Source of the DNA: a virus
Taxonomy: Duplodnaviria > Caudoviricetes
DNA: 64,000 nucleotides
Direction: 5' to 3' (one strand)
Virus record (IMG/VR): IMGVR_UViG_3300009095_000011
Location: 50,227-114,226 of that record
This document shows positions 1-64,000 of the stretch, one piece after another. The stretch's first letter is position 1, and every line of letters starts with the position of its first letter. The translations under genes were made by a program, and so were the position numbers. The notes under the pieces were generated by a model that saw only the letters and a list, made by a program, of their open reading frames with translations, had not been told where the DNA came from and did no database searches.

Positions 1-1410
1 AAATTCAGGTATATCTCCATGTTGCCAATTGAGAGAAGCATAAATAGCTGAACGCCTTGAGCCACCTTGCATTACTTCTCTACCAATTTCATTAATAATC
101 CTCATTGCACTGACTGCACCAGAAGCTACACCACCAGTTTTTGACAATTTACTGCCACGTGGCCTATAAACACTATAATCAATCCCTATTCCTCCACCTG
201 TCATAAGACAAGATTGTGCTCTCCAAGATAAATTAGCCCATTCTTCACGTGTATCGCTTTCAGCTTTTAACAAGAAACAATTAAATGTATCAATATTATT
301 TTCAAGTATAAATCTATTATACACAGGTTCATAAGGACAATAAACATCCTCTTTTCCTAATGATCTGATAGAATCAACCTTAAACCCCTCCCACCTTTCG
401 CCATAATTATAATTAATAGTATAAATTCTAGAATGTTTTTTATATGCCGTCTCTCTATCCTGAAATCTTTTTTCTCCACTTATAACTAATCCAGCACATA
501 TAGCATTATCTATAAAATAATCTATATGAGATTCTGTTACAGAATTTATTTTTTTTCCTACTTTCTCGCAAGCATCTGCTTTAATCCACCCTAATATAAA
601 TCCACTTATATAGTCAGTAGTTTCATTTTTACTTGGTAACTCTTTAAAATTTATATCATTCCAAATTCTAATAACAGCATCTCCATTATAAGTTTTTGGA
701 AACTTGATATTATATTCAATATTAAGTTCTTTTAAATAATCTTCTACTTTATTTAAATAAGACATATTCTTTTCTCCACATAAACGAATCTTATGTGTAT
801 ATTTTTGATCTTTGTTTCTTATTCTTTCAAGATTTCCATCGCCAAATATTAAACCATGAATCCATCCCCTTTTACTAAAATTAGAAAATTTTCCAGCAGG
901 AACTACATCACCGATTCGCAAATCATAAGTATCTTTACCATTTATTAAAGGCCAATGATGAGTTCTTGTAGATTTTATTTTATAAGATATGTTGGAATTG
1001 CCCCTAATTGGTTTAAATATAATTTCTTGCACATCTTGTTTCCCATGATAAATTATCTCAGAAGGATAATATTTACCATCAATAGGAGATTTTAACATTA
1101 AAGTTTTTCCTACATTAGATTTTAAATCTTTTAATCCAAAATCAGTTAAGACCTTAGTTTCTCCCGCAAAGCAATTGTTAAAAAATTTATTTTCTCTACC
1201 AGCATAATATAAATATCTACCTCCCGCAATTGCTTGCATATCAGTATGAATTTGAATTAATTGTCGTATTTCATCTTTAGTAAGCAAATCTCCACAAACA
1301 TCATTTATTAGTGTTTTACTTAATTTATCCCACGTTTCACAATCTTTGTGTGCATATTTGTGATTAAAAATGTCTTCGGAGAATTTACTTCTGAAATATT
1401 TCTGACTCAT
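1..1410 (-). CDS. Ribonucleotide reductase large subunit (probably class II/NrdJ-like), intein-containing; 3' end runs off the window
   Basis: Manual translation from ATG at 1410 (MSQKYFRSKFSEDIF...AGGRYLYYAG...FFNN|intein|CFLLKAESDTREEW...GGGIGIDYS..RPRG...GGVASG...QGGSRRSA) shows RNR barrel motifs. Not in the supplied ORF track because it lacks a stop in the window. Confidence 0.9.
   Translation of the reverse strand, partial: MSQKYFRSKFSEDIFNHKYAHKDCETWDKLSKTLINDVCGDLLTKDEIRQLIQIHTDMQAIAGGRYLYYAGRENKFFNNCFAGETKVLTDFGLKDLKSNVGKTLMLKSPIDGKYYPSEIIYHGKQDVQEIIFKPIRGNSNISYKIKSTRTHHWPLINGKDTYDLRIGDVVPAGKFSNFSKRGWIHGLIFGDGNLERIRNKDQKYTHKIRLCGEKNMSYLNKVEDYLKELNIEYNIKFPKTYNGDAVIRIWNDINFKELPSKNETTDYISGFILGWIKADACEKVGKKINSVTESHIDYFIDNAICAGLVISGEKRFQDRETAYKKHSRIYTINYNYGERWEGFKVDSIRSLGKEDVYCPYEPVYNRFILENNIDTFNCFLLKAESDTREEWANLSWRAQSCLMTGGGIGIDYSVYRPRGSKLSKTGGVASGAVSAMRIINEIGREVMQGGSRRSAIYASLNWQHGDIPEF
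280..1173 (-). mobile_element. Intein (298 aa) with LAGLIDADG homing endonuclease in the RNR gene
   Basis: Begins CFAGETKV (block A), has STRTHHW (block B TxxH), LAGLIDADG-like WIHGLIFGDG and FILGWIKADA, and ends ...EDVYC...IDTFN followed by +1 Cys. Removal restores FFNNCFLL. Confidence 0.9.
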
Positions 1411-1456
1411 GAAAATTATTAGTTTATGATTGAATAATAAGTAAACGATTTATAAA

Positions 1457-1493
1457 ACAAAAGGGCTTCAAATTTACACAAATCAAGCCCCTT
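1457..1493 (-). terminator. Probable hairpin/terminator between the Ibr cluster and RNR
   Basis: Minus strand GGGCTTGA-loop-TGAAGCCC followed by TTTTGTTTT (imperfect stem). Confidence 0.45.
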
Positions 1494-1536
1494 CTGGAAA
1501 TTATCAATGAAATAAAATTAAATTAAAATTGACGAA

Positions 1537-1662
1537 TTATTTGGTTTTTACATCTTTGCGATAACCACATACTTTACAAATAATAATTGATTTATTACTA
1601 TCTAATATGTGTGGAGTTTCAGTCTTGCATTTGTTGCAGTATTGATAGTGGCGTGGGGTCAT
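1537..1662 (-). CDS. Small Zn-ribbon protein (41 aa)
   Basis: MTPRHYQYCNKCKTETPH...IICKVCGY: two CxxC motifs; starts immediately after the stop of the upstream ORF. Confidence 0.6.
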   Translation of the reverse strand: MTPRHYQYCNKCKTETPHILDSNKSIIICKVCGYRKDVKTK

Positions 1663-2313
1663 TTAAGTTATATTATCATCAGTTGCTTCCCATGTCATTG
1701 AAAATTCTTTATCCTTAAACATCTCTAATAAACTTGATATTTGAGATAATCTTAACACTTCATCTGCATCCATGCCTAATTCTTTAGATATTTTATTAGT
1801 AGTCCAATTTCTTCTTTTTAAATCCATTACTATTTTTGACATAAGATCAACATTATGTTTTCCACGTGCTCTATTATGTCTAATGGTTGAGGCTATCCTA
1901 TCATTAATTCCTTCACGGTTTTTATTAATAGTTACAACGGGTAAATATCCCCTTATTCTGTTTCTTATATTGGAAGATTCTTTACCTATTTTATTACGAT
2001 GAAATCCATCTATAACCTCCCTGTTACCATTTTCTTCAAGCATTGAAACAATAGGCTGAGTATAACCATCACATTCAATAGAGTGTTCTAAAAGTTTAAA
2101 TTCAGGTATTGCAACATTATTGGGATTATAACTATTGGCATGAATTTTATCACCCTTAATCCACAATACACAATCCACAGGTTCATTTTCAAATGGAGAA
2201 ATGGAATGCAGAAAAGACTTAATATTATTGAGTTGATTTACTTTTTCTTCAAATTCTAATTTCTCTAAATTTTCCCAAAGTTCAAAAAGTAATGATTCAA
2301 TTTTTTCTTGCAT
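1663..2313 (-). CDS. ibrB: IbrB-like ParB/Srx-domain protein
   Basis: EPVDCVLW, ANSYNPN, DGYTQPIV, VIDGFHR, DRIASTIRHNRARGKH, and an HTH-like ISKELGMDADEVLRL. Confidence 0.85.
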   Translation of the reverse strand: MQEKIESLLFELWENLEKLEFEEKVNQLNNIKSFLHSISPFENEPVDCVLWIKGDKIHANSYNPNNVAIPEFKLLEHSIECDGYTQPIVSMLEENGNREVIDGFHRNKIGKESSNIRNRIRGYLPVVTINKNREGINDRIASTIRHNRARGKHNVDLMSKIVMDLKRRNWTTNKISKELGMDADEVLRLSQISSLLEMFKDKEFSMTWEATDDNIT

Positions 2314-2881
2314 TTTTATTATATATAAATTTATATCCGTAAACTTGTTTTAATTTTCCATTGCAAACCAAACTAATATTGCCCTTATCGGCATTTTTAT
2401 ATTTAGTATTTTCTTTAATAAAAAATTCTGCTTCTTTAAGTGTTTCCCTTTGACAAATAAAATTATTATCTATATCGAAAATATCTACATATCCACGCCA
2501 ACAACTATTTTTATTTCCAACTCTTAATTTAGCTTTGTTACTTAATTTATTCCTTGTGTTATCATTAGATAATCCAATTTCCCATGCATGCTGAACATTT
2601 TCACTATTATTAACCCATTCTAAATTATCAATATGGTTGTTTTTTTTATTTCCATCTTTATGATTTACTATAGGTTTATTTTCTGGATTTGGAATAAAAG
2701 CTAAAGCAACGAGGCGATGGATATATAAATCTTTAAATGTAGTACAATAACCATTTTTAATTTGGTATTTTAAAATCCTAATTCCTTTATTAAAGCTCTT
2801 AATTCTACCTAAATTAGAAACCTGATATTTTTCATATCCAGGAATGTCTTTCCATATTTCATTGCTCATTTTTAAGTCCAT
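2297..2881 (-). CDS. NUMOD4-HNH homing endonuclease
   Basis: EIWKDIPGYEKYQVSNLGRIKS (NUMOD4); HRLVALAF..VNHKDGNKKNNHIDNLEW (HNH); C-terminal NUMOD1-like segment. Confidence 0.9.
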   Translation of the reverse strand: MDLKMSNEIWKDIPGYEKYQVSNLGRIKSFNKGIRILKYQIKNGYCTTFKDLYIHRLVALAFIPNPENKPIVNHKDGNKKNNHIDNLEWVNNSENVQHAWEIGLSNDNTRNKLSNKAKLRVGNKNSCWRGYVDIFDIDNNFICQRETLKEAEFFIKENTKYKNADKGNISLVCNGKLKQVYGYKFIYNKNARKN

Positions 2882-3437
2882 AAGAATCTTTATCTATAGT
2901 CCAACTATTCATATATTGATGTTTTCTGAATGTATGAGCAATTCCAAGCTGTTGTTTGAGACGAATATATTCTTCTGTTTCCATACCGAGATTGCCTATG
3001 ATTTCTTCATCCTCAAGTCCAAGATCATGTAACTTAACAACTAATTCACTCATTAATTCAACTTGATGCATACCTTTAATTCTATTCATAAGGACAGTTA
3101 ATTGTACTGCATCTTCATGAGTCAACTGTAAATCAACTATGCAAGCTTTTTTTGACCCTATTCTTTTAAGAGTTTCAAATCTATGATAACCATCAATGAT
3201 TCTATACATAGGCCTACCAACCTCTTCGCTTTTAGCTTTATTGTAAGTTGCAATTATAGGAAACAAGAAACCATATTTTTGAATACAATCTGCTAACAAG
3301 CTCATTTCAGTATCTGGCATTCGATTTGGATTGTAATCATTGGCAAATAATTGATCAATATTAACTTCAATTGCCTCAGTGGCTTTCATTTTTATTTCTT
3401 TCATATTATAGAGTTTTGTATTTACTGATTCTTTCAT
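2859..3437 (-). CDS. Second ParB/Srx-like (IbrB-like) protein; true start probably at the downstream MKATEA
   Basis: ANDYNPN, YGFLFPI, IIDGYHR, MNRIKGMH, LGMETEEYIRL. Confidence 0.8.
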   Translation of the reverse strand: MKESVNTKLYNMKEIKMKATEAIEVNIDQLFANDYNPNRMPDTEMSLLADCIQKYGFLFPIIATYNKAKSEEVGRPMYRIIDGYHRFETLKRIGSKKACIVDLQLTHEDAVQLTVLMNRIKGMHQVELMSELVVKLHDLGLEDEEIIGNLGMETEEYIRLKQQLGIAHTFRKHQYMNSWTIDKDSYGLKNEQ

Positions 3438-4377
3438 GAATGATATCTATATTTTCCTTTTCTTTTTCAATTAAAATATATGGTCTATTGATTTCCTCAC
3501 AAGCAATACCAGTTGTTCCACTCCCTGCGTAAGGATCTAAAACTATCCCACCCTGTGGCATTTTAGTTAAGGTACAAAGATACTTAATTAAAGCCAAAGG
3601 CTTAACAGTATCATGAGTATTGTTTAATCCTTTTTCTTCTTTCGTAGGTTTAGCACAATAGAAGAAATTAGAAGCTCCAAATTTTTGATTTTCTAATTCA
3701 TCTTTAATCTCTTCATTAATAATAACATTAGCAGGCCAACGACCTTCTTTTGTTCTTTTAATACCAAAATGTTTCCCGTCAGTATTAATTCTTGCTCCAT
3801 CAATCCAATATCCAGAAACTCCCCAATTTAAAGCATTATCATCATAATTGCCCTCAATTGGTTTTCTACATACAAGAATAGGTTCAAATGAAGGCTTTAA
3901 TGCAGTTCCCCAACCATTCCATTCCTCAGCTTCATTTGAATTAGGCTTATTTATTTTGATAACTTTTTGTTCATTATGTTTGCCACCCATTGGATTTTTA
4001 TTTACTATTAATTCTTGCTGTATATCTCCAAGTCTATTTCGATTCTTATCAATGACATAAGCAATATCAACACTTTTGGGGAAACCACTACCATAAAGCC
4101 ACATAATTGTATCCATTATATGAAATCCTGCTTCCTCTATGTTTACAGCAAGTCTATGAAACGTTCTACTGCCACCAAAACAAAGCATCGTTCCTCCTGG
4201 CTTTAATACCCTAAACATTTTTTGAAAAGCTTCTATTGATGGGATTGAATAATCCCATTTATTACCTTTAAATTTTAAACCATAAGGTGGGTCAGTAATA
4301 ATAGTAGTGATAAAATTATCTTCCATTTTATCAAGTACATTTTCACAACTATCGTGTATTATATTATTTGCATCCAT
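3406..4377 (-). CDS. DNA N6-adenine/N4-cytosine methyltransferase (beta class)
   Basis: TDPPY (motif IV), HDTVKP, VLDPYAGSGTT (motif I). Confidence 0.9.
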   Translation of the reverse strand: MDANNIIHDSCENVLDKMEDNFITTIITDPPYGLKFKGNKWDYSIPSIEAFQKMFRVLKPGGTMLCFGGSRTFHRLAVNIEEAGFHIMDTIMWLYGSGFPKSVDIAYVIDKNRNRLGDIQQELIVNKNPMGGKHNEQKVIKINKPNSNEAEEWNGWGTALKPSFEPILVCRKPIEGNYDDNALNWGVSGYWIDGARINTDGKHFGIKRTKEGRWPANVIINEEIKDELENQKFGASNFFYCAKPTKEEKGLNNTHDTVKPLALIKYLCTLTKMPQGGIVLDPYAGSGTTGIACEEINRPYILIEKEKENIDIIHERISKYKTL

Positions 4378-5435
4378 TTTTCTCTCAATTTCTCTAATTG
4401 TTCATCTCTTTTGGTGTTAAAAGCTTTACTATTCTCATAGTCATTTATTAATAACTGCCCTACTTGAGCTTGATAAACCTCTTCTTTTTTTGGTTGTTTG
4501 CTAAATCTTGCCTTAAATTTCTCTCTATGTTGATTTTCTGGAATATTTTCTAATAAGAAATCTCTATACTCCTCCCAACTCTTATAATGAGTTGGGAGTA
4601 TTTTATTAGAAAAAATAAGTTTCTCAGTTCCATATCTCATAGCGGTTGAAATACCGCCTATTCGCTTACAAAGCTTATCGTATGTTTCGGGTTCATATTT
4701 GGGTAAAGTAATTAATGATTTCCATGCTTTCTCATGAATAAGATTAGAAACCCTCATTTTATTATAAATAGAAACATTATCCATAAATTGAAGATCATAT
4801 ATTTTATTATATGGTATATTATAATCATAAATATATTTCCATACATCATATACAGTCCAGTCGTAAATCGGATAAAATTTCTTTATTCCATTTTGTACAG
4901 TACTCCATCTGATATTTTCCCAACCAACATATTTAGTAACTGCCCTAAACCTTATTACACCTTCTTCTGCCCTTATCCCAACAAGATAAATAGCATCTTT
5001 ATCTTTCCCCTCAAGGTAAGGGAATATTTCATAAAATCTTCTTGGATATTCTTCATCTATTGAATGTATTGAATTAGGTTCTTTATCTCTCATCCATTGC
5101 TCACCCTCCCCCCATGCATAAAGAAAATAATCCGAATAACTTGTGGCATTAGTCATATAAACAGGAACCTGATACCATAAGGGAATTACATTAGGGTGCT
5201 TCATTTGTTCCCTTATAATTTCTATTGATGCTGCATATTCTGCCTCCTGATCAAGGAAAAAAACATGTATTTTTCGATTTCTTTTGATTGCTTCTTGAAG
5301 TGCTAAATGATAAAGTACTGTACTATCTTTACCACTTGATATTGATACATGAATAGTTTCAAAAGTATCGAAAAGAAAAGACATCCTTTCTCTTGCAGCT
5401 TCAAGAACATTTTTATCTGGATTATATATTTTCAT
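4359..5435 (-). CDS. PAPS-reductase-like/DUF3440 (IbrA-like) protein, paralog 2
   Basis: PP-loop SISSGKDS, FLDQEAEY, LVGIRAEE, YPIYDW, MRVSNLIHE. Confidence 0.85.
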   Translation of the reverse strand: MKIYNPDKNVLEAARERMSFLFDTFETIHVSISSGKDSTVLYHLALQEAIKRNRKIHVFFLDQEAEYAASIEIIREQMKHPNVIPLWYQVPVYMTNATSYSDYFLYAWGEGEQWMRDKEPNSIHSIDEEYPRRFYEIFPYLEGKDKDAIYLVGIRAEEGVIRFRAVTKYVGWENIRWSTVQNGIKKFYPIYDWTVYDVWKYIYDYNIPYNKIYDLQFMDNVSIYNKMRVSNLIHEKAWKSLITLPKYEPETYDKLCKRIGGISTAMRYGTEKLIFSNKILPTHYKSWEEYRDFLLENIPENQHREKFKARFSKQPKKEEVYQAQVGQLLINDYENSKAFNTKRDEQLEKLREKWMQII

Positions 5436-6195
5436 TCTTTGTAACTTGAATAATTTTATTAAATGTATTTAGCCTTCTTATATTTTCTTCATGAAGAAAT
5501 TTATAAACTCCCAATTCTGGCAATAAGTAAACTTCATTTTCTTTATAAGAATCTATTGAATAATTAATACCAAACTTATTATTACACATCTTTAATAAAT
5601 TATTAATCCAAAGCTTAGGGGAAGTATATTTATTAAAAACAAATTCTTTAGCTTCATCATACCATTGCAAATCAACATCATTAAGATCATAAAAATCTGC
5701 CTTGTATGAAAGCATATCTATATCGGAATATGTATCTGTAATACAAAATCCAATATTGTCAGAATCTAAACGACAATTATTTTTGTCCCTAAGAAACCAA
5801 TGTTTCCATTCTGTTTCAATAGTATAACTATAAGGAATAGCAAATTTACCAGTGCCACAAAGTCCATAATGAAACCAAAAACGCCAAGGTTCCCCAATAA
5901 ATGGTAAATGATCTATGCTCATTTTAGGAATATCCCTTGTTATAGTAAAAAGATGCTCAAGCACAAAATCAGTTCTATTACTTGGGGTCATAATTTTATT
6001 TAGACCAAAAAATATTAACAAATTAGCATGTATATTGTGATAAATGGTTTTGTATTCTTGGAATTCTATATTGCCCCTTATTCCTGGTATATCTGGTATA
6101 TCATATCCTTCTTTGTAAATTACCCATGTATCTTCTGGTAATTCCGGTAATTTTACAGTTTTTAAATCTTTAAGAAATTGTATTTTAGGAATCAT
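5422..6195 (-). CDS. Hypothetical protein in the Ibr operon
   Basis: 257-aa ORF overlapping both neighbours; no motif confidently recognised. Confidence 0.6.
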   Translation of the reverse strand: MIPKIQFLKDLKTVKLPELPEDTWVIYKEGYDIPDIPGIRGNIEFQEYKTIYHNIHANLLIFFGLNKIMTPSNRTDFVLEHLFTITRDIPKMSIDHLPFIGEPWRFWFHYGLCGTGKFAIPYSYTIETEWKHWFLRDKNNCRLDSDNIGFCITDTYSDIDMLSYKADFYDLNDVDLQWYDEAKEFVFNKYTSPKLWINNLLKMCNNKFGINYSIDSYKENEVYLLPELGVYKFLHEENIRRLNTFNKIIQVTKNENI

Positions 6196-6748
6196 AACCC
6201 ATATATTTTTTAGCTATGTAATATACACACTTTTTATTTAAATCAGAACATATAAAATTTTTAAATTTAGAAGCCACATTGCCATATCCACAATTAAAAT
6301 CCAATACTGTATTAAATTTTTCAGAAAGCTTATCTATTGCTTCCCAATTATCTTTAAATTCAACCTTATCATGATTCCATATAGCCAACAAAGAAGAGTA
6401 TCCGTGTAATTGTATTTCAGTAATATAATCTGGATTTAATTTATTAATGGCATGTTTGCCTGTAATGATAAAAGTGGGTTTTTTTAATTCATTTATTATT
6501 CTCTGAATAGAGAACAAATATAAATTAAAATCATCATTTTTACAATCCGTACGATCAATAAAAGTTTTATATCCACTTCTCCATGCTGGCTCAGAATAAA
6601 TCACATCAGCTTCATAAAACAATGGCAAAACGCCATCTATTAAATTATGAGCTATGACATGAGAATTATTATATTTATAATAATCTAATTCTTTTAAATT
6701 TTGAATTTCATCCGTAAGTGCAGAATGATAATTTTTAGATACTTTCAT
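6185..6748 (-). CDS. Compact SAM-dependent methyltransferase-like protein
   Basis: DVIYSEPAW (DPPW-like motif IV) precedes VLDFNCGYG...CSDLN (motif I/II). Confidence 0.6.
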   Translation of the reverse strand: MKVSKNYHSALTDEIQNLKELDYYKYNNSHVIAHNLIDGVLPLFYEADVIYSEPAWRSGYKTFIDRTDCKNDDFNLYLFSIQRIINELKKPTFIITGKHAINKLNPDYITEIQLHGYSSLLAIWNHDKVEFKDNWEAIDKLSEKFNTVLDFNCGYGNVASKFKNFICSDLNKKCVYYIAKKYMGYDS

Positions 6749-7928
6749 GGTTTTTGTTTTTTCTCATTTTTAATACTAATCCATACATTTCAGTTTTAGG
6801 TTGTGATTTACCCAATCCCTTCATGTAATAATCATTTTTTAAAATACATTTAGTAATTAATCTCCAACTTGGAACCTTACCAGTTTTTTCAAGACAGCCT
6901 GGAACTTCATCCGGTATTCCTTTTGGATACCCTCTATCTTTCCATAATTTAACATAAGAATCAATTATATTATTGTAATGATTTTTGGTTTTATCAGGAA
7001 TTGAATTTAATAATAAATTGGAAATTTCCCGCCATGTTGTATTTTTAGGCTTTTGTATATTATTATAATTATTTTCCTTTATATATAAAGCTCCGCTATT
7101 AACTCCACTAACTCTATTTACAACCTTTGACCAAGTTTCCGGTTCTACAATATGAAATAACCATAATCCTATTTTTTGCTCATCACCATAGGGCTGACAT
7201 ATTCTTTGATGCCTTAATGGAACACCTGCCTTATGCATTAATTCATACAATTCATTATATTTCTTTTCTGGATTATTACAATGATAAATCCAAATATCTT
7301 CTGTTTCCCAATCATAAATCGGATAAACATTAAATAAATTTTCTGAAATTTGAGTAGTAAATAAGTTTGAATCTAATGTTTTTTTATTGAGATTATAAAT
7401 AGCCCTAAACCTATTTAAACTCTCATTTGTTCTAATTCCAACTAAACAGGCAGTTTTTTTATTATCAGAATACCATTTCCCAAATTCAAACATAAATTCT
7501 TCAAACTCCATTCCTTTATTGAAAAAGGAAAAATAATTTTCATCACTTATAGATTTTTCTGGCAAATCCCTAACCCAATCATTTTTTCGATCTTTATCCC
7601 AACATATCCATGAAGGTTCATATACACTAACGGCATTTCTTAATTTTAATGGAAGAGCAATCCAATATAAATCTATATAATCTCTGTATTCTTCAATACA
7701 ATTTTTTAAATGATCTATAGTTAATTTATATTGAGCTTCTAAATCTATTACTAATACACCTATTTTTTTATTTCTTCTTTTTGCTTCATCCATAGCGAGA
7801 TGAAGCATTACTGTTGAATCTTTGCCAGCACTAAAACATAAATAAATTTTATCAAATGAATCAAAAGTCCATTTTATTCTTTGCTTCGCAGCTTCATAAA
7901 CATTAATATCTAATCTATATTTAGGCAT
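6735..7928 (-). CDS. ibrA: IbrA-like PAPS-reductase/DUF3440 protein, paralog 1
   Basis: FSAGKDS, IDLEAQY, LVGIRTNESLNR, YPIYDWETEDIW, QRICQPYG, PSWRLITKCILKND. Confidence 0.88.
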   Translation of the reverse strand: MPKYRLDINVYEAAKQRIKWTFDSFDKIYLCFSAGKDSTVMLHLAMDEAKRRNKKIGVLVIDLEAQYKLTIDHLKNCIEEYRDYIDLYWIALPLKLRNAVSVYEPSWICWDKDRKNDWVRDLPEKSISDENYFSFFNKGMEFEEFMFEFGKWYSDNKKTACLVGIRTNESLNRFRAIYNLNKKTLDSNLFTTQISENLFNVYPIYDWETEDIWIYHCNNPEKKYNELYELMHKAGVPLRHQRICQPYGDEQKIGLWLFHIVEPETWSKVVNRVSGVNSGALYIKENNYNNIQKPKNTTWREISNLLLNSIPDKTKNHYNNIIDSYVKLWKDRGYPKGIPDEVPGCLEKTGKVPSWRLITKCILKNDYYMKGLGKSQPKTEMYGLVLKMRKNKNHESI

Positions 7929-8299
7929 ATTAAATCTTTATTATGCAATTCCCATTTATAAATTAATTCTTGTGCTATTTTATCAGATCTGTCTTGGACT
8001 TCTTTAGAAAGTAAATTCCAAGCTTCCATTGTTATTACATGAGGTATTTTTTGATAAGCCGCACATGCTGCCTGACCCAACCACGCTATTCTATTAAGAC
8101 TTGTATTTGATAAATTATGCTCACAAGAATATTTCCAGTTCTCAACAACAAAAGACATCATTTCTTTTGTTAAATGTTCGTTATTGAACATTTTAATTGA
8201 ATACTGTATTTTTTGTTCTTTTTTTATTCCAGAACAATTGCCATAAAAATTATTATGAAAATCTTCCCAAAGATGGTAGGGGTGCCAAATTCTTTTCAT
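7910..8299 (-). CDS. Hypothetical protein upstream of ibrA
   Basis: MKRIWHPYHLWED...CEHNL...NRIAWLGQAAC; coupled to dut and ibrA. Confidence 0.65.
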   Translation of the reverse strand: MKRIWHPYHLWEDFHNNFYGNCSGIKKEQKIQYSIKMFNNEHLTKEMMSFVVENWKYSCEHNLSNTSLNRIAWLGQAACAAYQKIPHVITMEAWNLLSKEVQDRSDKIAQELIYKWELHNKDLICLNID

Positions 8300-8721
8300 T
8301 ATTTACCAGTTGATCCAAATCCATTTTCTCCACGTTCTGATTCATTAAGCTCTTTTACCTCAATAAATTCAATAACATTAACATTTTCAACATGAATTTG
8401 ACCTATACGATCGCCTACTTTATAATTTGGCAAAGATGGGATTATATTATAGAAATGAAATAAATATTCTCCTGTATATCCATAATCTCCCGTTGCTGTT
8501 GAATTAGATAAAATAAGTCCTGTTTTATAAATTGATGATCGAGGTCTTAAATCTAATCTTGTTCCCTCTGGTATCTCAAAAGACAATCCTATTCCATATC
8601 TTATAATTCCATTGCCCAAATCATCCATTGAAGTAGCATATACATCAAAACATGCATCTGTTGGATATTTTTGATAAGGTTCTTTGGCTAATGGGTGTAG
8701 CTTTTTAAATTTTACTTTCAT
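8299..8721 (-). CDS. dut: Trimeric dUTPase
   Basis: DACFDV, PRSS, GDYGYTGE, DRIGQ, RGENGFGSTG. Confidence 0.93.
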   Translation of the reverse strand: MKVKFKKLHPLAKEPYQKYPTDACFDVYATSMDDLGNGIIRYGIGLSFEIPEGTRLDLRPRSSIYKTGLILSNSTATGDYGYTGEYLFHFYNIIPSLPNYKVGDRIGQIHVENVNVIEFIEVKELNESERGENGFGSTGK

Positions 8722-8725
8722 GGGT

Positions 8726-11700
8726 TTAAATGATTTCTACTTTAGTATTCTCATTGGAATGAAGAACGTTACATTTCTTCCATCCATCATGTTTGATAAT
8801 TCCTTTTATAAAGATAATGCTTTTTTCTGCATTTTTCAAGACTTTTTTATACTTTTCATATTCTTCATTCCATAATGTAAAATGAATCATTTCACTATTT
8901 ACATTGATATCTATCTGGACAAATTTGCCACGTTTGGATTTTCTTTCAATGATCTTTTCAATTACTCCACTAACTACTATTTCCTGCCCTATGCTTTCCT
9001 CCTGATTAAATCTTAAAAGATCTATGAGGGAATTTGATTCACTTGCAAAAGAAGATGACTGAATGAGTTCTTTATAGTTAATATACCCCAATCCTGTCAA
9101 TTCAAGACTTTTCAATATCCACCAATGATTTTTCCAAATATTATTGAAATCATTAAATTCTTCTGGTAAATCTTCTTTTATAATTTCCTCATAATATTCC
9201 CTCAATATCTTAATTCTGTCAGATTCTTGTTTGACATTATAAAGCTCATCAAAAGCACCTGCAAGAATGAGATTAGTAATTGCTCGTTTATTTACTGTTC
9301 GCTTATCTACGCGATCAAATAAGTCTTTTACAGAGAAGAAATTACCTTTATTGTTTCTTTCTTCTATGATCTTCTCAACTGCTTTTTCACCTACCCATTT
9401 AACAGAAACAAGTGACCAATATATTTTTTTCTTGTCAAAGTCTGGTTTAAAATATTCTCCCGAATGATTGATATCTGGCTGAGATACCATTACCTCTCCC
9501 AATCGATTCATTTCGGCTATAATTTGAGGCTTAGTGGAATCATCAGCATATTGCAGGGCTACATTATAGAATGCCACAGGGTAATGAGCCTTTAGGTACA
9601 TTGTGGTATATCCTAAAATCGTATAACAAGCAGCATGGGAGTAATTGAATGAATACTGACCAAAGCTTTCAAACATATTCCATATATGTTCAGCTTCTTC
9701 TTTCGGGCAACCATTTTTTATTGCACCTTCAATAAATTGTGGCTTGTATGAATTTAAAAGTTCCTGATCTTTCTTACCTATACCCTTACGAATCATATCG
9801 GAATCAGCAAGGGAAAATCCCGCAAGATCAACGCAAGCCCTCATCACTTGCTCCTGGTATGCTAAAATTCCATAAGTTTCTTTTGTGATTTCCTCAAGTC
9901 CCCAAAGATATTCAGGTAATCTTTCACCATTTTTTATTTTTATATAATCAATATGTGACCCCGTACCCATTGCGCCTGGACGATAAAGAGCATTGGCGGC
10001 AATAAGATCATTTAACTTATCAGGCCTCATATCCATAAGAAAACCAGTCATGCCACCGCCACTGAATTGAAACACATCAGCAGTGTACCCATCATTAAAC
10101 ATCCAGAATACTTTCTTATCATCAAGTGGAATATTTTGAAAATTATATTCCTTACCATATTTTTCTTTAACTATTTTAAATATATCTCCAACTTTATCAA
10201 GTTGAGAAAGTCCAAGTATATCTTCTTTCAGAAATCCAAGTTTATCTAATACAGTCCCACTATATTCACTTACTATAATTCCATCCTCTTTTCTTACAGG
10301 TATCCAATCCCATACTTCAATTTCATTACCCTCTTCATCTACATGTGGGAAAATTATAATAGCAGAAGCATGAATTGATTTATTACGAATTACATTGTTA
10401 ACTAATGGAAGATCATTTACAACTTCAATATTTTCTTTTATGAACTTTTTAAGAACTGTAACCTCCTGTGAATATTTAAACAATTCAGTAATATTTTGTG
10501 GTTCATCGGCAACTTTCTTTGGGAATGTTCCTGTAATATAATTGATAGTCTGAAAATCAGTACCATTTTCTTTAGCAAGTTCCTTTAATGCACTTTTTAT
10601 TTTTAATAATCCCCATGTGCCAACATAAGCAGTATGATTGTATCCATATTTCTGAACTATATATTGTTTAATTTTTTCTCGTCCCTCACTGGAAAAATCT
10701 ATATCCACATCAGGCAATCCCTTAGTTACCCTTGCACTATTAAGAAACCTATCAAAAGGTAAGTTATATTCAAGTGGATCAATCATTGTAACATTCATCA
10801 AGTAAAGACAAAGAGATGATGCAGCAGAACCACGACCTAAATTTCTCATTATGCCTCTCTTATCTGCCTCTCTACAAATATCATAGGTAATAAGAAAGTA
10901 TTCTCTATATCCTCCTAAATCAATTACACTTGTTTCATATTCAATGCGGTCTAAATATTTTTGATCATTCTCCTTGCCTATTCTTATCAATCCTTTCATG
11001 ATAAGATTGTCGAACATATTATTTGTAGTTCCATATTGTTCTTTCTCTTCATCTGTCATAATATACTTAGGCAGATGAAGTTTTCCGGTTTCTATTTCAA
11101 ACTTGCACTTATCAGCTATTTTAACGCTGTTCTCAGCACTTTGAGCGAATATGTCATATAATCTATCATCTTCACCTTTAAATAGCTTAGAGAGGCTAAA
11201 AAACAGTTCATCAATGCTCTTGAAATGTTGGTCGTCGCTTGCGTAGCTAAATGGTACTTTGCCGATCTTTGCAAGTTTTGGTTTTATATGAGCATGAGAT
11301 TTATCAAGATAGTAACTGTCACTCATTAATACAGGAGGACAGATAGGATAAAGTTCATGAAGATATTGTTTAAGGTTTAGCAAGTGCTCTTTATCTCGCT
11401 CATTGGATTTATATTCAACTGGATCGAATTGAAAATATATGTCTTTGAATTGTTTACTAAATTTGTAGAATACTGCTTTATTAAAATAATTTATGCTATC
11501 GGGAGGAATCACAAGGATGAGACCAGATGATCTTTCGAGTAGTTCTTTTTCAACAATAAATCCATCATTATCTACTTTAATTGCTTTATTGATCCTTAAA
11601 AGGTTTTGCCATCCTGTTTTATTCTTTACATATAGTTTTACAAGGTAAGTTGCTTTGCTCTGTACTGTGGCTGTCATTCCTAATGAATAACCTATTTGTG

Positions 11701-11869
11701 CTTTCTTGCAAGCTTCCTGGAATGATAATGTTCCTCCTAATGTATTATGATCACATATTCCAAGATGATCTATTCCTAAGAATTTAGCTTTCTTTATGTA
11801 ATCTTTATGTTCTCTTGTTCCTGAACATATTTCGTATTTAGAATGAATAGCAAGGTGAGAGTAGTTCAT
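8726..11869 (-). CDS. dnaE: DNA polymerase III alpha subunit (PHP + Pol + OB)
   Basis: HLAIHS/CDHNTL PHP motifs, GRGSAASSL, PDVDID, KEDILGL, LYRPG, YQEQVM, YSFNYSHA, C-terminal OB fold. Confidence 0.95.
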   Translation of the reverse strand: MNYSHLAIHSKYEICSGTREHKDYIKKAKFLGIDHLGICDHNTLGGTLSFQEACKKAQIGYSLGMTATVQSKATYLVKLYVKNKTGWQNLLRINKAIKVDNDGFIVEKELLERSSGLILVIPPDSINYFNKAVFYKFSKQFKDIYFQFDPVEYKSNERDKEHLLNLKQYLHELYPICPPVLMSDSYYLDKSHAHIKPKLAKIGKVPFSYASDDQHFKSIDELFFSLSKLFKGEDDRLYDIFAQSAENSVKIADKCKFEIETGKLHLPKYIMTDEEKEQYGTTNNMFDNLIMKGLIRIGKENDQKYLDRIEYETSVIDLGGYREYFLITYDICREADKRGIMRNLGRGSAASSLCLYLMNVTMIDPLEYNLPFDRFLNSARVTKGLPDVDIDFSSEGREKIKQYIVQKYGYNHTAYVGTWGLLKIKSALKELAKENGTDFQTINYITGTFPKKVADEPQNITELFKYSQEVTVLKKFIKENIEVVNDLPLVNNVIRNKSIHASAIIIFPHVDEEGNEIEVWDWIPVRKEDGIIVSEYSGTVLDKLGFLKEDILGLSQLDKVGDIFKIVKEKYGKEYNFQNIPLDDKKVFWMFNDGYTADVFQFSGGGMTGFLMDMRPDKLNDLIAANALYRPGAMGTGSHIDYIKIKNGERLPEYLWGLEEITKETYGILAYQEQVMRACVDLAGFSLADSDMIRKGIGKKDQELLNSYKPQFIEGAIKNGCPKEEAEHIWNMFESFGQYSFNYSHAACYTILGYTTMYLKAHYPVAFYNVALQYADDSTKPQIIAEMNRLGEVMVSQPDINHSGEYFKPDFDKKKIYWSLVSVKWVGEKAVEKIIEERNNKGNFFSVKDLFDRVDKRTVNKRAITNLILAGAFDELYNVKQESDRIKILREYYEEIIKEDLPEEFNDFNNIWKNHWWILKSLELTGLGYINYKELIQSSSFASESNSLIDLLRFNQEESIGQEIVVSGVIEKIIERKSKRGKFVQIDINVNSEMIHFTLWNEEYEKYKKVLKNAEKSIIFIKGIIKHDGWKKCNVLHSNENTKVEII

Positions 11870-12327
11870 GAATTTATCTTTTCAATAAAAATTATATCAG
11901 AAGTGTTAATTTCTTTATTATTCAAATTAACAATATTGGGAAATAAGCTACTAACTATTTTAATAGATCCACCCTCACCATCAATCCAACTTGAACTTAA
12001 TTGTTTTAAAATTCCACTCTTTGCCTCAATCGTATTATGAATTGTCTTATAATGATAGATATATTCGTTAGTAAAGCAATCAAATGGAAGGTGATTCAAA
12101 GCTTTTAGTCGAGATAATTTTTTAGGATGAATTTTGCTATTTATTCTTCCTAATCCAGTATGCAATTCTTTATTAATAATATAGTCTGAATTAATAAGAT
12201 TTTTAGGATAAGTAATGGTATTTTTTATAAAATATTCATTATACCATACATTTACTTCCAATTTGCCATTTAATAAACGTATGGCAGACCAACCTATTGG
12301 TAATTTTTTAAACATTTCTCTCATCAC
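11866..12327 (-). CDS. Hypothetical basic protein between the putative DnaE N-terminal ORF and dnaE
   Basis: Frame 11866..12402; likely start GTG/ATG at about 12327, overlapping the upstream TGA (GTGA); its stop overlaps the dnaE ATG (ATGA). Confidence 0.5.
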   Translation of the reverse strand: MMREMFKKLPIGWSAIRLLNGKLEVNVWYNEYFIKNTITYPKNLINSDYIINKELHTGLGRINSKIHPKKLSRLKALNHLPFDCFTNEYIYHYKTIHNTIEAKSGILKQLSSSWIDGEGGSIKIVSSLFPNIVNLNNKEINTSDIIFIEKINS

Positions 12328-12695
12328 AATTGACTTTTGGCCTTTCCTAAATATTTTAATGGGTTTAATTGAGGTTCTTGATCTTTGTTGTAGAAGTACC
12401 AATTGCCTCCGAATTTAAAAGCAAAGAACTGAACTATATCAGCTAATGTTTGCTCCATGTCATCTAAGATAAGATGAAATGATTGGTCGAATAGATGGGA
12501 TTGTATTTCTTGTTCAATTTGAACTTGCTTTGGTTCAATTATAAGGAAATAACCTACATCTTTGATTTCAAATATTTTGTCAGGAAATTCTTCTACAAAG
12601 GAATAGTTGAGAGAATTTTCCTCAAGCCAGTCTACGATTTTCATGGGTTGCAATTTAAAATGGCAAATCGAAAATAAAATCTTCATCTTGCTCAA
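12324..12695 (-). CDS. Hypothetical; resembles the N-terminal extension of Bacteroidota phage/prophage DnaE
   Basis: MKIVDWLEENSLNY...FAFKFGGNWYF...LNPLKYLGK; similarity recalled from memory, unverified. Confidence 0.45.
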   Translation of the reverse strand: MSKMKILFSICHFKLQPMKIVDWLEENSLNYSFVEEFPDKIFEIKDVGYFLIIEPKQVQIEQEIQSHLFDQSFHLILDDMEQTLADIVQFFAFKFGGNWYFYNKDQEPQLNPLKYLGKAKSQL

Positions 12696-12966
12696 TGGAG
12701 TTGGTATCGTTGATTTTGTTTTCTAATTCTTTGAAAGCTTTATCTAAATTTCTACTTTTAAACCAATTAAGGCCGTCAACATAAAGAGAATATTCTATAT
12801 AATATTCAGATCCTGTTTCTTTTGAATGTACTATTTTTTCTACTCGAAATGAATAATACCTTCCATTTGCCAATTTAGACAATCTTTTGTCTATTTCAGT
12901 GAAAGTATTAGTGATATTGGATATTCTCAATAACCAATAAGCAAATTTTTTAATTAATCTTTTCAT
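12655..12966 (-). CDS. Hypothetical protein
   Basis: 103-aa ORF with acidic DLPF-type C-terminus. Confidence 0.55.
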   Translation of the reverse strand: MKRLIKKFAYWLLRISNITNTFTEIDKRLSKLANGRYYSFRVEKIVHSKETGSEYYIEYSLYVDGLNWFKSRNLDKAFKELENKINDTNSIEQDEDFIFDLPF

Positions 12967-12990
12967 GGGTTTTACAATTTTTATTTAAAG

Positions 12991-13539
12991 TTATAAAATT
13001 CTTGCAATATGATCAAGAGAAACTTTTCTACATTTCTCTTCGCCTTTGGCTTTTATTACTGCTATATTATTTTTTCTATCAACATTTACAAGAACTCCCA
13101 CAATGGCACTATCATCTTCCTGCTTGATTCTTATGTCAGTATCTTTCATAAAGTAATTATAAAAATCCTGAGATGCAAATGATTCCCTATGTTGCTCATC
13201 TTTATAATGAAAATCAGGAAAGCCCCATCCATCTCTATATATCTTAGATGCAACCCTTTGTTTTTCCTTACTATCAATAAAGATATTAGGTAATGCAGGA
13301 TTTCGACTACATATGTCTTGAATCTTATTTTTCTTATGAAACATTACCCTTTCTTTGTAATATTTCTTATCGTTGACATTAGGGTATATCTTAGATCTCA
13401 ATTCAGCAGATATATATTCAATTTGCAAAATCTCTAAAAATTCTAAGATTGGTAAGTCTCTGGTTTTTTCTACTTTATTTTCGCTGGACATTAAAAATGA
13501 AACAATTCGTTTCCATACTACAGTTATATTCTTTGCCAT
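12991..13539 (-). CDS. Hypothetical protein
   Basis: 182-aa ORF in the replication cluster. Confidence 0.6.
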   Translation of the reverse strand: MAKNITVVWKRIVSFLMSSENKVEKTRDLPILEFLEILQIEYISAELRSKIYPNVNDKKYYKERVMFHKKNKIQDICSRNPALPNIFIDSKEKQRVASKIYRDGWGFPDFHYKDEQHRESFASQDFYNYFMKDTDIRIKQEDDSAIVGVLVNVDRKNNIAVIKAKGEEKCRKVSLDHIARIL

Positions 13540-13557
13540 AAGAATTGTACAATTTTT

Positions 13558-14493
13558 TTAAAGATTATCAATGAAAAAATCAAAAGGAGATTTAATATTA
13601 TTTAGTGCTTTCTCTAATTGATCATAACTGCAATCGCCTGGATCATTATTTCCTGCAATAGTGGTTATGTTGGTATTGAAGTATAAATCTAATTCAAAGG
13701 AAATTGGCTTTATCTTACTGACTACATCGTTATCAAAAAGTAAGATGGTATTCTTAATGTTGGGCTTGGATCTTAATAATTCAAGCTGATTGTGGGAAAG
13801 TTTTGCACCAAAAGTGCATAATGGTTTAATTTGGTCACAATCATAAAGGTCTAAAAGCCTATTTACATTTATAATATCCAATTTTCCTTCACACAATATT
13901 ACAGTATGTGTCTGATCGGTTACTTTGTCAAAACCTCCAAGTAAACAAGAGAAATCAGAGATTGAATTATTATATTTTGGATCTCCTTCAACTTCTCTCC
14001 TGCTGACATAAGCCTTAACTTGACCTTCCAGATAAATAGGAAATATACAGTATTTTTTCAAAGAACTAAGTAAGCTCGTTTTGCCTACTTCCCAATATTG
14101 ATAATCTTTTTCTACAAAACCCCTGCTATCGAGATAGTCGTTTTGATAAACTCTTCTATACCCCAATGGCAATTGTTTGTTTGGTAAAGATAGTAATTTT
14201 TGTTGTTCTACTAAAGAAGTTAGAAAAATATTTTCAAGTTTATCATCTAATACATTAACATCTTTAGTAAATTGAGCTTTTATTCCTAAAATTTTTAGTA
14301 AATCATATATATTGCCAACATAACCACATTTGGCCTTTCTAAAACAGCCTACTGGATGATTTTCTTTATTATATGAAATGGATGCTTCACGATGATCACA
14401 CTTGGGGCAATTGATAACAAAGTTGCCTCTCTTGTTGTCCCAAGGTTTTAATGAAGAAAGAAGATTGAATAGTTTATCTTTATCAAGCTTCAT
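13558..14493 (-). CDS. DNA primase (Zn finger + TOPRIM)
   Basis: CPKC...C..C Zn finger, YLDSRG, PKYNN, LCEGKLD, LFDND, DPGD. Confidence 0.85.
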   Translation of the reverse strand: MKLDKDKLFNLLSSLKPWDNKRGNFVINCPKCDHREASISYNKENHPVGCFRKAKCGYVGNIYDLLKILGIKAQFTKDVNVLDDKLENIFLTSLVEQQKLLSLPNKQLPLGYRRVYQNDYLDSRGFVEKDYQYWEVGKTSLLSSLKKYCIFPIYLEGQVKAYVSRREVEGDPKYNNSISDFSCLLGGFDKVTDQTHTVILCEGKLDIINVNRLLDLYDCDQIKPLCTFGAKLSHNQLELLRSKPNIKNTILLFDNDVVSKIKPISFELDLYFNTNITTIAGNNDPGDCSYDQLEKALNNIKSPFDFFIDNL

Positions 14494-14656
14494 TTTTGCA
14501 CTTTTGACAATATTGAGGTTCTAAATTTAATTTATTACCATAAGCAAGCAATTCTTTTGATGAAAATTGATTTCCTATTTTAATGATTTCTCTGCAATTA
14601 GAACAAAGTAATGCTAAATTGCCGCCATTGAATTTAAATATTGCTTTATTTTTCAT
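14483..14656 (-). CDS. Small Zn-finger protein (57 aa)
   Basis: MKNKAIFKFNGGNLALLCSNC...YCQKCKNEA; overlaps the helicase stop and primase start. Confidence 0.6.
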   Translation of the reverse strand: MKNKAIFKFNGGNLALLCSNCREIIKIGNQFSSKELLAYGNKLNLEPQYCQKCKNEA

Positions 14657-15992
14657 CTCCAAAAGTATTTAGTGTACGTTTTCTATCATAAAATCTGCTA
14701 TGTTTATAGGCGGTGCAAATGTAATGAGTTTTGCCACTCGGATGATCTCTGAATTTGTCTTCATATAATCTCATTACTCCACTTTTATATTCATCCATAG
14801 TTTGATTCATAGTTATATGAATACTAAAGGGATCAATTAAGTTTTTATCACCTTTTATGTTCGATCTTGTCATTACTTTGTTTGGATTATTCCATATTTC
14901 AACAGGAACATCTGATGCCTGAGTAGGAATAAATCCACTCATATTAAACTCAACACAAAGATTTGTAAATAATTTGGCAATCTTTCTTTTTCTTGCCTTT
15001 TCACCCTCAGCAGATGCACTATATCTTATTCCATCTCCTGGCTGCACCTCATCGAGATAATCTACTAATATAACATCTGCATCGCCATAAGATTTAAAAT
15101 GATCAATTACAGAATTACGAACATCAACCATAGTTGCTGCATCAAATTGTTCATAAGCAATTACCTTAATGTCTCCTGTAATCTTCTTTGAATTTTCAAT
15201 TACCTTATTTACTACATCTTGAGATAAACAGGTGAGATTCATGTCGTGATAATTTGAGCCAGCCATTAATGCATCATAAGCATTTGTACACTCTTTTTTA
15301 CTTCCCTCAAATTGAAAGTGCAAAACTTTTTTACCCATTCTGGCATTATAATACCCAATCCATCTAAGCAAGAAAGACTTGCCTATTCCAGATCGCGCAG
15401 TAATTAGGCAAGTTTTGCCCCTATCTAATCCACCATAAGTTCTGCTATCAAGGGAATCTATTCCAAATGAAGCTTTGTTTAAGAATTGACCTTGGCTCAA
15501 TGAATTGTTAATCATTCTGGTATTATATCTATTCTCAAATCCTGAAAAAATAGATTCAAATGCCTTTGCTTTTAAAGAAAAATTGGCAATGTTTTCAGAT
15601 TTCTTTGTAAGTATCTCAATTGCCTTTTCATATTGTCCCCTCTCGTATGTTTCTTTCATATCGCTATGAAGCTCAAGAAACATTGCTTTCTTTACAAAAA
15701 TCTCAAGTTGAGTAAGTATTAATTCTTTAGCTGGTACATCTGCTTCTTTAATATGCCTTAGTTGTTCAATTACTTTAGGTTTTAATTTGAATTGTTCAGC
15801 AAGTGAACCAATTGAGGGTATTTGTTCAAGTGTACGAAAATGATTTGATATTGCTTTCCATAATTCTTTATATTCTTCTGTAGGTAAAAAATGATATTGT
15901 ACATGATTTATTGCTATTTCAAGTACAGTTTTGCTTCTTAAACAAGTCTTGAATAACTCATTTAAGAAGTCAGGTGAGAGTTTCTCTGTCAT
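14646..15992 (-). CDS. Replicative DnaB-like helicase
   Basis: ARSGIGKS (Walker A), FQFEG, ILVDYLD (Walker B), PTQ, KFRD. Confidence 0.88.
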   Translation of the reverse strand: MTEKLSPDFLNELFKTCLRSKTVLEIAINHVQYHFLPTEEYKELWKAISNHFRTLEQIPSIGSLAEQFKLKPKVIEQLRHIKEADVPAKELILTQLEIFVKKAMFLELHSDMKETYERGQYEKAIEILTKKSENIANFSLKAKAFESIFSGFENRYNTRMINNSLSQGQFLNKASFGIDSLDSRTYGGLDRGKTCLITARSGIGKSFLLRWIGYYNARMGKKVLHFQFEGSKKECTNAYDALMAGSNYHDMNLTCLSQDVVNKVIENSKKITGDIKVIAYEQFDAATMVDVRNSVIDHFKSYGDADVILVDYLDEVQPGDGIRYSASAEGEKARKRKIAKLFTNLCVEFNMSGFIPTQASDVPVEIWNNPNKVMTRSNIKGDKNLIDPFSIHITMNQTMDEYKSGVMRLYEDKFRDHPSGKTHYICTAYKHSRFYDRKRTLNTFGDEK

Positions 15993-15995
15993 ACA

Positions 15996-16211
15996 CTATA
16001 ATTCACAAACTTGTGTAAAATTATCTACAACAAATTGATTGCATTTATTATGATCTCTGTTCAAAAATTTAATTACATCTCCATTAAAATTAAAAGGATA
16101 TGCATATATTCCAGTATTTTCATTTCGATTAGTAAATTTTATATCCAAAATTAAATGTTCAATGGTATATAATTTACTATTTTGATTATTTCTATAAAGC
16201 TTCATTATCAC
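15996..16211 (-). CDS. Hypothetical protein
   Basis: 71-aa ORF in a packed gene run. Confidence 0.5.
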   Translation of the reverse strand: MIMKLYRNNQNSKLYTIEHLILDIKFTNRNENTGIYAYPFNFNGDVIKFLNRDHNKCNQFVVDNFTQVCEL

Positions 16212-16405
16212 ACCCTATATCTATTTTTTAACTCTTTTATCTTATTGTCATCATCTTTAAAAATGATTATTTCAGCCCTATTAATTTCTTCTCTTGCTAT
16301 CACGCTACTTTTAAAATCATAAAATGTAACTTTATCTATTGGTAGAAGCTTGTTAAATTTTGTTAAATCATCACGATTTAATTCAATAAATTTTTTCACT
16401 TTCAT
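16208..16405 (-). CDS. Hypothetical protein
   Basis: 65-aa ORF overlapping the downstream gene. Confidence 0.5.
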   Translation of the reverse strand: MKVKKFIELNRDDLTKFNKLLPIDKVTFYDFKSSVIAREEINRAEIIIFKDDDNKIKELKNRYRV

Positions 16406-16596
16406 TATCTATTTATTTTAATTAAACAAATACTTAGTATTTTATTTCCAATACTTTATAATAATATAATTGCCAGGATTTTTAAGTCTTTTCTTGTGCC
16501 ATTTGGCTTGTTTCTTTGTTATAAAACCTCCTTTATAAAATTCAAAACACCCTGATGTTATACTTGCTCCAGTGTCATGATGGGTTCTTATTTTTA

Positions 16597-17154
16597 TTAT
16601 TGCAAACATCGTTTTTTGTAAAGTAAAGGATAATTTATTTTAAGAAGCTCTTTACATTCGTTTCTGAATTTACATCGAAAACATATAGGACTCTTCTTAT
16701 AAAGAGAAGTATGATGAATACACCACAATAGACCAATATCTTTATTTAAATACTTAGCTCTATGTTGATCTTCATAATCATTATTTTCAGTAGATTTTTC
16801 GTCATCAAAGATAATAAAAGAAGTGTTCTTTTCAATGTAATAATTGATTTTGTCTACATTGTCGCCAGTCATGTATTTCTGATAACGATCAAATGCTTTC
16901 TTTCCTAATATCCATTGAAGTGATATTTTACGCTTAACATTTTCTTTATCGAGCCAGTAAGCAAATTGAAATCTGAAATAATGCCTCAACCATTGTTCAC
17001 CTATACTATTGATATTATAAGCCTTTTTTAGACGTTTTAAGAAGTTATCTACTGTCTTTCGATTAGTTACACTATTAACATCACAAAATGTCTTACAATC
17101 GTTGTAAAATGCGTTATAACATGTGTTGAAAAGTTTTCCAATGAGGTCATGCAT
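16597..17154 (-). CDS. Hypothetical protein with Cys-rich C-terminus
   Basis: WC...CFRCKFRNEC. Confidence 0.6.
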   Translation of the reverse strand: MHDLIGKLFNTCYNAFYNDCKTFCDVNSVTNRKTVDNFLKRLKKAYNINSIGEQWLRHYFRFQFAYWLDKENVKRKISLQWILGKKAFDRYQKYMTGDNVDKINYYIEKNTSFIIFDDEKSTENNDYEDQHRAKYLNKDIGLLWCIHHTSLYKKSPICFRCKFRNECKELLKINYPLLYKKRCLQ

Positions 17155-17470
17155 ATTGCAAATTTCTCTGTAATAAATTTGGATAACCTAAATCACTTTT
17201 GGCTTTCTCTTGTTTTATCCCATGTCTTTTATCATACAGAGAACCTCTGAGGAATGCATTTTGTCTTTGGATCATTCTTCTGATTCGAGTTATACTATCA
17301 AGAGAGGGAAGTTTCTTATCTGATACCTGCTTTATGAGGTTTGTTGCAGGTTGTTTGAAGATATTGAAATTTAATTGTGCAAGGATGTGAGCATATAGTA
17401 TTTGATCATCATCGCGAGATTGAGGAACCTTATTTAAGATATCCTCAGTGAGTTTGTAGTAACCTTTCAT
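17147..17470 (-). CDS. Hypothetical protein
   Basis: 107-aa ORF after the promoter motif at 17493. Confidence 0.6.
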   Translation of the reverse strand: MKGYYKLTEDILNKVPQSRDDDQILYAHILAQLNFNIFKQPATNLIKQVSDKKLPSLDSITRIRRMIQRQNAFLRGSLYDKRHGIKQEKAKSDLGYPNLLQRNLQYA

Positions 17471-17508
17471 TTATGTTTACGATTTTTATTTATGTAAATA
17501 TAGGTGTT

Positions 17509-18108
17509 TTATACTGTAATTGAAAGCGAAATGCTATTTTCTTCATTATAATGAATAAATAAATTTATAACTTGCTGAGTATCAAGTGAAATGTTATTGG
17601 TAAAATTATCATATAGATCATCACAAGATAGGGGTGCTGCGTTGGTTTGATTGATAGTCTTACGAAACCATATACCAACACTTCTGCCAGATAATATTTC
17701 ACCTACATCGATAGCGTTATCATTTCCATTAGCTTCTATGAATGTAGCATACAAGGGGGATGCTGAGATTGAATTGATTCGTTCAAATTTAAAATCTCCA
17801 CAGTCATCAACTGTTGGATCAACTATTGCAAGTTCTAATTTTATGTGAGAGATATTATTGTCCTCATCATCAGTTGGATATTCAAACCATATCTTAACAT
17901 TATCAACATCATTAACTAATGTATTCTTTAAGGCAAGAATAATTGTTTCTCTGGACTTATTATCAATAGCAAGCCTACTTATATCACTTATAACATTGCC
18001 TAAATAATCGTTTGGTACAGAAGAGCTTGAGATATATCCTCCCAATGATAATAAAGGATTAGTTTGCTCTCCTCCTGCTTTTTGACTGTTAGTATAGTAT
18101 AGTTGCAT
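17509..18108 (-). CDS. Putative virion structural protein
   Basis: Last gene of the tail cluster; SLGGYISS motif, beta-rich. Confidence 0.55.
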   Translation of the reverse strand: MQLYYTNSQKAGGEQTNPLLSLGGYISSSSVPNDYLGNVISDISRLAIDNKSRETIILALKNTLVNDVDNVKIWFEYPTDDEDNNISHIKLELAIVDPTVDDCGDFKFERINSISASPLYATFIEANGNDNAIDVGEILSGRSVGIWFRKTINQTNAAPLSCDDLYDNFTNNISLDTQQVINLFIHYNEENSISLSITV

Positions 18109-18110
18109 AA

Positions 18111-20414
18111 TTATTCATATAATCTTGTTACTGAAAATCTACAAAATTGCCACGGATTTGAGCCACTATATCCACTTAGTGCTGTTAATTTGAAATTATA
18201 ATTGGCTCCAGAATTCATAAAACTTATTAATGACAAGCTTCCTATAGAACTCCTATCTGATGCTCCAACATTATCTGATGTAAATGCATGTGTAAAGGGA
18301 TTTTCAACAGTAACTTCAACATCATTTCTAAACAAGTTAATGCGCACTAATCCATAAGCTTCTGTTTCAAGTTCTGCATTAATATCTATTCTATAATAAC
18401 CAGATGTTGGAACTGTAAAATAAGAACTGGTAATTGTGAGTCCAGACAAAGATGTTAATTGATAAAATTTAGGCTTTAATGCTTCTATAGCAGTAGTATT
18501 GGCTTCTATAAGTGATTTAATGGTTTGTAAATATGATACATGAGGAAATACTTCCCAATTTGTACCATCAAATGTACATTTAAGCAATAAATTCTCATCT
18601 GCTGCTTGATCTATAAGAAATTGATCAATATCAAGTAATTCAGTTCCTGGATTGCCTGCATTAACATAGTCTTGTACAACTTTATAAGTTTGACCACTTA
18701 ATGTAATATCAGCTTGAATCTCAATCCAAAACTTATTACCTGCACCTGCACTAATTGTTTTAAGGTTAATATAATGTTCTGTGGTAAAAGTAATTATTGT
18801 GGGATTAATTCTCTGATTAAGTGGGTTAGTACCTACCTCAAGAGAAATAACAGGATTGGCATTATCTAAATCGTGATCTTCAAATCCAAATAAATCGCCT
18901 GTTTCAATGCTTGCTATTCTATTGCTATAAGCATTACTTGCAAGTACAATAGTAATAAATCCCACAGTTGCCGATGATGTATATGTATTTCTTACTTGAT
19001 CTTCAATTGGCTTCAGGCTGCCATCTGAATTGAAAGATGTTTCTGTCAAATAGCCACTTTCGTTATCGCTTGGAATAGTAAGGATTGCACTATAATCCTT
19101 TATGTGTTTATATTGATATTGAACAACATAATTACAAGAAGGAGATTTATAAACAAGTGCATGAATCTTAGCTACATCAGTATTAACCGGATAGGAGAAT
19201 TTATTATTTGGTAAAGTTGTACTATCTCCACTGTCAGCTTTAATTATAATGCTTACCTCACTAACGTTAGGTACAATGAGAAGTTGTTGTGTTGTATCAC
19301 TGTATTTATCAGGATCAAGAACATCAAGTGTAAGATTTATTTGCGTTGCGCTTAATGTGGATTGTTTAATTATTGAATAGCTACCATCTTTAGTATAAAT
19401 TCTCCATCCATCAAAATCACCAGTAGTAAAATCACCAGTTGATTTAAATTTACCACCCTGACCACCTATGATAGTTACTCTATTTAACGAACTGTCAATA
19501 GTCCAGTTTGATGATCTCATTCCCCATGCTACCTCAATGATGTTTTTATCACGAGTAGATAAGGTACTATCCCACTTAACGCTCTCTACACCAATTAAAG
19601 GGTTAGCTGCTTTATCAAGATTTTTTACAAAGTAATTTGAAGTAGTCTTGAATATTGAATTTCTTTTATCTTGTATCTCAACATCAGTTCCTACACTTCG
19701 CACTCTTGCAAGTAAAAATTCTTGACCATCTATTAGGGTGGGAGGGGTATTAAGTGTTGTTTCTTGAACTAACGTAACAAGCGCACTATCATATACAAAA
19801 ATATTCTCATCTGCGCCATCTGGAACACTACCAGGAGCGAAAGTTCCTACAATTTGATATGTAAGGTTAGATTCGGCAGTAAATGTCCTTACAGGCTCCG
19901 TAATGCCCTGCAATACAGCAGATGTGTCGCTGATTATCTCTAATACATCATATTGACCTGTATTATTTACAGAATTAGGGAAACTAATACGAGCAGGAAA
20001 GTCGGTTCTTACACCCCTTAATGTTTTGAGAAATTCAGTACCAACTCCTGTAATGGTTCCATCTGTTGAGATAGTAATGGTTCCTTGTTCAAGATTAGAT
20101 TCAGCAAACTTAACTTTTACCCAATACCAATTACCATTTGTGGGGACAGAAATATTTGTAGTTGCAGATTTAACTATAAAATTTCCTAAACTATCGATAG
20201 CTTCAATTGCTTCGTACTTAATAGTATTATCATTGATATCTTTACTTACTTTACCATTAGTAAAATTGCCATCTGTTGAATTATTTATAAGGCCAAATTC
20301 AATGGCATTGTTGAGAATGAATTTTCTAAATCCATCATCATCAAAAAATTCTTTAGTGCGTTGAAGTTCAAATCGACCAAGGAAAAGATTATTGCTGTAT
20401 TTTATTCTGCTCAT
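18111..20414 (-). CDS. Baseplate/tail-fibre protein
   Basis: 767 aa, T/S/G/N-rich and beta-rich; short coiled coil then a C1q/lectin-like C-terminal domain (FTVPTSGYYRI). Confidence 0.6.
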   Translation of the reverse strand: MSRIKYSNNLFLGRFELQRTKEFFDDDGFRKFILNNAIEFGLINNSTDGNFTNGKVSKDINDNTIKYEAIEAIDSLGNFIVKSATTNISVPTNGNWYWVKVKFAESNLEQGTITISTDGTITGVGTEFLKTLRGVRTDFPARISFPNSVNNTGQYDVLEIISDTSAVLQGITEPVRTFTAESNLTYQIVGTFAPGSVPDGADENIFVYDSALVTLVQETTLNTPPTLIDGQEFLLARVRSVGTDVEIQDKRNSIFKTTSNYFVKNLDKAANPLIGVESVKWDSTLSTRDKNIIEVAWGMRSSNWTIDSSLNRVTIIGGQGGKFKSTGDFTTGDFDGWRIYTKDGSYSIIKQSTLSATQINLTLDVLDPDKYSDTTQQLLIVPNVSEVSIIIKADSGDSTTLPNNKFSYPVNTDVAKIHALVYKSPSCNYVVQYQYKHIKDYSAILTIPSDNESGYLTETSFNSDGSLKPIEDQVRNTYTSSATVGFITIVLASNAYSNRIASIETGDLFGFEDHDLDNANPVISLEVGTNPLNQRINPTIITFTTEHYINLKTISAGAGNKFWIEIQADITLSGQTYKVVQDYVNAGNPGTELLDIDQFLIDQAADENLLLKCTFDGTNWEVFPHVSYLQTIKSLIEANTTAIEALKPKFYQLTSLSGLTITSSYFTVPTSGYYRIDINAELETEAYGLVRINLFRNDVEVTVENPFTHAFTSDNVGASDRSSIGSLSLISFMNSGANYNFKLTALSGYSGSNPWQFCRFSVTRLYE

Positions 20415-20449
20415 ATTGTTTGTAAAGATAATTAAAATTTTTCACATTA

Positions 20450-21520
20450 TTAAGCCCAAAGGTACCAATCTTCTCCATCGCTTTGTAAATTAGCTACTTC
20501 ACCTTGAATGTTTAATACTATCTCCCCGTCAAATTCTACCATTACAAATTCTGGATCTTCCGTTATACTATAGCTTGCATTTGATTCAAATGGTACAATT
20601 GTTACTGTATTGGCTGTTGAATCTATTTTTTTAATGATAAAATCATATCCATCTGCATTAATGACATTAGGGAGAGTTATTTCCCTATTGCCAGTTGAAC
20701 AATCTACAAGGATAGTTCTGTCGTTAAGTGTAATCTGATAATCAATGCTAACTGTTTTAATTTGGAATAAACGAGTTACCCATCCTTGCAATTCTGGAAT
20801 ATCATTATCAATTGCATCTCTTAATTCAATAACAGTAGTTTCATTTGCTCCACCTTCATCAAGAATAGTATCAGTGTTTTGAGTATGCCTTTTATCGAGG
20901 GTATCTTGAATTAAAGTATGTTGTGCAGCAGTTAAATGATAATATTCATTTGTTGTTCCACCTTGAGCATTAAAAAGATTATTATGATCAAATGTTGTTG
21001 AAGCTATTTTTAACCACCTTCCCACACCAGTAGTTGGCTGCACTACTCTATTATCGTCTCCTGCCGATACGCTTGATCTGTCCAAACGATAAGTTCCAAG
21101 CGATTTAACTACTATAATTCCATTATCAGGCCATGTTGATGAACTTGTTGTATCAAGTGCTTTAAGTGCTGTAAGATCGGCTACAGGAGAAAAAATTCTT
21201 CCAGTGATTCCAGTTACAGAAGTATCTATAAGAGATTGAATATCACCTTGATTAAGTATTTTATGCCACGTAGATAAATCAGATTCTACAAAATAAGGTC
21301 TTTCGTCATCGTTCACCCATACGATCATTCCAGCATATTTGTCAGCAGAAACAAGTGCATCTCTTTCGGCAGTATCAGTAAGTGGGACGTAAAATAAAAA
21401 TGAATCCTTAATATTAGTAAGTACACTGTTATGCACTGTCCCCGTTATGGCACGGGTTCCATTGGCCTTAATTTTGGTATCAATATCTGATTTAAATGCT
21501 GACTTCTTTAAATTTGACAT
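20450..21520 (-). CDS. Tail fibre/appendage protein
   Basis: DTAERDAL..GMIVWV, HNNLFNAQGGTTNEYYHLT, ITLP..IKKIDSTANTVTI fibre-type motifs. Confidence 0.6.
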   Translation of the reverse strand: MSNLKKSAFKSDIDTKIKANGTRAITGTVHNSVLTNIKDSFLFYVPLTDTAERDALVSADKYAGMIVWVNDDERPYFVESDLSTWHKILNQGDIQSLIDTSVTGITGRIFSPVADLTALKALDTTSSSTWPDNGIIVVKSLGTYRLDRSSVSAGDDNRVVQPTTGVGRWLKIASTTFDHNNLFNAQGGTTNEYYHLTAAQHTLIQDTLDKRHTQNTDTILDEGGANETTVIELRDAIDNDIPELQGWVTRLFQIKTVSIDYQITLNDRTILVDCSTGNREITLPNVINADGYDFIIKKIDSTANTVTIVPFESNASYSITEDPEFVMVEFDGEIVLNIQGEVANLQSDGEDWYLWA

Positions 21521-21561
21521 TTGGTATATGTAAATAGTATTATTTTCACAATTTATTTAAT

Positions 21562-24441
21562 TTAAATATGATAATCATCACTGTAGTCATTTGCCGAGTA
21601 GTCACCGAGTGCATCTCCGCTTTCAACCTCAAGATAATTAACTTTGAATGTACTATTGTAAGGCAGTAAGTATTTCCTCAATCTTTGTTCAATCTGTCTT
21701 TCACTTAATTGTCCATTTCTTTTCTTTGCCCAAATTGAAATGAAATTCTTTGGAAGTATAAATCCAGTTGAATAAGGTGCATTAAGTGGTCTTATTTTAA
21801 GGTCCCATATTCTAACTTCATTACCTGTACTTATTGTTTGACTTTCATCACCTAAAAATTCAAGCTCTGCACATTGCAATTGATCTATATAAATTTCACC
21901 ATCTTCTGCAATATTTGTACTTGCATTCATAAAAGCATATATTGTACCCAAAAGATTGCCTGTAGTATTTGCAACAAAATCATATCTTATTTGCTGCCAT
22001 TGACCATTAATCTCAAAATTGCTTTTAAAAATCCTCGATTCATCTGGATAAGCAGTTAAGCCATTAACTCCTATGCCAATATCTATTTGCCCACCTGCCC
22101 TATTGGGCCAACTATCTCCATCTGTTCTTATTTGTGCTGTAATTATATATCTTCTACCAGACACTACAGATAAATTAAAAAATTTAAATAAAATGTCAAC
22201 GCCATTATATAGGCCTCCTAAAATACTACCACTACTGTGTCCATCATTAAAATTATAAGCCCTGCAACTATAACTTCCCTGATATTGAAAATTACTTGAT
22301 CTTTCTAAAGAAGCATAAGTTGGAACACCATACTCCTTAATATCTCCCCAATTATTTGACGGTTCATATTCTTCTATTACAACATTATCAACGTAAATTT
22401 CACCATCTTTAAGTAAATTTTCTCCTGTTACAGAGTTCCAAAATGCCTTTATGGGAAAGGATCTTGTACTATCTGTTGCAGTTGCAGTAAATTGCAAACT
22501 TATTTCTTGCCAAGAATCTTCAATTTGATCATGCGTTCGGTACTGTCTAACTACATTGGTAATTGGATAGCTGCCTGCTCCTGTATAAAAATTAAAATAC
22601 AAAGTTTCACCATTCCTATTGGGCCATGCATTTTGTTCAGTCCTTATTCTGGCCTTTAATATATATCTTCTGCCCGAAACTAAAGAAGGTTTAAAAGATA
22701 AATTTAAGGCAGTAAATTCTTTATTAAAACTATCTACAACAGAAACAGTAGCACTTTCATAAAAAAAACCAGAAGCTCTACAAGAGAAACTGCCAGCATA
22801 GGCATAAGTAGAAGATCTTTCAACCCAATGAACACCGTCATCTTTAGGAGATATCCAATTGGCCTCTATGTCTTCAAATGTACCATTGGTAGCATCTGTA
22901 AATATATTAGCGTTAAGCAATTGATAAGTTTCTTTTTCAGCTTCAAATGTACCGTTATCTCCATCTGTAATAATATTAGCATTTAATTGATTCCATCCTA
23001 CAGCCTGAGATATCGATATACTTTGATCATCATCTTTATCAACTGCAATATAAGGAATTAATCCATAGGTACCACTTGCAAATTTAAGATGTTTTCCTTG
23101 ACCTATTGCTAAATTGTTTTCAACATCACTTGCATTAATATCTTTTGAATAAATTATACCTCGTATAAAATAATATTTGTCAGTTTTATTAAGTTGAATT
23201 TTCTCAAAGAAAAAAGATTGATTTACATCTGTATCAATTCTTACAGGAGAAATGGAGTTGCTTGCAATATCATAAGTTCTTACTCCAAATGTTAAATTTT
23301 CACCTGCATCTACCTGACGTACAAAAAAGGTTATTTCATAGCTCATATCATCGTCAACTACTATTTTATAGTTGAGATTATTTTCACCTATGCCACTGAT
23401 TTCACCGATTGGTACATCTTTGATTGATAGAACTTGATCTCCATTATCTTCAATAATCTCAATTACACCATTGCCAAATATTGGATATTTAGCAAGATCA
23501 ACGAAGTCTTTAGTAAACTCATATCCTTTAATTGCTCCCGTTTGTCTTGATAATCCAGTATATAAAGGTGAGCTATTTTCAACTGACCATCCTATTGTAT
23601 GAGGTAAATGAACATTAAATATAAATTCATCAACTTCTTTATTGTAACAAAGAAGTCTCAATAATTCTCCATCTACTTCACTATTTCGCTGATCTTTTGT
23701 TTTATAAATTTGAGAAGTTCCTCTTTGTCTTATTTCATCAAAATAATATTCAACAAGATAGTTCTTATCTGCACTACTTGCATCATCACAAAAGAAAACT
23801 CCGCGTTGTTCAAGGAATTGAGAAAGCAATTGATCATTCTCTCTGAATTTCTCAAATTGACGTGCAAATACTACTATATAGGCAAAGAAACATGCAACTG
23901 CTCTCCAAAAGTCAATGTAATCTCTATCTATTCCATTTATATTACTTTCATCACCTCTTGTTACAAATTTTGGGACTATCCCTTGTTTATATAGTTTCTC
24001 AGTTACATTAACACACCATGCAAGTACTTCTGTAGCATGACAAGAAAAGAAATCTGCAAATATAGATTGTTCATAAGTTTTGCCACATGGAACTTCTAAA
24101 AACTGACCATCTAATTGAGTGCTATTCCATGCAAGATCAAGTGATCCTGATATTGAGAAAGATGCTGATTCATCATTAATATGAGTATAGCGATATTCTA
24201 TAATAAAAGTATCACGAGAATCTATTACAACGGCATTAAGATTATCGGCTGTAAGTTCTTGCCAGTTACTGTAATTAATTCCATCTATGGTATATCGAAA
24301 TTCCTTATAGAATCTATTATTGCCCTGCTCAGTCGTGTCGTCAATATAATCAGTAAGGGCTATAAGGCCGATTATGGGAACATTGGCTCTAATTATTAGA
24401 ACATCTCCAAATTCATCCGATATGTTTTTTGTGATTGCCAT
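21562..24441 (-). CDS. Baseplate protein with two inserted carbohydrate-binding-module-like repeats
   Basis: EIRQRGT and LRKYLLPY baseplate-type segments; duplicated NGTFE / ERSS..Y.GS.SCRA / SGRRYI..IRT / DGEIY.D. Confidence 0.6.
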   Translation of the reverse strand: MAITKNISDEFGDVLIIRANVPIIGLIALTDYIDDTTEQGNNRFYKEFRYTIDGINYSNWQELTADNLNAVVIDSRDTFIIEYRYTHINDESASFSISGSLDLAWNSTQLDGQFLEVPCGKTYEQSIFADFFSCHATEVLAWCVNVTEKLYKQGIVPKFVTRGDESNINGIDRDYIDFWRAVACFFAYIVVFARQFEKFRENDQLLSQFLEQRGVFFCDDASSADKNYLVEYYFDEIRQRGTSQIYKTKDQRNSEVDGELLRLLCYNKEVDEFIFNVHLPHTIGWSVENSSPLYTGLSRQTGAIKGYEFTKDFVDLAKYPIFGNGVIEIIEDNGDQVLSIKDVPIGEISGIGENNLNYKIVVDDDMSYEITFFVRQVDAGENLTFGVRTYDIASNSISPVRIDTDVNQSFFFEKIQLNKTDKYYFIRGIIYSKDINASDVENNLAIGQGKHLKFASGTYGLIPYIAVDKDDDQSISISQAVGWNQLNANIITDGDNGTFEAEKETYQLLNANIFTDATNGTFEDIEANWISPKDDGVHWVERSSTYAYAGSFSCRASGFFYESATVSVVDSFNKEFTALNLSFKPSLVSGRRYILKARIRTEQNAWPNRNGETLYFNFYTGAGSYPITNVVRQYRTHDQIEDSWQEISLQFTATATDSTRSFPIKAFWNSVTGENLLKDGEIYVDNVVIEEYEPSNNWGDIKEYGVPTYASLERSSNFQYQGSYSCRAYNFNDGHSSGSILGGLYNGVDILFKFFNLSVVSGRRYIITAQIRTDGDSWPNRAGGQIDIGIGVNGLTAYPDESRIFKSNFEINGQWQQIRYDFVANTTGNLLGTIYAFMNASTNIAEDGEIYIDQLQCAELEFLGDESQTISTGNEVRIWDLKIRPLNAPYSTGFILPKNFISIWAKKRNGQLSERQIEQRLRKYLLPYNSTFKVNYLEVESGDALGDYSANDYSDDYHI

Positions 24442-24554
24442 TTATAATAAATGTGAAGAAATAAGTTAATATTTATTTGATATCCAAATTAAAAGCAAAT
24501 GATTATTTAAAGTTTCCACTTTGTACAATTTAATAATTGTCTATTGCTGCCATG

Positions 24555-25265
24555 TTAACCTAAATTTGTCTTCCATCTTAATATTTCTGCCTCACTTAAC
24601 TGTCTGTTGTAGTGAATAAAATCTTTCATTTCCCCGTGAAAATCACCGAGAGGTCCTTTGCCGATTCTGTTGAAGTTGAAGTCGGTTGTTGTGTCAACCA
24701 ATACATTAATAAAGGTGTTATTTACATATATTTTCGCGGGTCTATCTACATTATTACCAACATCACCTATCGACATCGCTATGAAGAAATTTGGGTTTAA
24801 ATCCATTAATGTGTATAGAAGAGATGTATTTTCAAAAAAACGGACACGAGTTAATGTGTATTGATCAAGAATAGATTTTGAATCACTGCCAATTATTCCT
24901 TTATTGTTTTGATCAGGAGCAGTTAAACTACCTCGAAAAATTATAGTTTTTGCAGTTCCCGAATAGAATCTAAAAGATGATTCCGGTTCGTTTGCAATCA
25001 GATTGCGATTAAGCGCATAATTGAAAATTAACCCATCAGATGAAAATTGCGGCCCTAAAGATCCAGCTTTGATATACGATTTACCACTGCCTAAGTAATC
25101 ATAAATTCTGTTAACTCTCGATTCTGAATCCAATTCAATCGTAGATGGCTCGTTTGCTTTCAACCAGAAAACTATATCATCAAGAAACTTTTTCCTTTTC
25201 CCTATCATCGCCCTATGTCTCAAACTCATCATACCGGTACTATTGCTGAAAACCTCAAAATCCAA
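24555..25265 (-). CDS. LamG/ConA-like beta-sandwich virion protein
   Basis: VFWLKA, KIYVNN, FHGEMKDFIHYNRQLSEAEI. Confidence 0.6.
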   Translation of the reverse strand: MDFEVFSNSTGMMSLRHRAMIGKRKKFLDDIVFWLKANEPSTIELDSESRVNRIYDYLGSGKSYIKAGSLGPQFSSDGLIFNYALNRNLIANEPESSFRFYSGTAKTIIFRGSLTAPDQNNKGIIGSDSKSILDQYTLTRVRFFENTSLLYTLMDLNPNFFIAMSIGDVGNNVDRPAKIYVNNTFINVLVDTTTDFNFNRIGKGPLGDFHGEMKDFIHYNRQLSEAEILRWKTNLG

Positions 25266-25741
25266 CCAGTTTTTGCTTTCTTAATACTCGCCTCGAAAGG
25301 CGTTGCCGTAGCCGCATCGAAGGTAATTTCCTTATTCGTGTTATCCCACGTCCACAAATTCCCAGACGCTTCCGCGCATACTACCCCGGAAAATGCAGAG
25401 AAATCCAGTACCACGGTTCCGATGCACTCCCCGTCGATAAAGCAATGCTTCAGGTTTGTATCGTTGCTTTTCGTGATGTTGTGGTTCGCGGTCATTACCG
25501 TATCAATGGTAGCTATGACAGTTTCCAGGCTCTCGCAGTCGATAGCGGCTATTCCCGCAGCGGGTGTAATGTTTTTGTATTTGTGGGTTGCTGAAACTAA
25601 TGGTTCCCATGTGCCACTTGAATCTATATATTCTTTATATGTTTTAGGAGTTATACTTGTATCTCTCCAAAGCATATTGGTATTAGTTGGTGCAGTTGTG
25701 CCAACATGAATTGCTTTAACTTGACCTAAATTCTTAGCCAT
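25229..25741 (-). CDS. Putative fibre/adaptor protein
   Basis: GTTAPTNTNMLWRDT fibre-type N-terminus. Confidence 0.5.
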   Translation of the reverse strand: MAKNLGQVKAIHVGTTAPTNTNMLWRDTSITPKTYKEYIDSSGTWEPLVSATHKYKNITPAAGIAAIDCESLETVIATIDTVMTANHNITKSNDTNLKHCFIDGECIGTVVLDFSAFSGVVCAEASGNLWTWDNTNKEITFDAATATPFEASIKKAKTGWILRFSAIVPV

Positions 25742-26061
25742 TAATCATTATATCTTAATTGTCCTGTATTATTATCAATTGAATATTTATTTTCATCTCC
25801 TTGATTAGAAAATACAATGAGATTGCCATTTGCATCTATTGAATAATCTATTTGTGTAGGATTGTTTTTCATTTGTATTATTAATTCTCCTTCTTTATAA
25901 TTTGTACCATCGAATGTAGCTACTTTATCGCCTATAAAAGCACTTATTGTATCTGGAAGTATATTTGTATCAGTTGCTTCACGATAGCTTGTTATAATGC
26001 TTATATCACTTCCTACAATGGAAGTTACAGTTGAGGATGTTATAACTTTGGTCTCTGGCAA
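25741..26061 (-). CDS. Hypothetical virion protein
   Basis: Repeated YSIDANGNL/YSIDNNTGQL; TTG start. Confidence 0.5.
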   Translation of the reverse strand: MPETKVITSSTVTSIVGSDISIITSYREATDTNILPDTISAFIGDKVATFDGTNYKEGELIIQMKNNPTQIDYSIDANGNLIVFSNQGDENKYSIDNNTGQLRYND

Positions 26062-26063
26062 AG

Positions 26064-27260
26064 TTATGAGATTTTATTTTTAAAATACAATCCATTTCCT
26101 TCTTCATTGACGACCATCTGATTTTCATCATGAACCTTATCGTCTCCAAAGGCGTTACTTCCCGAAACTTTTTCGGTAGGGCTGTAATTAGCCAAATTTA
26201 TTGCTGCATTAAGATCGCGGTCTATTTCAAAACCACATTCAAAACACACATATTTTCTTTCTTTTAACGAAAGCTCTTTTTTTATATTACCACAACATGA
26301 ACAAACTTTACTTGATGGAAACCATTTGTTAGCAATAACAACTTGCTTATTTTGCCATTTAGCTTTATACTCAATCTGTCTCCTAAATTCACTCAATGAA
26401 ACATCCGATAAAGCTTGAGCAAGTTTGTGGTTTTTAACCATTCCACTTACATTCAAATCTTCCAAAACAATCACATCTGCACTATTTACTATTTGACTTG
26501 TGGCTTGATGTAAGGCATTTTTTCTCAAGCAAGAAACTTTGTAATGTAGTTTAGCAACCTTCATTCTTTGTTTATACTTATTGTTGCTGCCCTTAACTTT
26601 TCGAGAAAGCTTTCTTTGCTGGTGTTTTAGTGATTTTAATTTAGATTTGAGTGCTTTTGGATTCTTAAAAACGCGTCCATCCGAACATATTGCTAAATCC
26701 TTAGTACCCAAATCAATCCCAACTACAACTTGGTTTTCGCTTAAAGCAGGGGTTTCATTGGGTACTGTTTCTATATTCACGACCGCAAACCACATGTCTG
26801 CAACTCGTTTAATTACTACATTATTTACTTTTCCTTCAAATCTAATATTCTCTGCGCATTTAACATACCCCAATCTTGGTATTTTTATCTTTTTATGTTT
26901 ATGGTGACCAAAAGATTGTTGATTTTCTATAGCAATAAATGAATCCTTAACTCCTTTCTTTTTAAACTTTGGGTAATTAGCTTGTTTTTTAAAAAAATTA
27001 TCAAAGGCTTTTTGAAGATTATATATGCTATATTGTGGAGCACACTTGCCTACTTCAAGCATCCAAGGAAATTGATCTCTTTTTATTGAATTTAGCTCCT
27101 TATTTAAAGAAAATTTATTTGAATTTATTCCATTTTTATGATTCTCAATCCATTTATTTAATGCCCAATTATAAGCAAAACGAGCCACCCCACAAGATTT
27201 AATAAAAAATCTTTCTTGCTTTTTTGTTGGATATAATTTTATAGAATGAGATTTAATCAT
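26064..27260 (-). mobile_element. tnpB: TnpB RNA-guided endonuclease (IS200/IS605/IS607 family), no TnpA
   Basis: N-terminal KLYPT..Q..GVARFAYNWAL, RuvC GIDLG / VLEDL / DRDLNAAINL, Zn finger CSCC..CFEC. Confidence 0.92.
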
Positions 27261-28480
27261 TAGCTAATTGTTCTTAATGCCGTTAATTGTTGATTTAATA
27301 ATACTTGATTTGGAAAGAATACAGGAGAAAGATTGCCTTGTAAATCTACTATAATATTTCCTTGTAAATCAAATAATACAAAAGATCGCACTCGTGGTAA
27401 TTTATTTGGATCAATTGCTACATCATTTCTTCCTCCATTAATGAAGAAAAATTGATCAGGTACATATTTAGCACCTCTTGTGTTTTTAGCTATTGACAAT
27501 AGATCATCCCATTCTACAAAATCAACTCCTGATTCAAAAGTTCTGAAATCAAGTGCTTTGCTCATTCGTACTTGTACTGCTTTTCTATAATCATCTGGAT
27601 TGACAGAATCAAGTAATTGTACTCTATAGTTAATATCTATGGGTTCAAATTCAATATTGATAAGTTCTATTCCGTAACTTTGAACTCCATGAGGTCTGAG
27701 ATCAGCAAGAGAGAACATTGATTCGCCTTTTTCTAAAAGTTCTCCAAGTTCCTCAGTTGTTAGGGCTATTCCATTTTGAGTTGCAATTGCTAACTGAACA
27801 TTGCCATCACTATTGAGTCCCTGATAGAATATTTTCAATACATTGTTGTTGATTTTTATAAATGCCTGTTCAAGCATTGAGATTGTGCCTTTGGCAAGGA
27901 TATTTACACCTTCTTTTATTCTTTTTCGGAATGAATCGTCATCTTCATTGTCTCTTCCTCCTGTGGCTGCGTATTCGTTGATTACATTAGTATGCCCTGA
28001 TGGAATAGGATTGATTGTATTGAGCGACAAGGGAGGAACGTTTGTTTCACTGCCAGCTTCTTGACTTCTTACTTTTATGTAGCCAAATCCTTGATCATCT
28101 AAAGTTAAATCTTCTTCAAGATCAAATACTATTCCCTGACTTCCTTGTACTGTTTGTACTCCGGCTGTGTAAATAGTTCCAGATGTTCCGGTTACTCTAA
28201 TGTATGTACTTGATTCACTTTCAGTATATCGTGGAGCTATTCCAAAATTTGAAGCAATGAAGTCTAATTTGTTTCCTGTGGCTGTGTCAGGGAAAAGTCC
28301 GGCCTCAACGGCACTTATTTCAGTCAATGCCTTTTGGCCCACTTTAGCAATTCCGAAAGAAATACCTGACAAAACAGAGTTGTTGGAGACTTTTGTGATC
28401 TTGGAACTTTTGTTCATAAAAGTCTCAACCACGATATCTCTTAACTCTTCTATATCAGTTAGACGTGTTATCTTTGCCAA
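27260..28480 (-). CDS. Baseplate J-like wedge protein
   Basis: FPDTATGNKLD, GSETNV, ATGGRDNEDDDSFRKRI. Confidence 0.85.
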   Translation of the reverse strand: MAKITRLTDIEELRDIVVETFMNKSSKITKVSNNSVLSGISFGIAKVGQKALTEISAVEAGLFPDTATGNKLDFIASNFGIAPRYTESESSTYIRVTGTSGTIYTAGVQTVQGSQGIVFDLEEDLTLDDQGFGYIKVRSQEAGSETNVPPLSLNTINPIPSGHTNVINEYAATGGRDNEDDDSFRKRIKEGVNILAKGTISMLEQAFIKINNNVLKIFYQGLNSDGNVQLAIATQNGIALTTEELGELLEKGESMFSLADLRPHGVQSYGIELINIEFEPIDINYRVQLLDSVNPDDYRKAVQVRMSKALDFRTFESGVDFVEWDDLLSIAKNTRGAKYVPDQFFFINGGRNDVAIDPNKLPRVRSFVLFDLQGNIIVDLQGNLSPVFFPNQVLLNQQLTALRTIS

Positions 28481-28554
28481 ATTTTAATATATACATATAG
28501 AAAGGAATTACAATTTTTAGTTTTGTAAAGATAGGGAAAAGTTGGGAGAAAATA

Positions 28555-28582
28555 AAAAAAGCCTCAATTATTTTGAGGCTTT
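28555..28582 (-). terminator. Intrinsic terminator, cassette copy 1
   Basis: AAGCCTCAA-loop-TTGAGGCTTTTTTT on the minus strand. Confidence 0.8.
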
Positions 28583-28608
28583 GGTGAGAGAGTGTTTTAT
28601 ATGTTTAA

Positions 28609-28896
28609 TTAAGATTGATAATTTACCGAAACCATTTTATCAAAAAACCAATGGGTAGGTAATTTTTTCTCTGGATATTTAAAAATATATGATCTTTTGT
28701 AAATGGAGCCAGTAAAAGCTGATCCATTCAACATTTTTATAATATATTCAATTTTATTATTTGTTTTATTAATTTCCAAAACTTCCCAAAAATTAACACC
28801 TCTTGGTGGATTATTTTGTTCAATAATATCGCCAACATTAATATGTTCTGGATTTCCAAAACTTACAGGTCTATTATTTATGTATTTAGCTTTCAT
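28609..28896 (-). CDS. Hypothetical cassette cargo protein
   Basis: 95-aa ORF between the repeated promoter and repeated terminator. Confidence 0.6.
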   Translation of the reverse strand: MKAKYINNRPVSFGNPEHINVGDIIEQNNPPRGVNFWEVLEINKTNNKIEYIIKMLNGSAFTGSIYKRSYIFKYPEKKLPTHWFFDKMVSVNYQS

Positions 28897-28911
28897 TTTC
28901 TTATCTTTTAA

Positions 28912-28962
28912 TTAAACATCTAATTGTTATATAAATATACAACTTATATTTTAGATATGCAA
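28912..28962 (-). promoter_or_regulatory. Repeated Bacteroidota-type promoter + leader (copy 1 of 8)
   Basis: TTGCATATCTAAAATATAAGTTGTATATTTA...ATTAGATGTTTAA (TTG-N20-TAnnTTTA). Confidence 0.75.
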
Positions 28963-28980
28963 CTTTTGAGGAGAAATATT

Positions 28981-29907
28981 TTAAATAATTAAGCTTCCCT
29001 GCTGGATTTCTCCTACCCTGGTTGTGATTTCATAATCTAATCGAACTGAATCACCCTGGATTGATACATCTCTAAGGATGAAATTTTTAAGGCTATCATC
29101 TGTTGCAAATGTATTGTATAACTGCCTGAATAGAGAGGGAAACGATACTGCACCCAATGTATTACCAACTATAAGAGATGGGTCAATTCCATCGTCTGGA
29201 TATTCTGGATTATCACCTCTTCGCAATTGAGATAGGATTGTGAGTGATTGTAGTAGCGTTTCTTGATATGTTAGGACTTTGAGGTCATTGTTTTCAAATG
29301 TAAGCCTTCGTAATATATCTAATCCATAAGTCTTTTCGGCTGTATTGATATTGTCTACTACAGAGGTCAAATAAAGGCTGTCAGCACCTTGAAATGTTAC
29401 TTTTAATAGTACTCCTCCATTTGGTGTATAATCTTCTTCTATAAGCTGATTATTGAGGAATATTTTAGTCCATTCGTTTTGTGGATCACTACTGTTTAGT
29501 TCCTTGGCAAGTTGTTCTAATGTGTGATTTTGTTTTAGAGTAATTTCTACAAGAGGATTGGGATTGAAATTGTTTTTCTCAATTGCTGATCGTAGAAATT
29601 TACTGCTATTACTTATTGTTTGAAGTTTGGTTTTTATATCCTCTAACTCCATCAATAGTTCCCAATCTTCATGATATGGAAATGATCGTTTATTGAGCAT
29701 TAAAATTTCTATTAAAGAATTTAGTCTATATTGAAGATCGCTGAGATTAGTAAAGGCTTGTGCATCTGGTGTTGATGTTGTACCACTGTAGTAATCAATA
29801 ATAGTTTGTTTATCGTTCTCATTGAAATCTACAAAATCAGATAGTAGAGTATCAACTTGCACTCCTGAAATATGAGAAAAACGATCTATTGTATTAGAAT
29901 TGTACAT
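28981..29907 (-). CDS. Baseplate protein (LysM-like middle, gp25-like C-terminus)
   Basis: Position upstream of the J-like gene; TLEQLA..WTKI..N.L; GDNPEYPDDGID. Confidence 0.55.
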   Translation of the reverse strand: MYNSNTIDRFSHISGVQVDTLLSDFVDFNENDKQTIIDYYSGTTSTPDAQAFTNLSDLQYRLNSLIEILMLNKRSFPYHEDWELLMELEDIKTKLQTISNSSKFLRSAIEKNNFNPNPLVEITLKQNHTLEQLAKELNSSDPQNEWTKIFLNNQLIEEDYTPNGGVLLKVTFQGADSLYLTSVVDNINTAEKTYGLDILRRLTFENNDLKVLTYQETLLQSLTILSQLRRGDNPEYPDDGIDPSLIVGNTLGAVSFPSLFRQLYNTFATDDSLKNFILRDVSIQGDSVRLDYEITTRVGEIQQGSLII

Positions 29908-30671
29908 TATACTATTACTGATTTAACATTCTTTGCAACATTATCCATTGCTTTATTAAGTACTCCAAATGTCATAGTTTTTGTAAGTGCTTTCTGCGGA
30001 TTATCTCTGACATATTCCAATGGTGCAATGGAGGTCATTTGTAAATTATAGCGCGGGATCATGTTTTGATCCTGAGTTTGGCTATGAGTGAAATTATTTA
30101 CTTTTACAAGGTAATTGTTACCTAATATTGAGTTATAAAAAAACAAGCGATGTGGATTGTTGTCGCTATCTAATGAATCGCTCTTCATTATCATAGCTTC
30201 AAGTATTTTTATTACTCCATAACCTGTTTTTACTTGTACGCTGAAATTAGGAAAAGCAACCGATAATCCATTTTGAAATAATCCTTCCTTGTTGAATTTA
30301 CCTCCCTGAGTTGAAAAAGCAAGTGCGGCTGCATCTATTTGAGTTTGTCCTATCATAAATCTCAAACGTCTGCCAAATGTTCCTTGAATTTGAATCTGAG
30401 TAGGAACAAATGTCTCACTGCTTATTGCTGTTACTCCACCTGCTGTTTTTTTTATGTTAGTGATTTTAGGTTGTGATTCGCTTACTTGCTCTGGCGCTAC
30501 AGGAAAGGTTAAGAAGTCAATTACCCTACCTCTTGAATCAGTTAATTCAAATGAAATAAAATAAGCTTCAAAATCTTTTGGAAATAAAGCATGAAGTCCT
30601 GCTTTACCTACTGTTGAAAGTAGTTGTTGATATTGAAGTGATGATTGATTAGTATTTGGTACTGTTGGCAT
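29907..30671 (-). CDS. Tail/baseplate (tube-initiator-like) protein
   Basis: FPVAPEQV..KTAGG..IQIQGTFG; position in the tail cluster. Confidence 0.55.
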   Translation of the reverse strand: MPTVPNTNQSSLQYQQLLSTVGKAGLHALFPKDFEAYFISFELTDSRGRVIDFLTFPVAPEQVSESQPKITNIKKTAGGVTAISSETFVPTQIQIQGTFGRRLRFMIGQTQIDAAALAFSTQGGKFNKEGLFQNGLSVAFPNFSVQVKTGYGVIKILEAMIMKSDSLDSDNNPHRLFFYNSILGNNYLVKVNNFTHSQTQDQNMIPRYNLQMTSIAPLEYVRDNPQKALTKTMTFGVLNKAMDNVAKNVKSVIV

Positions 30672-31249
30672 TAAGCTTCAAATAACGCATAAGAAAAAAC
30701 ATTTCCATACAATTGAGCACTTTTCTTAATGATTTCCATTACTTCAAGATGTTGTTTGCTATATTGTCTTACTTGACATCCTGCACTATATGCACCAACT
30801 TTTGCATTATAATTTACAAAAGAAGTTGTATGCATATTTAATCCCCCAACATCTGTATAAATTCTACCTCCAATGTCAAATTTTCCATCACTATCATTAT
30901 CTCTCCAAACGTTAAATACATTGCCATTTTGTACTAATGCTTCATATTTACCACTATGCTTTCCAATAGTCCAGCATTTAGGATAATATCCGGGAATCAA
31001 TATTGCAGTACCATTTTTATTGCCTAATTTATTTTTAAGATAATAAAGCCCTGGCTTAGTAGTGCCTTTATGTTCTATAACAACTGGCTTATTATTATCG
31101 TCACGATAGGCTATTCCAAGAACATCATTAAATTCATCTACTGTATCATATCCATTTCTGATACCAAAAAGATTGACATTATGCTTGCCACTATCGTAGA
31201 ATTTATAGCCATTTTGCTTGTATAATTCTTTTACTTGATCGTAAGTCAT
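30671..31249 (-). CDS. Putative endolysin/peptidase with YkuD (L,D-transpeptidase)-like catalytic motif
   Basis: GLNMH-x14-SAGCQV; NLFGIR, TTKPG, VWRDND. Confidence 0.55.
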   Translation of the reverse strand: MTYDQVKELYKQNGYKFYDSGKHNVNLFGIRNGYDTVDEFNDVLGIAYRDDNNKPVVIEHKGTTKPGLYYLKNKLGNKNGTAILIPGYYPKCWTIGKHSGKYEALVQNGNVFNVWRDNDSDGKFDIGGRIYTDVGGLNMHTTSFVNYNAKVGAYSAGCQVRQYSKQHLEVMEIIKKSAQLYGNVFSYALFEA

Positions 31250-31293
31250 AGGATTAATATTTGTGTAAATATAGCTAAATATTGGGAGAAAAT

Positions 31294-31321
31294 AAAAAAA
31301 GCCTCAATTATTTTGAGGCTT
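31294..31321 (-). terminator. Intrinsic terminator, cassette copy 2
   Basis: Same hairpin as 28555..28581. Confidence 0.8.
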
Positions 31322-31390
31322 CCTATCTTAATTAGATTGCTGTTTAGTGTTATAAGTTATCATCTCTTTATCTTTTAGTTAGGCGTAATT

Positions 31391-31618
31391 TTATTCAAGC
31401 CCAGTATCACGCCACCAAAAGTTATCAATATCCTCGTCTAAGTCTTTACCAAGTTTTTGACTTGTCATTCCCTTCATATTTTCACTACCTGCCATAACAT
31501 CCCATGCTGTTTTGAAAGCCTTAATGTATAATGCTTTAGTTTCCTCAACAGAAAAACTACACCTAACATCAGATTCTTGATGTTCGTTGAAACTTTGTAT
31601 GTATTTGCTATTTTTCAT
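31391..31618 (-). CDS. Hypothetical cassette cargo protein
   Basis: 75-aa ORF after the repeated promoter. Confidence 0.6.
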   Translation of the reverse strand: MKNSKYIQSFNEHQESDVRCSFSVEETKALYIKAFKTAWDVMAGSENMKGMTSQKLGKDLDEDIDNFWWRDTGLE

Positions 31619-31633
31619 CGTCTTAAATTTTAG

Positions 31634-31684
31634 TTAAACATCTAATTGTTATATAAATATAAGACTTATATTTTAGATATGCAA
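31634..31684 (-). promoter_or_regulatory. Repeated promoter + leader (copy 2)
   Basis: Near-identical to 28912..28962, including the flanking ACTTTTGAGGAGAAATATT (+ strand). Confidence 0.75.
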
Positions 31685-31703
31685 CTTTTGAGGAGAAATA
31701 TTT

Positions 31704-31943
31704 TTACAACAAAGAACCTAATCCAGTTGTTGCACCTGTTTGTGAGGTTGCCGATCCTGCTGTCGATACGGGAATACCAGCCTGAACATCTGCACTCAAT
31801 ATTGCATCTCTGATTACATCAGCAAGCTTATCGCAAAATTGATCCAATAATACTTCTGGATCTTTTTTAGTAACATCACCGCTATTCATTTCCTCAATGA
31901 TAGCTCTTATTTGTGTCTTTATTGTTTGCTTGATTACTGCCAT
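31704..31943 (-). CDS. Small baseplate/spike-associated protein
   Basis: Follows the spike-like gene; G/T-rich C-terminus. Confidence 0.5.
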   Translation of the reverse strand: MAVIKQTIKTQIRAIIEEMNSGDVTKKDPEVLLDQFCDKLADVIRDAILSADVQAGIPVSTAGSATSQTGATTGLGSLL

Positions 31944-32698
31944 TAATCTAAGTTTGATTTTTCACTTAAAATACTATCTACCTGCTCCAAATATGCTGCA
32001 ATCTTAGATGAATTAAATAGTGGCCCTCCATTGTTTGTAGATATAGAAATTTCCTGAATTAAGTCTTTTAGAAGTTGGGCAAGTGTATCGCCTAACACCA
32101 TTGCTTCACTTCCTTCATTGTGATTTATTACAGGAGCAATTACGTTTATCTCCTCCTCACTCTTTATTGTAGTTTTGCCACTGACATTGATATTGAACGT
32201 TCCTCTTGTGTTTAAATTAAATTCGCTTGTATTGTCTTTATTGGTAAGATTTATATTAATCTTGCCTTTCTTGGGTTGATTTGAAGATACTGAAATACTA
32301 AGATTACCATTACCATCTCCTGTGATATCTACAAAACCAAAATCTGTTTTGCGATTAAATTTAAATTGATTTTCCTTAATGTCATTAAATTCTGTCAGCT
32401 TATTGATATTAGCTACAACAATAGGAACTTTGTATTTTGGAATTACAACATAAGCAACCTGGCTACCTAAAACTCCTGTTTGTGCTGGAAAGTCTATTGT
32501 TTGAAGAATTGATTTATCACACTTCACACGTGGTATGATATTATTTTCCTCGCCTATTATGGACAGGAAACCAGTCTTTAGACATTCTCTTACATAGATA
32601 TTTCGATCTACATCACTTGGAATTATGACATAGGCAAGTCCAGTGATATATCTATCACCTCCTACGCTATTTGGCCCTATTTGTCTACTAAATGACAT
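31943..32698 (-). CDS. Baseplate spike (gp5/gpV-like) protein
   Basis: Beta-repeat segment and AMVLGDTL..LL motif; synteny. Confidence 0.55.
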   Translation of the reverse strand: MSFSRQIGPNSVGGDRYITGLAYVIIPSDVDRNIYVRECLKTGFLSIIGEENNIIPRVKCDKSILQTIDFPAQTGVLGSQVAYVVIPKYKVPIVVANINKLTEFNDIKENQFKFNRKTDFGFVDITGDGNGNLSISVSSNQPKKGKININLTNKDNTSEFNLNTRGTFNINVSGKTTIKSEEEINVIAPVINHNEGSEAMVLGDTLAQLLKDLIQEISISTNNGGPLFNSSKIAAYLEQVDSILSEKSNLD

Positions 32699-35298
32699 TA
32701 ATCAAATTGTCGTTTATGAAGGAAGAAATTAAACACATCTGGTTTATTGTTGCTATCTTTTCTTACCTCCCAATTTTTTATAATATCTGCTGTCAACTTA
32801 TTGTTATCTTGATTATCTTTTCTTATAAACAGCTTCTCGTCAAAATCAGTATTAACTATATTGAAATATGATACTTTATTTTCTACTCCCTCAATTGTTC
32901 GTGGAATTATGTATTTCTCTACCATGCATCTCTCAACGACAAGAGTGGTTGTTCTATCAATACTATCTGATTTAATGTAATTATTCTCTACATTGGTTAC
33001 ATAACAAATCTCTCCTGTTTGCTTTAATCTTATGCAAGTGTTTTTCTTGATTCTACGATCTCCATTGATAGTAATCAAACCTTTGCGAGTAAATGGCAGA
33101 TAGGCATTAATATCAATCATAAATTTTAAATCTCTAATGATTTGTCTTTGGTCAAAGTTAATCATTTTATCATTATTCTTGGGAATGTATGGCTGATAAT
33201 TAGTTACCTTCTCATAAGGTCTACTACCCCAAATGTCAACATATTGAGGAAACACTACAGCAGGAAGAAAGTCAAGTGAAAATGTAGTATCTGCACCATA
33301 CAAAAAAGCTTGCGGTCTGAGCATGTAATAAGTGAATACATCATTATCATCAAAGCCAAGATTATAACTTATTAGGTTTTCGTTCTCAATATCAATTGCA
33401 AGGTCAACTAATTCTCTCCATGCTTCATAATTAAATGGGGGTCTGCGAGCAATGAATTTAAAACGATCCTGATATGTATCTGTGAAGAATTCAATAAATG
33501 GTTCATCACAAAATTGCCTAATTGTTTCAGATATACTACCATTTGCTTCTGCTATGCTTGTATTTGCAATTCTGACATTGGTTACAGATGGATCTACTTC
33601 TACATCAATTATTTGCCAAACACCTTCTTTTAGTTGATCTGTAATGTCTGGACTAACCTTTCTTTGTTTATTTAACACATATGAATAACAAGAAGCTATT
33701 GCTTGAGATGCAGGTGCATTAATAAATCTCAATATGGAAGATTGACTTTGAGATGCTATTATTCCAATAGATGGATTAATAAGTGTTCCCTCTAATTCAT
33801 TTGGGATTTCACTATCAATATAACCGACTCCATTATAAGTGTAAGCAAACCATCCATCCTCAATGAATCCAGGTGTTTTAATTAAATTTTGATTGACAAG
33901 AAACTCAATCCATGAAACAATAGCATTGAAGGTAATATTAATCTGACCTTGGTCTTTGGCATTTTGTATATTGTATTCAATCCTGGATTGTTTAATAAAT
34001 TGTTTAGCTCTTTCTTGCGATCCACTTATGACATCTTTAGTAATCTTTTGAGCTTCACTTTCTTCACTTTTGATTATCCTATTTCTTCGATTCCCATATC
34101 CTCTAAATACATCATTAGGCACATATCCAGTTGATGAGAGCTGATTGATAACAAGATTAATTGATTCTCTTATTGATCTATAAGCTTGAGTTGTGAATGT
34201 TTGCAATCTTCCATAAATGCGATTGCGGAATTTTAATGTATCTGCTCTTTCTGGAAATATTGCACTCATAAATTCCTGAATATAGAAATAACTTCCATCA
34301 TCAAGAATTGTTTTTGATAAATCTCTTCCGGTTATATTAATTCCTATTTCAGCACTTTGAGGATTTATTTGAATAACATTACTATCCACAAAGCCAATGA
34401 GGTCATATACTTTATTGGGAATGTCATTCTCAGATACACTAAATCTGGCTTCATTATCATTCCTATCTTGTCTCTCTAAATCAAGCGTCTCAAAACGAAT
34501 AAATACAAGATCATTGCTATTTATAATGTTGTGAAAATAATATTGCTCCTGTGTAAGTTCTCCATTATCATTATTGACCTTATAAAGTTTAGATTGTGCT
34601 GAATAATGATTTTTAAGACTATTGCTATTGTATCCAGTTATTGATCCTCTCTTTGGAAACCATTTACCTGTACTATCTTTTTGTCCAGCAATAGGAGCTA
34701 ATGTAAGACTAAATGTTGCTCCATCTCTGTAACTATTGGTAGTAACTTGCTGTACAAAGGGGGAGACATCAATGAATCCATCTATTATTCTACTCCATAC
34801 CCAAACTGTTATTTGAGGATAAAAATCAACTGCTCTGCTTAATTTATTTTTATCATAAGTTGTTTTATAATCGGGATCATTAAGTAGTGCTTTAAGGTTT
34901 TCACTTACAAAGGTAGTAAATTTGTTAGTATCACTGGGTTCAAGTGAAACTGCAAAAGCATTGTCGAGCTTTATTTGATCTTTGGGAATGAGAATTTCAG
35001 TACCTACTTTAATTAATAAATCTCTATCATCACCTTTTATGAAATCTTCATTAACTCTTAATTGATCTATTGTTGCACCCTCAACTGCATATTGATCCCA
35101 TTCTTCTTCTGTATATAAAAGAAATATTCTTTGTCTGTTTGAAAATCCATTTTCATCTTGATAATTGAGTAAATCGGTTTCTCTATTGATATAATTGAAT
35201 GCAATAGAGGTTCCATTATTATCTACAAAATCAGCTACAGTAACTAATTCTGGATCATCGTGAGTTAGTGAAATATAAGGTTTTTGCAATTGGGCCAT
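32698..35298 (-). CDS. Baseplate hub/tail-associated protein
   Basis: ITGRDLSK, PFIEFFTD, RRPPF, GLITINGDRRIK; follows the tape measure gene. Confidence 0.6.
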   Translation of the reverse strand: MAQLQKPYISLTHDDPELVTVADFVDNNGTSIAFNYINRETDLLNYQDENGFSNRQRIFLLYTEEEWDQYAVEGATIDQLRVNEDFIKGDDRDLLIKVGTEILIPKDQIKLDNAFAVSLEPSDTNKFTTFVSENLKALLNDPDYKTTYDKNKLSRAVDFYPQITVWVWSRIIDGFIDVSPFVQQVTTNSYRDGATFSLTLAPIAGQKDSTGKWFPKRGSITGYNSNSLKNHYSAQSKLYKVNNDNGELTQEQYYFHNIINSNDLVFIRFETLDLERQDRNDNEARFSVSENDIPNKVYDLIGFVDSNVIQINPQSAEIGINITGRDLSKTILDDGSYFYIQEFMSAIFPERADTLKFRNRIYGRLQTFTTQAYRSIRESINLVINQLSSTGYVPNDVFRGYGNRRNRIIKSEESEAQKITKDVISGSQERAKQFIKQSRIEYNIQNAKDQGQINITFNAIVSWIEFLVNQNLIKTPGFIEDGWFAYTYNGVGYIDSEIPNELEGTLINPSIGIIASQSQSSILRFINAPASQAIASCYSYVLNKQRKVSPDITDQLKEGVWQIIDVEVDPSVTNVRIANTSIAEANGSISETIRQFCDEPFIEFFTDTYQDRFKFIARRPPFNYEAWRELVDLAIDIENENLISYNLGFDDNDVFTYYMLRPQAFLYGADTTFSLDFLPAVVFPQYVDIWGSRPYEKVTNYQPYIPKNNDKMINFDQRQIIRDLKFMIDINAYLPFTRKGLITINGDRRIKKNTCIRLKQTGEICYVTNVENNYIKSDSIDRTTTLVVERCMVEKYIIPRTIEGVENKVSYFNIVNTDFDEKLFIRKDNQDNNKLTADIIKNWEVRKDSNNKPDVFNFFLHKRQFD

Positions 35299-37005
35299 TT
35301 ATGGTGATACTTTAGGAGTTGCAAAAATATTACCTTGATTCTTAATCCAATCAAATATTTTTATACCCTTTGTAACTTTATCTATTTCTTCTGCTATCTT
35401 GACCCCAACTTTTTGTCCAACATCAAGCATACCAGGAAGCAGACCATCTACAAAAGCATTTGCAATTTCAGCCTGACTTCTTACAAGGGCAGCAGTGTTT
35501 TCTCGTGCCATTTTATCTACATCGCTATCTTTCATTATTCCTTCAATGATATCCTGACCACCTCCTGACATTATAGCTTGTCGATTTTGATAAAGTTGCC
35601 TGGTGGCTGCAAAACTCAATCCTAAGCGTTGTTGAAGTGCCATCATAGCCATTTGATCATCTCCACCAAAACGATTACTTATATTACCCAAAACACCCTG
35701 CAAAAAACCAGGAGTTTGTAATCCTTGCTCCTGCATCTGCATAATGTCAAATATTCCAGCATTAGGATTCATTCGCCTCAATACACTAAAATTCTCTGCC
35801 CTCATTATATCATTTCCAGGTCGTGAAAGTCCTTGATTGATTTGACTAATTCTCTGCATTGATCTTGGGTCTCTCATTGAAAATCCACCACCAACATTAT
35901 TAAACATTGTAATAACTCCTGTGGCTATTCCCTGATTAACTGTTTCAGCAGTCATTCCAAATTCCTGTACAAGCTGTGTTTGATTTCTTAATAACTCAGC
36001 AAATAAAACCCTATCTTCTTGCAATCCACTTGCAGCAAGTAATTTAGTTATTTCACTAAGAAGTTGATCTTGTCCTCCTGAAAATCTTCCAACTTTTAAT
36101 CTTTCTTGCAATAATCCTGGATCAAGTGAGAAAGCTCTTTGTAAAGCTACAAAATTGCCAACATTGACATTTGAAGTTCCTGCGGCAGTCATTGCAGATT
36201 CAGCCTGTTGAGCAGATTCGCCCATATCAAAGCCAAACTGACTAAATCCAAACCTTCTTCTTACTCCCAATCCTCTCAATCTTGTTCGTCCAATTTCAGC
36301 AGATAATTGTTCCTCCGATGATCTACCATAAGCACCACCTAAAACAGGAACACCACCTAATATTTGAGACAAGGCAGCTTCTTCATTTCTTGCTCCAGGT
36401 AAGGCATTCAACATACCCAAACCTCTTTGTAACATATTTGCAAGAAAAGTACCTGCAAATACATCTCCCATCACTCCACCTCTGCCACCTGCCTTACCTT
36501 TGTCTCCTAATATTTCTTCTTGTAATGATGTTTTTAGTTGATCTTCTGGACTTAATGCAGTTTTACCAAATAGCATAGATGATAAGAAACCTCTCTTTTG
36601 CTCTTGTATTCGATCAATAACTGATTTCTTATCTTCTGCAATTTCCTCTTTGGATGTTAAACGAATAGTTTCAATGAGTTCTCTAAGTAACTTAATTTGC
36701 ATTTCATCTTGTTCAGATTCAATACGAAGAGTACCCATTGTTTTTGCAAAATCTGCTTTACTTCCTCCTGCCTGAAATGTTTCTCTTGCAGACATTTCAC
36801 GACCTTCTCTTTCAAGACGGTTTCTTCGTTCTATAGCTTTGATTTGCTGTTCAATGAATTCTATTTGTTGCTTACCTGATTGAGAATATTTACGAGCTTC
36901 CTCAATCATACCTCTTGATATTTCCTGAGAGGAACGTCTTAGTTTATCAAGAGTGGTAGAAACTCCGTTATCTACAGCAGAAAAAGAAATTCGTCTTTCG
37001 GCCAC
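35299..37005 (-). CDS. Tape measure protein
   Basis: Helical and G/A/Q/M-rich, ISFSAVDNGVS N-terminus; follows tube and chaperone genes. Confidence 0.7.
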   Translation of the reverse strand: MAERRISFSAVDNGVSTTLDKLRRSSQEISRGMIEEARKYSQSGKQQIEFIEQQIKAIERRNRLEREGREMSARETFQAGGSKADFAKTMGTLRIESEQDEMQIKLLRELIETIRLTSKEEIAEDKKSVIDRIQEQKRGFLSSMLFGKTALSPEDQLKTSLQEEILGDKGKAGGRGGVMGDVFAGTFLANMLQRGLGMLNALPGARNEEAALSQILGGVPVLGGAYGRSSEEQLSAEIGRTRLRGLGVRRRFGFSQFGFDMGESAQQAESAMTAAGTSNVNVGNFVALQRAFSLDPGLLQERLKVGRFSGGQDQLLSEITKLLAASGLQEDRVLFAELLRNQTQLVQEFGMTAETVNQGIATGVITMFNNVGGGFSMRDPRSMQRISQINQGLSRPGNDIMRAENFSVLRRMNPNAGIFDIMQMQEQGLQTPGFLQGVLGNISNRFGGDDQMAMMALQQRLGLSFAATRQLYQNRQAIMSGGGQDIIEGIMKDSDVDKMARENTAALVRSQAEIANAFVDGLLPGMLDVGQKVGVKIAEEIDKVTKGIKIFDWIKNQGNIFATPKVSP

Positions 37006-37032
37006 TAATTTATTATGATATCTATGTACATA

Positions 37033-37362
37033 TTACTGTTTATCATCGAATAATTCAAAATTATCATCTTCAAAAAATCTATCCCAATCCTCATCTTTAG
37101 TTTCTTCATCTCTACCTCTTAACCAAATACCTGTTTTTTTGTATTCTTCAAATTGCTTTTCATCAAATATTTCATTATGCAATTCAATTGTTAAATTTTG
37201 CTCTTCCCATTCACAAAGAATGTCAAACAAGGAAAGTTCTCTGTGAGATTCACTATTGAATCTTATATTGAATTTCTGTCTATACCAATAGTCTATGGGG
37301 AAATTTGCATTCCACCATATCATAAATTCGCGAATCGCATTTTGCGAATCTTTGGGATACAT
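37033..37362 (-). CDS. Tail assembly chaperone-like protein
   Basis: Synteny between tube and tape measure. Confidence 0.55.
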   Translation of the reverse strand: MYPKDSQNAIREFMIWWNANFPIDYWYRQKFNIRFNSESHRELSLFDILCEWEEQNLTIELHNEIFDEKQFEEYKKTGIWLRGRDEETKDEDWDRFFEDDNFELFDDKQ

Positions 37363-37739
37363 TATTCACCCTCTGTTTTCGTTTCTTTCTTTTCTACTTT
37401 CTTGGCACTCTGAAATTGCTTTTTCCATTCACTATACCAGGGGAAAAACTTACTATCCATTTCTTCAATAACAGCACTAAATTCATTGGGCTTTAGATCA
37501 AGTAGATTACTTACCCTTGTGTCTTTCTTTATCTCAGGAAAGAATGCATAAAGAGCACTCATTATATCTATGACATCAAGAGTGGTTGAGTCGGTTATTG
37601 AACTGTACATTCCAGATGAATAGAAGGCTTGATTCTTTGAAAAATCAATAAACTTACCTATAGAGGCATTTGTTTCATAAATGTTACCTAAGATGGTTAT
37701 TGCAAGTTTATCTGATGGAAGGTTTGTTTTCTGAGACAT
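37362..37739 (-). CDS. Tail assembly chaperone
   Basis: Synteny directly after the tail tube gene. Confidence 0.55.
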   Translation of the reverse strand: MSQKTNLPSDKLAITILGNIYETNASIGKFIDFSKNQAFYSSGMYSSITDSTTLDVIDIMSALYAFFPEIKKDTRVSNLLDLKPNEFSAVIEEMDSKFFPWYSEWKKQFQSAKKVEKKETKTEGE

Positions 37740-37793
37740 AAATTTGTTTTACGTTTTATTTGTGTAAATATAGATAATATTATTCATATTAAC

Positions 37794-37822
37794 AAAAAAG
37801 AGGCAAGCTATTAACTTGCCTC
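37794..37822 (-). terminator. Intrinsic terminator after tail tube
   Basis: GAGGCAAG-loop-CTTGCCTC followed by a T run. Confidence 0.8.
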
Positions 37823-37880
37823 CCAAAACCCATGAAAAACCTGAATGAAAGAAAAGAAAAGTATTAAACTATGTCTTTTG

Positions 37881-38360
37881 TTACGAAACGTCTTTAAATA
37901 AAACAGGAGTAAGGTATTGAAAACTCTGATCTCTGGTGCTTACGTTACCTTCTGTAAGGTCAAAAGAATCATTATCTATATGTAAATCTCTTATTGTAGC
38001 AAATGGTTCTAATTTCGCAGTTTTAATACCATTTTCAGTTACTGTATCCTCTACCTTTTTATAAATGTCAATTTGTATTCCATCTTTTAAAAGAATATTA
38101 TCTGCAAAATCTTTCAAAGTATCAAATACTCTATCTATACCTTGTGGAACTGCACTATCTCTAAAAGAGACATTATAAAAGCTGAACGACAAACTACATC
38201 GTATACGAGTTGCAGGAACTTCATCTAAGGTAAGATTACCTAATCCCTGAACTTCTCCACGTTGAATAGATTCATTTAATCTCAGAGATCTTATTTTTGC
38301 TACAGCTACACCATTCTTTTTGACTACCGCCAAAGGTGCGGTCATTACTTTTTTTGCCAT
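37881..38360 (-). CDS. Tail tube protein
   Basis: 159 aa directly after the sheath gene; V.GLG....EVP, FQYL. Confidence 0.75.
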   Translation of the reverse strand: MAKKVMTAPLAVVKKNGVAVAKIRSLRLNESIQRGEVQGLGNLTLDEVPATRIRCSLSFSFYNVSFRDSAVPQGIDRVFDTLKDFADNILLKDGIQIDIYKKVEDTVTENGIKTAKLEPFATIRDLHIDNDSFDLTEGNVSTRDQSFQYLTPVLFKDVS

Positions 38361-38374
38361 TATGCTACTTTATT

Positions 38375-40057
38375 TTATAATTCTAATGATGTATCGATTA
38401 TAACTCCATTGAATACTATCTTCGACAACGGATAATTCGGCTCGAATTGAAATGAAATGCGTATGGAATCTCCCACATATTGAGCAGTTATATTTCTATA
38501 ACTTAAAATTAAATTATCAGTTGTTTCACTAGCTGTCAATGTTGACAGATAAGTATCTGTAAAATTAATTGCATCTTCAATTGACAAAGTATTCCTGTTA
38601 ACTCCATTACTTTGTCCAAGCAAGGTTCTCTTAGCATTAATTTCTAAACCTTTAGATAAAGCACTTTTTATAGATTCTATAGAAATTTCATAACTTCTTC
38701 CTGTATCAGTAATGAAGAACTCATTATCTTGTAATGTATTGATTCCTTGCAATACAGTCCATGCTCCAAAATCAGTATCATAGATAGTACAAAGAACACC
38801 ACTGTTCTGTGCTTTTGTTTGATCTATTGTGTTAAGTAAATGTCTGTCTCCATCCATTCTCAATGACTTGAATGTCACAGGAACTTGTGGTGCATTGCCT
38901 GCTATTCTTCCAAGCACAAGAGCAGCTTTGTAAATTGAATCTCTGTCTTTAAAACCAGTAGCTCCTCTTCGTCTCAATTTACATCCGGCGTGAACTACTA
39001 TTACTCTTTCGCTACCATAGAATTGTGCTGTCTCTATTGAACTACCAGCACCACCACTTGATAAATCTCCATCTTCAAATGCAGTTTCGTCATTGCCACC
39101 TCCTACGAACATGAATTTTCTGTATTTGGCCTCATTGACTATATGAGAAAGTATTTTGCTGTTATCACTTGAGATCGCATCACCTGCATAATCAGTAGCA
39201 AGTACAAAGGTGTAGTCTAATTCACTAATGTTATCAAGTACTGTATCGAGATGGGTTGTTGAGTAAGTTTCTGTGCCACCTGTTGCGAGTGTATTGCCTG
39301 CATTAGATGTAAGATCAGCACTATTAACTAATCCTGTTCCAGATACACTACTATCTACTGCATCGTATTTGAAATATTGATTGTAAGTGAAATCACTTTT
39401 AGCCCATGCTATGAGGGTTGATATGTTTGTGAATTGAGGAGAGCTTACAAGCAGTCTTGGTTCAGTTGCAGTATCGGCAACGAAATCCCAAGGATCACCT
39501 TCTGAATCTGCTCCTTTATATGTTCCTACATAAAAATCAATAACAAATTGAGTGGGATCAAGAGTTGATGCTCTCATTACTCCTGCATATCCCCTTGTAA
39601 GGTTATTGTTTGCATCTTCAACACCATTTCCACAGGTTCCTTCATCTCTTACTTGAGATACAAAAGTACCACCATTTGCGCCACCTCCTGTAAATGTAAA
39701 TGAAATTTCAGCAGGAGTAGTTGCGGCAGCTTTAACAAAATGAATCATGGGAACTCCTGGCGCATTGCCTGCGCCTTGAGGTTGAAATAATGGTTCTCCA
39801 AGTAACCATAAAAGACTTCCTTTTACATGATTTCTATAATCTTGAAGTCTTTGGAAGCTATATATTGCATCTTTGCCTGATTTTAAAGTTCCCGCTATAC
39901 CTGAACCACCTGCATAGCCAGCACCTTTGCCAGTGTCTATGATTAGAACATTACCAAATGTAGCTGAAATAGGTGGGTTAGTGATTCCAGATGTAAAAGA
40001 AGTGTATACCCCTGGTAGAACTGTAGACTTATTATCGAAAATTAATTTTTGAGCCAA
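38375..40057 (-). CDS. Tail sheath protein
   Basis: LPGVY N-terminus, PVTFK, QGINTL, EISI; Herelleviridae-like. Confidence 0.85.
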   Translation of the reverse strand: MAQKLIFDNKSTVLPGVYTSFTSGITNPPISATFGNVLIIDTGKGAGYAGGSGIAGTLKSGKDAIYSFQRLQDYRNHVKGSLLWLLGEPLFQPQGAGNAPGVPMIHFVKAAATTPAEISFTFTGGGANGGTFVSQVRDEGTCGNGVEDANNNLTRGYAGVMRASTLDPTQFVIDFYVGTYKGADSEGDPWDFVADTATEPRLLVSSPQFTNISTLIAWAKSDFTYNQYFKYDAVDSSVSGTGLVNSADLTSNAGNTLATGGTETYSTTHLDTVLDNISELDYTFVLATDYAGDAISSDNSKILSHIVNEAKYRKFMFVGGGNDETAFEDGDLSSGGAGSSIETAQFYGSERVIVVHAGCKLRRRGATGFKDRDSIYKAALVLGRIAGNAPQVPVTFKSLRMDGDRHLLNTIDQTKAQNSGVLCTIYDTDFGAWTVLQGINTLQDNEFFITDTGRSYEISIESIKSALSKGLEINAKRTLLGQSNGVNRNTLSIEDAINFTDTYLSTLTASETTDNLILSYRNITAQYVGDSIRISFQFEPNYPLSKIVFNGVIIDTSLEL

Positions 40058-40282
40058 TGTGGTATATGCATGTGGATTTCTATGTTAACGATTTTAAGCA
40101 TATACAATTTTCAATTGTGTAAATATACAAATTTATTTATGAATAAAAAAAATTAATAGATTTTTTCATCATTGAATATCTTTTCCCACTGTTTAAGGGA
40201 TTTTTTTTGATCTGAAAACTTTTTCTCAACATAGGTTATGAGTCTTTTTGATCTTGCTAATGTTTTTAATGCCTGTTGTGCA

Positions 40283-40996
40283 CTAAGGGATTGAGATACT
40301 TTCACTTTGGTCATAATTTAAATTAATTTCATCACTCAATGTTGGTGTACCTTGAAATGTGATACTTTGGAACATTTGGTTTGCTGTAAAATCATCTACA
40401 TTTACTCTATAAGATGATGTAAATGTTATTGCTCTCATGAATATATGTTTTGGTACTATATCGCTGTGTATTTGTAAGTCTCTGCCTGATATTTTAGGAT
40501 TTTCAAGTCCCTCAAACATCACATGATTAAACAAGGGAATTAGAAGTGCTCTTAGTGTGTGATATATGAGAATTACTTCATTTCTGTTATCACTTGAGAT
40601 TACTATATTGTAATTGCTTGAAAATCCACGACCATAATTTTTAGTATATTCGAGATTATCATCATCATAAGTATAATCTGCTTCACCCTCATCTATTCCT
40701 AATCCATCTGCATAACCTGATTCTTCACTTGGAAGATTAATAAAGATTGAAGGTATCCCTGCAAGTTCATTATCAAACGAAGGTCTTATCCTTAGTTTGC
40801 GTGGATCATCATCTGTTTTGAGAAATACTGTCTGAGCTTGTGTATACATATCATAACGACCGTATGTAACACCATTCCAGAGCTTATATAGCATTGTTTT
40901 GGTCTTGTCGGTATTGTTACTCCAATTCGTCCTAATAAAGCTTAGAATCGCTTCTATTGAGTTCTGTAAGGTTACTTCTGGAATTATTAGAGGCAT
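40283..40996 (-). CDS. Tail completion/terminator-like protein
   Basis: Position before the sheath gene; PSIFINLPSE. Confidence 0.5.
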   Translation of the reverse strand: MPLIIPEVTLQNSIEAILSFIRTNWSNNTDKTKTMLYKLWNGVTYGRYDMYTQAQTVFLKTDDDPRKLRIRPSFDNELAGIPSIFINLPSEESGYADGLGIDEGEADYTYDDDNLEYTKNYGRGFSSNYNIVISSDNRNEVILIYHTLRALLIPLFNHVMFEGLENPKISGRDLQIHSDIVPKHIFMRAITFTSSYRVNVDDFTANQMFQSITFQGTPTLSDEINLNYDQSESISIP

Positions 40997-41047
40997 TGAT
41001 ATTATTTATAAAATCAATGTAAATATAGCTAAATATTGGGAGAAAAT

Positions 41048-41077
41048 AAAAAAAGCCTCAAAATTAATTGAGGCTTT
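41048..41077 (-). terminator. Intrinsic terminator, cassette copy 3
   Basis: AAAGCCTCAA-loop-TTGAGGCTTTTTTT. Confidence 0.8.
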
Positions 41078-41097
41078 GGTGAAAATATGATGGAAGT

Positions 41098-41304
41098 TTA
41101 TATTAAGATATATTTACCTTCATTAACTCCTTTGTGAAATCCCTTTATTGACATCCACCAAGTTGATTGTCTTCTATTTAGTAAACCTCTTGAAGTAGTT
41201 TTCCCATCTGTATAAATTACTCTTGTCTCAGTCACTTGAACAACTGTATTGATTGTTCCATAATCCGTTTTAAACTTCAAACCTGATTTTATTTCTGTTT
41301 TCAT
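41098..41304 (-). CDS. Hypothetical cassette cargo protein
   Basis: 68-aa ORF between the repeated promoter and terminator. Confidence 0.6.
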   Translation of the reverse strand: MKTEIKSGLKFKTDYGTINTVVQVTETRVIYTDGKTTSRGLLNRRQSTWWMSIKGFHKGVNEGKYILI

Positions 41305-41319
41305 CTCTTTATCTTTTAG

Positions 41320-41371
41320 TTAAACATCTAATTGATAGTATAAATATAAGAATTATATTTTAGATGTGCAA
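41320..41371 (-). promoter_or_regulatory. Repeated promoter + leader (copy 3)
   Basis: TTGCACATCTAAAATATAATTCTTATATTTA...ATTAGATGTTTAA. Confidence 0.75.
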
Positions 41372-41388
41372 CATTTTGAGGAAAAAGT

Positions 41389-42195
41389 TTATAATGAATT
41401 TAAAAAATTTTCTATCTGAGCATCTATAACATCAGGAAGAAATTGTTCTGTCTTAGTTAATCCCTTGCCAAAGAAATTGCCCTCCTCCATTCCAGGATGA
41501 ATCCAGCTATCAGGATCACTCTTATCACTCACACGTCTGAAACTCATATAACCTCGTGTTTGATTGGTTGATAAATCTTTGATCTTTACTACACCTTCGT
41601 ATTTACTTGTTTTTGATACATATTCCCTGAACAAGCGAGATGTGGGAGTTTCTGGTATTTCTTTGCGAATTGTTTTCTCCTGAAATTGTTGTGGTATTTC
41701 ATCTAACTTTAATCCTCTTGATCGCATTCCTCCACCTATTGGGATATTTGCTTCAAAGGATTTAATTTTAGCATGAACTTCTTGAGGCAATATTCCACTG
41801 AATACTTCTGATTCTCCTAATGAAGTTGGTGCGCCAAATCTAAAAGGAACTGTAAGATACCAACCTCCATTTTTTTTCTTTTTGGCCTTATCGCTTTTCT
41901 CAAAAGCCTCTTTCATATCGCGTGGTGGCGCACCCTCCTCAATCATTCTTACAAGAGGATCGTCATATCGTAATACTACTGCTCCCTTAGCTAATCCTTC
42001 ATCAACTACAATGAGATTTTGAAGGTATCTATTGCGAGTTTGTTTTAATGTTTTGGCAGCTTCATTATGCCAGTTTCGATATGCTTCGTAAGTTATAGCC
42101 TTAATGGTGTTATCGAGCAATCGTTCAATCTGTGATTTATTAAGATTGAACTCTTGACTTAATTCACTTGTGTCTATAACTATGGGATAAAACAT
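41389..42195 (-). CDS. Neck/head-tail joining protein
   Basis: MIEEGA..DMK, GGWYLTVPF, FRRVSDKSDPDSWIHPG; Herelleviridae-like. Confidence 0.65.
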   Translation of the reverse strand: MFYPIVIDTSELSQEFNLNKSQIERLLDNTIKAITYEAYRNWHNEAAKTLKQTRNRYLQNLIVVDEGLAKGAVVLRYDDPLVRMIEEGAPPRDMKEAFEKSDKAKKKKNGGWYLTVPFRFGAPTSLGESEVFSGILPQEVHAKIKSFEANIPIGGGMRSRGLKLDEIPQQFQEKTIRKEIPETPTSRLFREYVSKTSKYEGVVKIKDLSTNQTRGYMSFRRVSDKSDPDSWIHPGMEEGNFFGKGLTKTEQFLPDVIDAQIENFLNSL

Positions 42196-42287
42196 TTTAT
42201 TTTAATTTGAATTTTTATCTACTTCCTTCGACTACTACCCGGCCCCCTTTCTCATGTACTGGTCTTTAATGTTTTTTATCTACTTAA

Positions 42288-44159
42288 TTAATCTGCACTT
42301 TTCAACAATAATAATCCATAATAAGCAGGGACTGTCAATTGTTGCCCACTTACATCATTCCCATTAATATCCTCATATCCAGAAGGTGCTATTATAGTTG
42401 TTTCATTTCCTGTTTCGTTTGTATATAATTTGACATGCTCTTCGGCTACTGATTGATTCACGTATGTTAGCCAGTTTGATTTAGACACACTGTTTGTATC
42501 ATCTGAATATTCTGCTTGAAGTTGGGCAAAAGTTAAAGGTGTTCCTGATCTTCTGGCGACATTTGCAGAGTATGGAGATATGTAATAATTAAAATCATTT
42601 TGTGTGAAAATGCCCGTTCCTAAATCATTATCGTGACAAAAAATGTTTGATTTTTTCACAGAATATACGTTTCTTCTGTTAGTATTATCGCCCTGAGAAT
42701 ATATTGCAGAAGGTCCAAATTCATTATAAAGTATAGCCTGTCCATCATTCGAGCAAACTATATTATCCTCAATAATATGTTCTCTGGTATCATTATTAAT
42801 AAATATTTCTGCAAACCCAAAAGAATTAAAAAACACATTGTGATGAACGTGACACTGATAGCTGCGATTGTCTAAGTAGCACGACATGACTAGTCCTGTC
42901 TTACTGTTTGTGTTATATACTATGTTGTTACGAATTTCAGCTATTATACCATCGTTTTGATTTCTTGCCCTGAAAACGTATATCCCACCTCCATCACTGA
43001 GTAATTCACAAAAATCAGAAACAATATTTTTCTCAATTAAAACGCTGTCCCCAACATTTACGGAAATTCCATTATACGCCGTGTTGCTAATTCTATTATT
43101 GCTAATAGTTATATTTTGCCCATACAAACTATCATCATCAAAATCCAACTGAAATCTAATACCACAACCTTCTCCTGTGGATGTGTTGGATCCGTTAAAC
43201 AATACAGGATACGTCTGCCACCCTATATTTTCGCCCTTACCAATTCTGTTTATTTCGATGTTTTGTATCAAGCAATTAATTGGGGAGCTAAGCTGAATAC
43301 CATTATTTCCAACATCTTCAATAATCCCGTTTCTAATAGTCACCCCTGTTTTTTGATTAGGGATGAAAATTGCAGAATCTCTAATGTTGTTTGTTTTGAA
43401 ATTTTGCAATAAAAAATTATTCCCTGTGTTTTTTATCCCATGCTGATAGTAATTTTGGAAGTGAATTCCATCAATTTGAAATCCATTACCAGAATTATTC
43501 AATCCAATGTCGTAATCAATTTTCCTGATGTTTAGCCCCGAAGGATTTGACGGTGTTTTTACGTATAGCCTACCGTCTTCGTATGCCCATTCATTGTTTG
43601 AGGCTATAAATTCAAGTAGCCCAAACAATTTAAATCTACCTGATTCACTGTATGTTATGTCAGAATCTAATGTTAATGTTCCAGAACTGTAATTAATTAC
43701 AATGTGTTCTAATGAATATGAAAATGGACGATCTTCAGCAACAAGGGACGCGCCTATTATCGATGAATATTGAGAAATTGCACTAGAGTTAAACGATAAT
43801 TGATTACCAGACGGTTTGTCCGTGACTCCTATCCACGATGTCTCGGCCTGTTTTGCAAGTACGTCGTTAATTAATATCCATTTTGGTTTAGATGCGAATG
43901 GCGTTGAATAAATTCCATCTCCTTCATCTGTCCAAGTCGCTGTTGAGATGTCTGTTGATCCATCGAAAATAGCATAATCAGTTCCCCCATATATACCTAA
44001 TTCTAAATTAGAAATATTAAGTGTTTCATTAAATGAAAATTGTTGTCCTGATTTAAATAAATATGTCTTATTTGGCTGGAAAACAATATTATCTAAATCA
44101 TTTTGACTTGCTATACGAATAGCTTTTTTACTTATCAATATCACTGCTGGGATGCTCAT
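42288..44159 (-). CDS. Right-handed beta-helix (pectin-lyase-like) protein, possible depolymerase
   Basis: Repeated I.N..I..G..GI rungs, DGGGIY, YLDN. Confidence 0.7.
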   Translation of the reverse strand: MSIPAVILISKKAIRIASQNDLDNIVFQPNKTYLFKSGQQFSFNETLNISNLELGIYGGTDYAIFDGSTDISTATWTDEGDGIYSTPFASKPKWILINDVLAKQAETSWIGVTDKPSGNQLSFNSSAISQYSSIIGASLVAEDRPFSYSLEHIVINYSSGTLTLDSDITYSESGRFKLFGLLEFIASNNEWAYEDGRLYVKTPSNPSGLNIRKIDYDIGLNNSGNGFQIDGIHFQNYYQHGIKNTGNNFLLQNFKTNNIRDSAIFIPNQKTGVTIRNGIIEDVGNNGIQLSSPINCLIQNIEINRIGKGENIGWQTYPVLFNGSNTSTGEGCGIRFQLDFDDDSLYGQNITISNNRISNTAYNGISVNVGDSVLIEKNIVSDFCELLSDGGGIYVFRARNQNDGIIAEIRNNIVYNTNSKTGLVMSCYLDNRSYQCHVHHNVFFNSFGFAEIFINNDTREHIIEDNIVCSNDGQAILYNEFGPSAIYSQGDNTNRRNVYSVKKSNIFCHDNDLGTGIFTQNDFNYYISPYSANVARRSGTPLTFAQLQAEYSDDTNSVSKSNWLTYVNQSVAEEHVKLYTNETGNETTIIAPSGYEDINGNDVSGQQLTVPAYYGLLLLKSAD

Positions 44160-46510
44160 TATACCGGATATTGGGTTGAATAATCATTATTACTTACAAA
44201 GAAATCGTCAAACAGAGCTTTTGTTGCAGACGTGTCGGTAGTAGTCCCTCCTATGTACAAAAATGCAACTATAGATGATCCTAAATCAACATTTCCGGCT
44301 GTAGAAGTAAACTCTGTCCATGCTGATCCATTCCAGTATTCAAAAGTTACCACACCTGTCGAAGGAATATATTTTATTCTTGTGTCTTTGCCACTGGACA
44401 CCCCGGTATTTACATCAATTTCGTTAACTCCAGCATCTCTTATTAAGCATCTATAAGCACCTTTTGTAACCGTATCCCTCCCAATCATACACCTTTCATT
44501 CGTATCATATGGCATAGAGCTGATCCCAAACAACATACTGATAAAATCAGTTTCGGGCTGCGTTGTTTTAGCCTGGACAACGATTAAATCATTTGCGGAA
44601 GATTGAGCATTTTTTAAAAGTAGACCTTTTTCAGTCGAAGAAGCTCCTGTCGAATAAACTTCTAACCGTTGTCCTGTTTCGGCTATTACTACATTTGCAT
44701 CTGTTGATTGATCCCATATTAATGCATCTATAGAATTATCATTAAAATTGTCACTCACCAAAATTATACTGCCAGAAGTTGGTGTCGCGCTATCACTTCC
44801 AGGAAGCGAGTTGTTATACCCCAAAGCCGTGTTTATCAATCTGACATAGTAAGTTACTCCATTCGTCAATCCGGTTATTGTTCCGGTTTTTGTTGCGAAA
44901 TCATATCCAGTAACTGGAATTTCAGTTGAGAAATCAGAATTAGTATCATAAGTTAATATTCCGCCTGTTGCGGCGACATCTTCATTTGATATTTCGTAAT
45001 CAAGCTCTGTATCCCCCGGCGTAAGGGTAACCGTAGGTGTAGACAAGGTTGGTAAATCGATGGCTCCCACGCGATCCGAAAATGTCTCTACACCTGTTAA
45101 AGTTCCATCTGAAGGCGTTACGCTCGCTCGTATGTACTTGCCATTGTCAGAACTTTGAAGAACATAAGTACTTGAAGTTGCTCCGCTTATTTCAGCTTCG
45201 TTTGTTCCCCCTGAATCATCTGATCGGTACCACTTGAAAGTAGATCCTGATTCAGTCCCTCCATCGTTTGCGTTGTAGGTGTAGTTTAATGTCAAGGTTT
45301 CGCCTACTTCTTGTGTTCCGGTTATCGATAGAGAAGTCGCTGAAGGAACAACAGTTATTTTTCTAGTGAAAGATGATAAAATGAATTGATATTCCTCCGC
45401 TTCATATCCTATCCATAGTTTATATGTTCCCGCGCCAGGGGCAACTCCATCAGTAAAAGAATCTTCATATATTATTCCATTTTCAGGGATGGTTATTGTC
45501 TCCCCTGCTTCAAGTGTGATTTCAACTACCTGCCAAACTCCGTTTTTAGGAGTTCCTGAAAAAGTTAAAGTCACATCCCCAGATGGGTTATAAGCAGTAT
45601 AATACCCGTTTTGATCAACTACTATAGCGGCAGGGTTGAATGTTCCTAACGCAATTGAATTATCCGACTTCCCGCTCACGTCAACCCTCAAATCAATCTC
45701 TACACTTACCTCGTCGTCATCCGCGATAGTTCCTTTTTTCTCTAAGCAAGTTAAGTCAATATCGAAATACCCGGTTTCCGCTGTTTTGCCCGTACATTTG
45801 AACACCAAAAAGTTATCCTGGTCTTTGATTATTCTTATCAAAGAATTGCTCTCTAATTCATCTATAGCGTTACTTCTGTCTGCCCCGTCAGTGTCGGTAT
45901 TAGATAGAAATAACTTCGTAGCGGATTCGTGAGTAGCATTATTCAACCGCGCACAATTAGCTGTAGGAGGGGCAGTAGTTTCTATTTCAAATGTTCTTTT
46001 GCCTAAGCCGATTGAAGTTCCTGATGTTTTCCAATCAGTTCCAATTTCAGCATCTATTAATGCAATTATTGAGGTGCCACTTAATATTTCTTGTTTAGTT
46101 ACAACACGATAATCTGTAAGGTCTCCATTTGTGGTTCCAAGATATTCGTAATAAGCATAGCCACTTGTTATTGTGCTATCTCCACTTGCATCACTAACGA
46201 ATTGTAGCCCCTTATCAGTTTGATTGCCCTGTTCAGCAATCATTAGTGCTACTGTATCATAACGATTTTCTAAACCTCCACCTCCTTCACCAATTGCATT
46301 AAGATTTATTGTTGCAATAGTATTATTATCTCTTCGATAGAACCAGACATCATCTGCAACATTATGCGCCCACTCTCCTTTCATTATATCAGTTGATTTC
46401 CATCTATCATCAGATGGATCAATAGTTACAGGAGAGGGGATTGTAGGTACCTGACTTGGTTGAGTTAAAACTAAATGTTGAACTCTAATGTTTTTACCTA
46501 TCGATTGCAA
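44159..46510 (-). CDS. Multidomain fibre/decoration protein (Ig-like, FN3, lectin-like)
   Basis: SITG..EVGETLT..KWYR..TYVL..D.GKYIRASVTP Ig-like domain; GLTNGVTYYVR FN3; SDNFND C-terminal domain. Confidence 0.65.
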   Translation of the reverse strand: MQSIGKNIRVQHLVLTQPSQVPTIPSPVTIDPSDDRWKSTDIMKGEWAHNVADDVWFYRRDNNTIATINLNAIGEGGGGLENRYDTVALMIAEQGNQTDKGLQFVSDASGDSTITSGYAYYEYLGTTNGDLTDYRVVTKQEILSGTSIIALIDAEIGTDWKTSGTSIGLGKRTFEIETTAPPTANCARLNNATHESATKLFLSNTDTDGADRSNAIDELESNSLIRIIKDQDNFLVFKCTGKTAETGYFDIDLTCLEKKGTIADDDEVSVEIDLRVDVSGKSDNSIALGTFNPAAIVVDQNGYYTAYNPSGDVTLTFSGTPKNGVWQVVEITLEAGETITIPENGIIYEDSFTDGVAPGAGTYKLWIGYEAEEYQFILSSFTRKITVVPSATSLSITGTQEVGETLTLNYTYNANDGGTESGSTFKWYRSDDSGGTNEAEISGATSSTYVLQSSDNGKYIRASVTPSDGTLTGVETFSDRVGAIDLPTLSTPTVTLTPGDTELDYEISNEDVAATGGILTYDTNSDFSTEIPVTGYDFATKTGTITGLTNGVTYYVRLINTALGYNNSLPGSDSATPTSGSIILVSDNFNDNSIDALIWDQSTDANVVIAETGQRLEVYSTGASSTEKGLLLKNAQSSANDLIVVQAKTTQPETDFISMLFGISSMPYDTNERCMIGRDTVTKGAYRCLIRDAGVNEIDVNTGVSSGKDTRIKYIPSTGVVTFEYWNGSAWTEFTSTAGNVDLGSSIVAFLYIGGTTTDTSATKALFDDFFVSNNDYSTQYPV

Positions 46511-46524
46511 TTGATCTTATGTCG

Positions 46525-47487
46525 TTAGTTATATACGCTACTATTGGCAGTAATCGCGTATAGTGAATCTTCTACAAATAACAATTTGAATAGTTCCTCT
46601 AGTTGAGTTTGAGTTAATGTGTCAAAGATAGCACTTATTTCACTATTTTTGATAATTTTCTCAAATTTTGTTAGTTCATTTATTGTACAAGCAGATTGGA
46701 AACTATTATCAAAAACTCTATTGCCTACATAGTTTTCCTGATCTAATACATAATGCGATCTACGCGCTATTGCATGAATAGGAAATGTTAATTCTTCTAT
46801 CTGTCCAGTTGTCTTATTTACAACTGGACTATTCATTATATCACGTGGAATATCAATTACAAGAAATTGAGGTTTGTGTTTATATCTTACTGAAATTGTT
46901 GGATTAACAAGCGAATTGTATTGGTCATCAAGTACTATTCTGTTATACTGATATGTATAATCAGTGATGTTCTCAAGCAATTTGAGCTTATTTGTAGCAC
47001 CCTCAAATAAAAAGACAGCATCTATATTCTCTATATCGTAAAAAGTAAATGCAACAAGTTTATCGAAGGTATTTACTTCTATAATGGTCGGGTGTAGTAT
47101 TTGACTAAATTCACTTTGTCCATCAATCAAGGTAATGCGATCCATATATGATAATCGATCTACATCTCTTGCTGTCACTGAGGCTGTACCTATTCTTTCT
47201 TTACTCCATTCTTTATGTTGAGTGTCAACATTCATGGAGGTAATGATCATTCGCGTTTCTGTCTTATTTATGAACACATGACCACTACCACCGCAATTTT
47301 GACAAGAGGAAAGAGGTTGATTGCCATTAGTGTCATCTCCACATGGACAATTGATGTTTTGCTCATGATAAACCCTATATCCCTTTTGTTCAACTGCTGC
47401 ATCAAAGTCATTCTTTCTGAAATCAACTTGAGGTTGACTAAAAAGATTAGGTGCTTGTTGACGTGTTATAAGTTTATTTCTTGACAT
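46525..47487 (-). CDS. Head closure/neck protein
   Basis: CPC..C..C.GSG motif, DRITL; Herelleviridae-like synteny. Confidence 0.6.
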   Translation of the reverse strand: MSRNKLITRQQAPNLFSQPQVDFRKNDFDAAVEQKGYRVYHEQNINCPCGDDTNGNQPLSSCQNCGGSGHVFINKTETRMIITSMNVDTQHKEWSKERIGTASVTARDVDRLSYMDRITLIDGQSEFSQILHPTIIEVNTFDKLVAFTFYDIENIDAVFLFEGATNKLKLLENITDYTYQYNRIVLDDQYNSLVNPTISVRYKHKPQFLVIDIPRDIMNSPVVNKTTGQIEELTFPIHAIARRSHYVLDQENYVGNRVFDNSFQSACTINELTKFEKIIKNSEISAIFDTLTQTQLEELFKLLFVEDSLYAITANSSVYN

Positions 47488-48275
47488 TAAATTGCTGAGA
47501 ATGTTATTCCTTTATATCTACTCCTTAAATTTTGAAGTAATGGTTTTAAAATATTTCTGTACTCAACAATACGGGCACCATAACCAGAATTAGTTGCGCT
47601 ACTGGTCGAGCTGATACTTTGACTTAATCCATCTAATCCTAAACTAAGGCTAGCAATACCAGAGCCAATTATTAAGTCCCCAGCTATTGCAAACAAAGGT
47701 ATCGCTGCGAAGTACCCTATTGCTGCCAATATATCTTCTGGCACCTTAGTAAATCCAGTACAATAATTCACGTTCCAATAAAAAGGCACCTGTCTGTTAC
47801 CGAACCAACCTGCATGTGGGGTTATGCCATTAAATACTACCGCATTGCTTTGAATTGAACTTGTACCACCTGGAACTAAATATATATGTCTACTTAATCC
47901 TATCTCATCATTTGTTTGTCTTACACTTAGCCATTCTTGAGGATATTCTATTTGTTGTATTGTATTAATAAATCCTTTTAATGAAAATGCTTTTTTTACA
48001 GGATATGACACTCTCAGATAGCTCCAATTCTTAAAGTCATCTATTCTGTAGTCAAGTTTTTCTTCAATGATCTGAGGTGTTAATTTAATCTCAAGGAAGT
48101 TCTCTATCTCCTTTTGGGCATTTCTTATGTAGTATTCTTTTATGGAATTATCTATTTGCCCACCTGCTCCATTTTGAATGTTTACACCAAAAAAATATTT
48201 CTGATCCAATTCTTGTGGACTTAATACAAGATCGGTGTTTATTTTATAAGGAAGTGAGTAACTAAAAGTTGGCAT
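47487..48275 (-). CDS. Head-tail adaptor protein
   Basis: GIASLSLGLDGLSQSI..TSSATNSGYGARI. Confidence 0.65.
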   Translation of the reverse strand: MPTFSYSLPYKINTDLVLSPQELDQKYFFGVNIQNGAGGQIDNSIKEYYIRNAQKEIENFLEIKLTPQIIEEKLDYRIDDFKNWSYLRVSYPVKKAFSLKGFINTIQQIEYPQEWLSVRQTNDEIGLSRHIYLVPGGTSSIQSNAVVFNGITPHAGWFGNRQVPFYWNVNYCTGFTKVPEDILAAIGYFAAIPLFAIAGDLIIGSGIASLSLGLDGLSQSISSTSSATNSGYGARIVEYRNILKPLLQNLRSRYKGITFSAI

Positions 48276-48419
48276 TTATTTAAAAGAAAGCAGAGCAAAC
48301 ATAGCAGTTACGATTATGAACAATGGGAGTGAGTAGAATAAACTTATTAATACTATGAACCATGCTAAGATAAACAAAACATCTTTAAAGAATTGCCATA
48401 TCTTAGCATAGGTTATCAA
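48276..48419 (-). CDS. Small hydrophobic membrane protein (47 aa, TTG start)
   Basis: ..WQFFKDVLFILAWFIVLISLFYSLPLFIIVTAMFALLSFK; exactly fills the gap between neighbours. Confidence 0.4.
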   Translation of the reverse strand: MITYAKIWQFFKDVLFILAWFIVLISLFYSLPLFIIVTAMFALLSFK

Positions 48420-48716
48420 TTAAATTTGCATTTCATAATTAATAACAGATGATTTTGAATCAAACATTATTTCTCTATTTGTAGTAATAGATGATCCACA
48501 ATATACATCTCCAACATAATATGGTCTATTAGGCCAATAATCGTTTTTATTTATAACAATAGGGGAAGTCCAATTGTAAATAATTGTATTTGTTTCAAGT
48601 GAATATTTCTTCCAATCATTGGGGAGCAATTGTTTAATTACTTTCATTATATCGGTAATCTTATAGACTCCTTCTATTTTAATTACCTTATTGTCAGTAT
48701 CTATTTGAATTTTCAT
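48420..48716 (-). CDS. Hypothetical protein
   Basis: 98-aa ORF. Confidence 0.55.
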   Translation of the reverse strand: MKIQIDTDNKVIKIEGVYKITDIMKVIKQLLPNDWKKYSLETNTIIYNWTSPIVINKNDYWPNRPYYVGDVYCGSSITTNREIMFDSKSSVINYEMQI

Positions 48717-49225
48717 TACTCAGATATATTTTTCAACACATATTGTCTTAGATCTTCTGTTACTCTGATTGCTTCCCATTCTGTCTCAGGAAGATCAAGT
48801 TCTTTGGCTACTTTTTGAAGAGATTTAAATCTCATGCCTTTTATTTCTTCAATTAGTTCATTGTCTACTTGTTGCTCGAATGTTTCAGAAGCAACCGTTT
48901 CTGATTGCAATACTTCTTTGTTGTTTTCATCTTCAACTTGTGCAAGGCCACTGGTTACTGTTTCAAGCTCTTCATCCTTCTGTTCAATCTTTTTGATTTC
49001 ATCATTTTGATTAGCAGTAATGGGTTCAGTGTAAACTTTTACCTCTTGTTCTGTCTTATAGAGGCCCATAAATTCAAAACGGGGATGGGATAATATTTGA
49101 TATTGCTCATCTGTGATTTGCGCTACTCCATCTTTATCAAATGAAATAGTTCCAGCACTTGTTGTAGTCGTTTGTCCTTTGTAATGATTTTTGTTTGTTT
49201 TAATCACTATAGCCATAGTTTGCAA
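48716..49225 (-). CDS. Hypothetical acidic protein, possibly head-associated
   Basis: E/Q-rich linker with a short C-terminal helical domain. Confidence 0.5.
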   Translation of the reverse strand: MQTMAIVIKTNKNHYKGQTTTTSAGTISFDKDGVAQITDEQYQILSHPRFEFMGLYKTEQEVKVYTEPITANQNDEIKKIEQKDEELETVTSGLAQVEDENNKEVLQSETVASETFEQQVDNELIEEIKGMRFKSLQKVAKELDLPETEWEAIRVTEDLRQYVLKNISE

Positions 49226-49275
49226 TTTTTATTTATTTGTGTAAATATAAGGATTATTATTGAGAATAAGAAATG

Positions 49276-50289
49276 TTAGGTAAGGTATTTCCAAACAAGA
49301 CCATGAAAAACTTTTGGATAATTAGTAATATAATGCTTTATACACTTTTTACCAAATTGTTCTTTGGCTTGCTTTAAAGAAATCCATTCATGAATCAATT
49401 CATTTGTGTCTGGATTAAATGCACCTACCCTCTTATGATTTGGATTATTATCACCTATTTTTTCTAACCATTTATATCTCGAATTACTTTTCCTTTGTTT
49501 GGTTTGGGGAGAATTTCTAACCTCTATTTGCATCTGTCTCCATTCTGGATCATTCCATAAATTATTCATTACCTTTGCTTGATCTTTCTTTCTATCTTCA
49601 TTATGTTGCCTCATTTTATCTCTAAACTCAGGATCTTGCCATCTTTTCTTCATCCATTCTGAACATTTCTTTAATCTTTCAGGATCATTGGCAACATTCT
49701 TATTCCACCATTTTTTATATTCTGAATCAGAAAATCTTTCTTTTACAATAGAAGAAATCTTATTTCTAAATTCTTGTGTTTTCCAAAGTTCTCTGTGTCT
49801 ATTTGATGCATTTTCTAACCACTCTTTGGATTTCCTAATCTTCATTTGTTTCTCAATATAATCAGAATCTTGCCATAATTTTAATACATTTTGTCTATTT
49901 CTTTCTATTTGTTCCTCATTGGCTTTCCATCCTATAGTTCTGCCAGCAGTTGGCGACAAATTATAACATTCGGTTACAAATCTACCCCTACCTGTTTGTA
50001 TATATATTTGTGCATCAGCTATATCATCAAGATAAGATTGCTCTCTTATTATTAACTGAAATTCATCATCAATAATTTCAAGAATATTAAATTCAAAATT
50101 ATCTGCACCATATTTATTCCAAGCATTTTGAAGATATCTATTAACATGATCATTTCTTTCTAATGCAGTCCTATGTTGACCAAATCTATCACTAAAATCA
50201 TTAGTTGATCCTATATAAAACTTTTTATTGATCTTATTTTCTATACAATATATTCCACCCATTAGTACAAAATAAAGCAAAAATATCAA
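49276..50289 (-). CDS. GIY-YIG homing endonuclease with helical W-x-D-x-E repeats; likely start MGGIY at 50262
   Basis: GIYCIEN..FYIGS..R..H, LQNAWNKYG, REQSYLD, YNL; repeats LWQDSDY/LWKTQEFR/RWQDPEFR/LWNDPEWR. Confidence 0.85.
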   Translation of the reverse strand: MIFLLYFVLMGGIYCIENKINKKFYIGSTNDFSDRFGQHRTALERNDHVNRYLQNAWNKYGADNFEFNILEIIDDEFQLIIREQSYLDDIADAQIYIQTGRGRFVTECYNLSPTAGRTIGWKANEEQIERNRQNVLKLWQDSDYIEKQMKIRKSKEWLENASNRHRELWKTQEFRNKISSIVKERFSDSEYKKWWNKNVANDPERLKKCSEWMKKRWQDPEFRDKMRQHNEDRKKDQAKVMNNLWNDPEWRQMQIEVRNSPQTKQRKSNSRYKWLEKIGDNNPNHKRVGAFNPDTNELIHEWISLKQAKEQFGKKCIKHYITNYPKVFHGLVWKYLT

Positions 50290-50295
50290 TAAAAC

Positions 50296-50325
50296 AAAAA
50301 ATAAGGGGTAGGTTATACCCCTTAT
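50296..50325 (-). terminator. Intrinsic terminator after the capsid gene
   Basis: ATAAGGGGTA-loop-TACCCCTTAT followed by a T run. Confidence 0.8.
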
Positions 50326-50343
50326 TAGATTAAATATTATTTA

Positions 50344-51864
50344 TTAAGAAGGCGCCGTCCATCTACCAATATTCCTGAACCTTACTACCTTTCTTGGGCT
50401 TGTAAGCCAATGAGTGAAATAAAGAAGGATCATAAACCTATACGCAGGTGAAACTATCGCCAAGTCCAATTTAAGTAATGGCGCAAGTTGCTTAATTTCA
50501 AACGTATTAGGAGTATCACTAATAAATGCCTGTTGAGTGTTAGCAATAAAGTGATTTCTATCTCTTACTTTGCCAGCAGCGCCACCATCAAATCCATTCG
50601 TTACCTCAGTAGTAGATACCTTGAAGATAGGATAGAATTTAGCAGTGGTATAAGCAGAAGCGTCCTTTTCAGTCCTATAAATTACATATCCAGTTGCAGG
50701 ATTTGCTCCACCACCAGAAGTAAAAGTTAAATCTACAGACTGGCCAGCAGTTGGTGATATAGAAGAAGTATCCAATATAGTCATTGCACTTTCGCCATAT
50801 CTATTGATTGCCCTCACTCCATACCAATATGCACCAGCATCACCAGCTGCAAATTCACTTGCAGCACTATCACTTGCAGCAGCAGGAACGCTACCAGCTA
50901 CAGGAGCAGCAGGAGCTTTGAGACTATTTGCACCTTCATTGTATGCTACACCTTTAGATTCTTGCAAGAAAATGTCATGCATTAAATCAACATCTCCAAA
51001 AGACATTGTTACATGCTTAGGATAGCTAATGTTTGTTTCAACATTGTATCCACCATTATTGCCACCTAAGATAATTCTTTGTTTTTGATAGTAGTCTTTA
51101 CCAAAATCACTAAGAACAACAGGAGGGGCAAATAAATGAGTTGCTTGTCCAAAGTTTTCAAGAATAACTCGTCCAGCATCTTCAATAACTTCTTGAGTTA
51201 GAGATGCTCCTTTAAGGTCAACTACTACTTCATCATTATAATAAGAAGTAAGGTTGGTGTTGATTCCTAATTGATGTTGTTTGTATACACCATTGATTTC
51301 AGTTGAGATGATATTTTCATCTCCAAATGCCAATGCCCTGTTTGCTTTTCTAAGCAACCACATTGTGCCATTGTTGATTTCCCTCTGAATTACATCACCA
51401 TGTGCTGATCGTACTAAGGTCATAGGGTGCGTTACGGCCCTGGTTACACCATAGTACTTCACTTTCTCAGCACGTCTGATGTAAGTCGAATCTTCTTCTT
51501 CCGGCAATTCACCTTCTAAATAAGATCCACCTCTTTCAACACCATAGCTGGAAAGTTGATTGAATTCTTCTACTGTATTGAATGCAGCAGATTTAGGGAA
51601 AGCTCTCCATAAACGAATATCACTGTCGCGGAAAGTTAAAAGTTTTAAAGTCCTCTCAAGACTTTCAGGTTTTAAAGCAGCACCCTGTCCAGGTATTGCA
51701 CTATTTACTGATGCACCACCAGTAATAGATCCAGCAGACAAAGCCTTGTTTAATTCTGCAAGTGCTTCAGCTGTTTGTGGAGTTTGATTTAATGCATCTT
51801 CACCAAACCCTTGAGAGCCGTGTGAGAAGTCTGCATAATCTCCTAAAGAAATTCCTAAACTCAT
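50344..51864 (-). CDS. Major capsid protein (Herelleviridae/SPO1-like)
   Basis: GAALKPESLE..LK.LT, AFNTVEEF, EEDSTYIR, QLAPLLKLDLA; FN3-like insertion. Confidence 0.88.
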   Translation of the reverse strand: MSLGISLGDYADFSHGSQGFGEDALNQTPQTAEALAELNKALSAGSITGGASVNSAIPGQGAALKPESLERTLKLLTFRDSDIRLWRAFPKSAAFNTVEEFNQLSSYGVERGGSYLEGELPEEEDSTYIRRAEKVKYYGVTRAVTHPMTLVRSAHGDVIQREINNGTMWLLRKANRALAFGDENIISTEINGVYKQHQLGINTNLTSYYNDEVVVDLKGASLTQEVIEDAGRVILENFGQATHLFAPPVVLSDFGKDYYQKQRIILGGNNGGYNVETNISYPKHVTMSFGDVDLMHDIFLQESKGVAYNEGANSLKAPAAPVAGSVPAAASDSAASEFAAGDAGAYWYGVRAINRYGESAMTILDTSSISPTAGQSVDLTFTSGGGANPATGYVIYRTEKDASAYTTAKFYPIFKVSTTEVTNGFDGGAAGKVRDRNHFIANTQQAFISDTPNTFEIKQLAPLLKLDLAIVSPAYRFMILLYFTHWLTSPRKVVRFRNIGRWTAPS

Positions 51865-51951
51865 TTAATAAATTGTTTACATAAAACATATTACCAACAA
51901 TTATTGATGAGTTTAGCTCATCTTTACGATTTTTAAATATTTTAATAGCAA

Positions 51952-52224
51952 TTACTCTTTTGTAACTACTTTTGAGATCTTTTCTTTTGTTGCTTGCCAA
52001 AATGCTACAGCAGCAGCTACAAGTGCAATTGATTCATCATAAAATTCACTTGCAGTTCCGGTAGTAGAATTAATTATATCATTTATAACATCAACATCAA
52101 TTCCTAATTCAGGAGCAATAAAAACAAAGGTGGAAATTAATATTCCTAATACTTTCTTTGAATTGACCCAATTTAAAAACTTAGACCATAATACATCAAC
52201 TTGACCTGGTTGTAATTTACTCAT
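51952..52224 (-). CDS. Small membrane protein (holin-like)
   Basis: Two hydrophobic segments and a basic C-terminus. Confidence 0.4.
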   Translation of the reverse strand: MSKLQPGQVDVLWSKFLNWVNSKKVLGILISTFVFIAPELGIDVDVINDIINSTTGTASEFYDESIALVAAAVAFWQATKEKISKVVTKE

Positions 52225-52240
52225 GTGTGTGTTGTTTTTA

Positions 52241-54076
52241 TTACTGAACCAATGTTATTCCTTTTTCTTTGAACTTATTAATCATACCCTGCCCCACTTG
52301 TCCGGTTGATTCATAAGTTGCTATTTCATTAGCAAACGCAAATTCGTTGCCATACCCCTTTCTTATATCATCGCTATTCCAATCAATCATTGAATCAGCT
52401 TTTGAAAGAATCTGTGCTTTATGCTGAGTTACTGACAAGGAGGTTCCTTTATTTAATTCATCTTCTTGTCCCTTTTCAATGAAACTTTTTGTAATAATTG
52501 ATTTTCTACCTTGAGATTTATTTTCAAGCTCTTGTTTTTCTTGTTCAGATTTAAACAGCTTATTTTTTAAATCTTCATTCTGTTCCAAGATTGCCTTATT
52601 GATCTCTCCTATTGCGCTGAACTTTTCATTAAATTGATCTTGCATTCCTTTGATGAGAGTTTCAATACCACTAAAGTCTACAATAGGAGCAGTAATTTCT
52701 TGTGATTTTTCAATTGTTGCCTGTGGTTTGATCTGAGCTTCTTTCTTAGCTTTAAGATCAGCAAGAGATTGTTCGGCTTTTAAAATTTCATCATCTATGT
52801 TTTCAGTTACTTCTTCTGACTTTTCAATTTCGCCCCCACCTTCTTTATTCTCATTAACAACATCCTCAGACTTTTTTACTTCTCCACACATGCCGTAAGC
52901 CTTTTCCATATCTTCATCTTTTGAATCCTTATAGTCATCGCTTTCTTTCATTGCTTTGAAGATATCTTCTTTAGTCATACCTTTCTCCATATAACTTTTC
53001 ATAGTAGATGCCATTTTTTCAAGCACTTGTTCTGCTCCACCTTGAGTTTTTTGATCAAGTGAAGGCATACCACCTTTTTGTAAATTTTCTGTAGATTGTT
53101 GAGAAAGGATTTCTAATGTATTGAAAGCTTTTTGTAATTTTTCCTCAGTGAGTTCAGCCATTGTATCATTTTGACTTTTCTGAAAGTATTCGATGTAAGT
53201 GTACAATTGCTTTGCTGAGTCTATTGTTACATGGTCTATATTGTCAAAAATATAGTCGTAAACTTCGGACTTGCTTAAATTTTGGTTAAATTTATCACTT
53301 TTATTTTTAATAAAAAAATTTTTCTTTGATTTTTTTTGCTTTTCTAATTCAATCACATCACTTTCGAGAGATTCTTTTCTCAAAGGTGCTGCACTTGTAG
53401 TATCCATTGCTTTATCTATTTTTATTTCAAAGTCTTTGGATACTGTTATTCTATTTCCATTTTCATCTGTGATATCAAGAATGTATTGAGGGTTGCCACC
53501 ATTGGCAGAATGGGATTTGGATACATCTGGTTGTGGTTGCTCTATTATAGTGTCATATTGCAGTTCTTCGTCATCTTGATAAGTTGCACCTTTTGTTATT
53601 AGATTGGCCCAAGTATTACCATTCACGGGCTGATACGTGAGCGCAACGCCAGTAAGCTTACTTCTTTTGATTTTACGAGGATCAAGTCCATCTCTTTCAA
53701 GTGCTCTACCTTCTATTGACATAGCAAGGCGAAGTCTGCCATTGTTTTTCTTAATAGCATCTTCTAACTGAACAAATTTTTGAACACTTTCTAATTCTGG
53801 ATATAATCTACCTTTGAGATATATGCCATCTTTTTTAGCGGCACTTTCTGTTATCTCTCCTAATATGCCAGCAGAGCCCTTGATGTGATTATCATTAATA
53901 ATAAGGAAGGAACTTAAATCTGCTCCTTGGGGATCAAGCATTTCTTCTTGAGAATCTAAATCAGGACTTGAAGCTTTTCCTTCAACTATTACTTCTTTTA
54001 TTTTGCCATCTTTTCCCTTTTCTATATGTACAGGAAGAAAGAAACGAAATTTATCTTGAGATTGAACTTGATTCAC
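52241..54076 (-). CDS. Prohead protease fused to scaffold-like region
   Basis: EGKASSPDLDSQEE, DNH, MSIEG, VALT..PVN..TWA protease motifs, then a long charged coiled-coil region. Confidence 0.85.
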   Translation of the reverse strand: MNQVQSQDKFRFFLPVHIEKGKDGKIKEVIVEGKASSPDLDSQEEMLDPQGADLSSFLIINDNHIKGSAGILGEITESAAKKDGIYLKGRLYPELESVQKFVQLEDAIKKNNGRLRLAMSIEGRALERDGLDPRKIKRSKLTGVALTYQPVNGNTWANLITKGATYQDDEELQYDTIIEQPQPDVSKSHSANGGNPQYILDITDENGNRITVSKDFEIKIDKAMDTTSAAPLRKESLESDVIELEKQKKSKKNFFIKNKSDKFNQNLSKSEVYDYIFDNIDHVTIDSAKQLYTYIEYFQKSQNDTMAELTEEKLQKAFNTLEILSQQSTENLQKGGMPSLDQKTQGGAEQVLEKMASTMKSYMEKGMTKEDIFKAMKESDDYKDSKDEDMEKAYGMCGEVKKSEDVVNENKEGGGEIEKSEEVTENIDDEILKAEQSLADLKAKKEAQIKPQATIEKSQEITAPIVDFSGIETLIKGMQDQFNEKFSAIGEINKAILEQNEDLKNKLFKSEQEKQELENKSQGRKSIITKSFIEKGQEDELNKGTSLSVTQHKAQILSKADSMIDWNSDDIRKGYGNEFAFANEIATYESTGQVGQGMINKFKEKGITLVQ

Positions 54077-54150
54077 TAAGAGTCATAAAAATATGTTTTG
54101 CAAAACAATTTGTGCTTTTATTTTGTAAAGATAGTTATTTTTTTATATAA

Positions 54151-54184
54151 CAAAAAAAATATCCCATCATTTTATTGATGGGAT
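54151..54184 (-). terminator. Intrinsic terminator closing the three-gene cassette
   Basis: ATCCCATCA-loop-TGATGGGAT followed by a T run. Confidence 0.75.
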
Positions 54185-54243
54185 GATGTATTTAAAGCGT
54201 AGCCCCTTTTTTCGTTTTTGAAATCTTGCGAAGTGATTTTAGT

Positions 54244-54516
54244 TTAAAAATTACCCCTATATCCTTGCGAATCGTACCATGTGCGTTCAACTGAATCATA
54301 AAGGGTAACTATATTGTTGTCTTCATCAAGACACACTGTAACAGCATCTTTATGTCCGCAATTGTCAGAGATATTGACGTCATAATTCATGAAAAACGTG
54401 TGTTCTCCCCATCCGGCATATGTAAAAACTACATTTTTGCCGGTCACTTTTCTGAGCAACGGCAACGGATTTTGACATTGCAAGTATTGATTTTTCAAAT
54501 TAACTGCTAAATTCAT
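54244..54516 (-). CDS. Hypothetical protein (90 aa; start corrected to MNLAVN)
   Basis: ATG at 54516 after an A-rich leader; the upstream extension of the ORF call overlaps another ORF and a hairpin. Confidence 0.55.
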   Translation of the reverse strand: MNLAVNLKNQYLQCQNPLPLLRKVTGKNVVFTYAGWGEHTFFMNYDVNISDNCGHKDAVTVCLDEDNNIVTLYDSVERTWYDSQGYRGNF

Positions 54517-54601
54517 GATTTTAAGTTTAAAAGTTCTTAATTCCTTCTGGTACGATTTAAAGCGTAGCCCTTTGAGGTGATCGCCGGGTACGCTTAGAAA
54601 A

Positions 54602-54781
54602 TTATTTAGGTTCGATTCTATTATTTGTAAGTATTGCCATTGCGGTAAATGGCGCATATCTCATAAAATCTTCATGGGTCATCAACTCAGAAAGTTCATT
54701 AAGGGCATTGTGCCTTACTTTTTCATCATCGTTTCTTACCAATGCTTTTAATTCTTCAATTCTGTTTTCTAAATCTTCCAT
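54602..54781 (-). CDS. Hypothetical protein (59 aa)
   Basis: MEDLENRIEELKALVRNDDEKVRHNALNELSEL...; leader repeat shared with the ORF starting at 55047. Confidence 0.55.
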   Translation of the reverse strand: MEDLENRIEELKALVRNDDEKVRHNALNELSELMTHEDFMRYAPFTAMAILTNNRIEPK

Positions 54782-54864
54782 ATCTCTAAGCGTTTAAGTT
54801 TTCGTTCTAATTATTCGATTAAAGACCCTTTGGGGTTATCGCAGGGCTGCATTTAGAAATGTTA

Positions 54865-55047
54865 TTAATTAATACAAATAGGAATTAAATCAATATAACT
54901 TAATTGTCCCCAACTATTTTTATGTAACCATCCTATTTTGAATGTTAGTCCATCTTTTGAATAGACCAATTCTTTTTTGGTATATCCGCATCTTTCTAAG
55001 ATGATTTCGTGTGAATCATTTGTAAGGACTTCAATTCTTGTTTTCAT
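54865..55047 (-). CDS. Hypothetical protein
   Basis: First ORF after promoter copy 4. Confidence 0.55.
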   Translation of the reverse strand: MKTRIEVLTNDSHEIILERCGYTKKELVYSKDGLTFKIGWLHKNSWGQLSYIDLIPICIN

Positions 55048-55063
55048 TTCCTAAGCGTTTAGG

Positions 55064-55115
55064 TTAAACATCTAATTGATAGTATAAATATACAACTTAT
55101 ATTTTAGATGTGCAA
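55064..55115 (-). promoter_or_regulatory. Repeated promoter + leader (copy 4), overlapping the ARH stop
   Basis: TTGCACATCTAAAATATAAGTTGTATATTTA...ATTAGATGTTTAA. Confidence 0.75.
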
Positions 55116-55955
55116 GCTATCAACAAACTTTTTTATTATTTTTTTTGCATATTGTCCATTGAGAATCTTATCAATATCACATACATCTCCATAATAAAAT
55201 CCCGACAACGAACCTGTGATTGCTGCTACTGTATCTGTGTCATAGCCTAATGATATTGCTTTAATGATTGAGTCTTTGTAATTATTAGTATTGAGAAAAC
55301 ACCACAATGCAGCTTCTAAAGTAGTTTTTACAAATCCTTGTGTATCGAGATCACTTTCTTTCAATTGGTTTATTTTCTGAAACAAACAAGAATCTAATCG
55401 AATTAACGCATCCCATTTGCCTAATCCACTCATAAGTAAATGAAAATAATCAACATACTCAAAACAAGTACTTATTGATATTGTGTGATCATGGGTTATT
55501 GAAGAAAGTTTCATTATTACAGAATGTAGTAAAAATGAATCCATTCTATAAGTATATAGGGCAATTGGAAGCATTCGCATTAGTGATCCATTGCCATTGC
55601 TATTAATGTCAGTTCCTGGCCTATTATCTCTTAATGCTTGTAAGGTTGTGTTTCCTATATCGAATACTACATTATCTGATGTATATTTGGCATTATTAAG
55701 CCACTGGCAGAACTTTTTCTTAATGTCTAATGGATTAATGCCATTTTGTTCATTAATTGAATCTATGGTGGCTAAAACAAGTGAGGTGTCATCTGACCAA
55801 GATCCTAATGGTTGATTATGCGAACCACCAGAAGTTAGTTGTATTGGGCGCTTTATTCTTTCGGGCGGTATAAACTCGTAGGGGACACCATAAATGTCCC
55901 CTACTATAAATCCTAAAAGAGCATCGGTTGCTTTATTCTTTAGATTTCTTTTCAT
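55104..55955 (-). CDS. ADP-ribosylglycohydrolase (DraG/ARH family)
   Basis: GDIYG, WSDDT, GNGSLMR, SITH, DTDTVAAITG. Confidence 0.92.
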   Translation of the reverse strand: MKRNLKNKATDALLGFIVGDIYGVPYEFIPPERIKRPIQLTSGGSHNQPLGSWSDDTSLVLATIDSINEQNGINPLDIKKKFCQWLNNAKYTSDNVVFDIGNTTLQALRDNRPGTDINSNGNGSLMRMLPIALYTYRMDSFLLHSVIMKLSSITHDHTISISTCFEYVDYFHLLMSGLGKWDALIRLDSCLFQKINQLKESDLDTQGFVKTTLEAALWCFLNTNNYKDSIIKAISLGYDTDTVAAITGSLSGFYYGDVCDIDKILNGQYAKKIIKKFVDSLHI

Positions 55956-56039
55956 CTTTCTGTTTTACGGTTTTTATTTTTACTGGCTCTGATGATTGCA
56001 TCTTTTTAGCCAAATTTGATTTTTCTTTATCTGTCATGA

Positions 56040-56255
56040 TTAATCTATTTTTCTATCGTAAGATAATTTCTTCATCCACCCATTATGCTTAAATAACACA
56101 TTTCCAGATTGCATGGATGTTGTCACATTCGTAACCGCACCCTTATCAATCACCCCTTTATAATCAAATTCTAATTCGTCTTGTGATTTGGTGCTAATCA
56201 CATCGAAAGTATTGAAAGAATTCGTTGTGACTGTGAATAATCTGTAAGTTTCCAT
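56040..56255 (-). CDS. Hypothetical protein
   Basis: 71-aa ORF after promoter copy 5. Confidence 0.55.
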   Translation of the reverse strand: METYRLFTVTTNSFNTFDVISTKSQDELEFDYKGVIDKGAVTNVTTSMQSGNVLFKHNGWMKKLSYDRKID

Positions 56256-56271
56256 TTTTCTTTACATTTAG

Positions 56272-56322
56272 TTAAACATCTAATTGATACTTAAATATAG
56301 CTCTTTTATTTATCAATTGCAA
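56272..56322 (-). promoter_or_regulatory. Repeated promoter + leader (copy 5)
   Basis: TTGCA-N18-TATATTTA...ATTAGATGTTTAA. Confidence 0.7.
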
Positions 56323-57328
56323 GCAAATCACTATATTTTTGTAGATCATTTTCATTAATATTTCTTACAAAAAGGTCGATTAGTTGTGATTTTGAAATGT
56401 ATGGCTCTCCTGATAGTGCAATAATATCGTGTTCGCTTTTTGAAATTTGTTCACTCACTTCTTCAAGTTCAATTTCAAGTGCTAATATTTGTCCCTTGAT
56501 TGCTCCTGATTTACCTTTTTCAGCTTTTATTTTCTTGATTTTAAATTGAGTTCCGGATTTGAATAATATTTCCTTTTCTCCTGGAAAATCAGATAAGCCA
56601 GATACATCTTTGCCAGTTTTTGAAATAACTTTATATTTTATATCACCTGGAAAATTATTACTTGCTATTGAATTATCTTGACTTGTTGACAAGAAAGCAT
56701 CCATTTGAATATTTCCATCTTTTTTGGCATTAGTATATTCTTCATAGATTTCATTAATATCTTTCCAAGATTGAGTTGATCTATATACTTCGCCCTCATG
56801 ATTGTCTAATTTATCAAGTACTTCATTAAGCATACTTGCATATTCTTTTATTTCTTCGCTTGGATTTTTCTTCATCAATCCCTGATTAACCGGCATATAT
56901 CCACCTCCAGTATAATTAAATAAAGTCGCTGCATGCTCATCTGATATATCTTCTCTTTTTAACAAAGGGAATCTGTCGTAGTCTTTCTTTTTGCGAGCTA
57001 TATTGATAACTCCCATTGATCGATCTATATCTTCATGAACAGTTCTGATTCTTTCAAATCGTTCATTGAGATTGTCTTGTTGTTTTTGTTCTTGCCCCTT
57101 ATTTTCATTAACGGCTTCTTCTTTATTTCTCCTATCTAATTCTTTATGTGCATACTCTCTAATTTTAGGATCACTGGATTCTTTTATTTGACGCTCTAAA
57201 TCTTGTCGTGAAGCATTTTTAGCATAATCTTGTAACTCTGTATCAGAATATGATTTTGGTTGCTTAGAATCGTTATTTTGCCCTTGTTTTGCATTTGATT
57301 GATCTTGCTGTCCATTACTACCATATTT
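56306..57328 (-). CDS. VIP2/C3-like (R-S-E) ADP-ribosyltransferase; in-frame continuation of the upstream zeta-ParB ORF
   Basis: YTGGGY..VN, VYRS, FLSTS, GEKEIL (ExE); frame is open from 57328, right after the TAA at 57329-57331. Confidence 0.85.
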   Translation of the reverse strand, partial: KYGSNGQQDQSNAKQGQNNDSKQPKSYSDTELQDYAKNASRQDLERQIKESSDPKIREYAHKELDRRNKEEAVNENKGQEQKQQDNLNERFERIRTVHEDIDRSMGVINIARKKKDYDRFPLLKREDISDEHAATLFNYTGGGYMPVNQGLMKKNPSEEIKEYASMLNEVLDKLDNHEGEVYRSTQSWKDINEIYEEYTNAKKDGNIQMDAFLSTSQDNSIASNNFPGDIKYKVISKTGKDVSGLSDFPGEKEILFKSGTQFKIKKIKAEKGKSGAIKGQILALEIELEEVSEQISKSEHDIIALSGEPYISKSQLIDLFVRNINENDLQKYSDLLAIDK

Positions 57329-59182
57329 TTAACCTACTCGTTTTAGTTTTCTATTTTGTGCTGTGTCTGCATATACTCCACTTCGAGCTTTAATAATATT
57401 ATATTGTTGTTTTGCTTGATAGTATTGTTCAGGAGTTATGAGGTCATCATTGAAAGCTTTTTGAATAGTTTCGAAAGATTCATCTTCTTCGCTTTTAGTG
57501 ATATCATCATTTCTTGTTATTTTCATTAAATTCAATCTCCTGATGGCTTCTTTTGCATCCAAATGGATTTTGTAACAAGGAACTTCCATTTCTTCGTCGA
57601 TCTCACAGAGGGCACAAATTCTGTGATTTCCGTCAATGATATAGTTATCTTTACTTACAAGGAAGCGAGTTAGTTTGTCGGGATCAATGTTTTCAAGTAT
57701 TTCGAGTACCTTATCTTCATTGATTTCATTTTGAGCAAATTTAAGATCACTGAGACTTATATTTTCTTTTGTTACTTTGCTGTCTGGACTTTTGCCCTGA
57801 AAATGAAGAATTACATCATCGATGTTATCGCTATCTATTTGAGGCATTGTATCTCTTGTTCTATTAAGAGTATTTAGGAGGTATTTTTTATATTTGAAAT
57901 CTCCTGTTTGTGATGTATCAATTGCCTTTAGTAATTGACAATGATCTTCAATACAAGAATAGAGATCATTCTCAGCCTTTTTTAGCTGCTGTACTTGATT
58001 ATATTTGTCTTGGAGATATGATTGTTCAATTTGATCTATTCGAGTGTTTAAGCGCTTTAAAATAGCTTCATTTGTATTGCCTTTGGTTAGATCATTGTAT
58101 TGCACTAATGCTTCATTGTAATTTTCCTGCAATGATTGTCCTTTTTGCAATAAATCCGCAATAATATCGCTTTTGGTTTTTAATCTGATTCGTGAGATAT
58201 CTATATCAGTTAATTCTTGACCAGTATCTTCACTAATAGGATTTATTGATTTTGAGAAAAGTTGTCTGAGTGAATTTATAGCTTTCTGTAAAACAGATTG
58301 TTTCTTTATAATATCTTCCACTATTATATTTTTCTTATTTTTAAATTCAATATAAAGATCTTCTCTATATACTTCACTGCTATCAAGAACTTTTATAGGA
58401 TCATTGCCTAATTCAACATTATTATCATAAAGCTCATAATCATCAACTAAATCTTTAATTTCTTCAAATGTTTCTGTGCTACCTCTATGTCCCTTAACTA
58501 ATATCTCATCGGGGACATATCTGCCACTTCCCCCCTTCCCGTCTCCATTGCCTAATGCTCTTAGCTTGGCCCTATTTAATGCATCTTCAGCATTAACATT
58601 AACACCAACTAATTTTATATTATATCCTTTCTTTTTGAGAGTATCAATTAATTCTTTAGCTTTCTCTTTATTACCAAGAACAGCATCAAATATAAAATTT
58701 CTTCCTTGATTAATTATTTTGTCTTTCGCTACATATCCTATATCAGAAGATTCTTCATGAACCCTATTGGCAGCAAGAATAACGTCAGTGTGAATGAAAT
58801 TTTTATATTCAGGTATTGATTCTTTTATATCATCTACATTTAAAGTACCAAAATTTACACCATACTTAGGTTTTATAAATTTATTTACAACAGTAGATTT
58901 GCCTGATGCTGCACCTCCTAATAATAAAATTGCAGTTGGTTTTTCTCGTGGCAATGGCTTAGGACAAGATGATACTATATTAGTAATGATTTTTTTATGA
59001 AGCTTTACTCTTTCAGGATTATAATGACCCGATTCATTAATGTGTCTTTTTTTAGAAGAATCAGAATTTCCCCTAAGATGCTCCTTGTATTCTTGTAGAG
59101 ATACATAAACAGTCGTAACATAACTTTTGCCACTTCTGTTTACTAATTTCTTTATTGGAATTAAATTGCTACTCTTCGGCAC
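57329..59182 (-). CDS. Polyvalent protein: zeta-toxin-like P-loop kinase + ParB-like domain
   Basis: GGAASGKST, NVDDIK, FIFDAVLG, GRYVP (zeta/PezT-like); AQNEI, VSKDNYIIDGNHR (ParB-like). Confidence 0.85.
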   Translation of the reverse strand: MPKSSNLIPIKKLVNRSGKSYVTTVYVSLQEYKEHLRGNSDSSKKRHINESGHYNPERVKLHKKIITNIVSSCPKPLPREKPTAILLLGGAASGKSTVVNKFIKPKYGVNFGTLNVDDIKESIPEYKNFIHTDVILAANRVHEESSDIGYVAKDKIINQGRNFIFDAVLGNKEKAKELIDTLKKKGYNIKLVGVNVNAEDALNRAKLRALGNGDGKGGSGRYVPDEILVKGHRGSTETFEEIKDLVDDYELYDNNVELGNDPIKVLDSSEVYREDLYIEFKNKKNIIVEDIIKKQSVLQKAINSLRQLFSKSINPISEDTGQELTDIDISRIRLKTKSDIIADLLQKGQSLQENYNEALVQYNDLTKGNTNEAILKRLNTRIDQIEQSYLQDKYNQVQQLKKAENDLYSCIEDHCQLLKAIDTSQTGDFKYKKYLLNTLNRTRDTMPQIDSDNIDDVILHFQGKSPDSKVTKENISLSDLKFAQNEINEDKVLEILENIDPDKLTRFLVSKDNYIIDGNHRICALCEIDEEMEVPCYKIHLDAKEAIRRLNLMKITRNDDITKSEEDESFETIQKAFNDDLITPEQYYQAKQQYNIIKARSGVYADTAQNRKLKRVG

Positions 59183-59342
59183 TATTATTTTCTTCTATAT
59201 TATCATCATCATTTAGCCACTCCTTCATTTCATCATCATAAAAATCCAAATTCTTCTCAGAAATTAAATCAACCTCTGGCAAATTTAAATTTACGATATC
59301 CCTATCAAGTTCTTTATCGGTAATATTTATTTTCTTAGACAT
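59169..59342 (-). CDS. Small acidic protein (57 aa), candidate antitoxin; start corrected to MSKK
   Basis: D/E-rich; overlaps the zeta ORF start; promoter motif at 59354-59363 just upstream. Confidence 0.5.
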   Translation of the reverse strand: MSKKINITDKELDRDIVNLNLPEVDLISEKNLDFYDDEMKEWLNDDDNIEENNSAEE

Positions 59343-59364
59343 TGTTTTTATTTTGTAAATATAC

Positions 59365-59598
59365 TTATTTATTAATAAATGATAAAATTTCATTGGCAAA
59401 TTTTTGCAATTCACCCTCTATAACATCAAAATCTGAATCCTTGAATTTATGTACATGATTAGAATTCATTTTATTCATTATTGATGACCTTGTTAATCCT
59501 TTTGTTTTAATACCCAAACAAAGCCCCGATAAGTTTAATCGGGGATCATTGAGGATTTTTTTAATTTTTTGTTCTCTATTCATAATTAATAATACCAA
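59365..59598 (-). CDS. Small HTH-like DNA-binding protein
   Basis: LNLSGLCLGI..LTRSSIMNKMN..KF; XRE-like pattern by eye. Confidence 0.45.
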   Translation of the reverse strand: MVLLIMNREQKIKKILNDPRLNLSGLCLGIKTKGLTRSSIMNKMNSNHVHKFKDSDFDVIEGELQKFANEILSFINK

Positions 59599-60185
59599 CT
59601 TCTATAATGAGTTTCTCCTTCTGAATGCTTACAAGCAAATCTCACTTCACTTATTTTAATACCCCATTTGGTCACTTTTCTTCTATAAGTCTCATCGCCT
59701 ACAAAAGAATCCTTAATGGGAACAACATATTCACAATCATGACCTTCTGATCCCTCAACTCTTTCATAACCTATTTTACGAAGAATTGCATAATGAGTGG
59801 ATATCTTTTCTACTACCTGATAACAATCAATATTGATTTGCTCATATCCCCATGAAGCAACAAATATATCCCCAACTTCAAATTTAGGCACAAAAGCTAA
59901 TTTTTCTGCTCTTTGCTTTTCTTTAGCTTCCCTTATGGCTTTGTTTCTTTCTATTGATAAATTTATCCTCTCTTGAGCTTTATCCCAATTAGGATAAATA
60001 TAATTGACATAGGGGTCTTTTTGACTTCCTTGCCAAATCAATAAATGAATTGGATAAGAATCTTTTCTCGCTCCAACATTATCACCAACTAAAATTTTTA
60101 AATTTTCCTCTTCTTTAACATAAGAAGCATTTAGCCTTTTCTTGAAATACTCAATGTTTGAAGCTTGTCTTTCTAAATTTTTCAT
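59586..60185 (-). CDS. Hypothetical phage protein
   Basis: VGDIFVASWGYEQ.NID.YQVV motif. Confidence 0.6.
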   Translation of the reverse strand: MKNLERQASNIEYFKKRLNASYVKEEENLKILVGDNVGARKDSYPIHLLIWQGSQKDPYVNYIYPNWDKAQERINLSIERNKAIREAKEKQRAEKLAFVPKFEVGDIFVASWGYEQINIDCYQVVEKISTHYAILRKIGYERVEGSEGHDCEYVVPIKDSFVGDETYRRKVTKWGIKISEVRFACKHSEGETHYRSWYY

Positions 60186-60201
60186 TTTCTTTCTTTTTCA
60201 A

Positions 60202-60252
60202 TTAAACATCTTTTCAACACTATAAAGATAAACAAAAAAGTTTAAAGTGCAA
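60202..60252 (-). promoter_or_regulatory. Repeated promoter + leader (copy 6)
   Basis: TTGCA...TATCTTTA...GATGTTTAA. Confidence 0.6.
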
Positions 60253-60272
60253 AATTTATTGCACTTTATTTT

Positions 60273-60653
60273 CTAATAACTTGAGAATCCCTTAGTGTGC
60301 CTATAATCCACAATCACATTGATATTATTTTCATTGATATACTTATCTAATGCAAAATCAAAATCTGTTTTATATCTTTTGTCAAAAGAAAGATATCGAC
60401 TTTTGGAGCATTTTTCATCTACTTTAACAAAAGCATCCATAGGGTCAATATGATTGATGCCAGCCAGTACAACAATGTATGGATTGTATGATTTCATTAT
60501 CCTTCTGGCTTTCCTTTTACCTTGTGGAATATAATCAATATAGGGAGCGTTATTATATTGGGCATATTTTCTTGTTCCATAATTCAAAATAGTACCTTCA
60601 ATTTTTACAACACTTCCTAAAAGATCTTCGGTTAAATAAATAGTAGCTTTCAT
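60273..60653 (-). CDS. Hypothetical protein
   Basis: 126-aa ORF; YAQY..A...PQGKRK. Confidence 0.6.
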   Translation of the reverse strand: MKATIYLTEDLLGSVVKIEGTILNYGTRKYAQYNNAPYIDYIPQGKRKARRIMKSYNPYIVVLAGINHIDPMDAFVKVDEKCSKSRYLSFDKRYKTDFDFALDKYINENNINVIVDYRHTKGFSSY

Positions 60654-60670
60654 TTTCTTATCTTTTTTAG

Positions 60671-60714
60671 TTAAACATTTATGTAAATATAAACTAAAAT
60701 GTTTAATTATCCAA
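60671..60714 (-). promoter_or_regulatory. Repeated promoter + leader (copy 7)
   Basis: TTG-N20-TATATTTA with TTAAACAT...ATGTTTAA inverted repeat. Confidence 0.6.
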
Positions 60715-60750
60715 ATTTGCAGCGATTATTTTTAAAGTTTACCACATAAA

Positions 60751-61014
60751 TTATTTTTCTTTTCTACGAATCATTGCTGCCTCTCTTTTAATTTTATTTG
60801 GCACAGAAGAGGCAAATGCTCTATATAGAAAAAATGCTTTATCATATTCTGATTTGGCAGCCTTATACTCAAATGAATTTTTAGTTTCATCATTAACTAA
60901 TCCAAATTCATTTCTATTGCCAGATATAACCTTCTTTAATTTTTGATCTGCATTATTAAGCACTTGATCATAAATGGCCAATTGTGCATTATATTTTTCT
61001 GGTGTCATTTTCAT
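60751..61014 (-). CDS. Hypothetical protein
   Basis: 87-aa ORF. Confidence 0.55.
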   Translation of the reverse strand: MKMTPEKYNAQLAIYDQVLNNADQKLKKVISGNRNEFGLVNDETKNSFEYKAAKSEYDKAFFLYRAFASSVPNKIKREAAMIRRKEK

Positions 61015-61021
61015 CTTTTAT

Positions 61022-61321
61022 TTATTTATCTGACCATTGTAATTCAACAAAAGAAATATTCCCACCGCCAGTAAGGTCTTTGTAATACTTAGCACCAATG
61101 CTGTCAATTACAAATCCTTTAGGGTGTTCCATAGCTTCATCGTGATATAACCAATGACCACCAGCAGAAAATATTAACTTTCTGCCTTGCAATCCAATTA
61201 ATTCCTGAAATCCTCTTGACTCAATTACTTCAGCTTCCTTAATGGCCTTTTGAACATCAATTGGCAATTCATCGAAATTAAGAATCTCTTTAATGTCATG
61301 TGAAAAATCAATAATTGTCAT
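61022..61321 (-). CDS. Hypothetical protein
   Basis: 99-aa ORF after promoter copy 8. Confidence 0.55.
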   Translation of the reverse strand: MTIIDFSHDIKEILNFDELPIDVQKAIKEAEVIESRGFQELIGLQGRKLIFSAGGHWLYHDEAMEHPKGFVIDSIGAKYYKDLTGGGNISFVELQWSDK

Positions 61322-61339
61322 CTCTTTAAATTTTAATAG

Positions 61340-61390
61340 TTAAACATCTAATTATATATCAAATATAAACATAATTGTTTAAACTTACAA
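61340..61390 (-). promoter_or_regulatory. Repeated promoter + leader (copy 8), exact TAnnTTTG -7 element
   Basis: TTG-N20-TATATTTG...ATTAGATGTTTAA. Confidence 0.7.
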
Positions 61391-61393
61391 ATA

Positions 61394-61421
61394 AAAAAAG
61401 AGGAAATTTTTATTTTCCTCT
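61394..61421 (-). terminator. Intrinsic terminator
   Basis: AGAGGAAA-loop-TTTCCTCT followed by a T run. Confidence 0.65.
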
Positions 61422-61428
61422 AAATATT

Positions 61429-62121
61429 TTAATCTATTTTCAATACACTTAATTGATTTACAGTTAGATTGTAATTTTTGTTATCCTGAATATTTTCAAT
61501 GAGAACCTGTAATGTTTTGATATCTTTATTTATTTCCTGACATTGATATACAAGATCTTCAAATTTATAGATTTGATCTCTTATATCTTGAGGTATTGAT
61601 TCATAATTATATCCAGCAACTCTTTCTCCATATTCTTTTTGTTCAAATTCAAATCCTTGTTGAGTAAGTTGCTGCTTTATTTCATTCTTCTGAGACATTA
61701 ATGATTGATATTTGTTATCATAAACAGCTTTCTTAGATTGAGCCATTGATTTTATCTCACTACCTTTCTTTGAGATTTTTATAGCTTCTGCACCCTCTCC
61801 ATAACCAAATGCTGCACTTACATCACTTTTAATGATATCGTTTAAATATTCAAAATCAGATTTTACACCTAATGTTTCAAATGCTTTCTTTAGTTCCTGC
61901 TTATATTCTTTAAGTTCTTTCTTTTGCTTTTTGCTTTCTTTTTTGTCATCTTCATGAGATGGACTATCAAGTACATCTACAAGACGTTCATGTTCTTTGA
62001 TCATTTCTTTGAGATGTTCTTTTGGAACATCTGCTTTGGTTTTTTGAATATCAGATTGAAAAGCTTTTTCTATGTTGGAATATTTAAAAGCATCAAGTGA
62101 AAGGCTGAGATTAGAGTTCAT
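61429..62121 (-). CDS. Charged coiled-coil protein, candidate internal head protein
   Basis: IEKA, LKKA and IIKS motifs; K/E/Q-rich. Confidence 0.5.
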   Translation of the reverse strand: MNSNLSLSLDAFKYSNIEKAFQSDIQKTKADVPKEHLKEMIKEHERLVDVLDSPSHEDDKKESKKQKKELKEYKQELKKAFETLGVKSDFEYLNDIIKSDVSAAFGYGEGAEAIKISKKGSEIKSMAQSKKAVYDNKYQSLMSQKNEIKQQLTQQGFEFEQKEYGERVAGYNYESIPQDIRDQIYKFEDLVYQCQEINKDIKTLQVLIENIQDNKNYNLTVNQLSVLKID

Positions 62122-62860
62122 ATTTTGACTTACAAGGAAAGAGATTCTTTATGACAATTTTCAAATGATCATTAAGTCCACGTGGGCCATATCCAAGAAA
62201 CCTTTTGTCCTTTAAGTTATCTATAATGATATCTTGACAATGAATTGGTTTCTCAATTGTACATTTTTGTTGCCAAATATACTCATTATTTTTGAAAGTA
62301 GAAAAATTTACATTAAAAAACATAGTATTGATACAATACCCTATGTCGCTTTCAAAATCAATATTCTGCCATGTTTGTATGAATAAATCCTTATTGGTTA
62401 CAAAAGGAATATGAATATCATAATTGAATGTTGTATGATTATTATCTCTGAGATATTCATAGGTTCTTTTTAATCTATTGAGCCATTTTTGATTTCTCCA
62501 TTTGCCATATAGTTTTAAATCTCCACTATGTCCTGGTTGTAGATGTTCAATTGTGCAAGGTTGTAGTAATATCTGATCATCTGATATTCTCATGAATTGT
62601 TGTGAGCATTGTGGATGTTTGCAGGCAAGTAGGGTTTTATTAATGATATTACCGTCCTTGTTTCTTGTTAGTGTATCTTCGGCAGGAATGTGGATGACAT
62701 TTGTTAGCCAGCTTGGTTTATGACCTACTACATAAACTTTTCCAAGGTCAACTAAATTTTTCTCAATAGATCTGAGGCAATATTTAAGTTCATTATGCTC
62801 CTTCCAATCACATCCGGTACCAAGAGGTATGATTACATCGATCTTTTTATCTTTAGCCAT
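62111..62860 (-). CDS. Glycosyltransferase/Stealth-like (GT-A fold) protein
   Basis: IDVIIP, ELKYCLRSIEKN, VYVVG.KPSWL, ISDDQ. Confidence 0.65.
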   Translation of the reverse strand: MAKDKKIDVIIPLGTGCDWKEHNELKYCLRSIEKNLVDLGKVYVVGHKPSWLTNVIHIPAEDTLTRNKDGNIINKTLLACKHPQCSQQFMRISDDQILLQPCTIEHLQPGHSGDLKLYGKWRNQKWLNRLKRTYEYLRDNNHTTFNYDIHIPFVTNKDLFIQTWQNIDFESDIGYCINTMFFNVNFSTFKNNEYIWQQKCTIEKPIHCQDIIIDNLKDKRFLGYGPRGLNDHLKIVIKNLFPCKSKYEL

Positions 62861-63021
62861 TGTTCTTTATCTTGTTTCCAATCGCCAGTTAGTTCTGGAT
62901 GAAATTCAAAAAACATTCCTGATTTAAGAAGTTTTTTATATTCAACTCTCCATCTCCAAATTTCCTCACTTGGTGGTCTCAAAAGACTTTTAAAAATTCT
63001 CTCTACTTCTTTTTTGTTCAT
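62833..63021 (-). CDS. Hypothetical protein
   Basis: LLKSGMFFEFHPELTGDW. Confidence 0.5.
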   Translation of the reverse strand: MNKKEVERIFKSLLRPPSEEIWRWRVEYKKLLKSGMFFEFHPELTGDWKQDKEQWLKIKRSM

Positions 63022-63236
63022 TTAAACCAATAATTTCTAAATCCATTAATCCAACTGTAAAGATATATAAAGCATATAAAAAATATTCCCCACTGCTTTT
63101 GTTCCCATGCTGCATAAAACCAAAAAGGCTGAGATAATAACCCACATAGATATCCATATTTCTTCCATTTTCCAGTTGTACCTACAAGATAAATTGCTGT
63201 TCCTCCAAAAATAAAAATGAATATTTGTGAGATCAT
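63018..63236 (-). CDS. Small 3-TM membrane protein (PnuC/SemiSWEET-like half)
   Basis: Hydrophobic; GLLSQPFW...QWG...Y..G..N pattern. Confidence 0.5.
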   Translation of the reverse strand: MISQIFIFIFGGTAIYLVGTTGKWKKYGYLCGLLSQPFWFYAAWEQKQWGIFFICFIYLYSWINGFRNYWFK

Positions 63237-63354
63237 TTGATTTTTGTGACCTTATATCTCTTCTTGTTATGAATTAAATATTTATCCTTAGCGACAATAG
63301 TCTTGGCAATTTTATCTAATCCTATTTCTTTAGCTAATTTGCTTATTGGTGCTT

Positions 63355-63903
63355 TCATTTTAAATGCTCTCTGTAATCAATACCTTGTTTCATTCTGTAA
63401 TAATGAAGGACATATAAATCCTCTATTAATCCTATTCGATAGCCTGATTTTAATACCTGACTACTGAATACATTATCTATTCCCAATATTGTTCCTCGTT
63501 TAGTTTGCTCTACAAAGGGAATTTGTTTCCATAGCCATTTGGAAAATATCATTACATGACCTGATATCAACTGTTTTAGCTCTTTAACTTTACCCTTATT
63601 CTCTATAGCATTTCTTTGCGCTATTTCCCAATGATGAATAATGTTTGGATCTTCACTTATTTTGCCTTGATACATTTGTTGAGGATTTTTAATCCTAGAA
63701 GCATAACAAGTGAAAAGTTGATATTGAGGATTGTTTTTTATTGCAGCTTCAATTATGTGACCATAATTTGAATTAAGGAACATTACATCTCCATCTATGA
63801 GGCAAATAAAATCATCATCATTGGGTACAATAGAACATAGGTCGTTATAGGCACGACCTAGTAATTTATCAGTTGAATATGGAGAAGAATAATAGATGTT
63901 CAT
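63355..63903 (-). CDS. GT2-like glycosyltransferase
   Basis: LGRAYN, CLIDGD (DxD), GIDN, VLHY. Confidence 0.7.
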   Translation of the reverse strand: MNIYYSSPYSTDKLLGRAYNDLCSIVPNDDDFICLIDGDVMFLNSNYGHIIEAAIKNNPQYQLFTCYASRIKNPQQMYQGKISEDPNIIHHWEIAQRNAIENKGKVKELKQLISGHVMIFSKWLWKQIPFVEQTKRGTILGIDNVFSSQVLKSGYRIGLIEDLYVLHYYRMKQGIDYREHLK

Positions 63904-64000
63904 TTATTACTTCCACTCCTCTTTAACGTTAAACCATGATGGCTCTCTTAATCCGGCAGAATTAGTATGATATCCATTTTGAAATCTCTTGTTCCCTTTA

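Follow-up and report, generated by a model that had tools for sequence, protein, structure and literature searches.

The IbrA/IbrB pair of the Escherichia coli ECOR-9 island, its E. coli K-12 paralogs YbdN/YbdM and the phage-encoded pairs (PHROG 2302 and 2159), for instance those of Escherichia phage PhiR5_2 and Streptococcus phage CHPC1148, share the same two-protein core, in which an enzyme with PAPS_reduct and DUF3440 domains is encoded beside a protein with a ParB fold and an HTH. Public records label the two proteins 'co-activators of prophage gene expression', and no IbrA/IbrB experiment giving a substrate or product was found in the literature. The DNA-acting Dnd (DndB/DndC) and BREX type 4 (BrxP) systems likewise combine a PP-loop enzyme of the PAPS-reductase family with a ParB-superfamily protein. 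The union of such an enzyme with a ParB-fold protein is the DndB/DndC pattern, and in 7-deazaguanine modification by DpdA/DpdB a ParB-like NTPase also assists a base-modifying enzyme on DNA, with the ATPase DpdB driving base insertion (PMC12839542). The locus described here differs from all of these systems. In contrast to the IbrA/IbrB pair of the E. coli phage, which stands alone, two cores from different deep clades are found in one operon, each with a third protein of its own, orf129 or orf257, and together with a common methylase-like protein that lacks a target-recognition domain and a canonical methylase. Unlike in Dnd or BREX type 4, there are no DndA/D/E or BrxC/L/PglZ partners, and DUF3440 replaces the C-terminal parts of DndC or BrxP. 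Compared with Dpd, there is no TGT homolog and the catalytic partner comes from another superfamily.

The window, a 64,000-nucleotide stretch of a soil phage genome, contains eleven minus-strand genes that follow DnaE and dut (8299-8721) and precede RNR, and each neighbouring pair either abuts or, from the coordinates, overlaps by 1 to 32 nt. This location beside dut and RNR would also suit proteins that act on nucleotides. The cluster encodes two PAPS-reductase/DUF3440 proteins (IbrA1 and IbrA2), two ParB-fold proteins (IbrB2 and ParB1) and one canonical beta-class N6/N4 methyltransferase, as well as three further ORFs without a family, orf129, orf187 and orf257. An earlier note, made from the sequence alone, had placed these ORFs between dut/DnaE and RNR, and their positions and strand are as it claimed; its family calls for both IbrA proteins, both ParB-fold proteins, the methyltransferase and an HNH endonuclease are confirmed by Pfam and PHROGs. 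In a 99% identical phage contig from another study every frame is open except that of the HNH gene, and the listed differences comprise 24 synonymous and 14 non-synonymous changes; the cluster genes are under purifying selection.

Comparison of about 90 phage loci shows that the cluster is composed of two old modules, module A with IbrB2, orf129 and IbrA1, and module B with orf257, IbrA2 and ParB1, which flank a single orf187. Each module is also found alone, and five lineages carry both, in varying gene order. The order in L009 is the same as in the window, and it is shuffled in L010, L033/34 and L007. This recurrence of the full set in varying gene orders (L009, L010-12, L033/34 and L007) argues for function and not inherited synteny. 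The earlier note had held that a lack of conservation in relatives would count against its proposal; the cluster is conserved in L009, L010, L033/34 and L007, and the proposal therefore stands on this point. Judged by which genes occur together, the partner of IbrA2 is ParB1 and that of IbrA1 is IbrB2. We tentatively favour the hypothesis that two IbrA/IbrB modules, which diverged anciently, and one common methyltransferase-like protein are combined in this locus into a composite machine for the modification of nucleic acid, most likely DNA. As a movable cassette in many unrelated phages, the genes might instead encode a set of anti-defence effectors directed at host DNA or host immune molecules and not at the phage's own genome, and proteins with PAPS-reductase and ParB domains are also found in defence contexts (BREX type 4 and PANGU-like clusters). 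However, none of the cluster proteins matches a PADLOC defence model above the superfamily level, and we consider this explanation improbable.

IbrA1 (6735..7928) and IbrA2 (4359..5435), both on the minus strand, carry a PP-loop PAPS-reductase domain and a DUF3440, the latter shortened in IbrA2 (PF01507, PF11922 and phrog_2302 with E 4.4e-14, 1.1e-28 and 7.5e-89 for IbrA1, and 2.7e-16, 6.2e-10 and 2.2e-93 for IbrA2). They are 33% identical to each other. In the IbrA tree, IbrA1 falls into a 17-row, orf129-linked clade (SH-aLRT 100) and IbrA2 into the 19-row core of the orf257-linked clade (SH-aLRT 99); because these clades are separate and deep, the two pairs belong to different subfamilies and are no recent duplicate, as the earlier note had argued. 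The best named relative of IbrA1 is found in Microcystis phage Mwe-JY13 (53%), and the IbrA of PhiR5_2 is 42% identical to it. The PP-loop is intact in both proteins (SAGKDS in IbrA1, SSGKDS in IbrA2), and SxGKDS is invariant across both clades. In L086 an intein is located exactly within the IbrA PP-loop. Inteins typically sit at essential catalytic sites, and the invariance of the PP-loop, together with its use as an intein site, speaks for catalysis by IbrA.

Dnd/Ssp-like phosphorothioation of the DNA backbone would be consistent with a stretch of about 70 residues that both IbrA proteins have in common with the models of DndC and BrxP (E 6.6e-8 to 1.3e-7) and with DndC being accompanied by the ParB-fold protein DndB (PMC12839542). 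Yet this likeness is weak, local and far under the family thresholds, the two IbrA proteins scoring 31.5 and 24.1 bits against a DndC equivalog cut-off of 290.4. The motifs quoted earlier are present, QRICQP and KCILKND in IbrA1 and RVSNLIHE and LLIND in IbrA2, but the Cys motifs, which together with an insert of about 45 aa are missing from IbrA2, are restricted to one sub-clade and absent from more distant orf129-linked IbrA proteins, and are thus not conserved across the IbrA clades. The phage genome encodes no cysteine desulfurase, and a PADLOC scan of the cluster proteins revealed no partner resembling DndD or DndE. The part of the earlier proposal that involves sulfur or phosphorothioate is therefore not supported, and we regard phosphorothioation as highly improbable.

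The ParB/Srx-fold proteins IbrB2 (1663..2313, minus strand; phrog_2159, E 4.7e-69) and ParB1 (2859..3437, minus strand; phrog_2159, E 3.7e-38) are 29% identical, and both types keep a C-terminal HTH. IbrB2 has the motifs DGFHR and RHNRARGKH, and its homologs (51-60% identity) are encoded upstream of orf129 and IbrA1 in module-A loci. ParB1, the partner of IbrA2, is shorter, has the motif DGYHR and matches ParB_N slightly under the cut-off (E 3.7e-5); its type (54-76% identity) is found solely beside genes of the IbrA2 core. The ParB/Srx fold includes small-molecule kinases, and ParB1 weakly matches two of them, SerK (E 1.5e-5) and SbnI. PP-loop enzymes such as GMP synthase act on nucleotides. 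The modules may act before replication, with IbrA adenylating an oxygen on the base of a (deoxy)nucleotide, IbrB functioning as a ParB/Srx-fold kinase and the resulting non-canonical dNTP being incorporated by the phage DnaE; the location of the cluster between dut/DnaE and RNR, and of module A next to dut or RNR in L014 and L015 as well, would agree with this. In many other phages, however, the modules lie beside terminase, portal, integrase or recombinase genes and not nucleotide-metabolism genes, and the HTH of both IbrB types and the folds of the partner proteins suggest action on DNA. We consider a nucleotide-level pathway unlikely, though less so than any other alternative.

The partner proteins are specific to their modules. 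For orf129 (7910..8299, minus strand) no match was found in Pfam, PHROG, NCBIfam or PADLOC, but it has 63 metagenome homologs with a near-invariant WxYSCEHNLSN...NRxAWLGQA motif. In each locus examined that has module A alone (L013, L014, L015, L017, L019, L025, L073, L078, L080 and L084), it separates an IbrB2-type ParB gene from an IbrA1-type gene, and in two phages (L010 and L085) orf129 and IbrB2 are a single fused protein. The module B partner orf257 (5422..6195, minus strand) adjoins an IbrA2-type gene in all 14 of 14 viral loci and matches no family in the same four databases. Its AF2 model (pLDDT 93.5) resembles the SNF2 ATPases CSB, vaccinia, SWR1, Chd1 and SsoRad54 in VIA (Z 10.2-9.7), and Foldseek against PDB and BFVD likewise returned SNF2/SF2 helicases. 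Neither GKT nor DExH is present in the alignment of its homologs, and neither profile search nor profile-profile comparison gave a sequence link to SNF2. Hence, orf257 is predicted, from the modelled fold alone, to have an SNF2-like fold without ATPase motifs. A comparable arrangement is the SNF2-ParB-IbrA trio of Flavobacterium phages FCV-1 and FCL-2, in which IbrA is nearer to IbrA2 (40%) and follows a ParB gene and a gene of the SNF2 kind. However, in FCV-1 a real SNF2 protein with GSGKT occupies the position of orf257, and the ParB protein of the window is of the derived ParB1 type.

At the junction of the modules, orf187 (6185..6748, minus strand) also lacks a family match in Pfam, PHROG, NCBIfam and PADLOC. 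It had been called a 'mini-MTase' from motifs alone, and this is now supported by a confident AF2 model (pLDDT 88.6) whose top 18 structural matches in VIA are all DNA methyltransferases; VIA matched M.BceJIV (Z 12.8, rmsd 3.2 A, 153 aligned) as well as MboIIA, CcrM, RsrI and PvuII, and Foldseek matched M1.HpyAVI (E 6e-5). By this model, orf187 folds like a beta-class DNA methyltransferase and has no target-recognition domain, with the motif order IV (SEPAW), I (DFNCGYG) and SDxN. Motif IV is atypical (EPAW), so orf187 may not be catalytic; in its most distant homolog the motif is SDPPW. Heteromeric MT-A70 methyltransferases (METTL3-METTL14, Tetrahymena MTA1c) are also matched (Z about 9) by orf187, which is a small permuted core without a recognition domain, and its EPAW recalls the degenerate EPPL of non-catalytic METTL14. 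In contrast to MT-A70 enzymes, its best matches are the bacterial beta-class enzymes, and a partner subunit is only conjectural. An IbrA gene accompanies the orf187 relative in 56 of the 61 viral loci that encode one, so that orf187 is no passenger. This bears on the view behind the public annotation, namely that IbrA and IbrB are DNA-binding regulators that switch transcription of the phage or host and leave no covalent mark, and that the methyltransferases are unrelated passengers. IbrB does carry an HTH, and in E. coli the ybdNM operon, whose role is unknown, is regulated (PMC9068703). But the PP-loop suggests catalysis, SNF2-like and methylase-like proteins are not expected for a regulator pair, and an epigenetic mark could account for both the name and the enzymes. 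We judge a purely regulatory role rather unlikely.

MTase323 (3406..4377, minus strand) belongs to the canonical beta-class N6-adenine/N4-cytosine DNA methyltransferases (PF01555 above the cut-off, E 1.2e-31; PADLOC MTase_II, E 8.5e-42) with the motifs DPPY and DPYAGSG and a long variable region. Orthologs are present within the clusters of L009 (69%) and L010 (50%) and missing from that of L033/34. The earlier note had included two further genes in its set. Its core genes recur in relatives, but these two are not conserved with them. The HNH homing endonuclease between ParB1 and IbrB2 (2297..2881, minus strand; NUMOD4 and HNH_3, E 1.1e-15 and 2.2e-10) is missing from syntenic L009, in which ParB1 directly adjoins IbrB2, and its W10 is changed to a stop in the 99% identical contig; it is a selfish insertion outside the system. 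The 41-aa Zn-ribbon ORF (1537..1662, minus strand; weak Zn-ribbon matches below the Pfam cut-offs) is adjacent to the cluster and has no counterpart downstream of IbrB2 in L009.

Four kinds of partner have DNA-acting folds, namely ParB with HTH, the beta-class DNA methyltransferase fold, the SNF2-like fold and the canonical DNA methyltransferase. This also argues against modification of RNA, such as the tRNA of host or phage, in the manner of TilS, TtcA, ThiI or MnmA, which would retune translation in infection. tRNA-modifying enzymes dominate the PP-loop family, in which tRNA or small-molecule targets are commoner than DNA, and IbrA2 weakly matches the TilS N-terminal domain (E 0.004), but no tRNA genes or Rfam features are found near the cluster, and we consider an RNA target quite improbable, less so only than phosphorothioation. 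In the DNA modification machine that we favour, each ParB/Srx-fold IbrB, with its C-terminal HTH, would bind DNA and bring in its IbrA, whose PP-loop would adenylate a target oxygen, as in other PP-loop ATP pyrophosphatases, after which the position would be substituted. The reaction may be adapted by orf129 with its Cys-Glu-His motif, acting on or with IbrB, and by orf257 as an ATPase-dead, SNF2-like DNA-gripping domain. In turn, orf187 would act on a flipped or already altered base, or be a non-catalytic subunit, and MTase323 may be an optional add-on that adds ordinary m6A/m4C. Besides DNA as the substrate, we infer the chemistry, the sequence in which the steps take place and a biological role in shielding phage DNA from host restriction; a covalent change to phage DNA as the product, directed against restriction as first proposed, is plausible. 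The IbrA/IbrB pair is widespread. What is new here is the fusion of two modules, by which two anciently separate IbrA/IbrB versions, each with its own partner protein, are brought together in one operon.

The locus occupies one end of the window, which covers the final 64 kb of an IMG/VR viral contig (114,226 bp, rated complete by CheckV); GC content is ~30%. All genes across positions 1–11869 are carried on the minus strand. The DnaE-type polymerase (8726–11869) and the dUTPase Dut (8299–8721), both confirmed by Pfam, are followed by orf129 (7910–8299), IbrA1 (6735–7928), orf187 (6185–6748), orf257 (5422–6195), IbrA2 (4359–5435), the 323-aa N6_N4 methyltransferase MTase323 (3406–4377), ParB1 (2859–3437), an HNH endonuclease (2297–2881), IbrB2 (1663–2313) and a 41-aa Zn ribbon (1537–1662), and, after a gap of 126 nt, by a ribonucleotide reductase (RNR) gene (1–1410), which confirms the placement of the cluster between DNA polymerase/dUTPase and RNR in the earlier note. 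This neighborhood of dut and RNR has also suggested an alternative, namely that the IbrA/IbrB proteins work in a nucleotide-level pathway. In the RNR open reading frame, as far as it is covered, residues 1–376 have no Pfam match, and the barrel domain begins only after them, at residue 377. From dut through IbrB2, successive genes overlap by 1–32 nt, and the domain assignments in the run are backed by Pfam, PHROGs, NCBIfam and PADLOC. The plus strand of the run contains nothing but short ORFs nested within minus-strand genes, no Rfam family was found in 1–13000 and no tRNA in the window, and no convincing minus-strand terminator lies within the run. A scan without a model for promoters of Bacteroidota, the probable host group, gave no excess of promoter-like sites (63 against an expected 71). 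The closest relatives of the DnaE-type polymerase, at 33–38% identity, come from Chryseobacterium, Cellulophaga, Tenacibaculum and Bacteroides phages, and hence the host probably belongs to the Bacteroidota. A soil metagenome, the probable source, contains the stretch, and a compost metagenome from a different study contains it in nearly identical form; the sequencing runs listed for it include no RNA data set and keep it as contigs. A megablast search of the locus against named phages gave a 45-nt NUMOD4 segment as the sole match.

IbrA1 and IbrA2 are both composed of a PAPS_reduct domain (PF01507) followed by DUF3440 (PF11922), with both domains scoring above the Pfam cut-offs, and match phrog_2302 with E-values of 7.5e-89 and 2.2e-93, respectively. 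Their PP-loops are intact (SAGKDS in IbrA1, SSGKDS in IbrA2), and SxGxDS is invariant in 19 aligned homologs from both IbrA clades. An IbrA2-type gene product of 789 aa in another phage (L086:3810-6179; IMGVR_UViG_3300036774_000191) contains an intein with Intein_splicing and LAGLIDADG_3 domains, which splits the PP-loop so that SGKD precedes the intein and S follows it. Inteins typically sit in catalytic motifs of indispensable proteins, and the interruption of the PP-loop thus provides indirect support for this loop being the IbrA active site. ParB1 and IbrB2 match phrog_2159 (E-values of 3.7e-38 and 4.7e-69), and ParB/Srx signatures and a helix-turn-helix (HTH) are found in both types; DGYHR is invariant in the ParB1 alignment and DGFHR in that of IbrB2. 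These two proteins do not classify as ParB CTPases or partition proteins: the ParB_N score of ParB1 is 24.1 bits against a Pfam cut-off of 26.3, IbrB2 lacks any Pfam match, ParA is absent, and the two are instead members of the IbrB PHROG. Searches of PDB sequences with IbrA1 and IbrB2 gave no relevant solved relative. A purely regulatory role of IbrA/IbrB has likewise been suggested and is in line with the name these proteins carry in databases.

IbrA1 and IbrA2 share 33% identity and ParB1 and IbrB2 29%, and the paralogs of both families are old. In a quick maximum-likelihood IQ-TREE analysis of 72 IbrA proteins from the gathered loci, with SH-aLRT support only, the genes adjoining orf129 form one group (17 rows, support 100) that holds IbrA1, those adjoining orf257 a second group (core of 19 rows, support 99) that holds IbrA2, and those accompanied by orf187 only a third (30 rows, support 96). 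The loci were retrieved via their accessory genes and sampling is therefore biased; among the loci retrieved via orf187, the orf129/orf257 split is not a product of the collection method. The view that the two IbrA/IbrB pairs represent different subfamilies is consequently borne out by the low identities and the separate, supported tree groups. The sequence motifs quoted for the IbrA proteins in the earlier note are all present, including the cysteine motifs of IbrA1, but these cysteine motifs are confined to a close IbrA1 sub-clade: neither RICQPYGD(D/E)Q nor, at the C-terminal end, CK..LLRNDYWCK occurs in the IbrA1-type enzymes of Mycobacterium phage Gaia and locus L017 or in any IbrA2. LxND is the sole universal motif among the IbrA motifs compared. 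After its orf129-like gene, Gaia also possesses a small separate ORF (L004, 8910–9125) with 41% identity to the final ~70 residues of IbrA1, although the Gaia IbrA keeps its own C-terminus, and a similar piece lies directly upstream of the main IbrA match in L017. The C-terminal DUF3440 piece seems to be a movable unit.

A survey of all fetched loci with the window proteins, using tblastn and blastp, resolved the cluster into two modules. Module A, which consists of an IbrB2-type ParB protein (51–60% identity), orf129 and an IbrA1-type enzyme, occurs alone in L013, L014, L015, L017, Microcystis phage Mwe-JY13 (L019) and Gaia, and together with orf187 in L025, L073, L078, L080, L084 and L085. 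Module B, which consists of orf257, an IbrA2-type enzyme (61–76%) and a ParB1-type protein (54–76%), occurs alone in L006, L008 and L090–L099 and is preceded by orf187 in L024, L032, L053, L061 and L066. ParB1-type proteins are found with the IbrA2 core clade only, which assigns ParB1 to IbrA2 and IbrB2 to IbrA1 as working partners; in the window, the members of each pair are encoded at a distance from one another. Both modules co-occur in five lineages, that is the window, L009, L010–12, L033/34 and L007, the last as a partial locus. The conservation in relatives that the earlier note had asked for is thus found for the complete two-module set. L009 has the gene order of the window without the HNH gene (51–76% identity), L010–12 have the order IbrB2::orf129, orf187, orf257, MTase, IbrA2, ParB1, IbrA1, and L033/34 the order orf187, orf257, IbrA2, ParB1, IbrB2, orf129, IbrA1, without MTase323. 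A single orf187 is present per two-module locus where seen (window, L009, L010–12 and L033/34). In the window and L009 it lies exactly where the modules meet and thereby completes two arrangements known from other loci, IbrA1-orf187 on one side and orf187-orf257-IbrA2 on the other. A different arrangement is seen in L035–L040, L047 and L068, in which a short ParB-like ORF (151–155 aa) is followed by orf187, an IbrA and a second IbrB, so that one IbrA is flanked by two ParB-fold genes.

Conserved linkage, natural fusions and fold tie orf129, orf187 and orf257 to specific IbrA clades. For orf129, 63 homologs were identified, which share a near-invariant core, W-x-Y-S-C-E-H-N-L-S-N followed by N-R-x-A-W-L-G-Q-A. 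It is found as a single IbrB2::orf129 protein in L010 (44–1201), where the two parts are joined via a ~35-aa acidic linker, and in L085 (387-aa ORF from ~6661). No fold could be assigned to orf129: in the ESM Atlas the best feature score was 0.83 with every TM below 0.5 and a pLDDT of 0.45 for the Atlas's own model, and a profile search of PDB sequences gave no relevant solved relative. A complex prediction for IbrB2 and orf129 from their alignments (A4 and A3) scored 0.00, which is counted neither for nor against their pairing.

The protein encoded by orf187 has no match in Pfam, PHROG, NCBIfam or PADLOC. Thirteen metagenome homologs were found, and whereas a scan of viral sequences with the single sequence gave no matches, an alignment-based query retrieved 61 loci. 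The alignment reveals the permuted order [DE][PL][PAS]W (motif IV), Dx(x)CGYG (motif I) and SDxN, with motif IV reading SEPAW in the window and SDPPW in the most distant homolog. Its AlphaFold model (pLDDT 88.6) matches M1.HpyAVI in Foldseek (E 6e-5) and M.BceJIV in VIA (Z 12.8, rmsd 3.2 Å, 153 residues aligned); M.BceJIV is followed by MboIIA, N4CMT, CcrM, PvuII and RsrI, and the top 18 rows are DNA methyltransferases throughout. Based on this model, orf187 is predicted to have the fold of a permuted β-class N6/N4 DNA methyltransferase; it may be catalytic. Motifs IV and I lie ~90 residues apart, compared with ~260 in MTase323, and the model places all of the ~90 in strands and helices of the core, so that orf187 lacks a target-recognition domain. 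The name mini-MTase given to it previously is accordingly apt as a description of the fold. MTase323 itself scores 110.9 bits against PF01555 (cut-off 26.7), and its motif IV DPPY (residues 29–32) precedes the motif I DPYAGSG near the C-terminus, a family score and motif order that identify it at the sequence level as a β-class N6/N4 DNA methyltransferase. Of the five two-module lineages, three have an ortholog of MTase323 inside the cluster, and it is therefore an optional member. The same phage genome contains a second N6_N4 DNA methyltransferase gene outside the window (G000:C1:31816-32478; open frame of 266 aa).

No library match was obtained for orf257 either, including to PF00176 (SNF2-rel_dom). 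Its homologs, 77 in a set of 5.8 billion proteins and 90 cluster representatives in a set of 1.84 billion, are all ~250–290 aa long. The predicted structure (pLDDT 93.5) resembles 14 SNF2 ATPases with Z-scores of 10.2–8.0 (CSB, the vaccinia early factor, SWR1, Chd1, SsoRad54, ZorD, INO80 and others), with 216–242 of the 257 residues aligned for 13 of them and 153 for SsoRad54, whereas generic DEAD-box domains reach only ~Z 6. Foldseek agrees on SNF2 (PDB probability 0.93; viral models of BFVD, E 4e-4). We therefore provisionally assign an SNF2-core-like fold to the orf257 model. Walker A (GxGKT) and DExH motifs are absent from all 32 aligned sequences, the ten most distant matches of an orf257 profile among 1.84 billion proteins have no SNF2 domain in Pfam, hhalign found no sequence link to IbrA-adjacent SNF2 genes (probability 0.2) and the profile gave no relevant solved relative among PDB sequences. 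Flavobacterium phage FCV-1 has a true SNF2 gene ahead of its ParB-IbrA pair, a gene position that lends independent support to the SNF2 likeness of orf257; no SNF2 domain (PF00176) is encoded in the genome of the window phage itself.

Two genes that had been counted as operon members are better left out. The HNH gene encodes NUMOD4 and HNH_3 domains, both above cut-offs, and sits at the exact boundary of ParB1 and IbrB2; in the syntenic L009, which lacks the HNH gene, these two genes directly adjoin. In a 99% identical compost phage contig, the HNH gene is inactivated by a change of codon W10 to a stop (position 2852; runs X2 and X6). The HNH protein is a homing endonuclease whose presence is polymorphic and which stands outside the system. 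No equivalent of the Zn-ribbon ORF is present in L009. Over 1398–8998, a 105-kb contig of the compost run shows 57 differences and 3 gaps; of 40 differences listed, 24 are synonymous, 14 non-synonymous, one of them the HNH stop, and 2 intergenic. Mobile elements are frequent around IbrA/IbrB modules. Directly after module B in L006 (10249–13041), a 930-aa protein with a sub-threshold DnaB_C match contains an intein with a LAGLIDADG domain.

PP-loop ATP pyrophosphatases adenylate an oxygen, which is then displaced. ParB-fold partners are known for DndC and DpdA (PMC12839542). On these grounds, we hypothesize that IbrB would carry IbrA to DNA, where IbrA would activate a position on the base or backbone, that orf129 and orf257 as third proteins may adapt or deliver, and that orf187 would methylate a flipped base or hold it. 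The observed basis of this mechanism is the invariant PP-loop, the ParB/Srx signatures and HTH, the DNA-methylase- and SNF2-like folds of the models and the tight conserved linkage, from which we infer the remainder. That the IbrB/IbrA cluster with its third proteins and orf187 forms a DNA modification machinery acting at base or backbone is a serious possibility, which we put forward tentatively. Considerably more speculative, and rather unlikely in its full form, is the proposal that the two modules either serve a single pathway as its two arms or form separate pathways running in parallel, one for each of two bases, and that together with orf187 they would write a new DNA hypermodification by adenylation-driven base-oxygen substitution and subsequent methylation, with orf129 and a dead-SNF2 orf257 as specificity or delivery subunits. 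The phosphorothioate flavor of the earlier proposal is not supported. The DndC equivalog TIGR03183 scores 31.5 bits for IbrA1 and 24.1 bits for IbrA2 against a cut-off of 290.4, covering ~70 residues, the cysteine desulfurase DndA (PF00266) was not found in the phage genome and the cysteine residues are limited to the close IbrA1 sub-clade, so that phosphorothioation appears unlikely as the chemistry of this locus. A host IscS could substitute as sulfur donor, and a search for DndE gave no matches, as was also the case for the search controls. RNA modification and an anti-defense effector function are further possible rivals to DNA modification.

Among gene pairs of phages and prophages with unsolved biochemistry, IbrA/IbrB is one of those found most widely. 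In the literature searched on these proteins and related combinations (YbdN/YbdM, DUF3440 with ParB, PAPS reductase with ParB, SNF2), no biochemical characterization, substrate or product is reported. The locus described here adds the fusion of modules from different clades around one orf187, the assignment of third partners by clade, the IbrB::orf129 fusions and the PP-loop intein, and provides a compact map of IbrA/IbrB accessory proteins. It also constitutes a natural experiment, with two complete modules within one operon that can be removed separately. Should ordinary methylation alone be found, regulation or nucleotide metabolism would become the place to look for the role of IbrA/IbrB. 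Were the product a new DNA mark, this would represent an additional class of phage anti-restriction chemistry and would account for the recurrence of ParB-fold proteins next to the PP-loop enzymes of Dnd and BREX type 4 and next to the base-modifying enzymes of Dpd.

Follow-up and report, generated by a model that had tools for sequence, protein, structure and literature searches.

A single in-frame TAA separates a Tre1-like ADP-ribosyltransferase from the zeta kinase-ParB portion of a polyvalent phage protein

In this study, we analyzed a 64,000-nt stretch of DNA, here called the window, from the 114,226-bp genome of a tailed phage (IMG/VR record IMGVR_UViG_3300009095_000011). The genome is that of a ~114-kb soil myovirus with a probably Bacteroidota-type host and SD-independent initiation, and a Shine-Dalgarno (SD) sequence was found at 3 of its 103 starts. 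The gene of interest (Table 1) immediately precedes the prohead protease and major head genes, and the tail sheath follows farther on. Its frame, translated on the minus strand from 59182 to 56306, runs for 617 codons ending in ...NRKLKRVG, meets TAA at 57331-57329 and then stays open for 340 codons until a second TAA at 56308-56306. The earliest in-frame ATG, GTG or TTG past the interrupting stop is the ATG at 57016, 104 codons on. Translation thereby reproduces exactly the layout of 617+1+104+236 codons, one frame split by a single TAA, that an earlier note on this DNA had described. An ATG formed by the K-Y-G codons right after the TAA is out of frame and meets a stop after ~46 codons. A frameshift or bypass at 57331 was considered and rejected, because the parts upstream and downstream of the TAA are in the same frame. 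One relative of the protein (P0007) begins at the position equivalent to the GTG start of the 617-codon ORF. Judged by base composition, and also by 20,000 shuffles of the spacer, an open run of 104 codons has a chance of ~1e-4. A scan of the whole genome for paired open segments of at least 150 codons parted by one stop returned three places; in two of them a start occurs 0-6 codons past the stop, as in ordinary neighbouring genes, and 57331 is the sole place without a nearby start.

Table 1. Features of the interrupted gene and its surroundings (window positions).
Positions	Strand	Feature	Match or remark
50344..51864	-	Major head protein	phrog_752 E 3e-74
52241..54076	-	Head maturation protease (N-terminal domain) with long C-terminal extension	phrog_1028 E 7e-34
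55104..55955	-	ADP-ribosylglycohydrolase, DraG/Tri1-type	PF03747 E 5e-53; phrog_6572 E 5e-65
56040..56255	-	71-codon ORF inside the ART cassette	No family match
56053..57098	-	ART cassette, ~1 kb: spacer end, ART, tail, 71-aa ORF	Absent from L006
56306..57016	-	236-codon ORF from first ATG: R-S-ExE ADP-ribosyltransferase + conserved tail	PF03496 E 4e-13; PF01129 E 1e-8
57017..57328	-	104 open codons without ATG/GTG/TTG	Protein module ..YSDxELxxYAKNASxxDLERQIKESSDPKIRE.., follows the motif in relatives
57329..57331	-	In-frame TAA	Replaces a Gln codon (CAA/CAG in relatives)
57320..57466	-	Conserved leader/linker module, ~45 residues, ends KARSGVYaDtaxNRKLxRVG-Q-KYG	Stop takes the place of Q
57332..59182	-	617-codon ORF, GTG start	Zeta-type kinase + helical region + ParB/Srx-like domain + first 20 linker-motif residues
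57503..57904	-	ParB/sulfiredoxin-fold domain, DdrB-like, ~residues 427-560, contains DGNHR	phrog_2859 E 3e-22
58448..58954	-	Zeta-toxin-type P-loop kinase domain, residues 77-245, Walker A GGAASGKST	Pfam PF06414
58272..61428	-	~3.1-kb block with several small ORFs + zeta-kinase domain	Absent from L006 (blastn, window vs. L006)

The zeta kinase, ParB/sulfiredoxin (Srx) fold and R-S-ExE ADP-ribosyltransferase (ART) proposed in the earlier note were all confirmed, the ParB assignment being the weaker one, with a sub-cutoff profile and a fold taken from an AlphaFold model. The kinase matched Zeta_toxin (PF06414) with an E-value of 2.9e-29 and 102.4 bits against a gathering cutoff of 22.3, and its P-loop is present. 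The ddrB-ParB profile (PF18763) stayed below its gathering score (15.8 bits vs. 27.6, E 0.016), and the ParB region had no match by sequence in the PDB. The AlphaFold model of this region (pLDDT 75) gave pNOB8 ParB-N, sulfiredoxin and ParB-CDP as best Foldseek matches (prob 0.99-1.0), and the top 20 matches were all ParB-N, Noc, sulfiredoxin or the ParB-like Atu1540 (prob 0.95-1.0, E ~1e-3, TM ~0.3). The region is thus predicted from the model to have a ParB/Srx fold with a conserved DGxHR-type motif, and DGNHR, an active-site motif of this type, is invariant in the ParB alignment. The ART retains its motifs intact, with YRST at 78, STS at 110 and EKE at 147 aligned with those of Tre1, its best solved relative (6dre/6drh, E 2e-8). 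ADPrib_exo_Tox (PF03496) was matched with 49.6 bits against a cutoff of 23.4, covering profile positions 14-181 of 196 within the 236-aa ORF, and the C-terminal tail (LSGEpyISKsqLIDLF..) is also found in P0003 and P0005. The 104 codons between the stop and the ART are contiguous with an ART in P0017, P0019, P0025, P0029 and P0096, and their dN/dS relative to the related phage L006 is 0.040/0.30 = 0.13. This stretch is a conserved protein module and not a true spacer. The nearby ADP-ribosylglycohydrolase may be a reversal or immunity partner of the ART; the same gene is kept in the ART-less L006, and therefore it need not be the ART's partner.

A widespread 24-residue linker motif spans the stop site. 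Scans of IMG/VR and JGI metagenomes placed it at 26, 42 and 42 loci, many of them common to several scans, and the flanking sequences are unrelated. The ~45-residue module to which it belongs has a pLDDT <50 in the AlphaFold model. No Pfam or NCBIfam model covers the linker module or the spacer, DUF5661 (present in P0006 and P0011) does not match the window's spacer, and a literature search with the motif strings returned no relevant paper; the linker module is apparently undescribed so far. The motif is also broken by an in-frame TAA in two further, unrelated phage contigs; in L008 the stop falls on this very Gln codon and in L073 it lies eight codons before it, with 188-202 codons staying open past the stop in either case. 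The leader of L008 aligns to the linker-module stretch. The L073 stop was the one found when the other positions of the motif were scanned for stops, and therefore the effect is not strictly specific to the Gln codon. No further interrupted coding frame was found in 426 kb of the same motif loci. The stops of the window, L008 and L073 are alike in that an A follows and a Gly or Pro codon precedes.

Comparison with relatives bears directly on the ancestral state of the stopped codon, for which the earlier note had predicted Gln in homologs, and every relative with the junction indeed has Gln there. In a 95% identical phage (P0013/L006), the equivalent codon is CAA and the frame is continuous. 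At the junction, P0003 (77%) reads RVGQRYG and P0005 (42%) reads RVGQKWG, both uninterrupted. Gln also occupies this position in all nine other motif copies within proteins of eight relatives, and ~35 motif copies in IMG/VR have CAR at the codon. Because junction-bearing relatives have this Gln and the 104-codon spacer is conserved as protein, the homologs are continuous and not consistently split around a non-conserved spacer, and the note's central claim of one ancestral polyvalent frame broken by a nonsense codon stands. The two ends of the gene are subject to cassette turnover. Both the ~3.1-kb block, whose zeta-kinase domain is fused in frame to the ParB protein, and the ART cassette are missing from L006, and a second relative (run X3) is without 56045-57044. 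Strains that are 95% identical thus differ at one end by the entire zeta-kinase cassette and at the other by the entire ART cassette, which provides a clear example of polyvalent effector evolution. P0004 is a natural zeta-ParB protein of 590 aa, 44% identical, that ends before the linker motif. A separately encoded zeta upstream in L004 was also considered; the 349-aa gene there is unrelated to the window's zeta region, and therefore the relatives carry no separate zeta gene at that place. With the locus as query, blastn gave no match in cultured phages or plasmids, and tblastn gave distant single-domain matches only, e.g., in Bacteroides DAC phages, haloviruses and Vi1-like Salmonella phages. 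When IMG/VR was scanned by back-translation for the spacer+ART protein, no relative turned up.

The TAA at 57331 is present in the IMG/VR record, the ENA assembly (114,218 nt) and the Logan assembly (15,189 nt, soil run SRR5690606), which have ~11x depth, probably represent one sample and differ mutually only at 58948. This agreement renders the sequence error envisaged in the earlier note unlikely. An independent partial protein record (P0014) stops at the same RVG; searches for exact matches to P0014, and to the 32-residue fragment that a short contig with the TAA would have at its edge, returned no record. Three runs of other studies (X2-X4, from compost and invertebrate gut) are each 92-97% identical in this region; none of the differences listed for them is at 57331, and differences common to at least two of these runs elsewhere do appear among those listed. 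These comparisons indirectly suggest that the TAA is retained in at least two diverged populations, and the allele may thus be long-lived and not a fresh defect. Taken together, a sequencing or assembly error, or a genome-wide reassignment of TAA, is highly improbable. The genome is metagenome-assembled and all three assemblies may stem from one sample, but the three assemblers are concordant at that depth, TAA closes 74 of the 103 ORFs as the main terminator, the genome has a single interrupted frame, and no tRNA gene was found in it.

The data establish the stop itself, Gln as the ancestral residue, the conservation of the spacer, what the domains are and how the cassettes are arranged. A single nonsense codon can detach an enzyme cassette. 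On balance, we judge it fairly probable that a CAA-to-TAA change produced a heritable nonsense allele, obeyed by ribosomes, that truncates a head-module polyvalent effector to zeta-ParB and uncouples the ART. The ancestral polypeptide would have comprised, in order, a variable N-terminal effector (here the zeta-type kinase), a helical region, the DdrB-like ParB/Srx domain, the 45-residue linker, the conserved spacer module, a variable C-terminal effector (here the Tre1-like Arg-type ART) and the conserved tail. Such polyvalent proteins are thought to be packed into the head and delivered with the DNA, and packaging may be presumed here as well. The codon for the Gln midway through the linker motif, CAA in relatives, is TAA in the present lineage. 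Assuming normal termination, the main product would then be the 617-residue zeta-ParB, about as long as the 590-residue zeta-ParB that occurs naturally in a relative, and the full-length fusion would arise at no more than trace amounts. The uncoupled ART would either be silent or be weakly expressed from the internal start codon at 57016, a plausible site since the genome hardly uses SD sites and this ATG is therefore no worse than other starts. It is possible that the stop silences a toxic ART, and the modification made by the ART could be undone by the ADP-ribosylglycohydrolase encoded next to it. The intact ART residues and the lack of a second lesion in the 340 downstream codons fit a very young mutation and, equally, continued translation.

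Two rival readings were also weighed. In the first, the gene is stably split, with a functional stand-alone ART+tail of 236 residues made from ATG 57016, paired with the adjacent hydrolase in the manner of Tre1/Tri1, and with the 312-nt spacer as an undecayed relic. The completeness of the ART domain and of its catalytic motifs within the 236-aa ORF would suit this arrangement, as would the SD-independence of the genome, the adjoining hydrolase with Tre1 as the closest solved relative, and the indirect hint that the TAA is kept in other ART-bearing populations; stand-alone ARTs of 150-330 aa are, moreover, common among the ART's homologs. However, an untranslated gap of 312 nt is unusual for a tightly packed genome, the gap is still open, protein-like and under apparent purifying selection, and the hydrolase is retained in the ART-less L006. 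A search for close homologs of this ART at 187-595 aa returned none but the window's own, and none as a separate gene. We regard a stable split as unlikely. The second is leaky or programmed readthrough, in which few ribosomes would place Gln at the UAA and a minor full-length zeta-ParB-ART, at a few copies per virion, would accompany the major 617-residue product. Consistent with this are the 340 codons that stay open, the first 104 of them lacking a start, the spacer that looks selected, the in-frame TAA in the motif of L008 and L073, and the context common to all three stops. Near-cognate tRNA-Gln can read UAA, which would restore the ancestral residue, but UAA is the least leaky stop, with basal readthrough <1e-4 (PMC7026636). 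Moreover, the 120 nt 3' of the TAA form no stable RNA structure (z = +0.77), there is no phage suppressor tRNA, and the stop is not conserved in the family, since relatives, including the nearest, have CAA or CAG (the closest ART-bearing strains being judged indirectly). With TAA as main terminator, no tRNA gene and no RNA structure, recoding is unsupported, and the programmed readthrough proposed in the earlier note, for which we obtained no positive support, is quite unlikely. We know of no precedent of programmed UAA readthrough in a tailed phage.

The recurrence of TAA inside the motif would not be expected from random damage, and the two or three cases are too few for a firm claim of enrichment. 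One speculative reading, which we consider rather doubtful, is that every cargo of head-cargo and polyvalent phage proteins is preceded by the linker module as its delivery leader, and that a TAA within this module acts as a recurrent 'valve' under selection, either leaky or switched by mutation, that keeps dangerous cargo (here the Tre1-like ART) at a very low dose or off in some hosts. It would explain the TAA in the same 20 codons of three unrelated phages, the stop possibly kept in all ART-bearing strains with CAA in ART-less relatives, and the intact frame behind the stop. If not due to chance, the recurrence points to a hitherto unknown way of dosing or switching toxic cargo. The linker module is also of interest in itself, as it is both the N-terminal leader of many single-cargo phage proteins and the joint between polyvalent modules. 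This makes it a candidate signal for packaging or processing, which could serve for loading proteins into capsids.

Several known systems resemble parts of this locus. The Qbeta A1 minor coat protein is made by readthrough of UGA. As in Qbeta, the frame continues past one stop and two products with a common N-terminus would be possible; unlike Qbeta, the stop is UAA, has no stimulatory element and is not conserved in the closest relative. Phage T4 Alt is a head-packaged, injected ADP-ribosyltransferase of the R-S-E type encoded by a myovirus. The present ART is likewise an R-S-E enzyme of a myovirus, and its position in the head module suggests delivery with the DNA. In contrast to Alt, to which our searches detected no sequence relationship, it is the C-terminal module of a larger protein and lies behind a stop. 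The Tre1/Tri1 pair of Serratia, a T6SS ART toxin with an ADP-ribosylhydrolase immunity protein (6dre, 6drh), resembles the locus in that the R/STS/ExE residues align (E 2e-8) and a DraG/Tri1-family ADP-ribosylglycohydrolase gene lies ~350 nt downstream of the ART, a likeness of adjacency and family membership. Here, though, the setting is a phage and not a T6SS, there is no PAAR domain, and the hydrolase is kept in an ART-less relative. The earlier note had called a zeta + ParB + ART polyvalent protein notable. The domains were borne out, but the novelty was partly overstated, since head-associated polyvalent proteins with a DdrB-like ParB and many other effector domains, encoded beside virion genes, have already been described, phage P1 DdrB being an example (Iyer, Burroughs, Anand, de Souza and Aravind, 2017, J Bacteriol; PMC5512222). 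The 617-aa product, with zeta kinase and ParB/Srx, combines at least two distinct effector domains in one polypeptide as such proteins do; the ART joins them only in relatives or via reading through the stop. Unlike the described proteins, the chain studied here is interrupted by TAA, has no zincin metallopeptidase domain that we could find, and has its modules joined by the conserved 45-residue leader/linker with ...NRKLxRVGQKYG. In common with them, it carries several effectors per chain, including a DdrB-like ParB, its gene lies beside virion structural genes, and cassettes are shuffled among close relatives, with NUDIX, 2H/Acb1-like, topoisomerase IB, ART and zeta domains in P0006-P0011.

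The minus-strand frame at 59182-56306 translates to 617 residues ending ...ARSGVYADTAQNRKLKRVG, followed by a TAA at 57331-57329 and by 340 open codons that start KYGSNGQQ. The first ATG, GTG, or TTG past the TAA is the ATG at 57016, 104 codons downstream, and an open run of that length has a chance of ~1e-4. The earlier note's description of one frame broken by a single TAA is therefore exact, and the open run lies beyond chance. Across the genome, 57331 is the only place where one stop parts two long open segments with no start nearby. When the read-through translation, with X at the stop, was searched against 5.8 billion proteins, several relatives were recovered, and glutamine stands at the stop's position in P0003, P0005, and P0013 (see table) and in nine of nine further motif copies in eight relatives' proteins. 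An exhaustive HMMER search found the spacer (the 104 codons at 57017-57328; consensus ..YSDxELxxYAKNASxxDLERQIKESSDPKIRE..) contiguous with an ART of the window's type in P0017, P0019, P0025, P0029, and P0096. Since relatives keep it in this position, the spacer is a conserved protein module, and comparison with locus L006 of the 95%-identical relative (dN 0.040, dS 0.30) indicates that it has probably been under purifying selection through most of the history separating the two phages. Judged from these homologs, the ancestral state is a single continuous ORF with Gln at the stop codon's position. This bears out the single frame described in the earlier note, which had named consistently split homologs with a non-conserved spacer as the contrary case; the homologs that have the junction are continuous and the spacer is conserved.

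Features of the interrupted gene, its surroundings, and its relatives (window positions unless a locus or protein is named)
Feature	Position or size	Strand	Details
Zeta-toxin-type P-loop kinase	residues 77-245	minus	PF06414, E 2.9e-29
R-S-ExE type ART	downstream ORF	minus	PF03496, E 4e-13
Linker/leader module, ~45 residues	57320-57466	minus	..NILKSFG..DIEKARSGVYxDxxxNRKLxRVGQKYG; loci L007-L032, L035-L076, L079-L104
Zeta block, insertion vs. L006	61428-58272, ~3.1 kb	minus	several small ORFs and zeta domain, fused in frame to ParB protein
ART cassette, insertion vs. L006	57098-56053, ~1 kb	minus	spacer end, ART, tail, 71-aa ORF
ADP-ribosylglycohydrolase	55104-55955, ~350 nt downstream of ART	minus	PF03747, E 5e-53; L006 11276-12121
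GIY-YIG homing endonuclease gene	49276-50289		L004 7090-8097
Glycosyltransferase, sulfotransferase, methyltransferase, Stealth-like series	63355-63903		L002 1-7000; L006 2500-9500
TAA in L008 (IMGVR_UViG_3300002462_000017; L008/L034, G001:C1)	565-567	minus	same Gln codon, ..NRKLARVG*KYG..
TAA in L073	398-400		eight codons upstream of Gln codon, ..EDTP*NRKLGRVGQKYG..
P0003	860 aa		77% identical across junction; ...NRRLKRVGQRYGSSG...
P0005	703 aa		42%; ...NRKLNRVGQKWGSD..., then ART and same C-terminal tail
P0013	396 aa; 105-kb Logan contig, locus L006		95% identical over 393 residues; RVGQKYGSNEQQ, codon CAA

The earlier note had also assigned zeta-kinase, ParB, and ART domains. The two outer assignments hold by Pfam, and the closest solved relative of the ART is the T6SS toxin Tre1 (6dre/6drh; E 2e-8), with the catalytic YRST, STS, and EKE all in place. 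ParB is the weakest of the calls: the Pfam ddrB-ParB match falls below cutoff (E 0.016) and a PDB sequence search with this region gave no match, whereas the top Foldseek matches of an AlphaFold model (seven homologs, pLDDT 75) are all ParB-N, Noc, and sulfiredoxin structures, and a DGNHR motif is invariant across the homologs. On this modeled fold we accept membership in the ParB/Srx superfamily, and the domain is probably DdrB-like. Beyond the ADP-ribosylglycohydrolase gene lie those for the prohead protease and the major head protein. The glycohydrolase need not provide immunity to the ART, because it is kept in ART-less L006 and missing from L004, a 42%-level relative whose polyvalent protein has an ART; it may have another role, such as countering host ADP-ribosylation. 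A homing endonuclease gene immediately follows the major head gene, as it also does in L004.

The window is the final 64 kb of a 114,226-bp IMG/VR virus record that CheckV rates 100% complete; its G+C content is ~31% and its minus strand carries every gene. Genes for a tail sheath, major head protein, prohead protease, and further virion proteins identify the phage as a myovirus. Distant matches among cultured phages are few and include Bacteroides, Tenacibaculum, and Chryseobacterium phages. Together with a Shine-Dalgarno-like sequence upstream of just 3 of 103 ORF starts genome-wide, these matches make a Bacteroidota-type host with SD-independent initiation likely. The SD-poor starts and the lack of tRNA genes in the 114-kb genome likewise point to such initiation, as in Bacteroidota. 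Upstream of the polyvalent gene, relatives carry a series of glycosyltransferase, sulfotransferase, methyltransferase, and Stealth-like genes that may form a surface or DNA modification cluster.

We consider the TAA to be probably an ordinary heritable nonsense allele, which would truncate this head-module polyvalent effector where two modules meet and would leave the Tre1-like ART detached. A sequence error or codon reassignment is very improbable. The identical TAA occurs in an ENA assembly (114,218 nt) and in the Logan assembly of SRR5690606 (15,189 nt), and a further partial protein record stops at the same RVG. Along 6.7 kb, position 58948 is the sole difference between these two assemblies and the window (on the plus strand, C vs. 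G in IMG/VR; an Arg79-to-Gly change within the zeta domain), which shows polymorphism or a second sample. All of these records may share one sample; their agreement excludes an assembler artefact, and the TAA may still be polymorphic within that sample. In other studies, on compost (2025) and invertebrate gut (2022), three runs gave contigs that bridge 57331 and are 92-97% identical locally, and 57331 is not among the differences listed for them. The listing seems to cover every difference with a summed depth of at least ~9.2 and includes 57241, common to all three runs and L006; if this reading of the listing holds, there is a hint that at most one of the three differs at 57331, and a hint that the TAA is common to diverged ART-bearing populations, with CAA in ART-less forms (L006, perhaps run X3). 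As for reassignment, TAA closes 74 of 103 ORFs, and no second interrupted frame was found in the genome.

Low-level readthrough of the TAA is rather improbable. Were it to occur, a near-cognate tRNA-Gln reading UAA would give back the ancestral residue (PMC7026636). The programmed readthrough raised in the earlier note found no positive support, because TAA is the main terminator, no tRNA gene is present, the 120 nt on its 3' side are no more stably folded than shuffled sequences (z = +0.77), and UAA is the stop with least readthrough (basal level <1e-4; PMC7026636). Frameshifting was dismissed as irrelevant, since both parts share one frame. A stable split, with the ART translated independently from the ATG at 57016, is unlikely, if less so than readthrough. 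In keeping with the preferred nonsense allele, P0004 (590 aa, 44% identical), a natural zeta-ParB protein, terminates just ahead of the motif, and a product like the 617-residue one is therefore a viable unit.

Conservation is strong in the peptide that the stop interrupts, KARSGVY-x-D-xxx-NRKL-x-RVG-Q-KYG, and ~20 further conserved residues stand ahead of it. IUPAC scans placed the motif in 26 loci of IMG/VR and 42 of JGI metagenomes, and a relaxed pattern gave 42, with many loci overlapping between scans; the flanking sequences are unrelated among loci. Many single-cargo ORFs have it as a leader, 25-70 residues in from their start, and in long polyvalent ORFs it lies where modules meet, sometimes in two copies (P0003, L007, L061). 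AlphaFold pLDDT is <50 over the motif, as expected of a linear motif; neither a Pfam or NCBIfam model nor, in a literature search, a paper was found for it. It looks like a candidate delivery, capsid-targeting, or processing signal ahead of each cargo. At the joints of related polyvalent proteins P0006, P0007, P0009, and P0010, other short repeated peptides, such as ..AIDPNGKWVTIDGRHVHLN.. and ..GDISQKTGLKKVAAGKWVDPKTGK.., replace NRKLxRVGQKYG.

A TAA within this motif recurs in two unrelated phage contigs, L008 and L073, with protein-like codons behind the stop and Gln or Glu at its position in relatives. L008 has a 47-residue leader before the TAA and at least 188 open codons after it, the downstream sequence being homologous to L103 (E 2e-13); L073 has 202 open codons past its TAA, a position at which its relative L074 encodes Glu. 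In the window as in both contigs, the stop codon is TAA, with a Gly or Pro codon before it and an A directly after. A relaxed-flank scan found TAR at the Gln codon in L008 only, against ~35 copies with CAR, and 426 kb of the same loci held no further interrupted protein-like frame. Because the cases are few and came to light through searches with the motif itself, we take the recurrence as an unexplained lead and not as a result. Both the linker/leader motif and the recurrent TAA inside it are possibly new.

Effector cassettes come and go on either side of a constant ParB-linker core, since L006 (corresponding stretch 10001-11191) lacks both zeta and ART, and the strain of run X3 bears zeta and lacks 56045-57044. 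In the latter, 57045 is joined to 56044 via six bases that, in our own reading of the frame, would supply a stop codon. In farther relatives the scaffold bears different effectors, including NUDIX, a 2H/Acb1-like phosphoesterase, a topoisomerase-IB-like domain, other ARTs, and a possible Tpt1-like region scoring below cutoff. The same cassette behaviour has been described for phage polyvalent proteins, including those with DdrB-like ParB domains adjoining virion genes (PMC5512222), and the zeta-ParB-ART architecture is a new member of this already known class.
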